Shown: positions 1 through 64,000 of the stretch, piece by piece | How the letters are laid out: each line of letters begins with the position of its first letter | Position numbering within the stretch: position 1 is the stretch's first letter | Origin: Micavibrio sp. UBA5572 | GTDB lineage: Bacteria > Pseudomonadota > Alphaproteobacteria > Micavibrionales > Micavibrionaceae | Assembly (NCBI GenBank): GCA_002425415.1 | Contig: DIMG01000033.1 | Location: 5,637-69,636 of the forward strand | Length of the DNA: 64,000 nucleotides | Direction: 5' to 3' | Program-made: the position numbers and the translations under genes | Notes under the pieces: generated by a model | What the model was told of the DNA's origin: nothing | Databases searched by the model: none | Seen by the model: only the letters and a program-made list of their open reading frames with translations

Positions 1-1
1 T

Positions 2-172
2 ATGCAAGCAGCACATGACAAATTCGACATTGGCTCAACACCAACTTTTATTGTCAATGGCGGCGAGAAAGTGATTGTAGGACATCAACCATTTTCATTC
101 TTTCAGTCTACCTTTGATCCACTTCTTGGAATTGCCCCTTCTGCTCCGGCAAAAGACGCTAACCAAGAATAA
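2..172 (+). CDS. 3' end of a DsbA-family thiol:disulfide oxidoreductase (5' end outside window)
   Basis: Frame 2 is open from the window edge to TAA at 170-172. The tail ...FDIGSTPTFIVNGGEKVIVGHQPF... resembles the C-terminal GTPTFxING region of DsbA-like proteins. Confidence 0.45.
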   Translation: MQAAHDKFDIGSTPTFIVNGGEKVIVGHQPFSFFQSTFDPLLGIAPSAPAKDANQE

Positions 173-208
173 AACCTGCACTTCCAGAAACAGGATACCT
201 GAAACGAC

Positions 209-3200
209 ATGTCGAATTTTAGCCGCCTACGCCTTCAAGGATTCAAATCATTTGTTGAAAAATCAGATTTGGACATTGGCCCTGGTTTAACCGGAATTGT
301 CGGGCCAAACGGTTGCGGCAAATCGAATCTTGTCGAAGCCTTGTCTTGGGTTATGGGAGAAACATCGGCCAAACGGTTGCGCGGTTCGGGCATGGATGAC
401 GTTATTTTTAACGGCACCAGCAATCGCCCTGCCCGCAACTCTGCCGAAGTTTCTGTTGTTTTGGACAACCGCGAGCGAACAGCTCCGGCTTTGTTCAATG
501 CGACAGACGAAATCGAAGTCGTACGCCGGATTGAACGTGATATGGGATCAAGCTACTACGTGAACAGCAAGCCTGTCCGTGCGCGTGATGTCCAGATGTT
601 ATTTGCCGACATGGCCATTGGTGCACATTCGACCGCTATTGTTTCCCAAGGTCGTATTGCTGCAATTATCAATGCCAAACCAGCAGAGCGCCGTCAGGTT
701 TTGGAAGAGTCTGCCGGAGTATCCGGTTTGTATGTTCGCCGTCATGAAGCCGAATTGCGCTTGAAAGCCGCCGATGCAAATCTGGCACGGTTACAAGATG
801 TTGTTGCGGGTCTTGAAACCCAGCTTGACTCTTTAAAACGCCAAAGCCGTCAGGCCACACGTTATAAAAATATTAGTGCTGAAATTAAAGCTCTTGAAAC
901 AAAATTGGCTTTGGCCGAATGGATGATTGCGCGGACTTTAAAATCCGAAGCAGAACAAGAATACAATGACTCCGAAGGTCTTGTCGCCGAACGCATGGGA
1001 CGCGTTGCAGAACTGAACCGTTTGCAAATCGAACAAGGAGAATCTCTACCGCCATTGCGTGAAAAGCAAGCCGAAACAGCGGCGGCATGGCAAGCTCAAA
1101 ATTTCGAATTGCGTCGTCTTGATGATGAAGAACAACGAATCACTGCACAAATTGATGAAGCAAAATCTTCTTTGTCCCATATTTCCAATGATCGCACCCA
1201 TGAGGAGCAATCGTCAAGCGAGAGCACCTCTATGCTTGAAAAATTGGACACAGAAGAAAAAGAACTTCTGGCACAATCCAATACCAAAGAAGAAATTACC
1301 CGCCTGACAAATGATCGTGGCGAAAAAGAACTCGATGTTTTACGATTGCAGGAAAACTATCAATCCACTTTGGAAAAAGCCGCCAGCCTCAAAGCAACAC
1401 GAGCAACGCTGGAAAGCCAACTATCTCAGGATCAAAACCGTTTAAGCTCGGTCAAGGCGCGCATTGCATCCCTTCAACAGCAAATCGAACAAAAGCGCGC
1501 GCAACAAGAAGCTGCAACACCTGTTGATGGCTTAAATACTGAAATTGACACTCTTGATTTAGGCTTGGCTGAAAAACGCTCTGCTGAACAAACATCTAAA
1601 GAAGCACTGGATACAGCCCAACACGCTTTGGATGAAGCCCGTGCCACGCAACAGACATCCCGCGAAGCATTGTCAAAAATCCAATCCGAAATGAACGCCC
1701 TGGAAAGTGTTCTGAAATCGGAATCCCAATCCGGATTTCGTCCGGTTCTGGATGAAATCAAAGCCGATGATGGATTTGAAGCCGCATTGTCCAAAGCATT
1801 AGGCGATACCATTATGGCATCAACGGCCAGTGATGCTCCGGCAGTATGGTCAGGAAAATCGACTGTAGATCAATCTCCTGAATTTCCGGCAGGTGTTGCA
1901 CCACTTCGTCCCCATATCAAAGCCCCTGAAGCCTTGCAAACAGCCCTATCCTATATCGGTTATGTCGAAGACGATACCAAAGGAGAAGAGGCCTGTTCCC
2001 AACTTAAAGCCGGACAATCGATTGTTTCAAAAGATGGTGCTTATTGGCGTTGGGATGGATTGTGTATCCGTGCCAAGGCCATGGATCGCAATGCGATTCG
2101 TTTAAAAAATAAAAACCGTCTGGAAGAATTGCAATCCCAACTTCCTAATGCTCAATCGGCTTTTAACTCTGCCGAAGATAAATTACGAGCCACTCAAGCA
2201 GACGTTCAGTCCTGCAGACAAACAGTTCAAAATCTGGAACAGGATGTCCGCAACATTGATCGTAGTCTGGCGAATAAACGGACAGAACTGCAACGCGCCA
2301 TTGAAAAACGGGCGCACACAGAATCAGAAATTGCCAAACTGGAAGAAGGCCTGAATATTACAGGCGAAGATATCGAGCGTTTAGAGGCTGCAGTATTTAC
2401 GCATCAAACATCCATGCAATCTTTTGATGATGAATCTTTGGCACGTCAAAATCTGGAAGTCGAACAGCGTAAGCTTGCTTTGGCTGCCGCACAGGGGGCG
2501 TTGAGTGAGGCATCTGCCGCGCTTGAAGTGTTCCAACAAGGCATCCGTCGCCGTGAGGCTCGGTTACGGGCGATTGCCGATGAACGCGTTTCTTTGAACA
2601 ATCGTGCCATTCGGGCAAAAGACCGTCTGAAAAATTTAGATGAACGTGAAGAAATTCTAAAAACCAAACTGGAAGAAGTTCTATCTCGTCCTGATGAAAT
2701 TACAGCCCAACGCCTTGCTTTATTGGACACTCTTAAAACCATGGAAAATGCCAAAAATGCATCTTCTGATGCCTTGGCATTGGCAGAAAAAGAATTGGCT
2801 GAAACGTCTCGTTCCTTGAAAGAATCCGAAGCCTTGTTAATGGAAGTCCGAGAATCAAGGGCTAAAGCTCAAGCCACCATGGAAGCCGCAAGTGGTTCGA
2901 TTGAAATCATCCGCCAGTCCATAGAAGACCAATTCTCTATGAATCCTGACGAGTTGTGGCAAAGTTCGGAAATGGATTTGGAAAAACTGAATTCAGAACC
3001 GATTGATAAATTACGCGGCAAACGGGATCGTTTAATCCGTGAACGTGACGGCATGGGACCTGTGAACTTACGCGCCGATGTTGAATCCCAAGAGGTCGAA
3101 CAACAATTGGCCAAACTATGTCAGGAGCGTTCCGATTTAGCACAAGCAATTGAAGAATTGCGCGGCGGCATTCATAAACTCAATAAAGAAGCGCGTGAAC

Positions 3201-3682
3201 GTTTACAGCAAGCCTTTAATACGGTGAATGGTCATTTCCAAACATTGTTCACCCGCTTGTTTGGTGGTGGATCGGCTCATTTGGCGTTTGTTGACTCGGA
3301 TGATCCACTGGAAGCCTCTTTGGAAATTTTTGCCTCTCCGCCCGGAAAATCCCTGCAATCTCTGTCATTATTGTCAGGTGGAGAAAAAACTCTGGCTTCA
3401 ACCGCTTTGATTTTCGCCATGTTCTTGACGAACCCTGCCCCGATCTGCGTATTGGACGAAATTGACGCGCCTTTGGATGATGCCAATGTTGATCGTGTTT
3501 GCACGATGCTGGAAGAAATTGTCCAGCAATGTAGCACTCGATTTGTGATTATTACGCACCACCGCTTAACCATGGCGCGGATGGATCGCCTCTATGGCGT
3601 GACCATGTCCGAGCGTGGTGTATCCCAATTGGTATCCGTTGACCTGCAAGGTAAACTCGACTTTTTGGAAGCGGCTGAATAA
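209..3682 (+). CDS. smc: chromosome segregation protein SMC
   Basis: 1157-aa ORF. It has an N-terminal Walker A (GPNGCGKSN), a long coiled-coil middle, and a C-terminal signature LSGGEKTL plus Walker B (VLDEIDAPLDD). Confidence 0.95.
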   Translation: MSNFSRLRLQGFKSFVEKSDLDIGPGLTGIVGPNGCGKSNLVEALSWVMGETSAKRLRGSGMDDVIFNGTSNRPARNSAEVSVVLDNRERTAPALFNATDEIEVVRRIERDMGSSYYVNSKPVRARDVQMLFADMAIGAHSTAIVSQGRIAAIINAKPAERRQVLEESAGVSGLYVRRHEAELRLKAADANLARLQDVVAGLETQLDSLKRQSRQATRYKNISAEIKALETKLALAEWMIARTLKSEAEQEYNDSEGLVAERMGRVAELNRLQIEQGESLPPLREKQAETAAAWQAQNFELRRLDDEEQRITAQIDEAKSSLSHISNDRTHEEQSSSESTSMLEKLDTEEKELLAQSNTKEEITRLTNDRGEKELDVLRLQENYQSTLEKAASLKATRATLESQLSQDQNRLSSVKARIASLQQQIEQKRAQQEAATPVDGLNTEIDTLDLGLAEKRSAEQTSKEALDTAQHALDEARATQQTSREALSKIQSEMNALESVLKSESQSGFRPVLDEIKADDGFEAALSKALGDTIMASTASDAPAVWSGKSTVDQSPEFPAGVAPLRPHIKAPEALQTALSYIGYVEDDTKGEEACSQLKAGQSIVSKDGAYWRWDGLCIRAKAMDRNAIRLKNKNRLEELQSQLPNAQSAFNSAEDKLRATQADVQSCRQTVQNLEQDVRNIDRSLANKRTELQRAIEKRAHTESEIAKLEEGLNITGEDIERLEAAVFTHQTSMQSFDDESLARQNLEVEQRKLALAAAQGALSEASAALEVFQQGIRRREARLRAIADERVSLNNRAIRAKDRLKNLDEREEILKTKLEEVLSRPDEITAQRLALLDTLKTMENAKNASSDALALAEKELAETSRSLKESEALLMEVRESRAKAQATMEAASGSIEIIRQSIEDQFSMNPDELWQSSEMDLEKLNSEPIDKLRGKRDRLIRERDGMGPVNLRADVESQEVEQQLAKLCQERSDLAQAIEELRGGIHKLNKEARERLQQAFNTVNGHFQTLFTRLFGGGSAHLAFVDSDDPLEASLEIFASPPGKSLQSLSLLSGGEKTLASTALIFAMFLTNPAPICVLDEIDAPLDDANVDRVCTMLEEIVQQCSTRFVIITHHRLTMARMDRLYGVTMSERGVSQLVSVDLQGKLDFLEAAE

Positions 3683-3694
3683 TTCTGCCCTGAA

Positions 3695-4027
3695 TTAACG
3701 ATAATAATGCGGATGAACAAGCCATGTAGCCGCAGGATTTGCGTTTGCTTTCATAAGATTATACGTTGCAACATCCACGCGCGTTCCTGCATCAAAGAGA
3801 CGTTTTTTGTACAATTCATAGCTTACTACGGCTGATTCCGCACTGTGAGGGTTTTGGATCACCTGAACCATTGCGGCTGGAGCCTCAAGTTCGGCAGGGA
3901 TGGTTGTAACCTCTGCTGGACACAATGCCTCTGCTATGGCAAAGATGACTGGGGCGATGGCTTCTCGAAAAAAATGAGCTGTCATATGCATTTTTCCAAT
4001 ATAACTATATTTATATATAGAAATCAA
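3695..4027 (-). CDS. hypothetical protein; start may be the internal ATG at 3991
   Basis: 110-aa ORF filling the gap between smc and atpI. I recognise no motif. Confidence 0.3.
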   Translation of the reverse strand: MISIYKYSYIGKMHMTAHFFREAIAPVIFAIAEALCPAEVTTIPAELEAPAAMVQVIQNPHSAESAVVSYELYKKRLFDAGTRVDVATYNLMKANANPAATWLVHPHYYR

Positions 4028-4032
4028 TAAAA

Positions 4033-4386
4033 ATGAACAAAAATATAGAAGACATTCAAAGGCGCCTTAAAAATCTGAAGGATGAGGTTACCCCTGTCGA
4101 ATCATCTGTCGAAAAAGATAAGGCGGGGAAAAATGATTTGGGACGAGCCTATGAGCTGATTGCAACCCCTATTGTCGCAGGCGGCATAGGAGTCGGTCTG
4201 GATCACCTTTTTTCAACGTCACCGCTCTTTTTTATAACCCTTGCTATTCTTGGGGTTTTCGCAGGTTTTTGGGGAATTTACAAATCCAGCCAAAATATCG
4301 CAACCCCACTTGATTCAAAACGGTTGCAAGATGCTCAAAAACAGGCTAAGACAAGCGCAAATTTCGAGCAAAACAGTCCAGACTGA
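4033..4386 (+). CDS. atpI: ATP synthase protein I (AtpI/AtpZ family)
   Basis: 117-aa protein with two hydrophobic helices, sitting immediately upstream of atpB as is typical of alphaproteobacterial F0 operons. Confidence 0.7.
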   Translation: MNKNIEDIQRRLKNLKDEVTPVESSVEKDKAGKNDLGRAYELIATPIVAGGIGVGLDHLFSTSPLFFITLAILGVFAGFWGIYKSSQNIATPLDSKRLQDAQKQAKTSANFEQNSPD

Positions 4387-4408
4387 ACAGACCTGACCAA
4401 AGAGGATT

Positions 4409-5161
4409 TTGATCTTGGCCGATCCGATGCATCAGTTTCAAATCTCCCCCATTATTCCCATTGATTTGGGAGGGGTTGATATTTCCTTCACCAATTCTTC
4501 CCTTTGGATGATGATCGGAGCGATTTGCTCCCTCGTTCTCATGGGTCTTGCCGCAAGCCGTAAATCAATTATTCCCGGTCGTGTTCAAATGGTCGGTGAA
4601 GAAATTTATGGCTTTGTTGAGAATCTTATTACCGAAAATATCGGTGGAAAAGGGAAAGAATATTTCCCGCTTGTTTTCACGTTATTTATGATGGTTATCA
4701 TGGGTAATCTTCTGGGTATGCTACCCTACTCTTTTACTTATACCAGTCACCTTGCTGTGACCGCAGGGCTGGCGTTGTTGGTGTTTTTTACCGTTTTGGT
4801 TGTTGGCATTATCCGTCACGGCTTTCATTTTTTTCATCTGTTTATTCCCCCGGGTGTCCCTGCTTGGCTGCTATGGCTGGTTGTTTTAATCGAGCTTGTT
4901 TCCTTTATCAGCCGTCCCGTGACTCTTTCTGTCCGTCTCTTTGCGAATATGGTTGCCGGTCACGTTTTAATGAAAGTGATTGCCGGATTTGCGATTATGT
5001 TTGCATCCATGGGCGGATTGGCTTGGGCTGGATCTTTGCTTCCGATCGCCTTTAATATCGTCATGATCGGTTTTGAATTCTTCATTGCCTTTATTCAGGC
5101 TTATGTGTTTGCTGTTTTGGCTTGTATCTATCTAAAAGATACAGTCGAAATAGCTCACTGA
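4409..5161 (+). CDS. atpB: F0F1 ATP synthase subunit a
   Basis: 250-aa polytopic membrane protein carrying the conserved LSVRLFANMVAGH motif. Confidence 0.95.
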   Translation: MILADPMHQFQISPIIPIDLGGVDISFTNSSLWMMIGAICSLVLMGLAASRKSIIPGRVQMVGEEIYGFVENLITENIGGKGKEYFPLVFTLFMMVIMGNLLGMLPYSFTYTSHLAVTAGLALLVFFTVLVVGIIRHGFHFFHLFIPPGVPAWLLWLVVLIELVSFISRPVTLSVRLFANMVAGHVLMKVIAGFAIMFASMGGLAWAGSLLPIAFNIVMIGFEFFIAFIQAYVFAVLACIYLKDTVEIAH

Positions 5162-5227
5162 TAAACCCTGTGATGAAGAATAAAATATTTTAACTCACGT
5201 AAACCAAAGAAAAAAGGAACGTAAAAA

Positions 5228-5452
5228 ATGGAAACTGAAGCTGTAAAAATGTTGGCTGGTGCGATTGCTCTTCTGCCTTTGGCCGGTGTGGCTTTGGGTC
5301 TGGGAAAAATCTTCGCAGCATATAACGAAGCTGTAGGACGCAACCCAGGTGCAGCTGAATTATTGAACAAGAAATTCATGTTCACATTTGCTGTGACCGA
5401 AGCCCTCGGTATTTTCGCATTGCTGATCGCTTTCTATCTGGTTTTCGCCTAA
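5228..5452 (+). CDS. atpE: F0F1 ATP synthase subunit c
   Basis: 74-aa helical hairpin with the carboxylate motif FAVTEALGIFAL. It follows atpB. Confidence 0.95.
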   Translation: METEAVKMLAGAIALLPLAGVALGLGKIFAAYNEAVGRNPGAAELLNKKFMFTFAVTEALGIFALLIAFYLVFA

Positions 5453-5482
5453 ACCAGTCATTCGAACCAAAGGGCTATTTGC

Positions 5483-6100
5483 ATGTTGATCTTGAAAAAC
5501 GCTTTTTTTGTTATGATGGGATTGTTCTTTTCTGCCGGAATTGCTCTAGCAGAAGAATCCATGCCACATGCTGAGGAAGCAGCTCATCAAGGCGGCGGAT
5601 TGCCCCAGTTCGATCCTACCAGTTGGCCCAGCCAGATTTTCTGGCTGGTCGTATTCTTTGTCATTCTTTATACGATTTTTTCCAAATCCGTTTTGCCAAG
5701 TATCGGCACGACTCTTGGAAACAGGAAAGCTCATATCGATCGGCATATTGCCGAAGCCGAAACTCTTTCTAAAGAAGCGGAAATTATCGATTCTGAATTG
5801 AAAGCAGCTCTGCGTGAAGCCGGTCAGAGTGCGTCTTCCGAAATCCAGAGTGCAGAATCCGATGCCAAGACTCGTCTGGCGGATGCAATAGCTGGGTTTA
5901 GAGATCGCTATGAAAAAGAAATCGGTGACGCTGAAAATCGCATTCAAAAAGCAACCGATATTGCGCTTCAGGACATGAATTCTCTGGTTGCAACTTTGGC
6001 AACACAGATGGCTGAAAAAGTTGCGGGCATTTCTGCCGATGCAACCCAAGCCGAAACTGTTGTACGCTCTTTAAGCAATAAAGCCAGCAAAGCAGCATAA
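5483..6100 (+). CDS. atpF2: F0F1 ATP synthase subunit b'
   Basis: One N-terminal TM segment followed by a long charged helix. It occupies the first of two b-type positions, as in alphaproteobacteria. Confidence 0.85.
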   Translation: MLILKNAFFVMMGLFFSAGIALAEESMPHAEEAAHQGGGLPQFDPTSWPSQIFWLVVFFVILYTIFSKSVLPSIGTTLGNRKAHIDRHIAEAETLSKEAEIIDSELKAALREAGQSASSEIQSAESDAKTRLADAIAGFRDRYEKEIGDAENRIQKATDIALQDMNSLVATLATQMAEKVAGISADATQAETVVRSLSNKASKAA

Positions 6101-6125
6101 TATAAAAAGATTGAGAGACTGAGAT

Positions 6126-6617
6126 ATGGAACACCTATTGACTGATCCGACCCTCTGGGTTCTGTTTTCTTTTATTGCCTTTACAATTCTGGCCTATGTT
6201 TTTGGGCGGCATTCTGTTTTGGGAATGCTGGATACCAGGATTGATAAAATCCGCGATCAAATTTTATCTGCCGAAACTTTAAAATCCGAAGCCCAAGCTC
6301 TTTTGAAACAATATCAGGCCAATCTGGCCGGAGCGTCAAAAGAGGCTGACGAAATCATCAGAAAAGCTAAACTTCAAGCCGAAGATTTTCGGATTCAGGC
6401 TGAAGCTGCCTTTGAAGAAACAATGGCGCGTCGCGAAGACATGCTCAAAAACCGTATCGAACAAATGGAACGTGCCGCCGTTGATGATATTCGTCGTTAT
6501 GCTGCCGAACTCGCCGTATCCGCAACGACAGAGATTATTTCACAAAAACTTTCTGTTGCAGATTCGCAGCGTTTGGCCGATCAAAGCATTCAACAAATTA
6601 CAGAGAAATTTAACTGA
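6126..6617 (+). CDS. atpF: F0F1 ATP synthase subunit b
   Basis: 163 aa with one N-terminal TM segment and an Ala/Glu/Arg-rich helix. It occupies the second b-type position. Confidence 0.85.
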   Translation: MEHLLTDPTLWVLFSFIAFTILAYVFGRHSVLGMLDTRIDKIRDQILSAETLKSEAQALLKQYQANLAGASKEADEIIRKAKLQAEDFRIQAEAAFEETMARREDMLKNRIEQMERAAVDDIRRYAAELAVSATTEIISQKLSVADSQRLADQSIQQITEKFN

Positions 6618-6679
6618 GCTCTCTCTTCTCACCCCCAAAAATTCTAAATGGGCGTCTGTGGCGTGGCCGACGAGTCGGA

Positions 6680-7258
6680 TTGCTTGGCGGGTCTTTTAAC
6701 CCCCCTCATTTGGGACATGTCCATAATTCTGAAGTGGCCATGAAATATCTGGGACTAGACGCCGTATGGTGGCTGGTTACACCAGGAAATCCTTTAAAAT
6801 CAAAAGTCGGTTTGCCGAATGTCATAGATAGGATGAATTCTTGCCGCCAATTGGTTCAAAATCCAAGAATTATCATCTCCGACCTCGAAAGCAACCTGGG
6901 AACAACCAGAACGGTTGAAACACTGCCTTTAATCCAAAAGAACTTTCCTTCGACTGAATTTGTGTGGTTGGCGGGAACAGAAATTGCCCATGAATTCCAC
7001 AAATGGTACAGATGGCAGGATTTAATCCGGATGATCCCTTTTGCCTTTGTTGGCCGTCCGACACAATATGGAGTCGTTCGCAATACTGTCTTTCATAATG
7101 ATTCCAGCCTATCTCACCATGTTCTTCATCATGGTGGGCGGCCTATCCTCGATAAAGGGCATATTTACTGGATTTTTTCTGAACCACTCAACCCCCAGTC
7201 CTCAACATTGTTGCGAGCTCAGAAAACCAGATTTGCACCCGAGCCATCAAAAGTGTAA
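6680..7258 (+). CDS. nadD: nicotinate-nucleotide adenylyltransferase
   Basis: GGSFNPPHLGH nucleotidyltransferase motif right at the N-terminus. The tracked start is TTG, and the true start could lie slightly upstream because the frame is open back to 6614. Confidence 0.85.
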   Translation: MLGGSFNPPHLGHVHNSEVAMKYLGLDAVWWLVTPGNPLKSKVGLPNVIDRMNSCRQLVQNPRIIISDLESNLGTTRTVETLPLIQKNFPSTEFVWLAGTEIAHEFHKWYRWQDLIRMIPFAFVGRPTQYGVVRNTVFHNDSSLSHHVLHHGGRPILDKGHIYWIFSEPLNPQSSTLLRAQKTRFAPEPSKV

Positions 7259-7419
7259 AATAAAAGGGATGGGAATTGCTCCGAAACAGTTAAGTAATTT
7301 TTTAATTTACGAAATGATAGCAACTTGCTATACAAGCCGCATGAGAACATATGTTCGCAAGCGGATGAGTAGCCCGTCAACACTAGCCATTAAAATTATG
7401 GGAAAGGAGAGCGCCACCC

Positions 7420-7806
7420 TTGGGTACGCATCTTAAAACCGAAGAGCCTTCTTCGGAGCATCTGAAAGACCTGATCCTTCAGGTTCTTGATGATAACAAG
7501 GCAGAAGAAATTGAAGCCATTTATTTGAATGGTCAATCATCAATCGCAGATTACATGGTTGTTGCCAGCGGAACATCATCCCGTCAGGTTGCTGCCTTGG
7601 CTGGTAAACTTGATGAAAGCCTTTCCCCTCAAGGTTTCCCCGTTCTGCGTGTAGATGGCTTGCCAACCGCTGACTGGGTTGTTGTGGATCTGGGGGATGT
7701 AATTGTCCATCTTTTCCGTCCTGAAGTTCGTGATTTTTACAGCATCGAGAAAATGTGGCGGCAAGATCCCCCAAAACCTCCGGCTCACGATCAAATCCAC
7801 GCATAA
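7420..7806 (+). CDS. rsfS: ribosome silencing factor RsfS (iojap)
   Basis: 128 aa with DYMVVASGTSSRQV. The nadD-rsfS-rlmH order is conserved. Confidence 0.9.
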   Translation: MGTHLKTEEPSSEHLKDLILQVLDDNKAEEIEAIYLNGQSSIADYMVVASGTSSRQVAALAGKLDESLSPQGFPVLRVDGLPTADWVVVDLGDVIVHLFRPEVRDFYSIEKMWRQDPPKPPAHDQIHA

Positions 7807-7880
7807 ATCCATTCATAGATCTTAAAATTATAATGCAGCGCCCTTCTTTCGAGGCGCAGAATCGTATATGAACATTAGAC

Positions 7881-8342
7881 ATGTTCAAAATTGATCTCAT
7901 CGTTGTTGGAAAAGTCAAAAAAGGGGCTTGGAATGATCTTATCGAAGATTACTCCAAGCGGATGAAATGGCCTATTCAAATTATAGAAGTCGAAAGCAAA
8001 TATTCTGATCCCAAGACACAACAAGAGCATGAACAACGCTTGGTTTTATCCAAACTGGATGAAGATTCGTTTGTGGTTGTTTTGGATGAACGCGGTGATG
8101 GCCTGCGCAGCCTTGATTTTTCACAAACTCTCGACAAAATCCGCAGTACAGGCGTTGATAAAATCTCGTTCCTGATTGGGGGAGCCGAAGGTTTTACCGA
8201 TGAAGTCAGAAACAAGGCGAATATGTTGTTAAGTTTTGGTCAACAAACTTGGCCGCATGTTATGGTTCGCTTGATGTTGATGGAACAAATCTATCGTGCC
8301 CAACAAATTATTGCCGGTCACCCTTATCACCGAGAAGGATAA
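7881..8342 (+). CDS. rlmH: 23S rRNA (pseudouridine1915-N3)-methyltransferase RlmH
   Basis: 153-aa SPOUT-type protein with FLIGGAEGF and a C-terminal HPYHRE. Confidence 0.9.
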   Translation: MFKIDLIVVGKVKKGAWNDLIEDYSKRMKWPIQIIEVESKYSDPKTQQEHEQRLVLSKLDEDSFVVVLDERGDGLRSLDFSQTLDKIRSTGVDKISFLIGGAEGFTDEVRNKANMLLSFGQQTWPHVMVRLMLMEQIYRAQQIIAGHPYHREG

Positions 8343-8347
8343 TCTGA

Positions 8348-9538
8348 ATGATTTTCTTTCGACGTGCTTTGATCTATGGCTGCATATCTGTTTCATTGTC
8401 TTTGTCCGGCATGGATGCTCACTCCGAAACGCCCCCCCTTCCCCCTAAAAAGAATGCTCCGATTGAGTCTTTGGAAAAGCTCATCGAAGAACAAAAAGCA
8501 GAACAAAAACAGCTTGAAAAAAAAGCGAATTCCCTTGAAAAAGATATGAAAGGTCTCAAAAAAGACCTGATTTACATCGCAGGAAAAGTGCAAACGCATG
8601 AAAGCAATCTATTTGCTTTGGAACAACGCTTGTCCCAACTTAAAAAAGACAAATCGAATATCACCAATCATCTCGCCAAAGAAAAGAAGTCCATTGCCGA
8701 TTTGGTTTTGGCCTTGGAACGTATTCGCCGCATTCCTCCGGAAACTTTGATTGCCCGACCGGATGCCCCGCTGGAAACAGCACAAGCCGCAACGATCCTT
8801 GGATCTATATTGCCGGAACTTGATCGCCGTTCAAAAAAACTCAGACTAGATCTGGATGAGTTGGAAGTTATAGAAAATGAGTTGGAAGTAAAACAGCAAA
8901 AATTAAAAGAAACCACTGAAAAACTTAAAACAGATCAAGCCAACCTCGATCAGCTGATGGGACAGAGAGAAAAATCCCTGCATAAAACCAAAAGTGACGT
9001 TGAAAGCAAGACTGTCGAAATCACCCAATTGTCAAAATCGGCTAAGGATTTGGGAGATCTTATTGCAAAAGTAGAACAACGCAACCGTGCTCTGGAAAAG
9101 AGAACCGGAAATAATTCTTCCAAAAAGAACACGGATGTTAGAATTTCAAAGGCCGAAATCAAGTCACTCGGATCATTGCGGCTTCCCGTCTCTGGTTTCA
9201 TCAAAACCAAATACGGGGAATTGGATGACATTGGAGCAACCTCCAAGGGGATGACGATTGAAGCACGCCCGGGAGCCGTTGTGGTTGCCCCTGTTGCGGG
9301 AATTGTCCGTTATGCAGGGCCTTTTAAGAAATATGGCAGCATTATTCTGTTAGAACATAAGGGCAAGTTCCATAGTCTTGTTGCAGGTCTTGGAAAAATT
9401 GATACATTTGTCGGACAATCTGTTGATGCTGGGGAGCCACTTGGGCGCTTGCCGGATTATACAGGACGGTTATACTACGAGCTACGTTTTCGGGGAGATC
9501 CGGTTAATCCTTCCCAACAATTTTCCAAGCTTGAATAA
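8348..9538 (+). CDS. M23/LytM-domain murein hydrolase activator (EnvC-like)
   Basis: Signal peptide, long coiled-coil region, and a C-terminal LytM-like domain (VVAPVAGIVRYAGPF...GSIILLEH). Confidence 0.8.
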   Translation: MIFFRRALIYGCISVSLSLSGMDAHSETPPLPPKKNAPIESLEKLIEEQKAEQKQLEKKANSLEKDMKGLKKDLIYIAGKVQTHESNLFALEQRLSQLKKDKSNITNHLAKEKKSIADLVLALERIRRIPPETLIARPDAPLETAQAATILGSILPELDRRSKKLRLDLDELEVIENELEVKQQKLKETTEKLKTDQANLDQLMGQREKSLHKTKSDVESKTVEITQLSKSAKDLGDLIAKVEQRNRALEKRTGNNSSKKNTDVRISKAEIKSLGSLRLPVSGFIKTKYGELDDIGATSKGMTIEARPGAVVVAPVAGIVRYAGPFKKYGSIILLEHKGKFHSLVAGLGKIDTFVGQSVDAGEPLGRLPDYTGRLYYELRFRGDPVNPSQQFSKLE

Positions 9539-9602
9539 TATTTGGATTTTATAAAAACCTACCCTCGCTGTGTGATACCTTAATATAGAATATAGTTTTT
9601 CA

Positions 9603-10943
9603 ATGGAGTTATTAATGTCCTCTTTTCGCCTCTCCCTTCTTCTTGCTGTTTCATTATTGGCACTCCCGAACTGCTCGATGGCGCAAGAAGCAGCTACCGT
9701 TAAAGACGCTCCGCAACAAACTGAAGAAGAGACATATAAACAGCTTGCCTTATTTGGCGAAGCGTTTGAACGCGTGCGTGAAAAATATGTCGAACCGGTC
9801 ACGGATGAAAAACTGATCGAATATGCCATTAAAGGAATGCTGGTTAACCTTGACCCTCACTCTGATTATATGGCGGCCAAAGATTTTGATGATATGAAGG
9901 TTCAAACCAAAGGTGAGTTCGGCGGCTTGGGCATCGAAGTCACGATGGAAGACGGTTTGATTAAAGTGATTTCGCCGATTGATGATACTCCAGCCTTTAA
10001 AGCTGGAGTTAAAGCAGGTGATCTTATTATCTATCTTGATAAAAAACCCATCATGGGTATGACATTACCCGAAGCGGTCGACCAAATGCGCGGCAAAGTT
10101 GGAACACCAATAGAAATTACCGTTCGCCGCGAAGGTGTTCCTGAACCTATTGCCATTACCATTATACGTGATGTCATCAAAATTCAGCCGGTCAAATTCC
10201 GTGTTGAAGATGAGACAATCGGCTATATCCGCGTGAACCAGTTTAATCGCAATGCTTATGACGGGCTTAAAAAAGCCATGGATAAAATCAACGCTGATGT
10301 CGGCGAAAAATTGAGCGGATATGTTCTGGATTTGCGCAATAATCCGGGTGGATTGCTGGATCAAGCGATTGCCATTTCCGATGCATTTTTGGAACAAGGC
10401 GAAATTGTATCAACGCGCGGCCGTGAAGAAAAAGACATTAAACGCGACAATGCCCTTCCGGGTGATTTAGCCAATGGCTTGCCTGTTGTGGTTCTTATCA
10501 ATGGCGGCTCGGCGTCTGCATCCGAAATTGTGGCCGGTGCTTTGCAAGATCATCGTCGCGCCGTTTTGATGGGCACACGCTCTTTCGGCAAAGGGTCCGT
10601 CCAGACAGTCATTCCTGTCAGTGGTGATGGTGCTTTGCGTCTAACAACAGCACGATACTTCACTCCATCGGGCCGCTCTATTCAAGGAAAAGGAATTGAT
10701 CCGGACATTGTTGTCGATCAAGCCAAAATTGAAAAACTCGAAGAAATGGGCATTCACGAAGAAGATTTGAAAGGGGCATTGAGCAACCCGACAACTCAAG
10801 CCAAAGCCAGTAACGATAATGCTAAAGATTCAAAATCTGATAAGAAAACAGAAGAAGAAAAAGCATCGGATAAGGATTATCAGCTGGCACGGGCTTTGGA
10901 CTTGCTTCATGGTTTGGCCTTGATGAAAGATAATAACAAGTAG
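9603..10943 (+). CDS. ctpA: carboxy-terminal processing protease (S41)
   Basis: Signal peptide, PDZ-like region, and S41 motifs NGGSASASEIVAGAL and SFGKGSVQ. Confidence 0.9.
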   Translation: MELLMSSFRLSLLLAVSLLALPNCSMAQEAATVKDAPQQTEEETYKQLALFGEAFERVREKYVEPVTDEKLIEYAIKGMLVNLDPHSDYMAAKDFDDMKVQTKGEFGGLGIEVTMEDGLIKVISPIDDTPAFKAGVKAGDLIIYLDKKPIMGMTLPEAVDQMRGKVGTPIEITVRREGVPEPIAITIIRDVIKIQPVKFRVEDETIGYIRVNQFNRNAYDGLKKAMDKINADVGEKLSGYVLDLRNNPGGLLDQAIAISDAFLEQGEIVSTRGREEKDIKRDNALPGDLANGLPVVVLINGGSASASEIVAGALQDHRRAVLMGTRSFGKGSVQTVIPVSGDGALRLTTARYFTPSGRSIQGKGIDPDIVVDQAKIEKLEEMGIHEEDLKGALSNPTTQAKASNDNAKDSKSDKKTEEEKASDKDYQLARALDLLHGLALMKDNNK

Positions 10944-10954
10944 GAATATCTCTA

Positions 10955-12121
10955 TTGGCATCCGCTCTGGCATTTGTAAAAAATATTTCTATTCCACGAC
11001 CGTCGTTTTCCGGTGTCGTGGAACATGTGAGATCTTTTGCCAGCTTGAGATCATTTGTATGGAGCTTTGGCCTTTTAATCGTTCTGGCGTTCCTGCTGAC
11101 ATTTCAATCTGGACAATTTAGCCCATCCGGCGAAGAAAACGATTTTCACGAGATTCCAGAATCACTAACCGGAAAAGTGATGGCCACGCTGGACTTAGAA
11201 CAACATGCTGACATTCCGATTCAGTATGGCGAAGAAAACCTCACGGGTTCCGCTTTGAATCACGAAGATATTTCACCAACGGAACAAAATATCGAGATTC
11301 CGGATCAGTTTTTAGATCAGAAAACAGAACGTCAAGACGGTCTGTTTGAAGACACACCGTTTGGCTCTGTGCCAATCCGCAGCAAATCGGATAACAAGAC
11401 GGTTTTTGATGCCTATCAAATCCCTTATGTTCCTTTGGCTGGTGCGCGGGGGGTGATTGCCTTGGTAATGGTGGATTACGGTCTTTCCGAACACATGTCA
11501 AAAGCAAGTATCACCGGCCTGCCTCCTTATGTGACATTCGTGACGTCCCCCTATTCACGGGAGATTCAGGATAAAATTGATCTGGCACGTGCTGCATCCC
11601 ATGAAATTTGGCTGGATACCCCTATCCAATCCAAAAATTTTGGATTGGATGATACGGGGCCTTTAACATTGTTATCCGGTCTGAATGATGAACAAAACCA
11701 CACTCGTTTACTGCATATTCTGTCTCTGGCTCATGGCTATGTCGGGATTTCTTTTTTAAATAGCCCTGCTTTTCAAGGCGCGGATAAAGGCTTGGAAAAT
11801 ATTTTTTCTATTATTGAACAACGAGGCTTGGGCTTAGCATCTTCGGATTTGGACGATGGTATTTCTGCCGTGTTTGCCAACCGTCATACCAAAATACCTT
11901 TTGCAAAAAATCAGCTTTGGATTGATGCCAATCAGGGTAATTTGGAAGTCGAGAGAACATTAAAACAATTGGAGCAAAAAGCTTTAAACAACTATGTTGC
12001 GATTGCTTTTATCAAACCCCAACCAAAACTCTTTCCTGTTATCAAGGAGTGGGAAAAAACTCTATCCCAACAATCTTTGCAGCTCGTCCCGTTATCGGCT
12101 GCGATCAAACATAGTAAATAA
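10955..12121 (+). CDS. divergent polysaccharide deacetylase family protein (YibQ-like)
   Basis: 388 aa with an N-terminal TM segment and IALVMVDYGLS-type core. It sits between ctpA and rppH, as is typical of alphaproteobacteria. Confidence 0.65.
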   Translation: MASALAFVKNISIPRPSFSGVVEHVRSFASLRSFVWSFGLLIVLAFLLTFQSGQFSPSGEENDFHEIPESLTGKVMATLDLEQHADIPIQYGEENLTGSALNHEDISPTEQNIEIPDQFLDQKTERQDGLFEDTPFGSVPIRSKSDNKTVFDAYQIPYVPLAGARGVIALVMVDYGLSEHMSKASITGLPPYVTFVTSPYSREIQDKIDLARAASHEIWLDTPIQSKNFGLDDTGPLTLLSGLNDEQNHTRLLHILSLAHGYVGISFLNSPAFQGADKGLENIFSIIEQRGLGLASSDLDDGISAVFANRHTKIPFAKNQLWIDANQGNLEVERTLKQLEQKALNNYVAIAFIKPQPKLFPVIKEWEKTLSQQSLQLVPLSAAIKHSK

Positions 12122-12122
12122 C

Positions 12123-12605
12123 ATGACTGATTTTTCTGATTTTGCTACCCTTCCGTATCGCCCCTGTGTCGGGATTGCCTTATTTAATAAAGACGGTAAG
12201 ATTTTTGTCGGGGAACGAATTGATACCCCTGGCTCGTGGCAAATGCCGCAAGGTGGCGTGGATGACGGCGAAGACATTCTTGATGCTGCTTTTCGGGAAT
12301 TGCAGGAAGAAGTCGGCACTCAATCGGCCGAGTTGATTGAAATTTCATCCAACACGGTTCGTTATGATGTCCCGAAAGAGCTTTCAACAAAGCATTGGGG
12401 GGGCAAGTATCGTGGACAAGAACAAACATGGGTCGCCCTGCGTTTTACAGGCCAAGACTCTGATATTCAATTGGATAGGTTTGAAGTTCCTGAATTTTCC
12501 CGTTGGCAATGGGTTGATTTGTCAAAAACCGTTGACCTGATTGTTCCATTTAAACGGGAAACTTACCAAAAAATAATCGCGCTGTTTGAACATATTGTTA
12601 TTTAG
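12123..12605 (+). CDS. rppH: RNA pyrophosphohydrolase (Nudix)
   Basis: Nudix box GGVDDGEDILDAAFRELQEEVG. I chose the ATG at 12123 (MTDFSDFATLPYRPCVG), directly after the upstream stop, rather than the tracked start at 11994. Confidence 0.9.
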   Translation: MTDFSDFATLPYRPCVGIALFNKDGKIFVGERIDTPGSWQMPQGGVDDGEDILDAAFRELQEEVGTQSAELIEISSNTVRYDVPKELSTKHWGGKYRGQEQTWVALRFTGQDSDIQLDRFEVPEFSRWQWVDLSKTVDLIVPFKRETYQKIIALFEHIVI

Positions 12606-12894
12606 GCGCGGGGCTTTCTTTTGAATGCGCCTCTGCAGTATCCAGAGCTCTATTTTGTCTACGCCGATCAAATCCGACTTTTGCAGCAAAAGCTGTCAGT
12701 AGGCCAGTTGTTCCTGTTATAAAACCAAAAACGGGAAGCGCAATGTCTGCTGTTTGGTTGATTGCCAACGTAGAATAATCCCCTGTAGTCACTGCCACAA
12801 CATACGTCCCCAAACCTAACATTCCTGTTGCCATGCCTCCTAAGGCCGCAAATGTAAAGGGTACTACTAAAGATTCTTTTCTTTGTTTCGTCAT
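12598..12894 (-). CDS. hypothetical small membrane protein
   Basis: 98 aa with two Gly/Thr-rich hydrophobic segments. I recognise no family. Confidence 0.4.
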   Translation of the reverse strand: MTKQRKESLVVPFTFAALGGMATGMLGLGTYVVAVTTGDYSTLAINQTADIALPVFGFITGTTGLLTAFAAKVGFDRRRQNRALDTAEAHSKESPAPK

Positions 12895-13064
12895 AACACG
12901 CTCCTGTTTCGTGGAGGGAATATACTCATATTAATTTATTATGTCAACTGTTTTTAACAAATAAATCTCTCCCGTTTCCCCTGCCGGATGTTACCATATT
13001 AACGTAGCCTTAATTTGATTTATGTATAATCTGATGGAATTCAACTTTTTTGTGATGACAGAGA

Positions 13065-13748
13065 ATGATAGAACCAGATCCAGCCATACAAAGACAGCAA
13101 GCCGCGCTCGTACTATCGGGGCATCTGCCAAGGGACACCCAAATGAATGGGATCGCTGACAAAGCCTTTAAAGAAGCAGGAAAAAAATTTGCTCATGAAA
13201 ATAATGAAAAGTCGAACGGATACAAATACGTAGACCCGAACGACCCCAAGGCAATTAGTAATGCGCTGGATGCAAAAATGCGCGACCCGTCTTTCCGGGA
13301 CATGAATATTGCCGTGCTCAGAGCCGATAAAAACCTTACGACAGCAGAGGTCACCGGAGTCCAATGGCTTTTGAAAGAGGCCGGTGATAACCTTCCGAAC
13401 TCTACCAAACCAAACGGCTTAATGGACGGAAAAATGGGAGCCGAAACCCAAAATGGCATAAATAAAAACAGTACCAGAGTAAACCCTGATGAAGTTGCAG
13501 CGGCAACAAAAAAATACTTCGCCACAGACGCGGAAAAAGCCCAAATAATCGTAGACCAAATGGATGATACATTGGGAAGGCTTCCAAGCTATGCAAAAAA
13601 CAGTGGTAAATTGGAACAAGCATTCGGACGGGTTGCAACGGGTGCTGCTTTGGAAAAATATGTTGCCCCCGAAGCACCAAACCAAGCTCCCGCTACGCCT
13701 CGCTACGCCACAACAACGCCTTCTGCTCCAATAATATACGGCGCGTAG
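13065..13748 (+). CDS. hypothetical protein with weak peptidoglycan-binding-like repeat
   Basis: 227-aa ORF. The segment VTGVQWLLKEAG...MDGKMGAETQNGINK loosely fits the PG_binding_1 pattern (V..LQ..L..G...DG.FG..T). It has a Pro/Ala/Thr-rich tail. Confidence 0.45.
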   Translation: MIEPDPAIQRQQAALVLSGHLPRDTQMNGIADKAFKEAGKKFAHENNEKSNGYKYVDPNDPKAISNALDAKMRDPSFRDMNIAVLRADKNLTTAEVTGVQWLLKEAGDNLPNSTKPNGLMDGKMGAETQNGINKNSTRVNPDEVAAATKKYFATDAEKAQIIVDQMDDTLGRLPSYAKNSGKLEQAFGRVATGAALEKYVAPEAPNQAPATPRYATTTPSAPIIYGA

Positions 13749-13807
13749 ACCTTAGTTCCCTACGATAAAACACATACTATTTCCCCCAATAAGGTGTATA
13801 TTGATCG

Positions 13808-13816
13808 TGTTATAAT
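13808..13816 (+). promoter_or_regulatory. extended -10 promoter element (TGtTATAAT)
   Basis: TGTTATAAT lies about 22 nt upstream of the 13839 ATG. No convincing -35 is present. Confidence 0.35.
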
Positions 13817-13838
13817 AACCTTACAAAGGAATGGCATC

Positions 13839-13934
13839 ATGGCAAAATCACAAGACGCTAAAAAAGACACAAAAAAGAAACCTCTCAAAAGCGCCAAAGA
13901 AAAAAAACAGGAAAAACAAAGCAAAAAGACTTAA
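13839..13934 (+). CDS. 31-aa lysine-rich small protein
   Basis: MAKSQDAKKDTKKKPLKSAKEKKQEKQSKKT. An AAGGA sequence lies 8 nt upstream of the ATG and an intrinsic terminator follows directly. It is below the ORF-track size cutoff. An alternative overlapping frame starts at 13831. Confidence 0.45.
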   Translation: MAKSQDAKKDTKKKPLKSAKEKKQEKQSKKT

Positions 13935-13946
13935 CTAAAAAATTCA

Positions 13947-13975
13947 GGCTCCGGCGAAAGCTGGAGCCTTTTTAA
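13947..13975 (+). terminator. rho-independent terminator
   Basis: GGCTCCGG-CGAAAG-CTGGAGCC stem-loop followed by TTTTT. Confidence 0.6.
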
Positions 13976-13994
13976 AAGACTAAAGAATTCAACA

Positions 13995-15257
13995 ATGCCT
14001 CTTTCATTTTCCATCCTGAAAATTCCCAATTTCAGATTACTGGTCATGGCGCGAATGTTTTGCCAAATGGCCTTACAGGCTATGGCCGTCATTGTCGGGT
14101 GGCAAATTTATTCCCTTACAAAATCGGAATTTCTTTTGGGACTCATCGGATTAACCGAAGCTCTTCCGGCAATATTAGCCGCATTTTTTTCCGGCTATCT
14201 GGTTGATATTTCGACACCCCAACGCGTTTATAAATACTGTGTTAGTGCCCTGACGCTTAATCTTGCGGGTCTTTTAATTCTGGGAGGTGATTTTATAGAC
14301 CTGTCTCATCACGCTCTCATCATTTGCCTTTTTGTTGGTGTCTTTATTTCCGGTATAGCCCGCAGCTTCATGCTACCCGCCTATTTTTCGATCACGCCCC
14401 AAATTATTGAACGTAAAGATTACGCCGCTGCCAGCGCATGGAGTAATACAGCCGTCCAAATCGCCGTCATGACAGGCCCCGTTTTGGCCGGATTACTATA
14501 TGGTTCTATGGGACAACGCGCTGCATGGATTTTACCTGTCACGTTTATGGCTCTAGGATTTTCATGTGTCATAAGCATCAACAATATCCGCCAATACGCA
14601 AAAATAGAAATAAAACAAACTGCCTTCAAAAATATTGTTGAGGGCTGGAAATTCATTATCACACACAGAATATTGTTAACGGTATTGGCTGTTGATATGT
14701 TTGCCGTTTTATTCGGCGGCGCAGTTGCAATGCTTCCCGCCTTTGCCAGTAAAATCCTTCATGTTGGCCCCGAAGGACTAGGACTTCTTAGAACAGCCCC
14801 CGCCTTTGGAGCCATTCTCGCCGCCATCTTTTTTGCCATACGCCCCATGAAAACCTTTCCATTAACCCGAATGCTGTGGACAGTTGCCGCCTTTGGAGTT
14901 TGCATGATAGGTTTTGGACTCAGCACATCCTTTGCTCTTTCGATGTTATTTTTGGCAGCAAGCGGATTATTCGATACAATCAATGTCGTGATAAGAACCA
15001 CACTCAAACAAATTCTGACACCGGATGCCATGCGTGGACGTGTTTCATCTATCAGCACGATGTTTGTAATATCATCCAATGAAATCGGCGCATTTGAATC
15101 CGGCACAGCCGCCCGATTGATGGGACTCGTTCCCTCTGTGATTTTTGGAGGCATTATGACATTGTGCGTTGCGGCGGCAACCTATGCACTAACTCCCAAA
15201 TTGCGTAAAATCACATTTGATGAGAATACGCAAATAGACCAAAAACCGCCCCCCTGA
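13995..15257 (+). CDS. MFS transporter
   Basis: 420 aa with about 12 hydrophobic segments and overall MFS-like organisation. Confidence 0.8.
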   Translation: MPLSFSILKIPNFRLLVMARMFCQMALQAMAVIVGWQIYSLTKSEFLLGLIGLTEALPAILAAFFSGYLVDISTPQRVYKYCVSALTLNLAGLLILGGDFIDLSHHALIICLFVGVFISGIARSFMLPAYFSITPQIIERKDYAAASAWSNTAVQIAVMTGPVLAGLLYGSMGQRAAWILPVTFMALGFSCVISINNIRQYAKIEIKQTAFKNIVEGWKFIITHRILLTVLAVDMFAVLFGGAVAMLPAFASKILHVGPEGLGLLRTAPAFGAILAAIFFAIRPMKTFPLTRMLWTVAAFGVCMIGFGLSTSFALSMLFLAASGLFDTINVVIRTTLKQILTPDAMRGRVSSISTMFVISSNEIGAFESGTAARLMGLVPSVIFGGIMTLCVAAATYALTPKLRKITFDENTQIDQKPPP

Positions 15258-15298
15258 TTCCCCTTCCTACAAGAGTAAAACAGCCCTATATTGATAAT

Positions 15299-16018
15299 AT
15301 GGACAACCTGAAACGCAAAGACCTTCAAGATATTATCACCGTAACCGAACACGCCGAAGTGATCGCGGAAGATGTCAATCTTGATCTTGAATCAAGAGAA
15401 GCCGCTTTACGCACATTTGTCACTCAAAACGCCCAAGACATCATTAGTCTACTTTATGAATTGCAAGATTGGAGAAATCAATCGGCCACTGGCGAAGGAA
15501 ACCACCTGCTTGATAAACATGCCCGCATCATTGTCGAAGGTTTTTCAGATGATAACGCGGCAGATGCACTTTCCGATGCTCTCAATAAAACCTCCCATTA
15601 TTTTTCCGAACAATTGGATGTCAGTATTACCCTTCAACAATTAACCGAATTAAAAAATGGTGGCCACCGCGCAGTGCTGGAACTCCACATCACCCCGATC
15701 CATTTGAAAGACCGAGCGCATGTTCATTCGCTGGATATAGAAAACAAGAAATTCAGAAAACGGGAATTTAGAAACAATTTAAAAAAAGAAGAAGCCGAAG
15801 CCAGACACTTGGTCTTTGACCATTTCGTTGCGCGAAAAGGCGCGTACGCAGATGCCATTCCTGACTATTATCTTATCAATCTGGGTGATGTTCACTTGAT
15901 GAATTACATGATTGAAAAAGCATTTTTCAAAGCGGGACAACCACCATCCCCTCTTCCCAATCATCTCATGGTAAGAGCCATCAAGAACGGGAATGAACCA
16001 GAACCTAGCCCTTCTTGA
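15299..16018 (+). CDS. hypothetical protein
   Basis: 239-aa ORF with no motif I recognise and no signal peptide. Confidence 0.45.
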   Translation: MDNLKRKDLQDIITVTEHAEVIAEDVNLDLESREAALRTFVTQNAQDIISLLYELQDWRNQSATGEGNHLLDKHARIIVEGFSDDNAADALSDALNKTSHYFSEQLDVSITLQQLTELKNGGHRAVLELHITPIHLKDRAHVHSLDIENKKFRKREFRNNLKKEEAEARHLVFDHFVARKGAYADAIPDYYLINLGDVHLMNYMIEKAFFKAGQPPSPLPNHLMVRAIKNGNEPEPSPS

Positions 16019-16208
16019 TAACGGCATCAATCGCTTTGGCGACAAAATAGCTGACAGGAACAGATACCGTCACTCCGATTGCGGCCGCAACAGGAATCCA
16101 TTTAAACCCTTCATTCATCAAAGATGGGGTCGCCATAACGGCCACAGCGAGAATGCCCGCCAAAGTTGGTGCTGCCACAACAAATATAATCGCTGAAATC
16201 TTGAACAT
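16005..16208 (-). CDS. hypothetical small membrane protein
   Basis: I chose the start at MFKISAIIFV, with GGGAG 7 nt upstream. It has two hydrophobic helices and lies downstream of amtB on the same strand. Confidence 0.4.
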   Translation of the reverse strand: MFKISAIIFVVAAPTLAGILAVAVMATPSLMNEGFKWIPVAAAIGVTVSVPVSYFVAKAIDAVIKKG

Positions 16209-16304
16209 AACAAATCTCCCGTATAACCCACCATTCAAGGATGGCGATGAAATACCAGATATTCAATGCGCATGATGTCGCAACCATAAGCGTCTCATAA
16301 GAGA

Positions 16305-17537
16305 TCACCTTAATACAAACGCCCGCTCACCATGCTGGGTCTCATCCAATCCTGTTTTTTCATCAGATTCGCTCACACGAACTTTCATGAAAAAAGAAAC
16401 AACTTTAAAAACAATAAATGTCATAACCATAGTATAAACAATGACAGCCATCGACCCAATCACATTGGCAATAAACAAATGACTTTCTCCATAAAACAAA
16501 CCATTAGCTCCGGCTGGGTTAATTTCAGTCGTAGCAAAAACAGCCGTCAAAACAGCTCCCATTGTTCCACCGACACCATGACACGCAAAAACATCAACCG
16601 TATCATCGGTACGAAGTTTTTCTTTAACCAATCGAGTGGCGTAATTACAAACCACAGCAGTAATCAACCCGATCAACATAGCAGATTGCAAAGTTACAAA
16701 ACCAGCAGCAGGAGTAATCGCAACCAACCCCGCAACAGCCCCGACAGAAGAACCGATAGCAGTCGGTCTCCCGTGGACTGTCCAGTCACAAATCATCCAT
16801 GCCGACATCGCAGCCGCAGCCGCAAGAATTGTCGTCGCAGCAGCATGAGCCGCCAAACCATCCGCAGCCAAAGCCGATCCGGCATTAAAACCAATCCAGC
16901 CGAACCACAATAATGTCCCGCCAAGCAAAACCATCAACGCGGAAAAACTATTATGCTCGTCAGGGCGGAAATTTCTTCTGTTCCCCAGTATCACAGCCGC
17001 CACCAAAGCCGCATAACCGGATGTCATATGAACAACCATACCGCCAGCAAAATCCAGGCCACCCATTCCAGCGATCCATCCACCAGGCCCCCAAACCCAG
17101 TGGGCAACAGGAACATAAACCAATAAAGACCACACAGCCATAATGACCAACCAAGCCTTGAAACGAACCCTTTCGGCGACGGCTCCGGTAATCAGCGCAG
17201 GCGTAATAATAGCAAAAGTACATTGGAACAACATAAAAAGAACATGAGGAATGGTTGTTCCGTAAGTATCATTCGGTTTCATCCCGACACCATTCAACAT
17301 GAAATAATCGAGATTCCCGATCAAACCACCTTCATCGCCGGAAAAAACTAAAGAATACCCACAGACCGCCCAAAGCAAAGTCACAAACCCCATCGCAGCA
17401 AAACTCTGTAATTTGGTAGAAACAACGCTTCTCAGGGGAACCATCCCACCATAGAAAAAGGCAACGCCCGGTGTCATCAACAAAACCAAAGCTGTCGCAA
17501 CCAGCATCCAAGCAATATCCGCAGCAACCACGCTCAA
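16305..17537 (-). CDS. amtB: ammonium transporter
   Basis: 410 aa with Amt motifs AFFYGGM, DFAGGMVVHMTSG and FACHGVGGTMG. It uses a TTG start preceded by AAGGGAG. Confidence 0.95.
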   Translation of the reverse strand: MSVVAADIAWMLVATALVLLMTPGVAFFYGGMVPLRSVVSTKLQSFAAMGFVTLLWAVCGYSLVFSGDEGGLIGNLDYFMLNGVGMKPNDTYGTTIPHVLFMLFQCTFAIITPALITGAVAERVRFKAWLVIMAVWSLLVYVPVAHWVWGPGGWIAGMGGLDFAGGMVVHMTSGYAALVAAVILGNRRNFRPDEHNSFSALMVLLGGTLLWFGWIGFNAGSALAADGLAAHAAATTILAAAAAMSAWMICDWTVHGRPTAIGSSVGAVAGLVAITPAAGFVTLQSAMLIGLITAVVCNYATRLVKEKLRTDDTVDVFACHGVGGTMGAVLTAVFATTEINPAGANGLFYGESHLFIANVIGSMAVIVYTMVMTFIVFKVVSFFMKVRVSESDEKTGLDETQHGERAFVLR

Positions 17538-17782
17538 TAACTCCCTTAAAACTATACTTTTAAAACTGTATTTAATGATTACAGCTAGAAAATTATCAAA
17601 GCCATGCGCTTATTGCAACTCTTTTATGCCAATTATGGGTGGGTAATAATGAATTATGCGGATCTGGGCATCACGGTTGTAGAGTCACAGCAAATAATTT
17701 GGTGACAAGAAACTAGCGATAACGCATAAAGAAACTACGCTAAGAGCGCAGTGACAATGCAACAAAGTGATTTGGAAAGAAA

Positions 17783-18394
17783 TCAAGGCTTGATAAGAAT
17801 AGGTGTGCCGACATCCACTAAAGAATAAATGTCTTCTATATCTTTGTTGCGCAAAGCCAGACAGCCATCTGTCCAGTTTTTATCAGATCTTTGAAAAAAT
17901 CCGGACACCCCGCCACGATCTCCATGAATGCCGACTTGGCCACCCGGGGAAATTCCGAATCTTTTAGCAACCAGAATATCCTTATCGCTGGGATAGGAAA
18001 TTCCCAGAAATTTTTGGAAATTCTGACTGACATGTTTGTCATTAATATAATACTGACCTTCGGGAGTCCGCTCGTCCCCTTCATAAACTTTTGGACCAAC
18101 CGGATTAGCCCCCATCGCCATAACAGAATATGTTTTCAAAACCCGCCCATCTTTCCACAAAGACAAAAGCCAGTCTTTCTTTTGAACGACAATATAATCG
18201 ACTTTTCTGTTCTCTTTTTGCTCATCAATAGGCGACGGAGGCACGTGCAAAGACACAGCCTGATCCGTATTCGTTTTCAGATTGGATTTAAGAGAAGACC
18301 CCGCAACCTCGCAAGCAGACAAAGCGACAAGCAATAATCCACAAAACATAAAAATAAAGAGGTTTGAAATGCGAAGTTTTGAATGCATACCCAA
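17783..18394 (-). CDS. L,D-transpeptidase family protein (YkuD domain)
   Basis: Lipoprotein-like signal peptide (LVALSAC). The catalytic region reads GIHGDRGG...TDGCLALRNKDI. Confidence 0.85.
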   Translation of the reverse strand: MGMHSKLRISNLFIFMFCGLLLVALSACEVAGSSLKSNLKTNTDQAVSLHVPPSPIDEQKENRKVDYIVVQKKDWLLSLWKDGRVLKTYSVMAMGANPVGPKVYEGDERTPEGQYYINDKHVSQNFQKFLGISYPSDKDILVAKRFGISPGGQVGIHGDRGGVSGFFQRSDKNWTDGCLALRNKDIEDIYSLVDVGTPILIKP

Positions 18395-18402
18395 ACAAAC
18401 AA

Positions 18403-18795
18403 CTACACAAAAGCCTTAACAATAGTCTCGGCCAGCTTATCCAGATTGACCGGTTTCTCAAGATAGGCTGTGGGGTTAAGATGATCCACAGAATGCTTAT
18501 CTCTCGGATCGGTTAACGCCGTTAAAAAGATAATCGGCAGAGTTTTATACTGGGGATATGCTCCACGAATACGCTCCAACATCTGATAACCGGACATAAC
18601 AGGCATTGCACGATCACAAACAACAATGTCAGGCTCCATAACTTGAAGCTTTTCAAGACCTTCTTGACCGTTACGAGCCAACTCGACTTCATAACCACGA
18701 CTCGTTAGATCTGCATAAAGAATGCTACACAGCTCACGCTCATCTTCAACAACTAGGATTTTTCTTACTTTTGCCATTTGGCATCTCCGACTCAT
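18403..18795 (-). CDS. single-domain response regulator (CheY-like)
   Basis: ILVVEDE...DIVVCDRAMPVMSG...receiver motifs. An alternative start is at 18777. Confidence 0.9.
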   Translation of the reverse strand: MSRRCQMAKVRKILVVEDERELCSILYADLTSRGYEVELARNGQEGLEKLQVMEPDIVVCDRAMPVMSGYQMLERIRGAYPQYKTLPIIFLTALTDPRDKHSVDHLNPTAYLEKPVNLDKLAETIVKAFV

Positions 18796-18807
18796 ATTTT
18801 CCTAAGT

Positions 18808-20412
18808 CTACAGATTTACAACATCCACCTCAAGAGAGAAGTCTTGAGGAAAAGTCATGGTAAAAGTCGTCCCCTGTCCCATCTCGCTTTCCACATCGAT
18901 TCGGCCTTTATGTAGATGAACCAATTCTTGAACCAGACACAATCCGACACCAGATCCTGGAATACCGCTGGATGTCGATGCGCGGTAGAACCTTTGGAAG
19001 ACATCCCGAATTTCTTCTTTAGGAATCCCGACCCCATTATCAGTGACACTGATAATCAACGAATAAGGCGTACAGCTCAACTTCAAATGAATTTTCCCTT
19101 TTTCCGAATCGGTAAATTTCACAGCATTGGACAATAAATTGGTCAAAATAATAGTCAGAAACTTCTTGTCCATGGAAACATCGGAAGACGTAAGATGGAC
19201 TTCCTTGGTAATTTTATGCCCCCGCGCCAGATTGGCTTGCTCCTCGCATAACTGATCGACCAGTTCCAGAATATCAAAACTCTCGATATTCAAGTCCAGC
19301 TTTCCGGTTTTAAGCAAATTGGAAGACAAAACTGCCTCCATCATATTGACAGTGCGGGAAACAGCCGAACGGATTGTCCTTAATCGGATTTTCATTTCAT
19401 CTTCAGCCATACACTTGCCGAGACGTTCTATAATTTGAGCATTCCCGTCAACAATCGCCAAAGGCGTTCTGAACTCATGGCTCACCATACTGATAAATTG
19501 TTTTTGAAGCATACTGGCTTCCTGTTCGGCAACCAGAGCCTTTTCAAGTTGGGCTTGCTGATAAGCCAAGGCTTGCTCCTGATTCTTATAGGTCGTGATA
19601 TTGGTGGTCGAAACAATCGTCCCTTGCCCACGCGGCAACTCTACAGCTGTCATCCTCAAATGAGTCCCATTATCCAGTCGAAATTCGAATTGTCCCTCCA
19701 GACTACTCCAAAAATTCAGCGCCGCCTGATAACGGGGGTCATGCTGACCGACCCCCATTTCACCGGCAATGGCCTCAAAAACCTTTTGAACAGCCACACC
19801 ACGAGTAAACTGCTCCCTACTTTGGGGATAAAGCTTGATATAATGCGGACTAACATAAAAAATACGCTTTTGCTGGTCAAAAACAATAAAAGCATCGGCA
19901 GAAACCGACAAAAAGCCTAAAAAAGCGTAATATTCATCCTCTTGAAGCCTTGCATTGAGCCTCATAATGCCCTTTTTGAGCTTATGATGAAAAATACTCG
20001 CGAATTCCTGAACATTTAATATCTCAAGGTTATATATAGCGTCATATTTGGAAGAAAGAATATGGAGCCGCTTGCGAATGTCCGGTTCTTTGGTAATGGC
20101 CACAACATCGGCCACAACACCGGAAATCTCGCTTAATTTCTCGGCAATTTCCAAATTTTCATCAGAGGCCTCATCCACTATCACGAAGACCAGCGCACTA
20201 TCGTAAGCCTCTGCAAACAATTCTTCTTGGGTCTGTGGGGTAGAGACCACAACATCAAACCCGGGAATAAGCTCCCAAATGATTCTGGTTAAATCAAACT
20301 TCCCGTGATCTCCGTAAATAGAGATAACAGGTGAAACCTTTTTCCGTAAGTCCACGGTTGATAGAAATGCTTTTGACACGATACAATACTCCAACCAACA
20401 GTTTCTTGACAT
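18808..20412 (-). CDS. sensor histidine kinase (receiver-like N-terminus, PAS-like middle, HisKA+HATPase)
   Basis: H-box SMVSHEFRTPL, N-box LLSNAVKF, and G-boxes DNGVGI and GSGVGL. I see no obvious TM segments. Confidence 0.9.
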   Translation of the reverse strand: MSRNCWLEYCIVSKAFLSTVDLRKKVSPVISIYGDHGKFDLTRIIWELIPGFDVVVSTPQTQEELFAEAYDSALVFVIVDEASDENLEIAEKLSEISGVVADVVAITKEPDIRKRLHILSSKYDAIYNLEILNVQEFASIFHHKLKKGIMRLNARLQEDEYYAFLGFLSVSADAFIVFDQQKRIFYVSPHYIKLYPQSREQFTRGVAVQKVFEAIAGEMGVGQHDPRYQAALNFWSSLEGQFEFRLDNGTHLRMTAVELPRGQGTIVSTTNITTYKNQEQALAYQQAQLEKALVAEQEASMLQKQFISMVSHEFRTPLAIVDGNAQIIERLGKCMAEDEMKIRLRTIRSAVSRTVNMMEAVLSSNLLKTGKLDLNIESFDILELVDQLCEEQANLARGHKITKEVHLTSSDVSMDKKFLTIILTNLLSNAVKFTDSEKGKIHLKLSCTPYSLIISVTDNGVGIPKEEIRDVFQRFYRASTSSGIPGSGVGLCLVQELVHLHKGRIDVESEMGQGTTFTMTFPQDFSLEVDVVNL

Positions 20413-20514
20413 TGGGTAAATAAATCGTTTATAAGCGCGAAACTAACTTAAAATATAACCAACATAAAAAGACCCCTCCAGAAGGGGAATTGACGAAAGA
20501 AGCAAAGGTAAACC

Positions 20515-20829
20515 ATGTTTGCAGTAATCCGCACAGGTGGAAAGCAGTACAAAGTACAGCAAGACACATTCTTGAAAGTCGAAAAACTTGACGCTGAAGT
20601 TGGCTCAAAAATCGACATTACAGACATTTTGATGATCTCTGACGGAGACAAAACCACAGTGGGCGCCCCTATCATAGAAGGTGCAAAAGTTGTGGCTGAA
20701 GTTTTAGAGCAAGGTCGTGGCGAAAAAGTCATTATCTTCAAAAAACGCCGTCGTCAGAACTACCGTCGTAAAAACGGTCACCGTCAAGACCTGACAACAA
20801 TCAAAATAACAGAAATCAAGGCTGCCTAG
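20515..20829 (+). CDS. rplU: 50S ribosomal protein L21
   Basis: [15 protein letters not shown]-terminus, 104 aa. Confidence 0.95.
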
Positions 20830-20867
20830 TTCAGGCTGGCGCGTAAGCAAACGAAAGGAATTGAATT

Positions 20868-21149
20868 ATGGCACACAAGAAAGCAGGCGGTAGCTCTAGA
20901 AACGGTCGCGACACAGCAGGCCGACGTCTTGGAGTAAAATGTTTTGGCGGAGAAAAAGTTATTCCCGGAAACATCATCATCCGTCAACGCGGAACGAAAT
21001 TTAAACAAGGTAAAAATGTTGGTATCGGTAAAGATCATACACTTTTCGCATTGGTTGACGGACAAGTTCTGTTTACCCGCGACAGCAATGATCGCCCGAT
21101 TGTACACGTTGTACCGAGCAATGATGCTCAACCACAAGCGGCGGAATAA
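20868..21149 (+). CDS. rpmA: 50S ribosomal protein L27
   Basis: [16 protein letters not shown]-terminus, 93 aa. Confidence 0.95.
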
Positions 21150-21170
21150 GTCCTGCACTTAAAGGATCTA

Positions 21171-21198
21171 AAGCCCGCCCAATGGCGGGCTTTTGTTT
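21171..21198 (+). terminator. rho-independent terminator/attenuator after rpmA
   Basis: AAGCCCGCC-CAAT-GGCGGGCTT stem-loop followed by a T-rich run. Confidence 0.6.
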
Positions 21199-21211
21199 AG
21201 GAAAAACAAAA

Positions 21212-22270
21212 ATGAAATTTCTCGATGAAGCAAAAATTTACATGAAGAGCGGTGACGGCGGCGCAGGTTGCTGTTCATTCCATCGTGAAAAATATATTGA
21301 ATTTGGTGGACCTGACGGCGGAAATGGCGGCAAGGGGGGCGACGTTATTATTGAATGCGCCCAAGACCTGAATACCTTGATTGATTTTCGCTACGCGCAA
21401 CATTTCAAGGGTGAAAAAGGTCATCATGGCATGGGGCGCAACCGCTCTGGGGCGCATGGCAAAGACACAATCATCCGCGTTCCGGTTGGAACGGAAATCC
21501 TTGATGAGGACAAAGAAACCGTACTGGCCGACATGACTCGTCCAGGATTGCGTCGTGTCTTTCTAAAAGGCGGCGATGGCGGCTTTGGCAACGCTCATTA
21601 CAAAAGCCCGACCAATCAAGCCCCCCGAAAATTCACCAATGGGTGGCCAGGGCAAGAAATATCGGTTTGGCTCCGGCTGAAACTCATCGCCGATGCAGGG
21701 ATTATCGGTATGCCGAACGCTGGAAAGTCAACATTTTTGGCGGCAAATTCTGCGGCAAAACCAAAAATAGCGGATTATCCATTCACAACGCTTCACCCGA
21801 ATCTCGGCGTGGTCAAGATCGAAGACTATGACTTTGTGCTGGCAGACATCCCCGGACTAATCGAAGGAGCTAGCGAAGGCGTAGGCTTGGGGACAAGATT
21901 TCTGGGGCATGTTGAACGGACGGCTGTGTTGCTCCACATGATCGACATCACACAAGAAAACCCGCTCGAATCTTATCATATTATCCGAAATGAACTTGAA
22001 GAATATGGAGCAAATCTGGAAGACAAAAACGAACTCATTGTCCTCAATAAAATAGATTCCGTTGATAAAGAAACAATGACAAGCATAGCCGACCAATTCG
22101 AACAAGAACTCGGTGCGCGACCGTGGCTCATTTCTGGCGTAACCGGAGAAGGCCTCCGCCCCCTTCTGTTTAAACTGGTCGAAATTATAAAAGAAGAAAA
22201 AGAAGCACGAAATAAAGATGAAAAAGAATCAGACAGCATCAAGCTCTACGACCCAACAGCAACTGCTTGA
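21212..22270 (+). CDS. obgE: GTPase ObgE/CgtA
   Basis: I chose the start at [10 protein letters not shown]. Obg fold [16 protein letters not shown]1 GMPNAGKST and [10 protein letters not shown] are present. The tracked upstream start at 21182 lies inside the terminator hairpin. Confidence 0.95.
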
Positions 22271-23114
22271 GCGCATTCAAAGCACACGGCGCTTTATGGC
22301 GAAAATTGGCTCCAATAAAATAGCCTGTACCGAACAAAATCTTGTGCATTCGAACTGGATAAGGAAATTTGTTGCAAGTCTCACAACTCTGCAACGCGAA
22401 TTTTCACTCACCAGTTCCGGCGCTATCTCACTTGAACGTGTGCTGGGAAATCGTCCCCCTCCTCAATCAACAGCAGAAAAACAAGCCTATGCTGCTTTTG
22501 GGCAGATCAGATTGATGGAATTGTACCAACAGGCTTTTCTTCCACATGGAATGAAAGCGGCACAAGTTCTTGTCACAAAAAATAGCCTGACCACCGAGGA
22601 TGGATTTAGAAACATTCAAGGTACTATGGAAGCAATCCGGAAGTTAGGTGGCATTACGATTGCCAATGAAAATGATACAGTTGCCACAGATGAAATTAGA
22701 TTCGGTGATAATGACACGCTCTCTGCCTTTGCTGCTGCTGCTGACGGAGCCGACACACTGATCTTAATTACCGATGTCAATGGACTTTTTACAGGCAATC
22801 CAAAAATCAATTCTAATGCACAACATCTCCCTGTAATAGATATTATCACCAATGACATTATCCTCGCTGCATCAGGCCCCATCGGAGATCATTCATGCGG
22901 CGGCATGGAAACAAAACTCGAAGCCGCACGAATTGCAGCAAGATATGGAATTGACACATTCATCATCAATGGCACATCGGAAAATTGCCTGAGAGCGTTT
23001 TTTAATGGCAACTCACAATGCACTCTTATCCATCACAGTGCCTTTCAAAACTTTCAAAATGACCCTCGCCCACTTAAAACAATCGCTACACACACAGCAG
23101 CTTACTCTCAATAA
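22218..23114 (+). CDS. proB: glutamate 5-kinase (no PUA domain)
   Basis: [21 protein letters not shown] and [13 protein letters not shown] motifs. The start is uncertain: 22218 overlaps obg by 53 nt, and the alternative is 22296. Confidence 0.75.
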
Positions 23115-23131
23115 ACAATTTATCACTGCCA

Positions 23132-24043
23132 TTGAATGCCATGAAAACACATACACTCGAGACGTACACACCGTCAAAAACAACTTACAAGCTCCATTAT
23201 AAAATCTGGGGGGAAACAAACCCACCCGAAAACACGCTTGTTTGTGTTCACGGCCTGACCGGAAATTCCGGTGACTTTAAATATGTCGGCGAATACCTCT
23301 CGACGCACAACAACATCCGCGTTGTGGCCATCGATATGGCTGGGCGCGGACAAAGTGCCTATTTCGATGACCCGTTAGATTATAATTTTGACCAATACCT
23401 CAAAGATCTCGATTTATTACTCAAAGACATCAACTGCACATCCCCGAACTCTTGTGACTTTCTGGGTGTCTCCATGGGTGGACTCTTGGGATTTTGCATC
23501 GCCTCGCGTGAAGACTCACCGATCAGACGTCTGATTTTAAATGATGTCGGCGTTGAAGTTCCCCAGGCCGATCTCAATTTTATTGCCCAATACATCACTG
23601 TGACCGCAGAATACGAAAAAATCGAAGACCTCGTTCCCCTGCTGAAAATGGGACTGGGAAGCCCCTATTCTCGGGGCAATATGAATGAAAATCAATGGCT
23701 GCATTTTGCCGCGACTTATCTCAGAAAAAATGAGTCAGGAAAATACGGGCGAAACATGGACGAAAAAATAGCGGTCATGTTCAAAAAAGAACCTCTTGGA
23801 AAAATTGATCTTTGGGCAGCATGGGAAAAAATTACACAACCTGTTCTGGCTCTGCGCGGTGGATTATCAACGCTCTTTCCTGCACAAGTAGCAGATCAAA
23901 TGAAAGCCAACAAAAAAGGAGCCGCAATGGATCTTGTAACCCTGCCCGACTGCGGACATGTGCCATCATTATTCCGCGACGATCAAATTGAGATTATTGC
24001 GCATTGGCTTGTTCCTGCTCTTCCTCCAACGAAGGCGGAGTAA
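23132..24043 (+). CDS. alpha/beta hydrolase
   Basis: HGLTGN oxyanion region, nucleophile elbow GVSMGG, and C-terminal DCGHVP. Confidence 0.8.
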   Translation: MNAMKTHTLETYTPSKTTYKLHYKIWGETNPPENTLVCVHGLTGNSGDFKYVGEYLSTHNNIRVVAIDMAGRGQSAYFDDPLDYNFDQYLKDLDLLLKDINCTSPNSCDFLGVSMGGLLGFCIASREDSPIRRLILNDVGVEVPQADLNFIAQYITVTAEYEKIEDLVPLLKMGLGSPYSRGNMNENQWLHFAATYLRKNESGKYGRNMDEKIAVMFKKEPLGKIDLWAAWEKITQPVLALRGGLSTLFPAQVADQMKANKKGAAMDLVTLPDCGHVPSLFRDDQIEIIAHWLVPALPPTKAE

Positions 24044-25289
24044 TCCGAACCAGCGTAACCTGATTGCGTTGACGGCGCACCACTTCAAACTGGAACTCAT
24101 GGAACTTGAATTTTTGCCCGACCTTGGGAACTTGACGGGTTTCATACAGCAACAACCCCGCGACCGTTGAATATTCATCATCCGGCAACTCCCAATCCAA
24201 TTCGCGGCGCAAATCACGAATGGTCACATCTCCATTGACCATATAAGACCCGTTAGGCTGAACACGAACACCGTTAATATACATATCATGCTCATCGGTA
24301 ATCTCGCCGACGATTTCTTCCAAAATATCCTCAAGGGTCACAATGCCCTCAAATGATCCATACTCGTCAACGATAAAGGCAAAATGTTCGCCACGCTCAC
24401 GAAACGCCTGCAACTGGTCATATAAAACAGTCGTATCAGGAATAAACCAAGGATCACTGGCAATCTCTTCCAGATTGATCTGTGACGTATCACCATTCAC
24501 GGCTTTCAATTCGCGCATCAGCCACTTGGTATGAATAACTCCAACAATGTTATCGGTTGTTTCACGGTATAAAGGAATGCGTGAATAAGGGCATTTCATG
24601 ATCTCATCAATCAAGACATCGGTTGGATCATCTAGATCAAGCATAACCACATTTTTGCGGTGAATAATGACCTCATCCACGGAGACATCAGCCAAATCAA
24701 GAATAGATCGCAACATAGCACGTTGTTTATGAACCTCTTCTTCCGGGCCGGTATGCATATCAATCACACCGCGCAACATTTCGAGGTGGGATCCTGCCTG
24801 AACTTTGGAAATATCAACACCAAAAACAGCCAAAGCAGCCCGCACAATTCTGGTAATAACAGCCGTTACGGGGGCGCAAACAAAAATAACAGCATAAACG
24901 ACAGGAGAAACAAACCGCGCCATATTATCGGCATGATGCAGCGCGTAAGTTTTTGGCAAAACTTCAGAAAAAATAACCACCAAAATCGTCATAATCGCCG
25001 ACGCATAAACAACACCTGTATCACCGAACATCGTAATCAATGTACCCGCAGCCACGGACGATGCCGTAATGTTGACAATATTATTTCCCAACAATAACCC
25101 GCCGATCATCCGCTCTTTATTGCCGAGAATTTTATTAACCAAGGCAGCCTTTTTATCACCATCCTTTTCTGCAGAATGCATCCGCGCTGAAGAAACTGCC
25201 GTCAAAGCTGTTTCCGAACCGGAAAAAAACGCCGATAAAATTAAAAGAATAAAAATTCCGAAAATAGAAAGTATCAAACCAGTTGTCAT
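23994..25289 (-). CDS. tlyC: hemolysin-family/CNNM protein (DUF21 + CBS pair + CorC_HlyC)
   Basis: 431 aa with N-terminal TM helices, a CBS-like middle, and a C-terminal transporter-associated domain pattern. Confidence 0.85.
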   Translation of the reverse strand: MTTGLILSIFGIFILLILSAFFSGSETALTAVSSARMHSAEKDGDKKAALVNKILGNKERMIGGLLLGNNIVNITASSVAAGTLITMFGDTGVVYASAIMTILVVIFSEVLPKTYALHHADNMARFVSPVVYAVIFVCAPVTAVITRIVRAALAVFGVDISKVQAGSHLEMLRGVIDMHTGPEEEVHKQRAMLRSILDLADVSVDEVIIHRKNVVMLDLDDPTDVLIDEIMKCPYSRIPLYRETTDNIVGVIHTKWLMRELKAVNGDTSQINLEEIASDPWFIPDTTVLYDQLQAFRERGEHFAFIVDEYGSFEGIVTLEDILEEIVGEITDEHDMYINGVRVQPNGSYMVNGDVTIRDLRRELDWELPDDEYSTVAGLLLYETRQVPKVGQKFKFHEFQFEVVRRQRNQVTLVRITPPSLEEEQEQANAQ

Positions 25290-25290
25290 T

Positions 25291-26994
25291 TTATTTCATA
25301 GACCCTTCAAGTAATTCTTTAACCATATTTTCTGATACACCAGACTCTAAAACCGCCTGTCCAATTCGTTTCAAGACAACGAATTTCAAACCACTGACAC
25401 TGGCCTTTTTATCTTTGCGCATAATCAACAAAAGCTGATCGGCAGTAATATCTTCTTTAAAGGCAACATCGCTAATTTCTGTTTTCAATCCTAAAGATTT
25501 TAAATGATTATAAATGCGATTGACATCATCTTGAACCAAATACCCCAGACGCTGGGACAATCTCGCAGCCAAAACCATTCCGATTGAAACGGCTTCACCA
25601 TGAAGTAAAGTTCCATCATATCCGGCAGCAGATTCCAGAGCATGGGCAAATGTGTGTCCAAAATTGAGCAAAGCCCGCAAACCATTTTCCTCGCGCTCGT
25701 CCTTACACACAATTTCAGCTTTCATACGACACCCTGACTCGATTGCCCGAATCGCTTCGCTGATACGACCACCCAGCATCAAGGCTCCATGACTTTCCAG
25801 CCATTCAAAGAAATCTTCATCTCCGATCAGGCCATATTTGACGATTTCAGCATAACCGGAAAGCCATTCACGACGCGGCAAAGAAGCCAAACTATCAAGA
25901 TCAATCACAACTGTTCTAGGCTGATAAAAAGCACCAATCATATTTTTGGCACTTTTAGAATTAATCCCGGTTTTCCCACCGACAGAACTATCCACTTGAG
26001 ATAACAAAGTCGTAGGAATTTGAACAAAATCTATGCCACGAAGAATCGATGAGGACGCAAAACCAGCCAGATCACCAATAACCCCCCCCCCCACAGCAAA
26101 GACGACAGAATCCCTTTTGACTCCGTTTTCAATCATCCATTCCAGAACTGCCTGAAACCGTTCAAAAGATTTTGTCTGTTCACCAGGAGCCAATTCCATG
26201 ATCGAGACCGACTTCATCAAAGGACTGAGCGTCTCAACAAAACTATCCGTCAAACGTTCCCGCACATTATAATCAGTTAAAACAAAAGCGTCGCGCCCTT
26301 GCAGATCATGCGCCAACCACAAATCAGGCTGTTTCAGCAAACCACACCCGATAAATATCGGGTAACTGCGATCAAATAACGACACGGTTAAACATATTGC
26401 CTCAGGTACGAACTTTTCCTTCTCGGATTCTGAAGATGATACGTAAAGATGCTCGCGTATTTGCAGCAAAATGCGATTAACCATTTCTTCGGGAGTCAAC
26501 CCGTCATCCAAAGCATGGATATGAGCTTGCGCGTAATGAGAACGGCGTTTTTCCAAAAGATTTTTTAAAACCTCTTCAGGATTTCCGTGCATCAACAACG
26601 GCCGATCACTCCCTTCCGTCCGTTTAAGCAAAATTGGGAGACCGGCATCCATCCAGATACAAAGACTACGTTCCTTGATGGCTTGAGCCGTTTCGGACAC
26701 GGTAATTCCACCGCCACCGGATGAAATGACACAAGGGCCATTTGCCAATAAATGCTTGATGGTCGCCCGTTCAAGATCCCTAAAGGCAGGCTCTCCATCT
26801 TCGGAAAAAATTTCCGAAATAGACTTTCCGACAGATCTGACAATTTCGTCATCACTATCATAAAATGACCACCCCAGTCGTGTAGCCAGAAGCCTACCAA
26901 CAGTCGTTTTTCCGACTCCCATCATGCCAACAAGGACAATTGGGCGATCCAAAAGAGCTTTAACGTCGTCTTGACAATGTTCTATTTCAATCAT
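25291..26994 (-). CDS. aroKB: fused shikimate kinase / 3-dehydroquinate synthase
   Basis: The N-terminal 170 aa or so carry the P-loop GMMGVGKTT (AroK). The C-terminal part carries AVGGGVIGDLAGF and NFGHTFAHALE (AroB). It is one uninterrupted 567-aa frame. Confidence 0.9.
   Translation of the reverse strand: MIEIEHCQDDVKALLDRPIVLVGMMGVGKTTVGRLLATRLGWSFYDSDDEIVRSVGKSISEIFSEDGEPAFRDLERATIKHLLANGPCVISSGGGGITVSETAQAIKERSLCIWMDAGLPILLKRTEGSDRPLLMHGNPEEVLKNLLEKRRSHYAQAHIHALDDGLTPEEMVNRILLQIREHLYVSSSESEKEKFVPEAICLTVSLFDRSYPIFIGCGLLKQPDLWLAHDLQGRDAFVLTDYNVRERLTDSFVETLSPLMKSVSIMELAPGEQTKSFERFQAVLEWMIENGVKRDSVVFAVGGGVIGDLAGFASSSILRGIDFVQIPTTLLSQVDSSVGGKTGINSKSAKNMIGAFYQPRTVVIDLDSLASLPRREWLSGYAEIVKYGLIGDEDFFEWLESHGALMLGGRISEAIRAIESGCRMKAEIVCKDEREENGLRALLNFGHTFAHALESAAGYDGTLLHGEAVSIGMVLAARLSQRLGYLVQDDVNRIYNHLKSLGLKTEISDVAFKEDITADQLLLIMRKDKKASVSGLKFVVLKRIGQAVLESGVSENMVKELLEGSMK
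26082..26092. repeat. 11-nt C/G homopolymer inside aroB coding sequence
   Basis: The C11 run on the + strand encodes GGG-GGG-GGG-G of the AVGGGV motif on the - strand. Confidence 0.95.
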
Positions 26995-27112
26995 GGGACA
27001 TAAATAGATGAAAAAGCACTGTTCATAAAGGGAATTTAAGCATTATATTGGACAAATCGTTTAATTTTCTCGAATCAAAAAAAGAGACACTGGAATTTAG
27101 GTAAAAACACCC

Positions 27113-27253
27113 ATGAAACTCATAAAAACATTTTTTGCCCTTGTCATCCTAGCCATCATTGCAAGCGGAATTTACCTTGGTGCAGCGGATATAACCATTC
27201 CACAAAAAACCATCACCAAGGAAGTCACGCCATCAACGACTTCTGGCCAGTAA
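27113..27253 (+). CDS. 46-aa putative single-pass membrane protein
   Basis: MKLIKTFFALVILAIIASGIYLG... followed by a polar tail. It is below the ORF-track cutoff and has no strong SD. Confidence 0.3.
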   Translation: MKLIKTFFALVILAIIASGIYLGAADITIPQKTITKEVTPSTTSGQ

Positions 27254-27296
27254 TTTTTCCTGTAATATTGCACATATTTAAGAAAGCCCTCATTCC

Positions 27297-28382
27297 ATGG
27301 GAATACAAAAGAACCAAAAACCAATACACAACTATGCTTTAACAATTGCAGGGTTGTTTTGCCTGATTCTTCCATCCTTTCCAATAACAGGAAAAGCTCA
27401 AGAGGCACAAGAAATGCAGGGACCTCCAGCCATTCAACAAACCCGCATTTTGCCCAGCAAAATAACCCCAGTTCAAAATAACAACGGGACAGATGGCCTA
27501 TCCAAAGCGGCTCCTGATGTCCAAATGGCTCATTCAGTAGAAGACCTGGGAGCATTGGAAGCATTAACCCTTCCATCTGATAGCGAAAATTTTGAACTCC
27601 CAAAAGAGTGGAAAAATTTATCAAGAGAAGACATAATCCAAAAACTCGGCGACTTATCTTTGGACAGTGAAAAAGATATGTCACGCAACAACATCATTAA
27701 CATCATCAGCACAATAAGCCCTCCAGCAGACGAAACGCCAGATCAAAGAGACCAAAAAACTTTGGACATTTACTCCATCAGACTAGCAAAATTGCTACAA
27801 TTCGGAGAACTTCAAAAAGTTTTGTCATTATATAAAATGAACGAAGGCATACCGCCAACCTCGCAAGCGGCAGAAGCCGGAGTATCTGCAATGTTCTGGG
27901 CGAAGCAAACGGCTCTGGCCTGCCTCGAACAAAAAGCCTTGCCTGCCAACATTCACCAAGAAAATCCATCTTTTTGGGATAAAGTCGGATTGTTTTGCAA
28001 CGGACTACTAGGCCCCGCATCCGGAGAAGATGAAACACTTAAATTTATAAATGCCTCACGTATTTATGTGGCCGCAACAGGGCTAGATGCCCCTGATACA
28101 ATCGAAAAATTAAATTCTTACGATCAAATATCTTTAGTTGCCTTAGGGAATTTAGGAAAACTATCAGAGATTCTGAAAAACAGTGATGCCACCCAACAAC
28201 TTGCCGATTTACCTCTATCCCTGCTCCTTGCAATTGAGCAGCAAGACCCGGAAATCAAGCAAATATTAGAAACCGAAGCAACCCACAGGGGGCTAATTCG
28301 TATTTCGGAACAGGCTTCTTCTCCCTTGGAAGAAGAAGATCAAACAGAACCTCTCGAAGAAAATGTCAAAACAGACGGATAA
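27297..28382 (+). CDS. hypothetical secreted protein
   Basis: 361-aa ORF with an N-terminal hydrophobic signal-like segment (ALTIAGLFCLILPSF) and an acidic C-terminus. I recognise no family. Confidence 0.55.
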   Translation: MGIQKNQKPIHNYALTIAGLFCLILPSFPITGKAQEAQEMQGPPAIQQTRILPSKITPVQNNNGTDGLSKAAPDVQMAHSVEDLGALEALTLPSDSENFELPKEWKNLSREDIIQKLGDLSLDSEKDMSRNNIINIISTISPPADETPDQRDQKTLDIYSIRLAKLLQFGELQKVLSLYKMNEGIPPTSQAAEAGVSAMFWAKQTALACLEQKALPANIHQENPSFWDKVGLFCNGLLGPASGEDETLKFINASRIYVAATGLDAPDTIEKLNSYDQISLVALGNLGKLSEILKNSDATQQLADLPLSLLLAIEQQDPEIKQILETEATHRGLIRISEQASSPLEEEDQTEPLEENVKTDG

Positions 28383-28867
28383 TACTTTCAAGAATCGAAA
28401 CGAATCAAATCTTAAAAAAAGAATGAAAAAGAATTTTTTCCCTAAAATCATATTAATATACAAAAAATAATATTCACTCACACCAATTTTAAAACCACCC
28501 TTCAAAATTTTAATATTAAATAAAAACAAATGGTTAGATAAAAAATAGCACCTCTTCATTTATGTTTCAAAACAATACGTTTGTTTTTATGACAATATTT
28601 TTGGCTTGACAGCGCCTAGCAATTATGTAATGCCTTTGTGTAACATTCTGAGTAGCCTGAAAAGGATAGCCAAAGAAGCAATCCAATCAGGTGGTAATTG
28701 AAAGTTTGAATAAATAACAAACTTGCGCCTGATAACGTCACTCTGACACTTGTCACCGCACAAAGAATATTCAATACTCTCAAGTCTGTGGGGTTGAGTG
28801 TTAACAAAAAAGTCTGGGGCAAAAGAAAAGCTCTGGAATTATACTGGAGAATAAAGGAGAAATTACA

Positions 28868-29851
28868 ATGGCTCGTCCAGGTCGTCCGGCTATGCCGAAA
28901 CCCGTTCTGTCAAAAACGGTAGACACATTTTTAGATATGCTTACAACTGAACGCGGTGCTGCGCTGAACACCCGTCATGCTTACTGGCGTGACTTGGCTG
29001 ATGTCAGCTTGTACTTGCGTAATACACGCGGAAAAGAAATTGACACCGCAACAACTGATGATCTGAAAGCCTACTTACAGGATTTGAGTTCAAAAATTCA
29101 CGTAAAAGGCCAAAACAAAAACCAGATTGCTGTAAGAACGGTTGCACGTCGCTTGTCGGCTTTGCGTCAGTTCTACCGCTACCTTGTGTCGGAAAACATG
29201 CGCAATGAAGATCCTACATCAGGAATCGAGAGCCCAAAACAAACACGCACTCTCCCTAAAACTTTAAGCGAAGGCGAAGTAGACACGCTGATTAAAGTGG
29301 CAGGCGAACAAGGCGGCGCGGAAAGCCTCCGTTTGGTATGCTTGCTCGAATTGCTTTATGCAACCGGCCTACGCGTATCCGAATTGGTAGGCCTTCCAAT
29401 GTCAGCCATCGCTGAAGGCAGCCAGTTTATCATGGTTGAAGGCAAAGGCGGACGTGAACGCATGGTTCCATTAAGCGACTCTGCACAAAAAGCATTGGCG
29501 GTTTATTCCGATGTTCGCAGCCAGTTCATTTCCGGTGAAGAAGCAGGACGTCAGTCCAAATGGCTCTTCCCGTCAAGAACTTCAGACAGTGGTCACTTGA
29601 CCCGCCAACGCTTTGCCCAATTGTTGAAAGACTTGGCACGTGCTGCAAAAATTGACGAAGATCACGTATCTCCGCACATTTTGCGCCACGCCTTTGCCAC
29701 GCACTTGCTCAGCAACGGTGCAGATCTTCGTGCTGTTCAAAAAATGCTTGGTCACGCCGACATTGCGACAACACAAATTTACACCCATATCATTGGCAAA
29801 AAACTTAAGAAAACTGTAGAAGAAGCTCACCCTCTTTCACAGGAAGCTTAA
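28868..29851 (+). CDS. xerD: site-specific tyrosine recombinase XerD
   Basis: 327 aa with ATGLRVSEL (Arg I), HILRHAFATHLL (H-x-x-R) and GHADIATTQIYTH (catalytic Tyr). AAGGAG lies upstream. Confidence 0.9.
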   Translation: MARPGRPAMPKPVLSKTVDTFLDMLTTERGAALNTRHAYWRDLADVSLYLRNTRGKEIDTATTDDLKAYLQDLSSKIHVKGQNKNQIAVRTVARRLSALRQFYRYLVSENMRNEDPTSGIESPKQTRTLPKTLSEGEVDTLIKVAGEQGGAESLRLVCLLELLYATGLRVSELVGLPMSAIAEGSQFIMVEGKGGRERMVPLSDSAQKALAVYSDVRSQFISGEEAGRQSKWLFPSRTSDSGHLTRQRFAQLLKDLARAAKIDEDHVSPHILRHAFATHLLSNGADLRAVQKMLGHADIATTQIYTHIIGKKLKKTVEEAHPLSQEA

Positions 29852-29872
29852 TCTTATAAACAACTATTATTG

Positions 29873-29911
29873 AAATCAGGCAGGTCGCATTTGAAACGAT
29901 CTGCCTGATTT
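29873..29911 (+). terminator. possible terminator hairpin after xerD
   Basis: 11-bp perfect stem AAATCAGGCAG/CTGCCTGATTT with a 17-nt loop and a weak T tract. Confidence 0.35.
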
Positions 29912-29956
29912 GCTATGGTGCAAGACAAAACCAAGTTAGAAGGAAGATAATCAATC

Positions 29957-30901
29957 ATGGTTGCTTTGGAATTTGAAAAACCGATTGCAGAACTAGAGGG
30001 AAAAATTTTAGAGCTGCGAAACATGACCAGCAGCAAAGATTTTAGCATCTCGGAAGAAATCAGCCGACTTGAGACTAAAGCTGAAAAGCTGAAGATGAGC
30101 ACATACGGGAAGTTAACGGCCGCCCAAAAAGTTCAAGTTGCCCGTCATCCTGAACGCCCCCATTTTTGCGATTACATCAAAGGAATGATAACAGATTTCA
30201 CACCATTGGCCGGAGACCGTTGTTTCGGTGAAGATGACGCTTTGGTTGGTGGTCTTGGACGATTTAATGGTCGCTCTGTTGTTGTTATGGGACAAGAAAA
30301 AGGAAACGACACGACATCACGGATCAAACATAATTTTGGTATGGCTCGCCCCGAAGGATACCGCAAAGCCATCCGCCTGATGGATATGGCCAGCCAATTC
30401 CAGCTCCCCGTCATTACATTGGTGGACACTGCCGGAGCCTATCCGGGCGTTGATGCCGAAGCCCGCGGCCAAGCCGAAGCCATTGCCCAATCCATTGACT
30501 CTTGCCTGCGTCTGCGCACCCCGATCATCTCTGTGATAATCGGCGAAGGCGGCTCTGGAGGAGCAATCGCCATTGCAACAGCAGACCGCGTTTATATGCT
30601 TGAACATTCAATTTATTCTGTCATTTCTCCTGAAGGCTGTGCATCAATTTTATGGCGTTCGGCACAACAAGCAGAAGAAGCAGCCGCAGCGCTTAAGCTA
30701 ACAGCCCAAGATTTATTATCCTTGAAACTGATCGACGCGATCATCCCTGAACCTCTGGGCGGTGCGCATCGCCAAAAAGACGAGGCCATAGCCATGGTCA
30801 GTCAGAAGATAGAAAAAGGCTTGAATGAACTCAGCCCATGGGATTCAGAAAGATTGTTCAAACGCCGTCGTCAAAAATTCCTATCCATGGGACGAGTATA
30901 A
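29957..30901 (+). CDS. accA: acetyl-CoA carboxylase carboxyltransferase subunit alpha
   Basis: 314 aa with TPGAYPG-like [21 protein letters not shown] and IGEGGSGGA. Confidence 0.95.
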
Positions 30902-31321
30902 TTAAACAGCTTTGGAGAAAAGTTTTTGATTCTCCGAACATAAATCCACTTCGGTCACGCGAGCGCGTGCTTTCATATTTTCAAAATTGCCATGATGCAC
31001 ATGAGCATGACCGTCTTCTGTACTGGCCGCCCTAAAATACAAAAGCAAGAAGACGCGAATTGCCGCCGTCAAAGTGCTCTGCTTCACCTTACGCAGATAA
31101 ATCAGAGAACAAACATTGTGAATACTGGTACGCTCGCGACGAGCAACATCATACAAAGAATCCCACATTTCCGGCTCTAATCGAACCGACGTGCGCCGCC
31201 CCAAAATGGTAATATTTTTACTAACCAAAGTGGATTTCTGACGCTGATCACTAGCCATAACATTCGATGCTAAAAAACCATCATCAACCCGATAATAACA
31301 ATTTGATTCTTTTAAAGTCAT
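30902..31321 (-). CDS. ribbon-helix-helix (RHH_4-type) domain protein
   Basis: GRRTSVRLEPEMWDSLYDVARRERTSIHNVCSLI matches the alphaproteobacterial RHH_4 pattern. I chose the start at MTLKES, which follows a GGGGGGAGAG purine tract. The tracked start is 31378. Confidence 0.65.
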   Translation of the reverse strand: MTLKESNCYYRVDDGFLASNVMASDQRQKSTLVSKNITILGRRTSVRLEPEMWDSLYDVARRERTSIHNVCSLIYLRKVKQSTLTAAIRVFLLLYFRAASTEDGHAHVHHGNFENMKARARVTEVDLCSENQKLFSKAV

Positions 31322-31390
31322 ACTCTCCCCCCTTAAAGTTACACCTTTAAGTGTACATTTTGTTGGGGAATTAATCAACCATTGGTTACA

Positions 31391-31681
31391 TTAAATAAAC
31401 ATTTTTCGCGTTTTCGCTTCTTCGACCGTCAAGGTTTTGATTTTAAGGGCATGCACCCCCCCACGAATTTCCTCATCCAAAGCATGATAAATCATCCTAT
31501 GCCGCTCGGTTAAAGACTTGTCTACAAACAAATCGGACACGACAATAACTTCAAAATGACTTTCCCCGCCGTCCCGATACCCGCTATGACCGATATGTTT
31601 TTCGCTAAAATCATCCACTTGAAGAAAAAAAGGGGAAAAAGCTTCTTCTAAAGCCTTGATTATGCGCTCACGAACTGACAT
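31391..31681 (-). CDS. bolA: BolA family protein
   Basis: 96 aa with HSGY...HF...RHRMIYHAL...VHALKIKT. Confidence 0.85.
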   Translation of the reverse strand: MSVRERIIKALEEAFSPFFLQVDDFSEKHIGHSGYRDGGESHFEVIVVSDLFVDKSLTERHRMIYHALDEEIRGGVHALKIKTLTVEEAKTRKMFI

Positions 31682-31693
31682 TTATTTTGCTCC

Positions 31694-32323
31694 TTGATAC
31701 CATTTCATTTTATCATAAAAAGAATGCCTGAAATATTTTTAAAACCGAACTCACCAGAATTTGCAGACTCCTATAAGGAAACCCGCATAAACAAACGCAA
31801 CTGTGATATGCCGGAATGTCAGGAATGTGGGGACTTCAAGGCACCAAAGGATCGCGCGCTCAGTGAATATTACTGGTTTTGCCTACCACACGTTCAAGAA
31901 TATAACAAAGCGTGGGACTTCTTTTCAGGCATGTCTCCTGCCGATATTGAACACCATATCAATAAAAGCACCGTTTGGGATCGCCCCACCCAACGACATG
32001 ACAGCATGTTCAATGAAACTCTTCGCCAAAAAGCATGGCAAACCTACAATTTCACAGATGAAGAACCGCCGAAGTCCCGAGAATATCATAATAATACCCC
32101 ATCCAGAAACACTCCCGAACTGGAAGCCCTTGCTCTTTTAGGCATAGAGCCCCCCGTCACACTTGAAGGCATCAAAACCCGTTACAAAATTCTGGTCAAA
32201 AAATATCACCCTGACCACATTGGCCCGGATACCCAAGCGGAAGAGCTATTGAAGAAAATCAATATGGCCTTTACTATCTTGAGGATGGCCTACCAAAAAT
32301 TTGAAACTCTTCCTGAAAAATAA
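31694..32323 (+). CDS. J-domain protein with N-terminal Cys-rich region
   Basis: C-terminal J domain (IKTRYKILVKKYHPD, HPD motif) and N-terminal CDMPECQECG...FCLPH. An alternative start is at 31724. Confidence 0.8.
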   Translation: MIPFHFIIKRMPEIFLKPNSPEFADSYKETRINKRNCDMPECQECGDFKAPKDRALSEYYWFCLPHVQEYNKAWDFFSGMSPADIEHHINKSTVWDRPTQRHDSMFNETLRQKAWQTYNFTDEEPPKSREYHNNTPSRNTPELEALALLGIEPPVTLEGIKTRYKILVKKYHPDHIGPDTQAEELLKKINMAFTILRMAYQKFETLPEK

Positions 32324-32340
32324 GGAATAAGGAATAAGTT

Positions 32341-33249
32341 ATGACCAATCCCAAACAAAGACTCTTGGGGACAATAATGTTCCTTGCTTTTGCCTTCTCT
32401 TTGACAGGGGCAAAAGCCGAAACTCAACCCTCGACATATGAGCGCGTAGTCGCCAGCAAAACATTACGCTGCGGCTACCTTCCTTACGAACCATACATCT
32501 CTGTCGATCCAAATACAGGTGAAGTAAGCGGCATAACCCATGATTATTTTGAGAGTGTCGCACAACGAAACGGATTCAAAATCGAATGGGCACAAGATGT
32601 AAATATCGATCAACTTGTCCCTACCATTGAATCCGGAAAAATTGATGCAGCCTGCATTCCCGCCACACCCGATGAAAACTGGGAACAAGTTCTTGATTTT
32701 CCGGCTTACCTTGGCTCGCTCCCTTATTTTATTTATGTCCCCAAAGACAGCACTCTGAACAAAGAACAACTGGACAAAGCGCGATTTGCAACACAAGACG
32801 GATTTGCTTTAACCGACATCACAAAAAATGCATTTCCCGATGCAATATATATCGGCCTGACACAAACAGCATCAACGGCAGAACTGTACGACCAACTCAA
32901 ATACAAAAAGACCGATGCGCTAGTCAACGAACATATTTCTGCATCCTTATATATGAAGAATAATCCTGATGTTATTCGACGTTTTTCCGATACACCCGTA
33001 ATAGCAATGAGAATGTTTATGCTATCAAAGAAAGGGGACAAAGAAATGACCGATTTTCTGGATAAAACATTCAATGTCGATATTCCTGAAAATCTGGCAG
33101 TAATGAAAGAAATTCTGAAAAAAAACAAAATGGAAAAAGGATCTTTGTTTTTAGGAGAAGAATGCATAAAGCCTGAAACTACAGAAAAAGGATGGAGAAT
33201 CTGCGAACAACCCACCCCACCCGAAACCATAGAAAAAGAAAAAAAATAA
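32341..33249 (+). CDS. periplasmic solute-binding protein (family 3 / amino-acid type)
   Basis: Signal peptide, LRCGYLPYEPY...GEVSGITHDY pattern, and a Lys/Glu-rich tail. No permease or ATPase gene is adjacent. Confidence 0.75.
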   Translation: MTNPKQRLLGTIMFLAFAFSLTGAKAETQPSTYERVVASKTLRCGYLPYEPYISVDPNTGEVSGITHDYFESVAQRNGFKIEWAQDVNIDQLVPTIESGKIDAACIPATPDENWEQVLDFPAYLGSLPYFIYVPKDSTLNKEQLDKARFATQDGFALTDITKNAFPDAIYIGLTQTASTAELYDQLKYKKTDALVNEHISASLYMKNNPDVIRRFSDTPVIAMRMFMLSKKGDKEMTDFLDKTFNVDIPENLAVMKEILKKNKMEKGSLFLGEECIKPETTEKGWRICEQPTPPETIEKEKK

Positions 33250-33252
33250 CCA

Positions 33253-34254
33253 ATGCCCGACATCAAACAAGAACCCATGGCGATGGCCTTTGACGTGACG
33301 ACCTTAACGCCAAACAATCCGCGTCACACCTCTATTCCTGATAAAATGTACAATGCCCGTGAAACATTCGGGCTGGATATTGATTGGGAAGTTCCGGGGT
33401 TCAGCCACGACATGCCCAATGTTCCGACCAAAGACGAAACTTACCAATTCGACCACGACACAACATTGGCTTTACTCGCAGGCTTTGCCTTTAACCGCCG
33501 CGTCATGATCCAAGGCTACCACGGAACAGGGAAATCAACCCATATCGAACAAGTCGCGGCAAGATTAAACTGGCCGTGTGTCCGGATCAACCTTGACAGC
33601 CATGTCAGCCGGATCGACCTTCTGGGAAAAGACATGATTGTCTTAAAAGAAGGGAAACAAATCACCGAATGGAAAGAAGGCTTGTTGCCTTGGGCAATCC
33701 AAAATCCGGTTGCTCTGACATTTGATGAATATGATGCTGGCCGCCCCGATGTGATGTTTGTTATCCAACGAATTCTCGAAGCCGAAGGACGATTGACCTT
33801 GCTCGATCAAAATCAGGTCATCCGCCCCCATCCGGCATTCCGCATGTTTGCAACCGCCAATACCATCGGCTTGGGCGATGCAACGGGGCTCTATCACGGC
33901 ACCCACCAGCTCAACCAAGGCCAGCTTGACCGCTGGAATATTGTGACTATTCTGAACTACCTTCCACATGATGATGAAATTGCCATCGTCATGGCAAAAA
34001 TTCCGGAAGCCAAACGCGAAGACATAGATAAAATGGTCAAAATGGCCAGCCTGACCCGCGAAGGATTTAAAAACGGCGACCTCTCGACCTTAATGTCTCC
34101 ACGAACTGTAATCAGCTGGGCAGAAAACACAAAAATTTTTAGTAATCGTGAATTTGCGTTCCGCCTCAGCTTTTACAATAAATGCGATGAAATGGAACGT
34201 CCAATCCTGTCGGAATATTACCAACGCTGTTTCGGTACAGACATCAAGGAATAA
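33253..34254 (+). CDS. cobS: CobS-like AAA+ ATPase
   Basis: 333 aa with Walker [10 protein letters not shown] and Walker B LTFDEYDA. It pairs with the downstream VWA protein. Confidence 0.9.
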
Positions 34255-34258
34255 CAAA

Positions 34259-36130
34259 TTGACATCGGTCAGCGACATCGAACATTTTAAGGATGCGCAG
34301 GCCGCAACCGTTCGGGCTATTGCCGGTAAAAAAGCAGTAGACGTTTATTACAGCCCTGCCGAAACCGTCTCGAAAAAATTATCCAACCAACCGGACAATC
34401 GGGCAAGATTATCCATTCCTCCTCTTTCTTTAAGTGAGAAAGACAAAGCCGCAGCCAGAGGCGAGGCCGACGCCGAAGCCCTGCGTTTGAAGCTCCATAA
34501 CAGCAAACTACACCAAAAACTTGCCCCGAAAGACGACCGCGCCCGCGCAGCTTTTGATGCGATAGAAACAGCGCGCATAGAAGCCATGGGATCACAAGGA
34601 TATGACGGCATTTCCCAAAACTTGAACGCTGCCCTTGAAAAAAAATGCGCCCAATTAGGCTATCACCAATTACAAAACCGAAGAAACGATACCCTGCCCG
34701 ATGCCCTTCACGCGCTCATCAGGTCGAAACTCACAAATTCGCCCCTTCCTGACAATGCCAACCATCTGGTGAACCTGTGGCAAGGCTGGATTGATGAACG
34801 TCTGGGAAAAAACTGGGAACAACGCCTGAAAGAAACACTGACCAACCAGAAAGATTTCATCGGTGAAAGCCGCAAACTTATGCGTCGCCTTGAACTATTA
34901 AGTGCAGACGAAGACGGCGATAACGAAATCGACAATGACGACAATAACGCCCCATCCGAAAACAAAGAAAAAAACGAAACGGATAGCTGTGATCTGGACT
35001 CAGAAAACGAAAATCCAGAAGACGGAGAGGATAGCCAAGGCGATGACCAATCCGAAGACGGTGACGATAAACAAACTGACGACAATCAGGACGATCAAGC
35101 CGCCAGTGAAGATCCATCAGGGCAACATGGTGAAATAGACGATAACAAAAACTATGATGATGTTGCCGAAATAAAATCAGATGACCCTGCAAATCAGACA
35201 TCCCCCGGAACAACCTACGCCATTTATACAACCCAATACGATGAAGTCGTTCGCGCTGAAGAATTAGCCGATTTCGAGGAACTTTACCGCCTGCGTGAAC
35301 TACTCGATAAACAACTGGTCAACATGCAACCCCTTGTCGCAAAACTGGCCAACCGCCTGCAAAGAAAGTTATTGGCACGCCAACAACGCTCATGGTTATT
35401 CGATCAGGAAGAAGGCTATCTGGATTCCTCGCGACTTGCCCGCGTCATTGCCAACCCTTCAGTTCCACTCACCTTTAAACAGGAAAAAGAGACCGAGTTT
35501 AAAGATACGGTTGTCACTCTCCTTCTGGATAATTCAGGATCAATGCGCGGTCGTCCAATCACCATTGCCGCCATGTGTGCTGATATTTTGGCACGCACAT
35601 TGGAACGTTGCGGGATCAAGGTTGAAATTCTCGGTTTTACCACCCGCACATGGAAAGGCGGAAAATCACGAGATATATGGATCGGAAATGGTCGCTCCGA
35701 ACTCCCTGGTCGCCTCAACGATTTACGCCACATTATCTATAAATCTGCGGACTTGCCCATGCGCCGCGCAAGAAAAAATCTGGGACTGATGCTCAAAGAA
35801 GGCCTGCTCAAAGAAAATATCGATGGTGAAGCTCTGGTCTGGGCATATAACCGTATCGCATCCCGCAGCGAAGAACGCAAAATCCTGATGGTCATCTCAG
35901 ACGGAGCCCCCGTGGACGATTCAACTCTATCCGTCAATCCTGCCAATATTCTGGAAGCCGATTTGCGCCACGTCATCAACTGGATCGAAACCATCGGCAA
36001 AGTCGATCTGACTGCCATCGGCATCGGCCATGATGTCACACGCTATTACGGGCGCGCCATTACAATCTCAGATGCCTCCGATCTCGGCGAGGCTTTGATT
36101 ACAAACCTCTCGGAATTATTTGATAAGTAG
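34259..36130 (+). CDS. cobT: CobT-like VWA-domain protein
   Basis: I chose the TTG start at 34259, 8 nt after AAGGA and just past the cobS stop. It has a long acidic insert ([13 protein letters not shown]...) and a C-terminal VWA MIDAS motif LLLDNSGSM. Confidence 0.85.
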
Positions 36131-36174
36131 AAAATTTAAGCTATAAAGATTTAGAAACCTTCAAAACAGATAAA

Positions 36175-37488
36175 ATGATGACCAAACAAATTTACAAACC
36201 ACGCCCGATTACAGGATTCCCAGAATGGCTGCCCGAAGTGCGCCTTATTGAACAACGCTGGATGGATCATATTCGTCGCGTATTTGAATCTTATGGTTTC
36301 TGTTCGATTGAAACACCGTCAGTCGAAGAAATAGACGTCCTGCGCGCAAAAGGTGAAGTCGACAAAGAAATCTATGTCATCGAACGTCTGCACAAAGATG
36401 AAAACGACAACGGAGAATCCCGTCTGGCCTTGCACTTTGACCAAACCGTTCCCCTCGCCCGTTATGTCGCCCAACATTTCAATGAACTGGATTTTCCGTT
36501 CAAACGCTACCAGATGCAAAAAGTCTGGCGGGGCGAGCGTCCACAGGCTGGGCGTTTCCGTGAATTCTACCAATGCGATATAGATGTGATCGGCGTTGAT
36601 AATGTCCCGCTGCATTTTGACAGCGAACTCGCTGCCATTATGGTGGATATTTTGCGCGGCCTGAATATAGGGCCGTTCCAAATGCAAATCAGCAACCGCA
36701 AAATCCTGATGGGACTATGCGCTGGTCTCGGCATTGAAGACCCAGCCCCCATCACCCGCGCCGTCGATAAAATTGAAAAAATCGGTGAAACCGAAACCAA
36801 AAAACTTCTAATTGAATCGGGTTTGAACGATGATAAAGCAACAATCATTCTGAAATTTGCAACCATCAAAACACAAGACTCATCTTTTGTGGAGCAAGTT
36901 CTTGCACTCGGAGTATCCCATGAAACACTGGCTCAAGGGCTGGCTGAATTAGCATCAGTAATGAATCAACTGACTCATATTGAAAAAGGCTTTGTCCTGG
37001 CTGACCTTTCAATTGTCCGTGGTCTCGATTACTACACAGGGACAGTGTACGAAACAAAACTGCTGGAAAATACCGATTTCGGCTCGATCTGCTCGGGTGG
37101 ACGCTATGATGATCTGGCCGGAAGCTATATCAATAAACACTTGCCAGGTGTCGGAATTTCAATCGGCCTCTCACGCCTGTTCGAATACATGCGCATCAAC
37201 AACAAACTTGAAATCGGTGCAAAATGCCCGACCGATATTCTGGTTTGTTTGCCCAGCGAAGACAAACGGGATGAAGCCGCGCAAACAGCCCGCCAACTTC
37301 GCGAACGCGGTTTTAATGTAGAACTCTATCACACCTACCAGAAAATCAAAAAACAAATGGCCTACGCTGAAAAGAAAGCTATCCCATTCGTCTGGTTTCC
37401 ACCGTTTGAAGACGGTCAACCACATGAAATTAAAAATATGCAAACAGGCGAACAAACCTCCGCCGATCCACAAACATGGGAAAAATAG
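36175..37488 (+). CDS. hisS: histidine--tRNA ligase
   Basis: 437-aa class II aaRS with RGERPQAGRFREFYQCD and ICSGGRYDDL motifs. Confidence 0.9.
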   Translation: MMTKQIYKPRPITGFPEWLPEVRLIEQRWMDHIRRVFESYGFCSIETPSVEEIDVLRAKGEVDKEIYVIERLHKDENDNGESRLALHFDQTVPLARYVAQHFNELDFPFKRYQMQKVWRGERPQAGRFREFYQCDIDVIGVDNVPLHFDSELAAIMVDILRGLNIGPFQMQISNRKILMGLCAGLGIEDPAPITRAVDKIEKIGETETKKLLIESGLNDDKATIILKFATIKTQDSSFVEQVLALGVSHETLAQGLAELASVMNQLTHIEKGFVLADLSIVRGLDYYTGTVYETKLLENTDFGSICSGGRYDDLAGSYINKHLPGVGISIGLSRLFEYMRINNKLEIGAKCPTDILVCLPSEDKRDEAAQTARQLRERGFNVELYHTYQKIKKQMAYAEKKAIPFVWFPPFEDGQPHEIKNMQTGEQTSADPQTWEK

Positions 37489-37490
37489 AT

Positions 37491-38078
37491 ATGTCGAAAT
37501 TATTATTTTCCACCATCCTGACTTGCTCGATTTTTGCAAATATCTCTGCACAAGCAGAACCATTCACCTATGCTCCTGATTTTTGCGACATGCAGGTGAC
37601 CTTTCCTGAAAAACCATTTATCGAAACCAAATGCCTGAACGCAGGAGCAGAAAGAAATTGCACCGACATCGTGACCTTTAAAAAAATTGCACCGCCTGAC
37701 GCATCGGTTAATTTCCGCGTCACCTGTGTGGAATACACACCGGAAGAGTTGGCAACCTACACAAACGAGATCGTTGAAAAAACATTGGAAAAACTTCTTT
37801 CCGACCAAGGCTTCGAAGCCTATGACGTTTCATCCGATGACGTTGATGACGTTCGCAGATCAACCACCATGAGTGTTGGCACAAAAGATAATATTCCCTA
37901 CATCTATTCAGGACAAATCTGGATCGGAAAAAAATCGATGTTCACCATCGAAGCCCAAATGAAGGGGGATAAAAACGATGACATCGAAGCCACTTTTGCC
38001 AACATCCTTCGGGAAACCTATCCGGTCGGATTAAAACTTCCCGAAACAAAAACTATTCAGGCAGACCAAAAGCCTTAA
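37491..38078 (+). CDS. hypothetical exported protein
   Basis: I chose the start at MSKLLFSTILTCSIFANISAQA (signal peptide), right after the hisS stop. I recognise no family. Confidence 0.5.
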   Translation: MSKLLFSTILTCSIFANISAQAEPFTYAPDFCDMQVTFPEKPFIETKCLNAGAERNCTDIVTFKKIAPPDASVNFRVTCVEYTPEELATYTNEIVEKTLEKLLSDQGFEAYDVSSDDVDDVRRSTTMSVGTKDNIPYIYSGQIWIGKKSMFTIEAQMKGDKNDDIEATFANILRETYPVGLKLPETKTIQADQKP

Positions 38079-38454
38079 TTTTTTCAACCATCGAGAAGAA
38101 TCCGTTACGACGATTCGGGGATAAATTCTGATCCAACCCCAATTTGGAGAATATTTCTTCGACATCGACCGATAAAATGTCAGTCACAGGTATATTATTG
38201 AAAATAACATAGAGAACGGCAACAAGCCCACGGACAATATGAGCATCACTATCGGCCTGAAATGTGAATTTTCCACTCTTAACGTCAGGAATCATCCAGA
38301 CTTTGGATGTACATCCTTTGACCAAAAATTCGTCCCGATGAAGAGTATCAGGCAACTCTGGTAAAATTTTTCCTAAATCAATCAACACCCTATAACGATC
38401 TTCCCAATCGTCCATCAGCTCGAATGATTCGATAATTTCCTCAATGCTTCTCAT
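38053..38454 (-). CDS. sufE: SufE-like cysteine desulfuration protein
   Basis: 133 aa with VKGCTSKVWM (active-site Cys) and a RRNGF-like tail. Confidence 0.85.
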   Translation of the reverse strand: MRSIEEIIESFELMDDWEDRYRVLIDLGKILPELPDTLHRDEFLVKGCTSKVWMIPDVKSGKFTFQADSDAHIVRGLVAVLYVIFNNIPVTDILSVDVEEIFSKLGLDQNLSPNRRNGFFSMVEKIKAFGLPE

Positions 38455-38679
38455 AATACCTCGGTATAATCCCTTGATTTTTAACCCTTAAGGGCTGGAC
38501 TTGGCAACAGCCTTATAATATCTTTCCTAAAGCAACGCAAATCACCCCTCGCCTCATCCATCTTTCATTAACGAATAGTGCATAAGATAATGAAAAGAAG
38601 GGCTTGCGCAGTTCGCTCGGCCTTGGCAGAGTGCACATATTGAGTCTTAAAATTAATTTGTCGTGAGGATCACGCGGTA

Positions 38680-39993
38680 ATGTCTAAAACGTCTGGAACA
38701 GAATCTAAAAACACCCTGTATTGTTCTTTCTGCGGAAAGAGCCAGCACGAGGTCAAAAAACTTATCGCAGGGCCTAATGTGTTCATCTGCAACGAGTGCG
38801 TTGAACTGTGCATGGACATCATTCGTGAAGAAGATAAAACACAGCTGGTTAAATCCGGTGATGGAGTTCCAACACCAAGCGAAATCAGAAACGTCCTCGA
38901 TGACTACGTAATCGGTCAGGATCGTGCAAAACGCGTTTTGGCTGTGGCTGTCCACAACCACTACAAACGCTTGCAGATTGGCCAAAAAGGCGCAGATGTA
39001 GAAATCAACAAATCAAACATTCTTCTTGTCGGGCCTACTGGTTCGGGTAAAACCCTTCTGGCACAAACCCTTGCAAGAATTCTTGATGTTCCGTTTACAA
39101 TGGCCGATGCCACCACGTTAACCGAAGCAGGTTATGTGGGGGAAGACGTTGAAAACATTGTTCTCAAACTCTTGCAAAATTGTGATTACAACGTTGAACG
39201 TGCCCAACGCGGGATCGTTTATATCGATGAAATCGACAAAATCAGCCGCAAATCAGACAACCCGTCCATAACACGGGATGTCTCCGGCGAAGGCGTTCAA
39301 CAAGCTTTGCTGAAACTGATGGAAGGCACAATCGCCAGCGTCCCTCCACAAGGCGGCCGCAAACATCCTCAACAAGAATTTTTGCAGGTTGATACCTCAA
39401 ATATTCTGTTTATCTGCGGTGGTGCATTTGCTGGTATCGACAAAATCATTGGTATGAGAGCCAAAGGATCAACCTCAATCGGATTCGGCGCAGATGTGTC
39501 TTCTTCAGAAGAAAAACGCCCGGGCGAAATGATGCGCCAACTGGAAACAGGAGACCTCTTGAAATTCGGCTTAATCCCTGAATTTATCGGACGTTTACCT
39601 GTTCTGGCAACGCTTGACGATCTGGATGAAGCCGCACTGGTCTCCATTCTGACAGAACCCAAAAATGCTTTGGTTAAACAATTCCAACGTTTGTTTGAAA
39701 TGGAATCCACAAAACTGTCGTTTACAGACGGAGCCCTATCCGCCATTGCCGTCAAAGCAATCGAACACAAGACAGGAGCACGTGGCTTACGCTCGATTAT
39801 GGAAGTCATGCTTCTCGATACCATGTATGAAATTCCCGACCTGGACGAAGTCGAAGAAGTCATCGTGAACGAAAAAACCGTCAATGATGGCGAAAAACCT
39901 GTCTATGTTATCTCTGATTCGAAAAAGAAAAAGAAGAAGAGCAAAGACAAAGCCGAAACAGAAGACGATGCCGAAGAAGCCGAAACCGCATAA
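38680..39993 (+). CDS. clpX: ATP-dependent Clp protease ATP-binding subunit ClpX
   Basis: Zinc ribbon [26 protein letters not shown], Walker A GPTGSGKT and IYIDEIDK. It also has an extra Lys/acidic C-terminal tail. Confidence 0.95.
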
Positions 39994-39996
39994 AAC

Positions 39997-40026
39997 AAAA
40001 ACCCCGCCAAACAGCGGGGTTTTATC
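39997..40026. terminator. bidirectional rho-independent terminator
   Basis: CCCCGC-CAAACA-GCGGGG stem flanked by an A-run and a T-run, located between convergent genes. Confidence 0.65.
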
Positions 40027-40047
40027 TGCGGACGTTTTTTTGTAGGA

Positions 40048-40428
40048 TCAAATACTCAATCCACTCCAGTGAGCCACTAACCTTTGCTTTCCCCGTGTCC
40101 TAGAAACGGCCACTCCGCAACCCAATGCCCCACATCCACTTACCAATCCTAAAAACCCGAACCCAAAAGCCTTCAGAGTATCAAGGCTACCCCGCTCTCT
40201 CACTTGATTATACTGCGCCACTAAATTTTCAGCTGTGCTTGTCTGCATAGCTTGTTCGACTCTCCTCGCTTGATTAGAAGAATGAGAAGCATCAGAAAAC
40301 TTGGAAAAAGATTCACTTAAAGAACCAACAGCAATAAGCGCGCACATAATGCCGCCAACTGCATATGAAGTAACCCGTTTATCCAACTCTACTAATTTAG
40401 CTTTAGCTTTTTCTTGTCCTGAATTCAT
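40048..40428 (-). CDS. hypothetical membrane protein
   Basis: I chose the start at MNSGQEK (the tracked start is 40482). It has two hydrophobic segments and I recognise no family. Confidence 0.4.
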   Translation of the reverse strand: MNSGQEKAKAKLVELDKRVTSYAVGGIMCALIAVGSLSESFSKFSDASHSSNQARRVEQAMQTSTAENLVAQYNQVRERGSLDTLKAFGFGFLGLVSGCGALGCGVAVSRTRGKQRLVAHWSGLSI

Positions 40429-40503
40429 CTCACACCTGATTTTTCTATACATAAATAAACGAACAGGCTTCGCATTTAACATAAGTAAAAATACACTGCA
40501 AGC

Positions 40504-42198
40504 TTATTTTATGGTGACTAATTCCAGCCTTTTAAGCGCTATGACCCGAGCATCTTGGAAATCCTGAGAAAAAACATAATCAAGCCCCTCTCCATCCAAA
40601 AGCCCCATACGTTTTAAAACACGTCTTGGCGCAGGCTGAAGGTTACTCAAGATAACAAAGATGCCTTTCCGCTGACAGTTATCTAAGAAGGTTCGCAAGG
40701 CCGCTTCACCACTGGCATCAATCATCGGAACAAGCCCAAGGCGCAAAATAAATATTTTTGGCGCGGGCTGTAACTGTTCGACCACATCCATCAATCTCGA
40801 ACCGACACCAAAAAACAATGGCCCACGAAGACGATAGGAAACAACATCACTCGGCAATTCTTCTTCGACGGGAATCCGGTCTCCACTTAAATCATCAACA
40901 TCTTTTTCAATAAAATCCGTATGCTCGGCCATTTGATGCATAAACAAAATCGCTGCCAACACGACCCCGACCTCGATAGCCACCGTCAAGTCCACAGCCA
41001 CAGTCAGAACAAAAGTCAGAACCAACACCAATCTTTCGCCAAACGGAGCTTTTAGCAAATGTCTGATTTTTTCATGCTCTGACATATTCCATGCCACAAC
41101 CATCAAAATAGCAGCCAACGCAGCCAACGGAATATAAGAAGCCAAAGGCGCCAGAAAAACCATTGCCAGCAAGATAAAAACAGCATGCATAATACCGGAA
41201 ACAGGTGTTTTACCCCCCGAGCGAATATTGGTCACTGTCCGAGCAATAGCACCGGTTGCTGGTAATCCTCCGAACAAGGGCGACACCAGATTGGCGATCC
41301 CCTGCCCGACCAGCTCACAATTGGAGCGATGCCGTCTGTTAATCATGCCATCTGCAACCACAGATGATAACAAGGACTCAACCCCTGCCAGAAATGCAAT
41401 GGTAAACGCAGAAGGTATCAATTCAACAATCCTCACAATGTTTATGCCCTCTGGCAAATGCGGCATCGGTAAACTATGGGGCAACTCCCCGAAAGCCGAG
41501 CCAATTGTAACGACAGGAAGACCAAAAGAAATCACAGCCACAGAGGAAAAGACAACTGCAAGTAAAAAAGCAGGCAAATGTGGAAAATATTTTCTTAAAA
41601 CAAAGATCAAAACCAAGGAAGCCGAAGACACGCCGAGAGCGCCAAGATTTAAACTATCTCGGGCATCCCAATAAACCTTCCATTTTTCAAGAAACAATCC
41701 GGGGACTTTCTCGATTTCCAATCCAAAGAAATCTCGAATTTGTGAAGAAAAAATAATAACAGCAATACCGGCCGTAAACCCTGTAATAACAGGCTGGGGA
41801 ATATATTTGATCCACGTACCAAGCCTTGCCGCACCAGCAATCAAGAGCATGATACCGGCCATCATAGTGGCAATCAACAATCCGTCATATCCATGTTGCC
41901 CGATAACATTATAGACAACAACAACAAACGCCCCCGTAGGCCCACCGATCTGAACACGACTACCCCCCAAGGCAGAAATCAGAAATCCCGCAACAACAGC
42001 CGTAATCAATCCTTTATCCGGCGTCGCCCCCGATGCAATTCCAAGAGCCATCGCCAAAGGAATGGCAACAATGGCTACCGTCAAACCGGCAAGAGCATCC
42101 GCTCGAAAAAACTTAAGGGAATATCCCTCTTGCAAAACTGTAAAAAGCTTTGGAACATAGAGATGCCACCACACAGATTTATTAGAGATACGATTCAT
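40504..42198 (-). CDS. SulP family anion transporter with STAS domain
   Basis: 564-aa polytopic N-terminal domain with a C-terminal STAS-like segment (ILRLGLVPMIDASG). Confidence 0.9.
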   Translation of the reverse strand: MNRISNKSVWWHLYVPKLFTVLQEGYSLKFFRADALAGLTVAIVAIPLAMALGIASGATPDKGLITAVVAGFLISALGGSRVQIGGPTGAFVVVVYNVIGQHGYDGLLIATMMAGIMLLIAGAARLGTWIKYIPQPVITGFTAGIAVIIFSSQIRDFFGLEIEKVPGLFLEKWKVYWDARDSLNLGALGVSSASLVLIFVLRKYFPHLPAFLLAVVFSSVAVISFGLPVVTIGSAFGELPHSLPMPHLPEGINIVRIVELIPSAFTIAFLAGVESLLSSVVADGMINRRHRSNCELVGQGIANLVSPLFGGLPATGAIARTVTNIRSGGKTPVSGIMHAVFILLAMVFLAPLASYIPLAALAAILMVVAWNMSEHEKIRHLLKAPFGERLVLVLTFVLTVAVDLTVAIEVGVVLAAILFMHQMAEHTDFIEKDVDDLSGDRIPVEEELPSDVVSYRLRGPLFFGVGSRLMDVVEQLQPAPKIFILRLGLVPMIDASGEAALRTFLDNCQRKGIFVILSNLQPAPRRVLKRMGLLDGEGLDYVFSQDFQDARVIALKRLELVTIK

Positions 42199-42217
42199 AT
42201 TTTAGAACTTTTCAGAA

Positions 42218-42239
42218 AAGAGGCTATAAAGAGGCTATA
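42218..42239. repeat. perfect tandem duplication 2 x 11 bp (AAGAGGCTATA)
   Basis: Read directly from the sequence. It lies 20 nt upstream of the sulP start, on the opposite strand. Confidence 0.9.
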
Positions 42240-42384
42240 TTGAGCGAGACCATAAATCCCAATAGCAAATATGAATAGTGAAATCTTTATCATTCATATG
42301 AAATTATGTTAAAGAAGAAATAAGAAACAGGGAAAATATATGCAAACCATTAATCATACGTTATGATTTAATGAATATTCTTAC

Positions 42385-43392
42385 ATGAACCATACAGTAA
42401 AAACCGTCCAAAATTCTCGGAGTCAAAAAATGTCCCAATCTGCAAAATTAATGCCCCTTCCAAACAAAAGTTACCGCCTGATAACCCGAAGCGATATGGA
42501 CGGACTTGTCTGTGGTATATTACTCAAAGAATTAGGAATGATTGATGACATTACCTTTGCTCACCCGAAAGACATGCAAGACGGCTTGATTGAAGTTGGA
42601 CAAGACGACATTACAACCAACCTGCCCTATGTCGAAGGTGTTTTCATGGCTTTTGACCACCACGCCAGCGAAGTTGAACGTGTCGGCGGCTTAAAAGAAA
42701 ACCATATCATTGACCCGAAAGCTCCATCTGCAGCACGGGTTGTTTATGATTATTTTGGGGGAAAATCCCGCTTTCCTCGCGTTCCTGATGAAATGATGGA
42801 AGCCGTAGACAAAGCCGACTCGGCCGCTTTCACCAAAGAAGATGTTTTGAACCCTCAAGGTTGGGAACTTTTATCTTTCCTGATGGATGCCCGTACCGGA
42901 TTGGGTCGTTTCCGTGATTTTAGCATTTCAAACTATCAGTTAATGATGCAACTCATAGATTTTTGCCGCGAACACGATGACATCAAAGAAATTCTTGAAT
43001 TGCCGGATGTTAAAGAACGGGTCGAACTCTTCAAAGAACAACAATCTAAATTTCGAGAACAAATTGAACGCTGCGCACGGATTAAAAAGAATGTTATTGC
43101 TCTGGATCTCAGAAATGAAGACACAATTTATGCAGGCAATCGTTTCATGATTTATGCCTTGTTCCCACAATGCAATATCTCCATCCATATTCTTTGGGGA
43201 AAAAATAAACAAAACACCGTTTTTGCAATCGGAAAATCCATCCTCAATAAAACCAGCACAACCGACATTGGAGCATTGTGCCTTTCCTATGCTGGTGGTG
43301 GACACAATGCCGCCGGAACATGTCAAGTGGATAATCTCAAAGCAGATGAAATCCTTGATGAAATTGTTGAAAAACTAAACAAAGACGGATAG
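42385..43392 (+). CDS. DHH-family phosphoesterase-like protein
   Basis: RSDMDGLVCGILLKE (DxD-type motif) and AFDHH motif. An alternative start is at 42430. Confidence 0.6.
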   Translation: MNHTVKTVQNSRSQKMSQSAKLMPLPNKSYRLITRSDMDGLVCGILLKELGMIDDITFAHPKDMQDGLIEVGQDDITTNLPYVEGVFMAFDHHASEVERVGGLKENHIIDPKAPSAARVVYDYFGGKSRFPRVPDEMMEAVDKADSAAFTKEDVLNPQGWELLSFLMDARTGLGRFRDFSISNYQLMMQLIDFCREHDDIKEILELPDVKERVELFKEQQSKFREQIERCARIKKNVIALDLRNEDTIYAGNRFMIYALFPQCNISIHILWGKNKQNTVFAIGKSILNKTSTTDIGALCLSYAGGGHNAAGTCQVDNLKADEILDEIVEKLNKDG

Positions 43393-43404
43393 GCCTACCT
43401 TTCA

Positions 43405-44751
43405 ATGCCATCCCCCGTTATCTGTTGGTTCAGACAAGACCTGAGACTATCCGACAATCCCGCTTGGTTTGCAGCTTGTTCGTCGGGGTCGCCAGTCATT
43501 CCAATTTACATTCTTGATGACCAAAATGCTAAAGAATGGAAAATAGGTGAAGCCAGCTGTGTTTGGCTTCACCATTCTTTAGAACAACTTTCACAAAATA
43601 TGAACGGCAACCTGCTTTGCATGACCGGAAAAGCAGATAGAATTATTCCTGATCTTATCCAACGATATGGCGTAAAAAAAATATTCTGGAACAGGTGCTA
43701 CGAACCTTGGCGCGTTAACCATGACAAGATTATAAAAGAAAATCTCCTGACCAAAAATATTTTAATCGAAGATTTTAACGGGTCTCTATTGTGGGAACCA
43801 TGGGAAATAAAAAAACAAGACGGAACACCCTATAAGGTGTTTACACCGTATTTTCGCAAAGGTTGCCTGAATGCACCCCCGCCGCGAGAACCATTAAGGC
43901 AACCAAAACTCCCGACTTTTTATCCGACAAGCGAACAAATCAACAAACCAAATGATCTAAATCTCTTGCCCAAAACACCACGCTGGGACACCCCGATGAT
44001 GTCTTTTTGGACAACGGGAGAATCAGCCGCACAAACGGCACTGGACACCTTCCTTGATAAAAAATTATCAGGATATAAAGAGGGGCGAAATTTCCCCGAA
44101 CATGACCAAACCTCAAAACTTTCACCGCATTTACATTTCGGAGAAATTTCGCCCAACCAGATATGGTACAAAGCCACCGAATACGGAATTAAATCAGGAC
44201 ACAATTCCGATTTGGACTGCTTCCAATCCGAACTCGCATGGAGAGAATTCTCCCATTCACTTTTATTTTATAACCCCCACCTGCCGACATCTCCGCTCAA
44301 CCGCAAATTTGAAAACTTTAACTGGGCAGACCCAGACCAACAAACATTGGAAAAATGGCAAACAGGACAAACAGGTTACCCAATTGTAGATGCAGGAATG
44401 CGCGAACTATGGGCAACAGGCTATATGCACAACAGAGTCAGAATGATCGTGGCATCATTCCTAATCAAAGACTTGCGCTACCATTGGCGCATCGGCGAAG
44501 ACTGGTTCTGGAACACACTCGTCGATGCCAATCTGGCTAATAATGCCGTCTCATGGCAATGGGTTGCAGGTTGCGGAGCGGACGCAGCCCCTTACTTCAG
44601 AATTTTTAACCCGACCACTCAAAGCGAAAAATTTGATCCTCTAAAAAACTATATAAGGAAATGGGCACCCGACTCACACACATTGCCGCCGATTGTCGAT
44701 CATAAAAAAGCCCGTGAAGCAGCGCTTGAGGCGTTTAAAGCAATCAAGTAA
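43405..44751 (+). CDS. phrB: deoxyribodipyrimidine photolyase
   Basis: WFRQDLRLSDNPA N-terminus, then WREF and TGYPIVDAGMRELWATGYMHNRVRM in the FAD-binding region. Confidence 0.9.
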   Translation: MPSPVICWFRQDLRLSDNPAWFAACSSGSPVIPIYILDDQNAKEWKIGEASCVWLHHSLEQLSQNMNGNLLCMTGKADRIIPDLIQRYGVKKIFWNRCYEPWRVNHDKIIKENLLTKNILIEDFNGSLLWEPWEIKKQDGTPYKVFTPYFRKGCLNAPPPREPLRQPKLPTFYPTSEQINKPNDLNLLPKTPRWDTPMMSFWTTGESAAQTALDTFLDKKLSGYKEGRNFPEHDQTSKLSPHLHFGEISPNQIWYKATEYGIKSGHNSDLDCFQSELAWREFSHSLLFYNPHLPTSPLNRKFENFNWADPDQQTLEKWQTGQTGYPIVDAGMRELWATGYMHNRVRMIVASFLIKDLRYHWRIGEDWFWNTLVDANLANNAVSWQWVAGCGADAAPYFRIFNPTTQSEKFDPLKNYIRKWAPDSHTLPPIVDHKKAREAALEAFKAIK

Positions 44752-44760
44752 GATCATATA

Positions 44761-45633
44761 ATGACACAAATCAAAACCATAGGGATTCTTTCTCCGTCCA
44801 GCTCCATCATCCGTCCTGCCTTTGAAGCGGGCGTAAAGATATTACAAGATCGTGGTTATCATGTGGTTATCCATCCTCAAACCTATTCCGGAACAAATTC
44901 TGACAACCAAATGGCTGGAACGCCCCAAGATAAACTCGCAGCCTATAGAGATTTAATCAATCATCCCGATGTGGATATTATAATGGCAGCGGCTGGCGGA
45001 AACCGATCATGTTTCATTCTTTCCGATCTGGAGCAACTCACCAATCGCAAACCGATCATGGGATTCAGCGATACAACAGCCATCCTCTGTCTGGACAAAA
45101 AACAAGGCCTAGGCAGCTATTTTGGACCCACAGTCCAAACACTGGGTCGAATGGACTCCCGCCACCTTAATCTGACATTCTCCATTCTAGAAAACAAACC
45201 TGTAGAACCTATTCAATGGAACACAGCACAAACAATTCATTCGGGAACAGTCACCGCACCGGTCTTTGCCGCGACCTTATCCGTTTTATGCGCTTTGGCC
45301 GGAACAAAATTTTTTCCAGATTTGAACAGCCATATTCTTTTACTCGAAGATATAGGCGAAGAATTTAGCCATTTGGATCGTATGCTCTGGCAACTATCCC
45401 AAGTCATAAATTTTACAAACCTATCCGGTTTGATCTTCGGACAATTCACAGATTCAAAGGATACAGGCCGTCCCTATGGCGAGAATCTGGATCAAATGAT
45501 AAAAAATTATGCAAAAACTTTAATCTGCCCGATCCTAACAAATGCGCCGTTCGGACATGACAACCAAATCTTTCCGATCCTCTCAGGGAAAACCGTCACA
45601 TTAAACGCGACAAACCGCACCTTGATTTTATAG
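44761..45633 (+). CDS. LD-carboxypeptidase (S66 family)
   Basis: Nucleophile motif GFSDTTA, then LLEDIGEE and FGH. Confidence 0.85.
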   Translation: MTQIKTIGILSPSSSIIRPAFEAGVKILQDRGYHVVIHPQTYSGTNSDNQMAGTPQDKLAAYRDLINHPDVDIIMAAAGGNRSCFILSDLEQLTNRKPIMGFSDTTAILCLDKKQGLGSYFGPTVQTLGRMDSRHLNLTFSILENKPVEPIQWNTAQTIHSGTVTAPVFAATLSVLCALAGTKFFPDLNSHILLLEDIGEEFSHLDRMLWQLSQVINFTNLSGLIFGQFTDSKDTGRPYGENLDQMIKNYAKTLICPILTNAPFGHDNQIFPILSGKTVTLNATNRTLIL

Positions 45634-45680
45634 GCAAAATTGCCTAGAAACTCGTCAATATAATTACACCGAGGCTTAAT

Positions 45681-46019
45681 ATGACATTTGTAGTGACCGA
45701 CATTTGCATTAAATGTAAATACACCGACTGCGTTGAAGTCTGCCCTGTTGACTGTTTTTACGAAGGTGAAAACACATTGGTCATCCATCCTGATGAATGC
45801 ATAGATTGCGGTGTCTGCGAACCGGAATGTCCGATTGAAGCAATTGTTCCGGATTCTCACCCATCAGGCCAAGAATATCTTGAAATGAACACTAAATATG
45901 CATCTATTTGGCCCAATATCACCCGCAAAAAAAGCCCGATGCCGGAAGCCGAAAAGTTCAAATCACTAAAAAATAAATTTAAAGAGTGGTTTTCTCCGAA
46001 TCCTGGCGAAGGTGATTAG
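45681..46019 (+). CDS. fdxA: ferredoxin FdxA (7Fe type)
   Basis: [18 protein letters not shown] and [12 protein letters not shown] cluster motifs. Confidence 0.95.
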
Positions 46020-46080
46020 CTTCAAAACTCTAACGAGTCCACCAGAAATAAGCAAATCTTAATGATTCGCAAAGAAAAAA

Positions 46081-46108
46081 TTGAAAAATACCAAAAATCT
46101 GCTATACT
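46081..46108 (+). promoter_or_regulatory. putative sigma70-type promoter upstream of carD
   Basis: TTGAAA-16 nt-TATACT followed by CCCC. It predicts a leader of about 175 nt containing two hairpins (AGGAGTG/CACTCCT and ATGGCAAT/ATTGCCAT). Confidence 0.4.
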
Positions 46109-46290
46109 CCCCGACATGCTTAAGCGATGAGCCGGATACAGGAGTGGGCAACTAGTCTTTTAAACACTCCTTTATTCAGCGTCAATGGCAATTTTCATTG
46201 CCATATACCTAACATCGAGAGCGTGAAATAAGAGCAATCCGGCGAAGCTTGACACAGGGCGATGCCACCGAAAACTACACTTAAACCGAT

Positions 46291-47628
46291 ATGCAAGCAA
46301 AAGGGCGTAAAGGCATGAAAAAGAACGAAAAAGTCAAAAAAATTACTGCAAAAAAAACCACTTCGGTTGCGAAATCTGCTGCCAAGACTACTTCTTCTAA
46401 GTCTACCGCTAAAAAAACAACAAAAACAATTGCCAAACCAACTGCTAAAAAAGTAGCAACAAAAACCGCTGTTAAAGCTGTTAAAAAAGTAACACCTGCA
46501 AAAAAAGCCACAGCCAAAGTAAAACCACAGGCAAAGGCCACCCCTAAAAAAGTAGTTCCAACCAAAACAGCCGTCAAATCAACGGTTAAAACGGTTAAAA
46601 AGACAACGGTGAAAACAGCGCCTATCAAAGCTGCGCCTAAAAAAGCAACAATTACAAAGAAAGCAACAACGCCTGTGAAAATTTCAGCCAAAACGAAAAA
46701 AACAGCCGCGACGCCAGCAAAAGCCCCGATAAAAGCCACGGCCAAAACTCCAGTGAAAACAGCTGCCCCTAAAGTTACAGCCAAAACAAAAAAAACGTCC
46801 TCTGTTAAAACAACAGCGGTAAAAACAACAACAAAAGCGAAAGCTCCAGCCAAAATAACGGCAAAGTCGCCTATTATTGTAAAAACGCCACAAAATCAGA
46901 ATATGCCGTCTCTATCAACCGGCTCAACCAAAACGATTGTGACCATGGTGCCACAAAAACTGCCAACATCGATATCCACAACAAGTCTGGCATCGACAAA
47001 ACCGGCATACCGCCCCATTCAGGTCATCAACAAGCCTCTGGCTCCGTTGCAACCTGTCCGTCAAATGGCGCCAATCTCTAAGGAGGCAGAAAAAATCGAA
47101 TTTAATAAAGGCGACTACGTTTGCTACCCAGCCCACGGTGTCGGAGAAATCGAAGCAGTCGAAACTCAAACTATTGGTGGCATGGAAATCAAACTCTACG
47201 CCATCGCCTTTGAAAAAGACCGTATGCGTCTCAAAGTTCCAGTATCCAAGGCTCATGCCTCTGGCTTACGTCGCCTATCATCGAGCGGCCGCATGGAAGA
47301 CGCCTTGAAAACACTACAAGGCCGCGCCCATGTTCGCCGTGCCATGTGGTCGCGCCGAGCTCAAGAATATGAAACCAAGATCAACTCCGGGGATCCTGTT
47401 TCAATCGCCGAAGTTCTTCGTGACCTAAAGCGCAGCAACGACGACACAGAGCAATCCTATTCCGAGCGCCAGATTTACCAATCTGCTTTGGAACGGTTGG
47501 CTCGCGAAGTCGCCGCAGTCGAAAAAATCTCGGAAGAAGCCGCCGCAGAGCGTCTGGAAAACATGATTAAAGGCCGCAAAGCCCGCTCTTCTACTGAAAA
47601 AACAGAGAACAAAGAACAAGCGGCCTAA
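46291..47628 (+). CDS. carD: CarD/CdnL-family transcription regulator with long Lys/Ala/Thr-rich N-terminal extension
   Basis: The C-terminal 187 aa or so (from Met259 at 47065) reads FNKGDYVCYPAHGVGEIEAVE...MEIKLYAIAF...LKVPV, a CarD_CdnL_TRCF pattern. The N-terminal 258 aa or so is AKKTTxK-type low complexity. An alternative start is at 46315. Confidence 0.85.
   Translation: MQAKGRKGMKKNEKVKKITAKKTTSVAKSAAKTTSSKSTAKKTTKTIAKPTAKKVATKTAVKAVKKVTPAKKATAKVKPQAKATPKKVVPTKTAVKSTVKTVKKTTVKTAPIKAAPKKATITKKATTPVKISAKTKKTAATPAKAPIKATAKTPVKTAAPKVTAKTKKTSSVKTTAVKTTTKAKAPAKITAKSPIIVKTPQNQNMPSLSTGSTKTIVTMVPQKLPTSISTTSLASTKPAYRPIQVINKPLAPLQPVRQMAPISKEAEKIEFNKGDYVCYPAHGVGEIEAVETQTIGGMEIKLYAIAFEKDRMRLKVPVSKAHASGLRRLSSSGRMEDALKTLQGRAHVRRAMWSRRAQEYETKINSGDPVSIAEVLRDLKRSNDDTEQSYSERQIYQSALERLAREVAAVEKISEEAAAERLENMIKGRKARSSTEKTENKEQAA
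46315..46872 (+). repeat. degenerate coding low-complexity repeat (histone H1-like K/A/T/P tract)
   Basis: By eye, roughly one residue in three is Lys, with recurrent AKK / TAK / KTA units and no exact DNA repeat. Confidence 0.8.
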
Positions 47629-47654
47629 CACGCCTAGAGCTTTACGTTTCGGGG

Positions 47655-47687
47655 ACAGGCCATGATACATTCATGGCCTGTTTTTTA
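47655..47687 (+). terminator. rho-independent terminator after carD
   Basis: ACAGGCCATGA-TACAT-TCATGGCCTGT stem-loop followed by TTTTT. Confidence 0.7.
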
Positions 47688-47755
47688 TAGCAGCCCCCTC
47701 AGAAGAAGCCTAGGAAAAGTGCAAAACGCGATGTGAAAGTAAATTGGAAAGACTA

Positions 47756-47784
47756 TATACACGGAAAAAAACTTAGGCTATACT
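47756..47784 (+). promoter_or_regulatory. putative promoter of cspA
   Basis: TATACA-17 nt-TATACT followed by CCCCCC. It shares GCTATACTCCCC with the carD promoter candidate. Confidence 0.35.
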
Positions 47785-47790
47785 CCCCCC

Positions 47791-47919
47791 GTATGAGTTT
47801 CTGCGGTGAATTTAATCAGTGTGACACCCTATAAGGTGTTGTCTGTAACTATAGAATGCATCCCTGAGACTAGAATACATAACTACCACTTTAATAACTT
47901 AATTTAAGGATGCAAAACT
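47791..47919 (+). promoter_or_regulatory. long 5' leader of cold-shock gene
   Basis: About 130 nt separate the candidate -10 from the cspA ATG, with a hairpin GACACC...GGTGT. Long structured leaders are typical of cspA-family genes. Confidence 0.4.
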
Positions 47920-48126
47920 ATGGCTACCGGTACAGTAAAATGGTTCAACGGACAAAAAGGATTCGGATTTATCGTTCCTGATGATGGCGGAAAAGATATT
48001 TTCGTTCACATCTCTGCAGTTGAGAAATCAGGAATGAAAACACTCAATGAAGGACAAAGAGTTTCTTACGATCTTGAAACAAGCCGCGGAAAAACTGCCG
48101 CTGTAAATCTTCAAGACGCAGCATAA
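47920..48126 (+). CDS. cspA: cold-shock protein (CSD)
   Basis: [15 protein letters not shown] (RNP1) and DIFVHIS (RNP2). Confidence 0.95.
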
Positions 48127-48162
48127 CCAGTCGTCTTTACCACTATGGTAAACAACAAAAAT

Positions 48163-48193
48163 AAAAGGGTCAGAATGACCCTTTTATTTTTTT
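48163..48193. terminator. rho-independent terminator (possibly bidirectional)
   Basis: AAAAGGGTC-AGAAT-GACCCTTTT stem-loop followed by a T-run, located between convergent genes. Confidence 0.65.
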
Positions 48194-48253
48194 AAGAACA
48201 ACGCAACGTCCCGTAAAGAACGACTTTTATAGTTTTCTTAGTGAGAAAAAAAC

Positions 48254-48979
48254 TTAGTGAGAAACAAAATCCAACGCGCGTTGATAAACACCCATATCTG
48301 ACTTGCTAAAACGCCCTTGTTCTTGACCAGCAGCCAGTTTTTCGAGTGTAGGGTTGCCCGATGTCACAGCTTTTGCATTGGTCGCAAACGCAACATCCCC
48401 CTTCGCACAAGGTTCATCTCTGAAATAATTACAAACAGGGTTAATTTGAACCTCGGTATTCAAAGCCGTAATACTTTGCCCGTTATCAGCAAGAACATGT
48501 CTCGCCCCACTTGGTGATGGCTGTTCTATATAATCGTGTTGACCCATATCCGGACGACGAACGTCCCCTTGCCTAAATCTTCCATTAAATTGCGCAGAAG
48601 CTTCTTGAAAGCGATCATACTGACGACCCCCTTGATAACCGCCAACAACATACCCGCGATCCTGCGGATACTGCGCATAAGGATATTGTGAAGCACCCAC
48701 CGAATATCGATACCGATCTCCATACGCACCACCATCATACCCGCGATAACCGCCACCATATCCATAGATACCACGCAAAGCATCATATTCTTGATGCCGC
48801 GCAGCAGAAGTAAGGGGGCGGAACATATCATTAATCGTTCTACCAATCGCGTCACCAACCTGCCTATCCCAACCATCAAAGGCGTGGCGCCCAGCAAATC
48901 TATACCGAGCCTCAGCTTGCCTAACCGGTATAAGCATATGATCCCTCAATGGAGGCCGTCTACTAAAAAAATCTGACAT
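48254..48979 (-). CDS. hypothetical Gly/Tyr/Arg/Gln-rich low-complexity protein
   Basis: 241-aa ORF. The central tract is GIYGYGGGYRGYDGGAYGDRYRYSV...YPYAQYPQDRGYVVGGYQGGRQYDRF. No signal peptide. Confidence 0.55.
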   Translation of the reverse strand: MSDFFSRRPPLRDHMLIPVRQAEARYRFAGRHAFDGWDRQVGDAIGRTINDMFRPLTSAARHQEYDALRGIYGYGGGYRGYDGGAYGDRYRYSVGASQYPYAQYPQDRGYVVGGYQGGRQYDRFQEASAQFNGRFRQGDVRRPDMGQHDYIEQPSPSGARHVLADNGQSITALNTEVQINPVCNYFRDEPCAKGDVAFATNAKAVTSGNPTLEKLAAGQEQGRFSKSDMGVYQRALDFVSH

Positions 48980-49468
48980 AACACACCTCGAAAATCTTTT
49001 TAAAACAAAGATATAGATTTTTCTTATTCTTATTGAACTAATAATACATGATATATAGAAAACATGGCAAGAAAAAAGTCATCAGAACAAACTCAAGCGA
49101 CCTAAATCAAATAACTTTACTTCCATTTCTGTCCTTCTGAACGCCAGTGAAGAATCGCCGCGTCAGCCTAAAGTCTTCCTCGCAATGAACAACGGAGACA
49201 GTGAGCAGCATCGCCGCTCACCACCTGACCAAAGATTAACTTAAACCTGTGGAGCGTCAAATTTCATTGCTGCAGCAGCAACCTGAACAGGCGCAGTTTG
49301 TGCAGGCTGGGAAACAACATCGCCCTTATTGTCGGCCAAAAGCTGTGATGCCTTCGGCAAAACATCACTAGCATCACCGGAATAAGAAGGATCCTGCTTA
49401 GGGGGTGGATTTTTAAGCCCATCTTCATGCTTTCTTTTAATGGCATCCCAAGCACCACCAACGGCATC

Positions 49469-49699
49469 TTAACCTTGTTCAAGCATACTTTTTTCTGCTG
49501 GCCCCGCCTCTTTCTTAGGCTCTTGCGGATTGGGTCGAGTTGCCTCTCTGGCTTTTTCACGAACGCCTCTTTCTGCTGCCCGTCCAGTCTCTCGCACAGC
49601 ACCTTCAACAGGCTTAACAACAACATCCCGAACTACACCTTCTACGGCTCTCTCTGCGGCTCTCTTCGCCCCATTCACAACACCATCCAAAAATCCCAT
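49469..49699 (-). CDS. hypothetical 76-aa Ala/Arg/Glu/Val-rich protein (possibly the 5' part of a disrupted gene)
   Basis: ATG at 49699 lies 5 nt after GGAGGA. The sequence is MGFLDGVVNGAKRAAERAVEGVVRD...ending at TAA 49469-49471. The same frame stays open for 75 more codons to 49241. Confidence 0.45.
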   Translation of the reverse strand: MGFLDGVVNGAKRAAERAVEGVVRDVVVKPVEGAVRETGRAAERGVREKAREATRPNPQEPKKEAGPAEKSMLEQG

Positions 49700-49839
49700 A
49701 ATCATCCTCCGTATATATATTTCCAAATGAAAATATATATGGAAATAGTTAAGGCGGAATTAAAAAGAATGATTGGTAACAATACAAAACTTGCGTATTC
49801 TAAACGCCGTAAAAACCCATCCAATAAGATTGACCCGAC

Positions 49840-51285
49840 ATGACCGATGCCACATTTGATTTTCTTGCTCTTCCAGACGCTCTGATTCAAAAAAGCAAAG
49901 ACTTAAAAACCGTCCCACTTCATTTTGTCAAAACAAACCAATTCGAAAAATGGGTCAGCAAACAAAACGACCCTCTCAAAAACCAGTTTGCCCATTCCAA
50001 TTGGACTGCCAAAGACAGTACTTTTATCCAGACCCTCTCGGCAGAGGGACATATTAATGCGATTTATATTGGATACGAAGGACAAATCGGAATTTATACC
50101 ATTTGTGCCGCGGCAGAAAAAATCCCGCATGGCCAATACGAAATTGAAAGAAACAACCTGAAAGACGAAGAACTGGAAAACGCCTGTATCGGTTGGTTGC
50201 TTTCCTGTTACCAATTCTCGCACTATAAGAAATTAACAACAAAAATTTCCGAATTGGTTTTGCCTTCCAAAATCAACATCAATCGTATTGAATCAACCGC
50301 ACGCGCATCCTATCTGGTCAGAAACCTGATTAACCTGCCACCAAATGCGCTCGGCCCCCGAACTTTGGCCGAAACCGTTGCAACCGTTGCCAAAAATTTT
50401 GATGCCATGTTTCGTATTGTCGAAGATAAAGAACTCCTCGAAGAAAACCTCCCCTTGATCTACGCAGTCGGGGACGGCAGCGAACGCCGCCCATGCTTGG
50501 CGGAAATGGCTTGGGGCAATCCGAAACATCCAAAAGTCACATTGGTCGGAAAAGGCGTGTGCTTTGACACCGGTGGATATGACATTAAACCCAGCGCAGG
50601 CATGCTCTTAATGAAAAAAGACATGGGTGGCGCAGCCATGGCTTTAGCCACCGCACTCATGATTATGAGTGCAAAACTCCCCGTCTATCTTCGTCTGCTT
50701 ATTCCTTGCGTAGAAAATTCTGTTTCTGGCCGCGCCTATCGCCCAAGCGATATTCTAACATCCCGTTCGGGAACAACAGTCGAAATTGGAAACACCGATG
50801 CCGAAGGACGCCTCGTTCTGGCCGATTGCCTGACCATGGCCTGCGAAGAATCCCCTGACCTGCTGATTGACTTCGCAACTCTGACCGGAGCAGCCCATTA
50901 CGCGGTTGGCTACGACATGGGCGTTGTCTATTCCAATGATGAAAAACTGGGACATGATATTCAAAAACTGTCCATGCAACTGAATGACCCACTCTGGAAT
51001 CTTCCCCTGTGGAAAGATTATAAAAAAGACATTCTCTCACCCATTGCAGACATCAATAATGCAGGAAGTGGCAACCCCGCAGGTTCAATCACCGCAGCAC
51101 TCTTTCTCCAGCATTTTGTAACACCGGAAACAACGTGGGTTCACATTGACGAACGCGCTTGGCAAAACACCGCGCAACCAGGAAAATCACAAGGTGGAAA
51201 AGAAATGGGTATAAGAACTATCACAGCCCTGATCGAACAAAAATTTGCAAAAGCAAAACCGAAGAAAAAAGCCGTCAAGAAATAG
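49840..51285 (+). CDS. M17 leucyl aminopeptidase family protein
   Basis: NTDAEGRLVLAD signature, then VGKGVCFDTGGYDIKP and MKKDMGGAA. Confidence 0.9.
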   Translation: MTDATFDFLALPDALIQKSKDLKTVPLHFVKTNQFEKWVSKQNDPLKNQFAHSNWTAKDSTFIQTLSAEGHINAIYIGYEGQIGIYTICAAAEKIPHGQYEIERNNLKDEELENACIGWLLSCYQFSHYKKLTTKISELVLPSKININRIESTARASYLVRNLINLPPNALGPRTLAETVATVAKNFDAMFRIVEDKELLEENLPLIYAVGDGSERRPCLAEMAWGNPKHPKVTLVGKGVCFDTGGYDIKPSAGMLLMKKDMGGAAMALATALMIMSAKLPVYLRLLIPCVENSVSGRAYRPSDILTSRSGTTVEIGNTDAEGRLVLADCLTMACEESPDLLIDFATLTGAAHYAVGYDMGVVYSNDEKLGHDIQKLSMQLNDPLWNLPLWKDYKKDILSPIADINNAGSGNPAGSITAALFLQHFVTPETTWVHIDERAWQNTAQPGKSQGGKEMGIRTITALIEQKFAKAKPKKKAVKK

Positions 51286-52609
51286 ACTGTCCTGAAAAAA
51301 GCCCCAAATATTTCTGATATTCTCCGTCTTCGATAGAAACACGCAAGTGCACTTTCTCGCAAGACTCATCGTCTTGACGCTCAAGAATAGACGCATGACG
51401 ATGCAACCATGAAAAAGCCTTGCCATTGGACGCATCAATCGTAATAACCATCTCCGTCTGCGAGCCCATCATCGTTGCTTCGATAACCGACAACAAAACA
51501 TCCAGACCTTCACCGCTGACCGCAGAAACGGGAACTTGCCGACCCCGCATTTCGGGATCACGCAGCCAAGCCCCGAACCCCTGATCCCTATCCAACAAAT
51601 CAATTTTGTTAAAAACTTCGACAACGCGCGGATCAACATCATAATCAATCCCGAGATCTTTCAAAATAGAGATCACGTCAAGACGCTGATCCTCTGTCTC
51701 TGGTGACGAAATATCGCGCACATGTAAAATCACATCGGCGTATTGAACCTGCTCTAATGTGGCACGAAACGCAGCGATCAAATGGGTCGGCAAATCGGAA
51801 ATAAACCCGACCGTATCGGACAAAATCACATCGCGCCCACCAGGCATTTTCAATCGGCGCATCGTTGGATCAAGTGTAGCAAACAACAAATCCTCGGCAA
51901 AAACATCTGCACCGGTCAACGTGTTAAACAAAGTAGATTTTCCGGCATTGGTATAACCAACCAAGGCAACAACAGGAAATGGAACACGTTCACGGCTTCT
52001 GCGTTGAAGATCCCGATTTTTTCGCACCTGTTCCAACTGTAATTTCAAAGAGGTGATTTTATCGTCAATAATCCGGCGATCCAATTCAATCTGGGTTTCA
52101 CCTGGGCCTCCCATAAACCCTGCCCCGCCACGCTGACGCTCTAGGTGAGTCCATGACCGGACAAGCCGTGACCGTTGATAACTCAACGCAGCTAACTCGA
52201 CCTGCATTTTACCCTCACGGGTTTGAGCACGTTTGCCAAAAATTTCAAGGATAAGACCCGTCCGATCAATGACCTTGGACTTCCATTCAATTTCAAGATT
52301 GCGCTGTTGAACCGGAGATAAAGCCGCATTAACAATGATAACGGTAGGGTCGAACTCTTCGACCAAGGCAACAACGTCCTCACGAACGCCCTTGCCCAAA
52401 AAATGCCCCGCAGAAATCTTTCGGACATTGCACGACACAACATCCAGAATATCCAGATGGATTGCTTCGGCAAGTCCTGAGATTTCAGAAATCATAGACG
52501 CAGAATCACGACCAGAGGAGATTTGAGAATCCCCTTTGTGAAAAACCTGTAAAACGGGGTGAACAATTAAACAGGTTCCCCCTGCCGCTCCCCGTGTTTC
52601 ATCTGCCAT
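51275..52609 (-). CDS. hflX: GTPase HflX
   Basis: GYTNAGKSTLFN (G1) and DTVGFI. Its start overlaps the hfq stop (TAATG). Confidence 0.95.
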   Translation of the reverse strand: MADETRGAAGGTCLIVHPVLQVFHKGDSQISSGRDSASMISEISGLAEAIHLDILDVVSCNVRKISAGHFLGKGVREDVVALVEEFDPTVIIVNAALSPVQQRNLEIEWKSKVIDRTGLILEIFGKRAQTREGKMQVELAALSYQRSRLVRSWTHLERQRGGAGFMGGPGETQIELDRRIIDDKITSLKLQLEQVRKNRDLQRRSRERVPFPVVALVGYTNAGKSTLFNTLTGADVFAEDLLFATLDPTMRRLKMPGGRDVILSDTVGFISDLPTHLIAAFRATLEQVQYADVILHVRDISSPETEDQRLDVISILKDLGIDYDVDPRVVEVFNKIDLLDRDQGFGAWLRDPEMRGRQVPVSAVSGEGLDVLLSVIEATMMGSQTEMVITIDASNGKAFSWLHRHASILERQDDESCEKVHLRVSIEDGEYQKYLGLFSGQSIS

Positions 52610-52872
52610 TATTCGGATTTTGTTTCAACAACGTCGTCAGAATCATCACCATCATAAAGCGACAAAGGACCAGACGGCATAATGGTTGAGATAGCATGTT
52701 TATAAACAAGCTGGATGTGAGAATCACGTTTTAGCAATAAGCAAAAATTATCAAACCAAGTGACAATACCCTGCAACTTAACACCATTAACAAGAAATAC
52801 CGTCACAGTATGCTTTTCCTTGCGAATGCGGTTCAAAAACACATCCTGAATATTTTGGCTTTTCTCGTTCAT
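52609..52872 (-). CDS. hfq: RNA chaperone Hfq
   Basis: I chose the start at [14 protein letters not shown]. The Sm motifs read [23 protein letters not shown] and [11 protein letters not shown]. Confidence 0.95.
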
Positions 52873-52970
52873 ATAATATTCTCCGCCATTATTTGCAGCC
52901 ATTGCTAAAATTATGACGCACCATAATCGACTGGAAGAAGGTCAGCAAGAGATATGTTGAAAAATAATAA

Positions 52971-53657
52971 CTAAATCTGAACCGAACGTATAAGAAATGG
53001 AAAGGAAGAATATGAAAAAGGATATATATTAACATTATGGCAATCTAATAAATTCCTTAATCCATGCTCAACAAACACAGGCACCATATTGGCAGCAATT
53101 GCAGCCTGCATATCCGTCTCGCTGTCTCCCACATACCAAACACACGCATCCGAAGAAACATCCATACGTTCACGAGCGAGTATTAAAGGGTCTGGCGCAG
53201 GCTTGTCCCGTGATGCCTCACCTGCCCCGATCAAACAAGTTAAAAAATGATCCCATTTCAAACAGGGAATTTCTTTAAGCAACAATTCATGCTTACGATT
53301 ACTCACCACGCCCATGGGAATTTTATGTTCGGCCAAAAAGGATAAAAACGCGTCGGCACCATCAATCGATACCAGATAATCCAGATGATGCTCCCGTGCA
53401 AAAGCATAAAATACGTCAAAGGCTTCATCTGCCTTTTCTCCGAAAATATCGGGAAACAAATCCCGCGCGGAACGGCGCATATTTGCCCTGATTTGATCTT
53501 CGGCAATGGCAGGCATTCCAAAATGATTGGTCAAATGATCGTAACACCTCTTTATCATCGGTAAACTATCAATCAGAGTTCCATCCCAGTCGAATAAAAC
53601 AGCATCAGGACGAGGAGGAACAAGATCATGCGCCAACGGCTTTGAGTGGTCGATCAT
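52971..53657 (-). CDS. HAD-superfamily hydrolase (phosphoglycolate phosphatase-like)
   Basis: Motif I FDWDGTLIDS, motif II VVSN, motif III-IV YVGDSETD. It overlaps the ntrX 3' end by 32 nt. Confidence 0.8.
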   Translation of the reverse strand: MIDHSKPLAHDLVPPRPDAVLFDWDGTLIDSLPMIKRCYDHLTNHFGMPAIAEDQIRANMRRSARDLFPDIFGEKADEAFDVFYAFAREHHLDYLVSIDGADAFLSFLAEHKIPMGVVSNRKHELLLKEIPCLKWDHFLTCLIGAGEASRDKPAPDPLILARERMDVSSDACVWYVGDSETDMQAAIAANMVPVFVEHGLRNLLDCHNVNIYPFSYSSFPFLIRSVQI

Positions 53658-55104
53658 CTTCAGCGCTCTCTTCTCTTTCTGATGTCGTAATATGAAGTGA
53701 TTTCAACTTACGGTGAAGAGCAGAACGCTCCATCCCCACAAATTGCGCCGTACGGGAAATATTTCCATTAAAACGAGTAATCTGTGCCAATAAATATTCC
53801 CGCTCAAAAACCTCTCGAGCCTCCCGCAACGGCAAAGAGATCATATCTGTCTGCCACTCTCCTTTTAAAGAAGCATGAACAAACTGCGTAATCTCCTGCG
53901 GCAATTCCGAAGACTGGATGGAAACAACATCTTCCCCATTTACCGGCTTCGGAGATGTTACAATCAACCATTCTACAAGATTTTTAAGCTGCCTGACATT
54001 TCCTGGCCACACATACCCTTGTAAAGCGACCAGAGCCCCTTCTGACAAAGAACGAATTGGAAATCCCCCAGAGGAATCCGACACCGTATTCCCTGATGCC
54101 TTCAAAGTTTGTTCCATAAAATATTCGATCAAGACCGGGATATCTTCCTTGCGATCCTGAAGACGTGGAATAGAAATAGGAACGACATTTAAACGATAAA
54201 ATAAATCTTCTCGAAACTCGCCACTAGCAATTTTATCTTCCAGACTTTGCGCTGTTGACGCCATAATACGCAAATCAACTTTAATCGGCATCTGCCCGTT
54301 CAAACGCGAAAATGACTGATCCTGAAGAACCCGCAAAATTTTTCCCTGCGTCTCCAAAGATAAATCTGCAACCTCATCCAGTAATAAAGTCCCTCCGTTA
54401 GCACGTTCAAGAACACCTGGAATAACCTGCCCCTTTTCCTCACGCCCGAACAGCTTTTCATCAAGACTTTCAGGGGTAAGGGACGCACAGTTAACCACGA
54501 TAAACGAAAATTTTGCCCGTGAAGAATGCTTGTGAATATAACGAGCAACAGCCTCCTTACCCGAACCGGACGAACCCGTAATCAAAACACGACTGTTTGT
54601 CGGAGCAATTTTATCCAATGACAAAACAAGGTTTTGAAAAATTTGAGACTCACCGATCAAATCTGCAGCCATATCTTCTTGAACCCGTAACACAGCGTTT
54701 TCACGCCGCAAAGCAGCCGCCTCAAGAGCCCGTTCAATCATCAACAACAAACGATCTGTTTTAAAAGGCTTCTCAATAAAATCATAAGCCCCGACCTTAA
54801 TCGCCTTAACCGCCGTCTCAATTGTTCCGTGTCCACTAATCATAACAACAGGAAGATCCGGATAATCTTTCTTGATTTTTTCAAGAATAGATAACCCGTC
54901 ATACTCGCTGTTTTTCAACCATATATCGAGAACAACCAAACCAAAGGAACGCTTGCTTAAAGCATTATAGACCTGAGAAGCACTCTCGGCTTGTCCGGTT
55001 CCATATCCTTCATCTTCCAAAATGCCAACAATCAACGACCGGATATCGGCTTCATCATCAACAATAAGAATATCTGCTCTGGATTTTGACATGCGATTAA
55101 CCAC
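53626..55104 (-). CDS. ntrX: NtrX-type response regulator (REC + AAA+ + HTH)
   Basis: ILIVDDE...VVLDIWL receiver, Walker A GSSGSGKE, no GAFTGA loop (as described for NtrX), and a C-terminal HTH. Confidence 0.85.
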   Translation of the reverse strand: MVNRMSKSRADILIVDDEADIRSLIVGILEDEGYGTGQAESASQVYNALSKRSFGLVVLDIWLKNSEYDGLSILEKIKKDYPDLPVVMISGHGTIETAVKAIKVGAYDFIEKPFKTDRLLLMIERALEAAALRRENAVLRVQEDMAADLIGESQIFQNLVLSLDKIAPTNSRVLITGSSGSGKEAVARYIHKHSSRAKFSFIVVNCASLTPESLDEKLFGREEKGQVIPGVLERANGGTLLLDEVADLSLETQGKILRVLQDQSFSRLNGQMPIKVDLRIMASTAQSLEDKIASGEFREDLFYRLNVVPISIPRLQDRKEDIPVLIEYFMEQTLKASGNTVSDSSGGFPIRSLSEGALVALQGYVWPGNVRQLKNLVEWLIVTSPKPVNGEDVVSIQSSELPQEITQFVHASLKGEWQTDMISLPLREAREVFEREYLLAQITRFNGNISRTAQFVGMERSALHRKLKSLHITTSEREESAEDDRPLKAVGA

Positions 55105-55119
55105 AATTAACTTGTTAAA

Positions 55120-57417
55120 CTAAACTTGCTCAAGTCGTTTCGAGCTCCCCAAAATAGGCAAAACCAAACATACGCTCGCTCCGCCCAAATCCTTCCAGTC
55201 CGAATTCAATCTTATCCGATCCGGCACACCAAAGGAAAGAACTCCATTATGATCTTCCATAATTTTTTTAACAATAGCCAATCCCAACCCTGTCCCCTTT
55301 TCCTTATAGGTAACATAGGGTTCTGTCAAAGATTCTGGATTGGTATCTTTTGGAAATCCCACACCATTATCATTTATCAAAATCTCAACAATACCACCGT
55401 CAAGATCGGGATAAACATTAAACCAAACACCAATCTCCGAAACACCTCCATCATCCCTTTTATGGTCTTCCAAAGACTCAACGGCATTTTGAATCAAATT
55501 TATCAAAGCTTGCCGGATTTGCTGCTCATCGCAACGCACAAAAGCCTCACGCTTGGCAGAAAAATCTGTTCCTGAAAACCGGATAGAAGAATGAGCCTGC
55601 TTTGCAAAAAACAAACAATCCATAGCCAGGCTGAATAAATCCACATCATGCATTTTAGGTTCCGGCATACGGGCAAAAGCCGAAAACTCGTTAACCATAT
55701 GCCCTATATCACCAACATGACGAATAATCGTATCAATACATTGACTAAACACCCGCTGATCGTCTTCCCCCAACTGAGACAGATATTTGCGCTTCAATCG
55801 TTCAGCCGACAACTGGATCGGCGTCAACGGGTTTTTGATTTCGTGGGCAATCCGCCGAGCAACATCCGCCCAAGCCACCTTGCGCTGCGCCGCTTGTACA
55901 TCCGTAATATCGTCAAACGTGATAACCGCACCAATATCCCTGTCACCCAATAACTCGATACCAACTCTTGCCATCAAAGTCCTGCGCCCTTTTTCCAAAG
56001 TCTGGACATAAACTTCCTTCTGGTGAACTTTATCGGGACGCGCATACGCTTGCTCGATCGAGTCAACAAGATCAGGCAATAAATCAGAAATATTGGACTT
56101 CAAAATAACTTCCGGCTTCTTACCGAAAATAGAAATAGCGGATGCATTGGCCAACGTCACCTGACCGTTTTTGTCCAAACTCAATACTCCCGAAGTAACC
56201 CCCGCCAAAATTGTTTCGGTAAACTGACGACGCTCATCAATGCGATGATTGGCTTGAATAAGCTCGTTTCGCTGATCATGAATTTGTCGCGTCATCCGGT
56301 TAAACGACCGCGCCAGATAGTCAAATTCCTCAAAACCACTATGATCCGGAACCACAGCTGTCAAATCCCCTTTGCGTACACGATCAGAGGCCTCGATCAA
56401 GGCCATAATCGGTGTAGCCAGCCGCCGCGCAAAAGCCAAGGCAAAGAAAACAGCCGAAAACAATAAAATCAACGCCACCACAATATAGATCATTGTGACT
56501 GTCCGGCGCAGCCCGATATACCGATCGGACATTTCATCATATTTTTTGACGGCTTCACGCGTTGTCGCCAAATGCTTAAGAACATTCGCTTCAACCAAAC
56601 GCCCGACAAACAAATACCCGTCAGGAACATCCGATAACCGAACCAATGCCTGCACACGGTCATCATCAACCGCCGTCAAAATAACAACATCTCCGCCATC
56701 CGCATTTTCAAGCATAAATTTAGGAATATCTTGTTCTAAAAACTCCGAAATATCGCCGGATTTTGCCAAAACCACTTTGTTCTTGTTAAAAACGACAACT
56801 TCCGACAAACCACGCAAAACCGTTTGGGTTTCAACAAATCTGGCAAAACCAGCCGGATTGGTATAAATCAGCGCAGCTTCATGATCCAAATCCTTGGCCA
56901 TCGCCATAATATCAGCCCGAATAACCTGATGGTGCTCTCGCAAATAAGACTCGGCAACTTCCTGAGATTCATTAACAGCCGTTCGCACACGATCACTAAA
57001 CCATGTCTGAACTCCATAATGAAAAAAGAACAATGAAAACACGGTCATAATGACAGCAGGTGCCATCGCCAAAAGACCAAAAATATAGACAAGCCGAATA
57101 TGAAGCCGTGCCCCGGGAATCCCGCGCCGCCATGTTGTAAACAAAGACACAACCCGTCTGGCAATCAAAATACCCAAAACACAAAGGATAATCAGATCAA
57201 TATTCAAAAGCCAGATCACCGCATCAGGATTGTCCCCAAATGGCGGCGCAGAGCGCAAAGCCGCATAAGTTGAAAAACCAGCAATAATCGCAAAGAAAAT
57301 AAACAAAACAGCCAAACGCCCATCCCATGACGAGCGCAAACGGCTGCGCATCCATAACAACCGGACGGGAACACGCATTGACCCAAGAAACCCCTGAGAA
57401 GACTTTGTTTTCAACAT
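55120..57417 (-). CDS. ntrY: NtrY-type sensor histidine kinase
   Basis: 765 aa with N-terminal TM helices, HAMP and PAS-like regions, H-box HEIKNPLTPIQL, and HATPase motifs NAVES, DNGVGF and GTGLGL. Confidence 0.85.
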   Translation of the reverse strand: MLKTKSSQGFLGSMRVPVRLLWMRSRLRSSWDGRLAVLFIFFAIIAGFSTYAALRSAPPFGDNPDAVIWLLNIDLIILCVLGILIARRVVSLFTTWRRGIPGARLHIRLVYIFGLLAMAPAVIMTVFSLFFFHYGVQTWFSDRVRTAVNESQEVAESYLREHHQVIRADIMAMAKDLDHEAALIYTNPAGFARFVETQTVLRGLSEVVVFNKNKVVLAKSGDISEFLEQDIPKFMLENADGGDVVILTAVDDDRVQALVRLSDVPDGYLFVGRLVEANVLKHLATTREAVKKYDEMSDRYIGLRRTVTMIYIVVALILLFSAVFFALAFARRLATPIMALIEASDRVRKGDLTAVVPDHSGFEEFDYLARSFNRMTRQIHDQRNELIQANHRIDERRQFTETILAGVTSGVLSLDKNGQVTLANASAISIFGKKPEVILKSNISDLLPDLVDSIEQAYARPDKVHQKEVYVQTLEKGRRTLMARVGIELLGDRDIGAVITFDDITDVQAAQRKVAWADVARRIAHEIKNPLTPIQLSAERLKRKYLSQLGEDDQRVFSQCIDTIIRHVGDIGHMVNEFSAFARMPEPKMHDVDLFSLAMDCLFFAKQAHSSIRFSGTDFSAKREAFVRCDEQQIRQALINLIQNAVESLEDHKRDDGGVSEIGVWFNVYPDLDGGIVEILINDNGVGFPKDTNPESLTEPYVTYKEKGTGLGLAIVKKIMEDHNGVLSFGVPDRIRLNSDWKDLGGASVCLVLPILGSSKRLEQV

Positions 57418-57469
57418 AAGGCGAAATATCCCTGTTCATAAACAAAAAAGCAAGTTAAACCATACTGTT

Positions 57470-58660
57470 ATGAAGCAATTCGATCCAGAAATCACGCCTT
57501 TTTCAGTGGTTATCGTTGCCGCAGGCTCCGGTACACGCATGAGTGCCGACATCCCCAAGCAATACCTGCCCTTATGTGGAAAACCAGTATTACGCCACAG
57601 CATAGATATTTTCCTAAACTGTACAGGATTAAAACAAATTACCATCGTGATTGATCCCACTCATCAGGAACTATACGAAATCGCAACAAAGGGGCTCGAC
57701 CTTCCCTCTCCTGTCCACGGAGGAGAAACCCGTCAAAAATCAGTTGCCAATGCATTGGCAACATTAAATCTGGAAGATAACGAATACGTCCTCATTCATG
57801 ATGCCGCCCGCCCTTGCATACAAAAAAAACAAATTCTGGAATTGGTCAAAGCACTCAAAACATACAAAGCCGCAACGCTAGCCGCCCCCATCACAGAAAC
57901 CATCAGAACAAAAGACAGCGACTTTCTAGGCGGGGTCATAGATCGTGAAACGCTCTTATCCCTTCAAACTCCTCAAGGGTTTCATTTTGGCGTTTTAAAA
58001 TCTGCGCATGAAAAACATCAAAATAGCTATTTCACGGATGACACATCACTTGTTGCACAAGACGGCATTCAAGTCGCAATCATACAATCCGATAAAACCA
58101 ATCTTAAAATTACAACCGCCGAAGATTTAGACATGGCCGCATTCTTGCTCGAAAAAGCATCCTGCTCTCCCATTATCAAAACAGCGATTGGCTTTGATGT
58201 CCACGCCTTTGGGGAGCGGGCATCATCCTTACGCATAGGCGGGATTGATATTCCTCACACTCATAAACTCGAAGGCCATTCCGATGCCGATGTCGTTCTC
58301 CACGCCATCACAGATGCCCTTTACGGAACAATTGGTGATGGAGACATCGGGTCACATTTTCCACCCAACGATCCGTCACACAAAGGAAAAGACAGTGCCT
58401 ATTTCCTCAAAGAAGCCCAAAACTCTGTTCAAGAAAAAGGCGGGATTATCACCCACATCGACACAACCATTATTTGTGAAACGCCTAAAATTACCCCACA
58501 CCGAGAATCCATGCGCCAACGCATATCGGAAATAATGGAATTGCCGATCTCCAGAATTTCTATCAAGGCCACCACCACCGAAAAACTCGGCTTTACCGGA
58601 CGCGGCGAAGGCATCGCCGCACAATCCATTGTTACAATTTCAATACAGGAAAGGATCTAA
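57470..58660 (+). CDS. ispDF: bifunctional IspD/IspF (MEP pathway)
   Basis: N-terminal VIVAAGSGTRM (IspD). C-terminal GFDVHAF and GHSDADV (IspF). Confidence 0.95.
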   Translation: MKQFDPEITPFSVVIVAAGSGTRMSADIPKQYLPLCGKPVLRHSIDIFLNCTGLKQITIVIDPTHQELYEIATKGLDLPSPVHGGETRQKSVANALATLNLEDNEYVLIHDAARPCIQKKQILELVKALKTYKAATLAAPITETIRTKDSDFLGGVIDRETLLSLQTPQGFHFGVLKSAHEKHQNSYFTDDTSLVAQDGIQVAIIQSDKTNLKITTAEDLDMAAFLLEKASCSPIIKTAIGFDVHAFGERASSLRIGGIDIPHTHKLEGHSDADVVLHAITDALYGTIGDGDIGSHFPPNDPSHKGKDSAYFLKEAQNSVQEKGGIITHIDTTIICETPKITPHRESMRQRISEIMELPISRISIKATTTEKLGFTGRGEGIAAQSIVTISIQERI

Positions 58661-58665
58661 AGATC

Positions 58666-59496
58666 ATGAAAAAATATATTATTCTCTTTTTTCTACTCAC
58701 CTTTTCCCTGCCAACCATAGCCGATGATACAGAATCCGCCTATGACCGCGTCCTACGCACTGGTGTCATCCGTTGTGGTTACATTGTTTATCCCAAACAA
58801 ATTGAAATCGACCCCAATACAGGAACAATGTCAGGGATCGCTTACGACATTACCGAAGCTGCCGCCAAAGAACTTGGATTTAAAATAGAATGGAGCGAAG
58901 AAGTCGGCACAGGAACATTTGTCGAAGGACTCAAAAACCAACGCTTTGACCTGCTATGTAACACCGCTTACGATTCCGCTGCTCGTTCCCGCTATATCAG
59001 CTCAAGCATCCCCCTCTTTCACACTCCCGTTTTTGCTCTGGCTCGCACAAACGATACAAGGTTTTCAGATGACTTATCCGCCATCAACAATCCTGATGTC
59101 AAAATTGGAACAGTAGATGGATCTCAATACACCATCATTGCCCAACAAACATTCCCCAAGGCTCAACTGGTCAGCTTTGTTGATATGACAGACTTTTCCC
59201 AGCTCCTTTTGGAAACACAAACCGGAAAAACAGACATCGGGCTTGCCGATTTGGCCATCACTAAAAAATATATGGAAGCCAATCCGGGAAAACTTAAAAC
59301 CATTAGCACAAAGCCAGTTCGATTTTACAGCAATGTCTTTCTTTATCGTAGAGGAGACGAAAAATTCGGCGGCATGTTTGATACCGCGCTCAGAAACCTT
59401 CATAATTTCGGAATAGTCGAAAAAATTCTTGAAAAATATGAAAACAACACAAAAATCTACTACCGCATAGCCCCTCTCTACCAAAAACCGGAGTAA
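58666..59496 (+). CDS. periplasmic solute-binding protein (family 3), paralog of 32341..33249
   Basis: Signal peptide, then YDRVLRTGVIRCGYIVYP...DPNTGTMSGIAYD...GFKIEW. This aligns by eye with YERVVASKTLRCGYLPYEP...DPNTGEVSGITHD...GFKIEW in the other gene. Confidence 0.75.
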   Translation: MKKYIILFFLLTFSLPTIADDTESAYDRVLRTGVIRCGYIVYPKQIEIDPNTGTMSGIAYDITEAAAKELGFKIEWSEEVGTGTFVEGLKNQRFDLLCNTAYDSAARSRYISSSIPLFHTPVFALARTNDTRFSDDLSAINNPDVKIGTVDGSQYTIIAQQTFPKAQLVSFVDMTDFSQLLLETQTGKTDIGLADLAITKKYMEANPGKLKTISTKPVRFYSNVFLYRRGDEKFGGMFDTALRNLHNFGIVEKILEKYENNTKIYYRIAPLYQKPE

Positions 59497-59505
59497 CGCA
59501 GGCTC

Positions 59506-60039
59506 ATGACATTGTTTGGGAAACTTAAAATCAAAACAGAAAAAGCCAAAATCCAACGCACGAAATTCATTGGGGATGTAAAAAATACATCTCCTGAATT
59601 CCAGATTGCCACGTGGTTTGGCTCGGGTCTGATTGTACCCGCTTCCGGCACTTGGGGGACAGTCGGCGGAGCGATTTTTGCCATTATACTTATGGCAACA
59701 ACATCATCCCTTATAACCTTTCTCGTTGCCTGTTTTCTAACTCTCATTGGATACTGGGCAACAAAAAAAATTGAAAGCCAATCAACAGAACATGACAGCT
59801 CGTTCATTGTCATTGATGAAGTCGTGGCAATCTTATTTGTCTATGCTCTTATGCCCCAATTTTCCGTTACTTTTGTTATACTGGGGTTTATAATCTTTAG
59901 AATATTTGACGCGGCCAAACCATGGCCGATCAACTGGCTGGATCATAATATAGGCGGTGCAGCAGGCGTAATCATTGATGATTTGATGGCAGCGCTCTAT
60001 ACTTTATCACTCTTATGGGGGATTTATGGACTTATCTGA
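59506..60039 (+). CDS. pgpA: phosphatidylglycerophosphatase A
   Basis: GSGLIVPASGTWGT and VIDEVVA motifs in a membrane protein. Confidence 0.85.
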   Translation: MTLFGKLKIKTEKAKIQRTKFIGDVKNTSPEFQIATWFGSGLIVPASGTWGTVGGAIFAIILMATTSSLITFLVACFLTLIGYWATKKIESQSTEHDSSFIVIDEVVAILFVYALMPQFSVTFVILGFIIFRIFDAAKPWPINWLDHNIGGAAGVIIDDLMAALYTLSLLWGIYGLI

Positions 60040-60508
60040 TTTGGTCAAAACACTCAGCGATGTGTTGAAAACAAAAAAATTAAAACTCGCCACCGCAGAA
60101 TCTTGTACGGGCGGACTAATTTCTATGTTGATTACAGACCTTGCAGGATCATCGGATGTTTTTGACCGTGGCTTCGTCACATATTCCAACCAATCCAAAA
60201 TAGATATGCTGGAAGTGTCTCCATTGACGCTTGACCGTCACGGCGCAGTCAGTGAACAAACGGCCATCGAAATGGCGAAAGGGGCTATAAAACAATCCCA
60301 GGCCGACATTGCCATTGCCGTCACGGGGATAGCAGGGCCAAGCGGTGGAACGCCGGATAAACCTGTCGGCCTTGTCTATATCGGATTTGCCCGAAAAAAC
60401 GGAGAATCTTTTGCCATTAAAAATCTATTTCATGGCGATCGAACAGCAATCCGAAAAACTACCGCCAAAACAGCCCTTGAAACAGTCCTGAACAAAATCG
60501 GGGAATAA
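60026..60508 (+). CDS. pncC: CinA C-terminal domain / nicotinamide-nucleotide amidohydrolase PncC
   Basis: LATAESCTGGLI, AVTGIAGPSGG and GLVYIG. Confidence 0.85.
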   Translation: MDLSDLVKTLSDVLKTKKLKLATAESCTGGLISMLITDLAGSSDVFDRGFVTYSNQSKIDMLEVSPLTLDRHGAVSEQTAIEMAKGAIKQSQADIAIAVTGIAGPSGGTPDKPVGLVYIGFARKNGESFAIKNLFHGDRTAIRKTTAKTALETVLNKIGE

Positions 60509-60528
60509 TCTCCCGATCATTCTAAGCG

Positions 60529-61314
60529 TCAAGGTTTCAAAATTATACGAGCACTCACCGACATGGAAACTGTTGTTTTTCCAGGTTCAGCCACAGGTGC
60601 AGCCATTGAATCAGATGCAGCCCCCATAGACATCTCCATTTTTGCCATACCACGCATCATCGGCATAGGGGAAGGCATATAAGATCCATCCACATTCACT
60701 TCAACCAGATCAAATCCTGATTTCCCCAAAGCTTTCGAAATCAAAGCGGCTTTAGCCTGAATCTTTTTCAAAGCTCCTTCAAGTAGACTGTCCTTTTGCG
60801 CCTCTTCAAGATCAGTTGACAACCCGTAGGTCAGGCCATTCATAACAAATCCTTGATCCTGAATATCGCCGACCAGATCAAGAATAGCCTGAGAGTCTTT
60901 GGATTTTAAATTCAACTCCTGACTCCCCTTCCAAATCATTCCTTTTTTTCTCTGCTCAATCGACAAATTCTTTGGATTAGGATTAGGATCATAGGAATAA
61001 ACGTAATATTGACCGGTCACAACCGAGACATCCTTGTTTTTCTTGGCCAAATCAACCGCAGATCTCATCGCTTTATTGATTTTGTCCTGAACCGCACGGG
61101 ACTCTTTGTCTTCAATTTCCAACCGTAAACTGGCGATCAATTCATCCTGATCCACTTCTTTTTGATCGTTCGCAGACAACGTCACCAAGGTTTGACCTTT
61201 TTCCAAGATCGGTAATAACTCCTGAGCCTGTGCAGAAAACCCTCCCATCAAAAGTGGGGCAAGAAATCCGCAAATACCAAACAAAGCCAGAATTTTTCTC
61301 ATAACAATCCCCAT
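60529..61314 (-). CDS. SIMPL-domain (DUF541/BP26-like) periplasmic protein
   Basis: Signal peptide and a Met-rich segment near the C-terminus. The overall pattern resembles the 26-kDa periplasmic immunogenic protein family. Confidence 0.7.
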   Translation of the reverse strand: MGIVMRKILALFGICGFLAPLLMGGFSAQAQELLPILEKGQTLVTLSANDQKEVDQDELIASLRLEIEDKESRAVQDKINKAMRSAVDLAKKNKDVSVVTGQYYVYSYDPNPNPKNLSIEQRKKGMIWKGSQELNLKSKDSQAILDLVGDIQDQGFVMNGLTYGLSTDLEEAQKDSLLEGALKKIQAKAALISKALGKSGFDLVEVNVDGSYMPSPMPMMRGMAKMEMSMGAASDSMAAPVAEPGKTTVSMSVSARIILKP

Positions 61315-61333
61315 TTAAAATTAAATTAATTTT

Positions 61334-61816
61334 TCACCCTTCTTGTGAAGAGCCCTCATCATCGGAATCAAAACGCTCAGAGAGAGGATGATATAGTTGA
61401 TCCGCACGCTCAACAAAGGCCGACACCATTCTTTTGGCAATTTCGTTAAAGAAAACCCCCATGATCTTTTCAAAAACCGCATTTTTGAATTCAAAATCAA
61501 CATAGAAATCAACCGTAGAGCTTCCATCATCATGAGGAATAAATTTCCATTTATTTGAAAGATAGCGCAAAGGGCCGTTCACATATTCCACTTGAATGGT
61601 TTTATCGTCTTCAATATGAATTTTTGATAAGAACCATTCTTTGAATAATTTATACCCAATCACAAGATTGGCATAAATCCAGTCATCATTTCTTTTAATA
61701 ATCTTACAATCGATACACCACGGCAAAAAATCAGGATATTTCTCAATATCGATGACCAGATCAAACATCTGGTCAACACTGTAAGGCAGGGTCTTGGTTT
61801 CGGAATAAGTTGGCAT
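61334..61816 (-). CDS. ratA: SRPBCC/START-domain protein (RatA / COQ10-like)
   Basis: About 160 aa with LPYSVDQMFDLVIDIEKYPDFLPWC, typical of the lipA-linked alphaproteobacterial gene. Confidence 0.8.
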   Translation of the reverse strand: MPTYSETKTLPYSVDQMFDLVIDIEKYPDFLPWCIDCKIIKRNDDWIYANLVIGYKLFKEWFLSKIHIEDDKTIQVEYVNGPLRYLSNKWKFIPHDDGSSTVDFYVDFEFKNAVFEKIMGVFFNEIAKRMVSAFVERADQLYHPLSERFDSDDEGSSQEG

Positions 61817-63134
61817 AATTCAGTGTGACGGGTTGTGATCCTGAATGGAATATATCCCGAACAGGAATCATGTTGCTCAATACTGGAATTGTACCAGCAA
61901 CCTGCGAAACTGCAATGTTCCGATTATGAACAGCCAAATTATGAATTTCATCGAACTGCTCAGCACTACAAATACTCTGTTGGACAACAAATTCTTTAAT
62001 TGAACACGCAGAATCTGGGTTTTCAAGCCTATAAAACAGGAAATTCGCGGCTATTGGATACACATAAGCTTGCTTAAAGCTTGGATTGCAGTCATCACAA
62101 TCTGAAGAGTTATGATAAATATCGCACAGCTTTACTAAAGCCGCGATACGGGATGACGCACATTTGACGCTTACATAATCGTAAAAATAACTTTCTTCCT
62201 CTTCCTTATGCAATAATAAAGCGACATCCCGCAACGCAGGAGAAACAATTTCCGGCAGATCTTCTTTCATGGAAAAATTTGATTTTTCACCAATATCATG
62301 AATAAGAGCCGCCATAATTGCTAAAGAAATCTCTTTTTCATCAAACGAAAACAAAGGAGAAAATTGTGAAACAAAGCCAGCCACAGCCATCGGATGGTCA
62401 ACATAACGTTCTTCGGAAACTTTTCGCTGCTCACGAGAATGAAGATTAACACACAACAACAAAACAACTTGTTCTTGGGTAATTGCTCCTTGCGAAAATA
62501 ATTCTTGAATAAGAGGATACAATGCCTTTTTGGTAAAAGCCGAAAATGTTTTGTGAATATCCAAAGGATCAACAGGACTCTCTTCCTCCCGCATCTTCCC
62601 TTGAGATCCTTTATCCGGAGCATGATAACTCTTAAGAAGTTCACGCATCTCATGAACTGAAAGCTTTCCATTTGTACCAAAATCAATATCTCTCAATAAG
62701 CAATCCTGCTTCGCCGCATCCAAGCCGTCATCTTCAAAAACTCCGGAAATTATAGCGCGTTTTTCACTACCTTCTGAGGCAGACTCCGCAGAAAAAACAC
62801 CCTCGATCGTTTTGGCATTATAAAGCTTGATCACACGCTTTAAATAATCCATACGATTAAGCTGAGAGTCTTGGTGACGAGCAATCAACGCCGATGTCAT
62901 AAGAGAAAAAAGAAACGGGTCTATATTTCCTTGCCTCAGCTCTTCCTCACCATGAGTCATCCACCACTCTTTACGCGCAGCAAATTTTCTGAGCTGTCCC
63001 GTTGCGCTCATAAAATGGATAACGAGAGAATCACTGGCCTGATTTGACAAACCTAACGCCCGAGCAACCCCCACCATCATTCTGAAAGATGGAAGCAACA
63101 ACGATGCGGGTGAAAGAGACAACAAATCAGGCAT
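61773..63134 (-). CDS. hypothetical protein with C-terminal HD-hydrolase-like motifs
   Basis: 453 aa. YVDHPMAVAGFV ... AALIHDIGEKS ... KLCDIYHN are spaced like the H / HD / D..HN motifs of SpoT/Mesh1-type HD domains. The N-terminal 230 aa or so is unrecognised. Confidence 0.55.
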   Translation of the reverse strand: MPDLLSLSPASLLLPSFRMMVGVARALGLSNQASDSLVIHFMSATGQLRKFAARKEWWMTHGEEELRQGNIDPFLFSLMTSALIARHQDSQLNRMDYLKRVIKLYNAKTIEGVFSAESASEGSEKRAIISGVFEDDGLDAAKQDCLLRDIDFGTNGKLSVHEMRELLKSYHAPDKGSQGKMREEESPVDPLDIHKTFSAFTKKALYPLIQELFSQGAITQEQVVLLLCVNLHSREQRKVSEERYVDHPMAVAGFVSQFSPLFSFDEKEISLAIMAALIHDIGEKSNFSMKEDLPEIVSPALRDVALLLHKEEEESYFYDYVSVKCASSRIAALVKLCDIYHNSSDCDDCNPSFKQAYVYPIAANFLFYRLENPDSACSIKEFVVQQSICSAEQFDEIHNLAVHNRNIAVSQVAGTIPVLSNMIPVRDIFHSGSQPVTLNYANLFRNQDPALQC

Positions 63135-63193
63135 AAAGCCATATAAACTTTCACATAAAAAACATCAAGAAATTAATGGATTATGGAATAATT

Positions 63194-64000
63194 CTAACCG
63201 GATATTTTTCCGGATTTCTGAACCGCATTGGCTCTCGCCAAACGCAACTTCTCGAAATCCTCACCCGCATGGTGACTGGAACGCGTCAAAGGAGAGGCCG
63301 CAACCATCAAAAACCCCTTGGCTCGCGCCACTTTTTCCAAAGCAACGAACTCTTCGGGATCCCAAAAACGCTCAACAGGAGCATGTTTGGGGGTCGGCTG
63401 TAAATACTGCCCGACAGTCAGAAAATCGACACCGGCAGCCCGCATATCATCCAGAACCTGCCCGATTTCATCCAAAGTCTCCCCTAAACCAACCATCAGA
63501 CCGGATTTTGTATAAATTTCAGGATCGACTTCTTTAACCCGCTCCAACACCCTCAAAGAGGTATAATACCGAGCTCCGGGACGTATTTTGGGATACAAAC
63601 GTGGAATCGTTTCCAAATTATGATTGAAAACATCAGGCTTTGATTGTGCAACATTATCAACAGCCCCCAACTTTTTCTTAAAGTCAGGAGTTAAGATTTC
63701 AATCGTGGTTTCAGGGGATTTAAATCGAATCGCCTCAATCGTTTTTACAAAATGATCCGCGCCACCATCGGCCAGATCATCCCGATCAACCGAGGTAATC
63801 ACAACATGTTTTAACCCCATCTTTTCGACCGCGACACCAATCCGCAAAGGCTCCATTTTATCCAGCGCATCGGGCTTACCCGTAGCCACATTGCAAAAAG
63901 CACACGCCCGCGTACAAATCTCGCCCATAATCATAAAAGTAGCGTGTTTCTTATTCCAGCACTCACCAATATTGGGGCATCCGGCCTCTTCACAAACCGT
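63194..64000 (-). CDS. lipA: lipoyl synthase (5' end beyond window)
   Basis: Radical-SAM [10 protein letters not shown] motif, plus ITSVDRDDL and SGLMVGLGE. The frame is open to the window edge. Confidence 0.9.

Follow-up and report, generated by a model that had tools for sequence, protein, structure and literature searches.

CdnL/CarD proteins have been described as global factors, essential in several bacteria, that act via RNAP only and have no DNA-binding domain of their own. Myxobacterial CarD, in which a CarD-family RNAP-binding module is combined with a basic, intrinsically disordered domain, had been held to be the sole exception and to be confined to myxobacteria. The domain is HMGA-like in the CarD proteins of M. 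xanthus and S. aurantiaca and, according to papers describing the report on Anaeromyxobacter CarD (PMC2726384), an H1-like C-terminal domain in the latter. In M. xanthus CarD, any basic disordered domain, including the C-terminal region of H1, can serve as the DNA-binding domain, and CarD with the H1 region in place of its own basic domain remains functional (PMC8156234; PMC2919716). In Streptomyces, DdbA (SCO2075) combines an RNAP-binding DksA-like domain with an N-terminal H1-like domain that carries S/T-A/T-A-K-K repeats and was shown experimentally to bind and condense DNA (PMC3643593). Tethering by a basic tail has so far been shown for myxobacterial CarD and Streptomyces DdbA only.

The window, that is, the whole 64,000-nt stretch of DNA analysed here, contains a CdnL gene whose product is extended at the N-terminus (long-form CdnL). 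Its C-terminal 187 aa correspond to full-length stand-alone CdnL/CarD proteins (M. xanthus, 2LWJ; Caulobacter; R. sphaeroides; M. tuberculosis, 4KBM), and the long form adds to these about 250 N-terminal residues with a net charge of about +55. CdnL-type proteins are stand-alone, consist of ~160–200 aa, and carry no extra DNA-binding domain, whereas the product of this locus has 437–445 aa with a ~250-aa N-terminal extension. The analogy with an inverted myxobacterial CarD drawn in an earlier sequence-only reading of this DNA (the first-pass annotation) is reasonable, as the order of the two parts is reversed and the basic domain is N-terminal. The C-terminal AT-hooks (RGRP) or H1-like domain of myxobacterial CarD, with an acidic region before it, were not found in the long form, which has a short C-terminal tail (...EQAA), and its basic tract also has neither AT-hooks, being free of Arg, nor an acidic region. 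Myxobacterial CarD works with CarG, which is not known outside Cystobacterineae, whereas the organism of the window is Micavibrio-like; moreover, the fusion lies in the CdnL orthologue itself, at the conserved fdxA-linked locus in alphaproteobacteria-like hosts.

By analogy, DdbA is a closer functional precedent than those named in the first-pass annotation. Like the long-form CdnL, it consists of a Lys-rich N-terminal domain of species-variable length and a C-terminal RNAP-binding modulator. However, the RNAP module of DdbA is DksA-like (secondary channel), that of the long form is CarD/CdnL (beta lobe), with no sequence relationship between them, and the proteins come from different phyla. 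A Pfam search found no DksA domain in the long-form CdnL; the likeness is one of analogy only. Because of the CarD and DdbA precedents, the long form extends a known theme and does not introduce a new principle.

Coding sequence and translation of the long form

The coding sequence and the parts of its CdnL module are as follows.

46315..47628, + strand: likely coding sequence of the long-form CdnL, 437 aa, from comparison with relatives (the longest ORF begins at 46291 and encodes 445 aa)
46300..46305, + strand: Shine-Dalgarno (SD)-like AAAGGG, 9 nt before ATG 46315
47101..47277, + strand: CarD/TRCF RNAP-interacting domain (RID), a Tudor-like beta domain (Pfam PF02559, E 4.6e-14)
47302..47556, + strand: CarD C-terminal helical domain with a conserved Trp in MWSRR (Pfam PF21095, E 1.5e-23)
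47557..47625, + strand: C-terminal tail ending in ...KEQAA, with an Ala-Ala terminus resembling the ClpXP degron of Caulobacter CdnL

The ORF at 46291..47628 (+ strand) is one open frame of 445 aa ending in the CarD/CdnL module; the codon of Met259 is ATG 47065, upstream of which the frame stays open for a further 774 nt, exactly as described in the first-pass annotation. None of 20,000 mononucleotide shuffles of these 774 nt was stop-free, and the same stretch contains 12–13 stops in each of the other two forward frames. An antisense ORF at 46281..46853 (190 aa, rich in F/V/A/L) mirrors the Lys tract and was not treated as a gene.

The assignment of the C-terminal 187 aa to CdnL was borne out by Pfam, which found both CarD_TRCF_RID (residues 271–329, scoring 52.7 bits where the cut-off is 23) and CarD_C (residues 338–422). 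The module is complete, comprising the RID, the helical domain, and the Trp, and PDB relatives including 2lwj, 4kbm, and 4xlr were matched end to end. The Trp of MWSRR (codon 47344–47346) was invariant in 78 family sequences and, in the alignment, matched a W in both M. xanthus CdnL (2lwj) and mycobacterial CarD (4kbm). In the AF2 model, which had a mean pLDDT of 57, beta strands were predicted at residues 268–308 (437-aa numbering), within the RID. This domain conservation suggests that the long-form CdnL would bind RNAP and stabilise the open complex. The C-terminal residue was Ala in 77 of the 78 family members, and 39 of them ended in Ala-Ala, matching the C-terminus of Caulobacter CdnL. 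A ClpXP degron has been demonstrated experimentally only for Caulobacter CdnL (PMC11034885), and from this likeness the Ala-Ala end of the long form is a candidate degron; since the free Ala-Ala end is kept, turnover of the ClpXP type may be retained.

Comparison with relatives indicates that the real start is most likely the second ATG, at 46315 (Met9 of the ORF), rather than that at 46291, where the first-pass annotation had placed it. The N-terminus MKxNxK and the SD-like element were conserved at Met9 among relatives, and AAGG, AAAGGG, or GAGG was present ~9–12 nt ahead of the conserved Met in 18/18 long-form genes, while nothing comparable precedes ATG 46291. One protein of the relative set (P0001) has 437 aa and is 100% identical to the window protein. 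In NCBI records, the identical gene is annotated as only 187 or 291 aa, the PGAP call being 187 aa (MBE2191573.1 and MCB9984831.1 are cited for the 187-aa product from Met259). Because such calls hide the extension, they need correction.

The shorter calls would fit a reading in which only a 187-aa CdnL is made from Met259, the upstream open frame being an untranslated A-rich leader; Met259 (47065–47067) is conserved and, in alignments, falls on the Met-Ala with which short-form CdnLs begin. However, no SD was found before Met259 in any of the 18 long-form genes, which extends to the whole set what had been noted for the window, and a scan found no promoter-like sites inside the ORF. As described above, no shuffled sequence stayed open. 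The frame of the extension was kept, despite many indels, in 17 species-representative genomes and in more than 100 clusters at 90% identity from independent assemblies. In close pairs, dN/dS was 0.13–0.23 for the tract, 0.00–0.13 for the linker, and 0.00–0.07 for the CarD module, i.e., below 0.25 throughout, and motif residues upstream of Met259 were conserved while their own synonymous sites varied freely. Because the frame is conserved, dN/dS is below 1, and the motifs are conserved with free synonymous change, the long form is the product made, in line with the first-pass annotation. The comparative data thus indicate that the extension is translated and under purifying selection, and a short product as the only one is highly improbable. 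Minor internal initiation at Met259, giving a short isoform in addition, is conceivable given conservation of at least 90% at Met259 and the adjacent residues; it is unsupported.

A frameshift or chimera that fused a separate H1-like gene to cdnL in assembly or sequencing would find its only argument in the low-complexity, A-rich sequence with A7–A8 runs. Independent projects yielded the same architecture in 17 species-level genomes, and the cluster of identical sequences has seven members, from NCBI, JGI, ENA, and Logan. No stop separates the Lys tract and linker from the CarD module in any aligned relative; a stop or frameshift between the two halves was the finding that, according to the first-pass annotation, would speak against a fusion. 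An artefact is refuted by these comparative data and has next to no probability.

Lys-rich tract, linker, and distribution

The extension consists of the following parts.

46315..46866, + strand: polycationic disordered tract, 184 aa, from composition and AF2 disorder
46870..46902, + strand: linker motif 1, P-I-I-V-K-x-P-x-N-Q-N, from the family alignment
46903..46998, + strand: variable S/T/P/Q-rich spacer between the linker motifs, from composition and alignment
46999..47073, + strand: linker motif 2, [KR]-P-x-Y-R-P-I-Q-V-I-N-K-P-L-A-P-x-Q-P-V-R-Q-M-A-P, from the family alignment

The tract consists of 30% K, 22% T, 19% A, 10% V, and 8% P, with no Arg, one acidic, and no aromatic residue, and has a net charge of about +55, with a charge density of about +0.27 per residue. 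For residues 1–200 of the ORF, the corresponding values were 29.5%, 21%, 18.5%, 9.5%, and 7.5%, respectively, with a net charge of +59. AF2 gave the tract a pLDDT below about 55 and no secondary structure. Among 55 family tracts compared, Arg was almost absent, acidic residues were rare, and the K content was 25–33% in 53, with P0017 and P0033 as outliers at 19%, while the tract length ranged from 72 to 237 aa among relatives, more than three-fold. Judged from these sequences, selection on the tract preserves charge and composition and not sequence.

The window tract contains one TPKK, three TAKK, and one APKK unit. Its internal repeats occur in only two copies of 9–17 nt; the tract is therefore degenerate, and a recent tandem-repeat expansion was rejected. 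A-runs do not exceed 8 nt, and AAA accounts for 88% of the Lys codons in the tract, compared with a window background of 80%, so that nothing special pointed to slippery poly-A or programmed frameshifting. Neither the 64-kb window nor 620 kb of related loci contained another ORF with a Lys-rich tract, which makes the tail specific to CdnL; a genome-wide compositional habit of Lys-rich tails was rejected.

Searches of Pfam and NCBIfam with residues 1–258, 1–200, and 191–270 gave no match even at E<=10, including Linker_histone, Hc1, and HC2, and the extension gave none at E<=10 against PDB sequences. The tract as query gave no match at E<=1e-3 among 5.8 billion proteins, in a search in which composition correction eliminated the orthologues of the tract as well. 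Homology of the tract to H1, Hc1, AlgP, or similar proteins was rejected on these grounds. Because no homologue was detected in any search, whether H1, Hc1/Hc2, or any other family, "H1-like" is kept as a compositional description only, and the "histone-H1-like" of the first-pass annotation holds for composition alone. The preference for AT-rich DNA suggested there has no basis, as AT-hooks are absent and the tract is free of Arg. In its Lys-rich, Ala- and Pro-containing sequence of low complexity, its predicted disorder, and its few TPKK/APKK/TAKK units, the tract resembles the H1 C-terminal domain, Hc1/Hc2, AlgP, and the tails of HupB/MDP1 and HupS. This likeness does not amount to membership, and the tract has no detectable homology to H1 or H1-like proteins and no globular winged-helix domain. 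H1 C-terminal domains contain roughly 40% K, compared with which the window tract is less Lys-dense (about 30%) and much richer in Thr and Val.

Residues 201–258 of the ORF form a linker rich in P/T/S/Q. In the alignment of 78 sequences, K190, N194, and N196 of motif 1 and P230, Y232, R233, P234, I235, Q236, V237, L242, P247, R249, M251, A252, and P253 of motif 2 (437-aa numbering) were at least 90% conserved; Met259 of the ORF lies inside motif 2. Apart from P0130, a eukaryote-type repeat protein judged spurious, a phmmer search of residues 193–261 against 1.84 billion representatives found the linker motifs only in the long-form CdnL family. AF2 with the 78-sequence alignment predicted neither a fold nor intramolecular docking of the motifs (pLDDT about 52–56). 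The two near-invariant motifs probably serve as docking sites, whether for a partner, for RNAP, or for DNA.

The long form arose once, in a single Micavibrio-related clade, whose carriers are uncultured Micavibrio-like MAGs. M. aeruginosavorus itself has a short-form CdnL, and the fdxA-linked position is common to both forms; the linkage to fdxA, pointed out in the first-pass annotation, holds in the lineage. The long form is apparently the sole, housekeeping CdnL of its lineage and not a paralogue, as no second match from the same assemblies, which are incomplete MAGs, was present among the best 80 loci. Independent gains of Lys-rich CdnL tails were observed in other lineages (L020/P0119 and L055), with a C-terminal position in P0118/P0120. 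The extension is no isolated case: it defines a conserved family with more than 100 metagenomic sequence clusters in one clade, and sister lineages have independent Lys-rich tails. The first-pass annotation had also considered an already described, widespread family: the architecture is widespread within one clade, but in the literature searched we found no paper joining CdnL with Micavibrio and no description of an N-terminally extended CdnL or of a fusion in front of CdnL.

Possible roles of the extension

We favour, with a probability of roughly 0.6, a housekeeping CdnL made as a single 437-aa protein from ATG 46315 and carrying a polycationic disordered DNA tether. A tract of ~185 aa and a linker of ~65 aa would be placed ahead of the housekeeping CdnL. 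The RID would contact the RNAP beta subunit as in characterised CdnL/CarD proteins, and the helical domain with its Trp would, at sigma-A promoters, stabilise the upstream bubble edge of the open complex. The tract would most likely bind DNA electrostatically, without sequence specificity, as its charge and the analogy with known basic tails suggest. By retaining CdnL at the nucleoid or at DNA flanking promoters, it could raise the local concentration and dwell time of CdnL at RNAP-promoter complexes. Against a DNA tether stand the lack of detectable homology of the tract to any DNA-binding protein and its lower Lys density and higher Thr/Val content relative to the canonical H1 C-terminal domain. 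In addition, polylysine tracts have RNA, polyphosphate, and acidic lipids as further ligands.

Alternatively, the tract may bind another polyanion, for example polyphosphate or RNA (nascent or ribosomal), or drive condensates that concentrate CdnL and RNAP in transcription foci. A disordered, acid-free tract with K as its only basic residue, in which charge density is conserved and sequence is not, is consistent with such a role. The H1-like protein AlgP is reported to be linked to polyphosphate granules (PMC9239181), RNA is condensed by MDP1 (PMC13639343), and rRNA promoters are a site of CdnL action (PMC5324124; PMC8156234). However, both characterised basic-tail fusions to RNAP-binding factors, CarD and DdbA, act via DNA, and no sequence feature points to RNA or polyphosphate specifically; we regard a polyanion other than DNA, or condensate formation, as unlikely.

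The extension might also have no role in nucleic-acid binding and instead act as an entropic spacer, undergo Lys acetylation or Ser/Thr phosphorylation, or modulate proteolysis, with only the linker motifs being functional. Conservation is much stronger in the linker motifs than in the tract (dN/dS of 0.016–0.018 against 0.13–0.18 in the L001/L008 and L015/L017 pairs), the tract length is highly variable, and the window tract is unusually Thr-rich. Nevertheless, the K content, maintained at about 28–30%, and the near-exclusion of acidic, Arg, and aromatic residues throughout the family represent a specific constraint that a spacer would not need, and Lys-rich tails have arisen convergently in other lineages without the linker motifs. 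We consider this explanation less likely still than binding to another polyanion.

A more elaborate form of the DNA tether, in which the only, essential CdnL of the clade has been made nucleoid-tethered and the linker peptides serve as a new RNAP/DNA-docking element that positions the arm on promoter-flanking DNA, is put forward tentatively and is rather doubtful as a whole. If the DNA-tether reading is true, tethering of CdnL/CarD to DNA would be selectable outside myxobacteria. At least three further independent gains of Lys tails would then mark the combination of an RNAP-bound activator with a non-specific DNA tether as a recurrently selected design and no mere myxobacterial curiosity. The natural variants in length and charge would allow the tethered design to be studied, and the two new conserved short motifs would be candidate contacts with the transcription machinery.

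Flanking elements

The gene is flanked by the following elements.

45681..46019: fdxA (Fer4 + DUF3470), directly upstream of the long-form CdnL gene
46081..46108, + strand: promoter-like site, TTGAAA, a 16-nt spacer with TG, TATACT, then a CCCC discriminator, from a consensus scan
46114..46299, + strand: conserved, structured 5' leader, its two hairpins being AGGAGUG/CACUCCU and AUGGCAAU/AUUGCCAU, from a 6-locus alignment and consensus fold
47655..47686, + strand: intrinsic-terminator-like hairpin, ACAGGCCATGA, loop TACAT, TCATGGCCTGT, then TTTTTT, read from the sequence

The terminator-like hairpin was absent from the + strand list of the scan. The 5' leader gave no Rfam family at gathering or permissive thresholds, and a known RNA family was rejected. 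Over six aligned loci, column identity in the leader averaged 81%, long blocks were invariant, and a consensus fold was predicted. The leader has an MFE of -54 kcal/mol (z = -2.3) and was confined to the closest subclade. The promoter-like site matched the consensus at 10 of 12 positions and was nearly base-for-base invariant in the five closest relatives, which is consistent with a putative promoter function.

Reading frame and start codon of the extended cdnL

The gene that the first-pass annotation had described as a CarD/CdnL factor with an N-terminal extension was found at exactly 46291..47628 (+) and encodes 445 aa. Pfam searches confirmed the identity of its C-terminal 187 aa (CarD module), with CarD_TRCF_RID at residues 271–329 (E = 4.6e-14) and CarD_C at residues 338–422 (E = 1.5e-23), and fdxA was the direct upstream neighbor, as had been expected. 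The wider region was ordinary chromosome with genes for SMC, photolyase, LD-carboxypeptidase, PepA, and HflX.

Features of the cdnL locus (window positions)
45681..46019: fdxA, 7Fe-type ferredoxin (Fer4 and DUF3470 in Pfam), upstream of cdnL
46081-46108: promoter-like site TTGAAA-16(TG)-TATACT (promoter scan), upstream of cdnL
up to 46299: structured 5′ leader of ~175 nt, downstream of the promoter-like site, with two conserved hairpins
46300-46305: SD-like AAAGGG, upstream of ATG 46315
46291..47628 (+): extended cdnL
47655-47686: terminator-like hairpin right after the cdnL stop codon
47920..48126: cold-shock protein gene, downstream of cdnL

The 774 nt upstream of the internal ATG at 47065 (Met259) contained no stop codon, in agreement with the earlier claim. 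In 20,000 mononucleotide shuffles this stretch was never stop-free, and the other two forward frames contained 12 and 13 stops, indicating that the open frame is not due to chance. Among the matches listed, the top 117 of 120 homologous protein clusters (90% identity) were 256–490 aa long with both CarD domains, and the Lys-rich N-terminus was present in every homologue sequence inspected. The long form occurred in 17 of the best 80 related loci from GTDB species representatives (L001-L017), and its frame was unbroken in all 17 despite a Lys tract of 72 to 237 aa; an assembly artefact as the source of the fusion is scarcely credible. The dN/dS ratios (Nei-Gojobori, close pairs) of the Lys tract, the linker, and the CarD module were 0.13–0.23, 0.00–0.13, and 0.00–0.07, respectively, the tract values being approximate owing to imperfect alignment of low-complexity sequence. 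The tract is constrained, yet less so than the CarD fold. In the motif directly upstream of Met259, R-P-x-Y-R-P-I-Q-V-I-N-K-P-L-A-P-x-Q-P-V-R-Q-M-A-P, amino acids were kept and synonymous sites were free to vary. No SD-like sequence preceded the internal ATG in any of 18 genes, as had been noted for this one, and the promoter scan gave no promoter-like site within the ORF. The continuous frame, purifying selection, conserved peptide motifs, and lack of internal SD or promoter uphold the long form as the product, and they make exclusive synthesis of the short, stand-alone CdnL very unlikely. A minor isoform starting at Met259 alongside the long form is possible, since this residue is conserved, though it lies inside a motif conserved as a whole.

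The N-terminal pattern M-K/A-x-N/K-x-K was found in all subclades and aligned with Met9 of the window ORF (ATG 46315), and a purine-rich AAGG/AAAGGG/GAGG lay 9–12 nt before the conserved Met in 18 of 18 genes. The eight additional codons from 46291 occurred only in the closest subclade and were nucleotide-invariant including third positions, a pattern more in keeping with a ribosome-binding region than with coding sequence. The majority of gene callers gave 437 aa (cluster P0001). For the identical protein, NCBI entries gave 187 aa starting at Met259 (MBE2191573.1 and MCB9984831.1) or 291 aa from an internal GTG (HRK97223.1), and JGI, ENA, and Logan calls gave 437 or 445 aa. Public annotation is thus inconsistent, and its short calls (187 and 291 aa) conceal the extension.

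Distribution and origin of the extension

Micavibrio is placed in Alphaproteobacteria by genome-based classifications. The related genomes were MAGs whose labels read Micavibrio, Pseudobdellovibrionaceae, Alphaproteobacteria, or Rhodospirillaceae; these labels are explained by NCBI taxonomy, in which Micavibrio is filed under Bdellovibrionota/Pseudobdellovibrionaceae. In a neighbor-joining tree of the CarD module, 18 long forms were monophyletic and adjoined the M. aeruginosavorus group; M. aeruginosavorus itself has a short form of ~181 aa, starting MANDNVDF, downstream of fdxA. Of 72 loci, 30 had the strict fdxA Cys motif upstream. The distance from fdxA to the CarD anchor was ~620–690 nt in short forms versus ~1150–1670 nt in long forms, consistent with coding sequence having been added, in net terms, between the leader and the former start. 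The second linker motif contains a Met-Ala that lines up with the ancestral start of the short forms.

Other Micavibrio-like lineages gained Lys-rich CdnL tails separately, at either terminus. These tails were N-terminal in L020/P0119 (~90 aa, 93 aa in L020; Asn/Lys-rich) and in locus L055 (127 aa), and C-terminal in clusters P0118/P0120 (80–95 aa; K/A/P-rich); P0117 is possibly another case. By CarD-module identity, the nearest non-tailed relatives of L020/P0119, P0118/P0120, and P0117 were short forms, and the L055 module showed about the same identity (~76%) to all. The tails of L020, L055, P0117, and P0118/P0120 lacked the linker motifs of the main clade. A comparable Lys tract was found in no other ORF, either of the 64-kb window or of 620 kb of related loci, so these genomes do not add such tails to their proteins in general. 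The M17 leucyl aminopeptidase PepA (49840-51285) has a short basic C-terminal end, ...KFAKAKPKKKAVKK, below the length needed to pass this screen. The 80 best loci included no further CdnL from any of these assemblies, so these genomes, which are incomplete MAGs, probably have the long form as their sole CdnL.

Composition and putative role of the basic arm

Regions of the extended CdnL (445-aa numbering; subtract 8 for the 437-aa product)
9-192: Lys tract, K 30%, no Arg, one acidic and no aromatic residues
194-204: motif 1, PIIVKTPQNQN
205-236: variable S/T/P/Q-rich spacer
237-261: motif 2, including Met259
271-329: RNAP-interacting domain (RID), Tudor-like beta domain
338-422: helical domain with the invariant Trp within MWSRR
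423-445: C-terminal tail, ending ...KEQAA

Residues 1–200 consisted of K 29.5%, T 21%, A 18.5%, V 9.5%, and P 7.5% with a net charge of +59, followed by a P/T/S/Q-rich linker (201–258). In 55 homologues with a delimitable tract, K was 25–33% in 53 and 19% in P0017 and P0033, where the N-termini as called take in ~30 non-Lys-rich residues; the tracts held 0–5 Arg and 0–9 D+E, with a mean charge density of +0.27 per residue. Their A, T, V, P, and S contents varied widely, so selection acts on charge and composition, not sequence. A regulatory or spacer role for the arm, without nucleic-acid binding, is improbable.

AlphaFold2 (78-sequence alignment) left everything before residue ~268 (437-aa numbering) without predicted secondary structure (pLDDT mostly <55) and modelled the CdnL module as a beta domain with five helices after it (pLDDT 70–89). 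This module matched M. xanthus CdnL (2lwj; E = 5e-20), mycobacterial CarD (4kbm, 4ilu), and Thermus CarD (4xlr) end to end with the Trp in register in all of them, and no PDB entry covered the extension. A C-terminal Ala was found in 77 of the 78 family members, with Ala-Ala in 39 of those 77 (47620-47625 in the window), and the C-terminally tailed variants likewise end ...KKAA. This resembles the C-terminal Ala-Ala of Caulobacter CdnL, a ClpXP degron needed for clearance in starvation (PMC11034885), and the degron may have been kept in this family.

The H1-like character proposed earlier held for composition (K/T/A-rich; TAKK three times, TPKK and APKK once each), whereas homology to H1, Hc1, Hc2, or any other family was not detectable in Pfam/NCBIfam, PDB, and protein searches. 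CarD-type fusions with an HMGA-like or H1-like C-terminal domain are reported from myxobacteria only (PMC2919716; PMC8156234). The basic domain of M. xanthus CarD can be replaced by H1 or its disordered C-terminal region (PMC8156234), so a basic disordered domain suffices there. By domain order, the nearest functional analogue is Streptomyces DdbA, in which an N-terminal H1-like domain is joined to an RNAP-binding DksA-like domain; the H1-like domain has S/T-A/T-A-K-K repeats, differs in length between species, and condenses as well as binds DNA in vitro (PMC3643593). No paper on an N-terminally extended CdnL, or on CdnL and Micavibrio, was found among open-access papers and bioRxiv. The observation in the first-pass annotation stood and its interpretation did in part: this is a real, conserved, clade-specific CdnL variant whose description was not found in that literature. 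Comparable designs arose repeatedly by convergence in sister lineages, and CarD and DdbA provide experimental precedents.

The best-supported reading (probability about 0.6) is a housekeeping CdnL with a polycationic arm tethering it to DNA. CdnL would bind RNAP beta through the RID, and the helical domain with its Trp would stabilize the open complex, roles that are established for the family and carried over here from conservation. The arm would bind DNA non-specifically and keep CdnL on the nucleoid or promoter-flanking DNA. It is unlikely that the arm has RNA or polyP as its ligand, or promotes condensate formation, instead of tethering to DNA. Among 1.84 billion representative proteins, only this family had the two invariant linker motifs, which probably serve as docking peptides for a partner.

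Transcription unit and neighboring ORFs

The five closest relatives shared the promoter-like site almost unchanged. The leader, with hairpins AGGAGUG/CACUCCU and AUGGCAAU/AUUGCCAU (MFE −54 kcal/mol, z = −2.3), was almost invariant in the same relatives, more conserved than the Lys-rich coding tract, and confined to the closest subclade; no Rfam family matched it, and it may be regulatory. The terminator-like hairpin (11-bp perfect stem, 5-nt loop, T6 run) was read from the sequence and had no entry in the scan output. With its own promoter-like site, possibly regulated leader, and terminator-like hairpin, cdnL looks monocistronic. An GCTATACTCCCC element (−10-like hexamer and C-rich discriminator) occurs at 46097-46112 before cdnL and at 47756-47784 before the cold-shock gene.

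An antisense ORF (46281-46853, −; 190 aa, F/V/A/L-rich) mirrors the Lys tract, with AAA read as TTT, and was rejected as a gene as a low-complexity artefact. Another ORF (48254-48979, −; 241 aa), rich in Tyr, Gly, Gln, and Arg with runs such as YGYGGGYRGYDGGAYGDRYRY, had no Pfam family and may encode a low-complexity or secreted protein.
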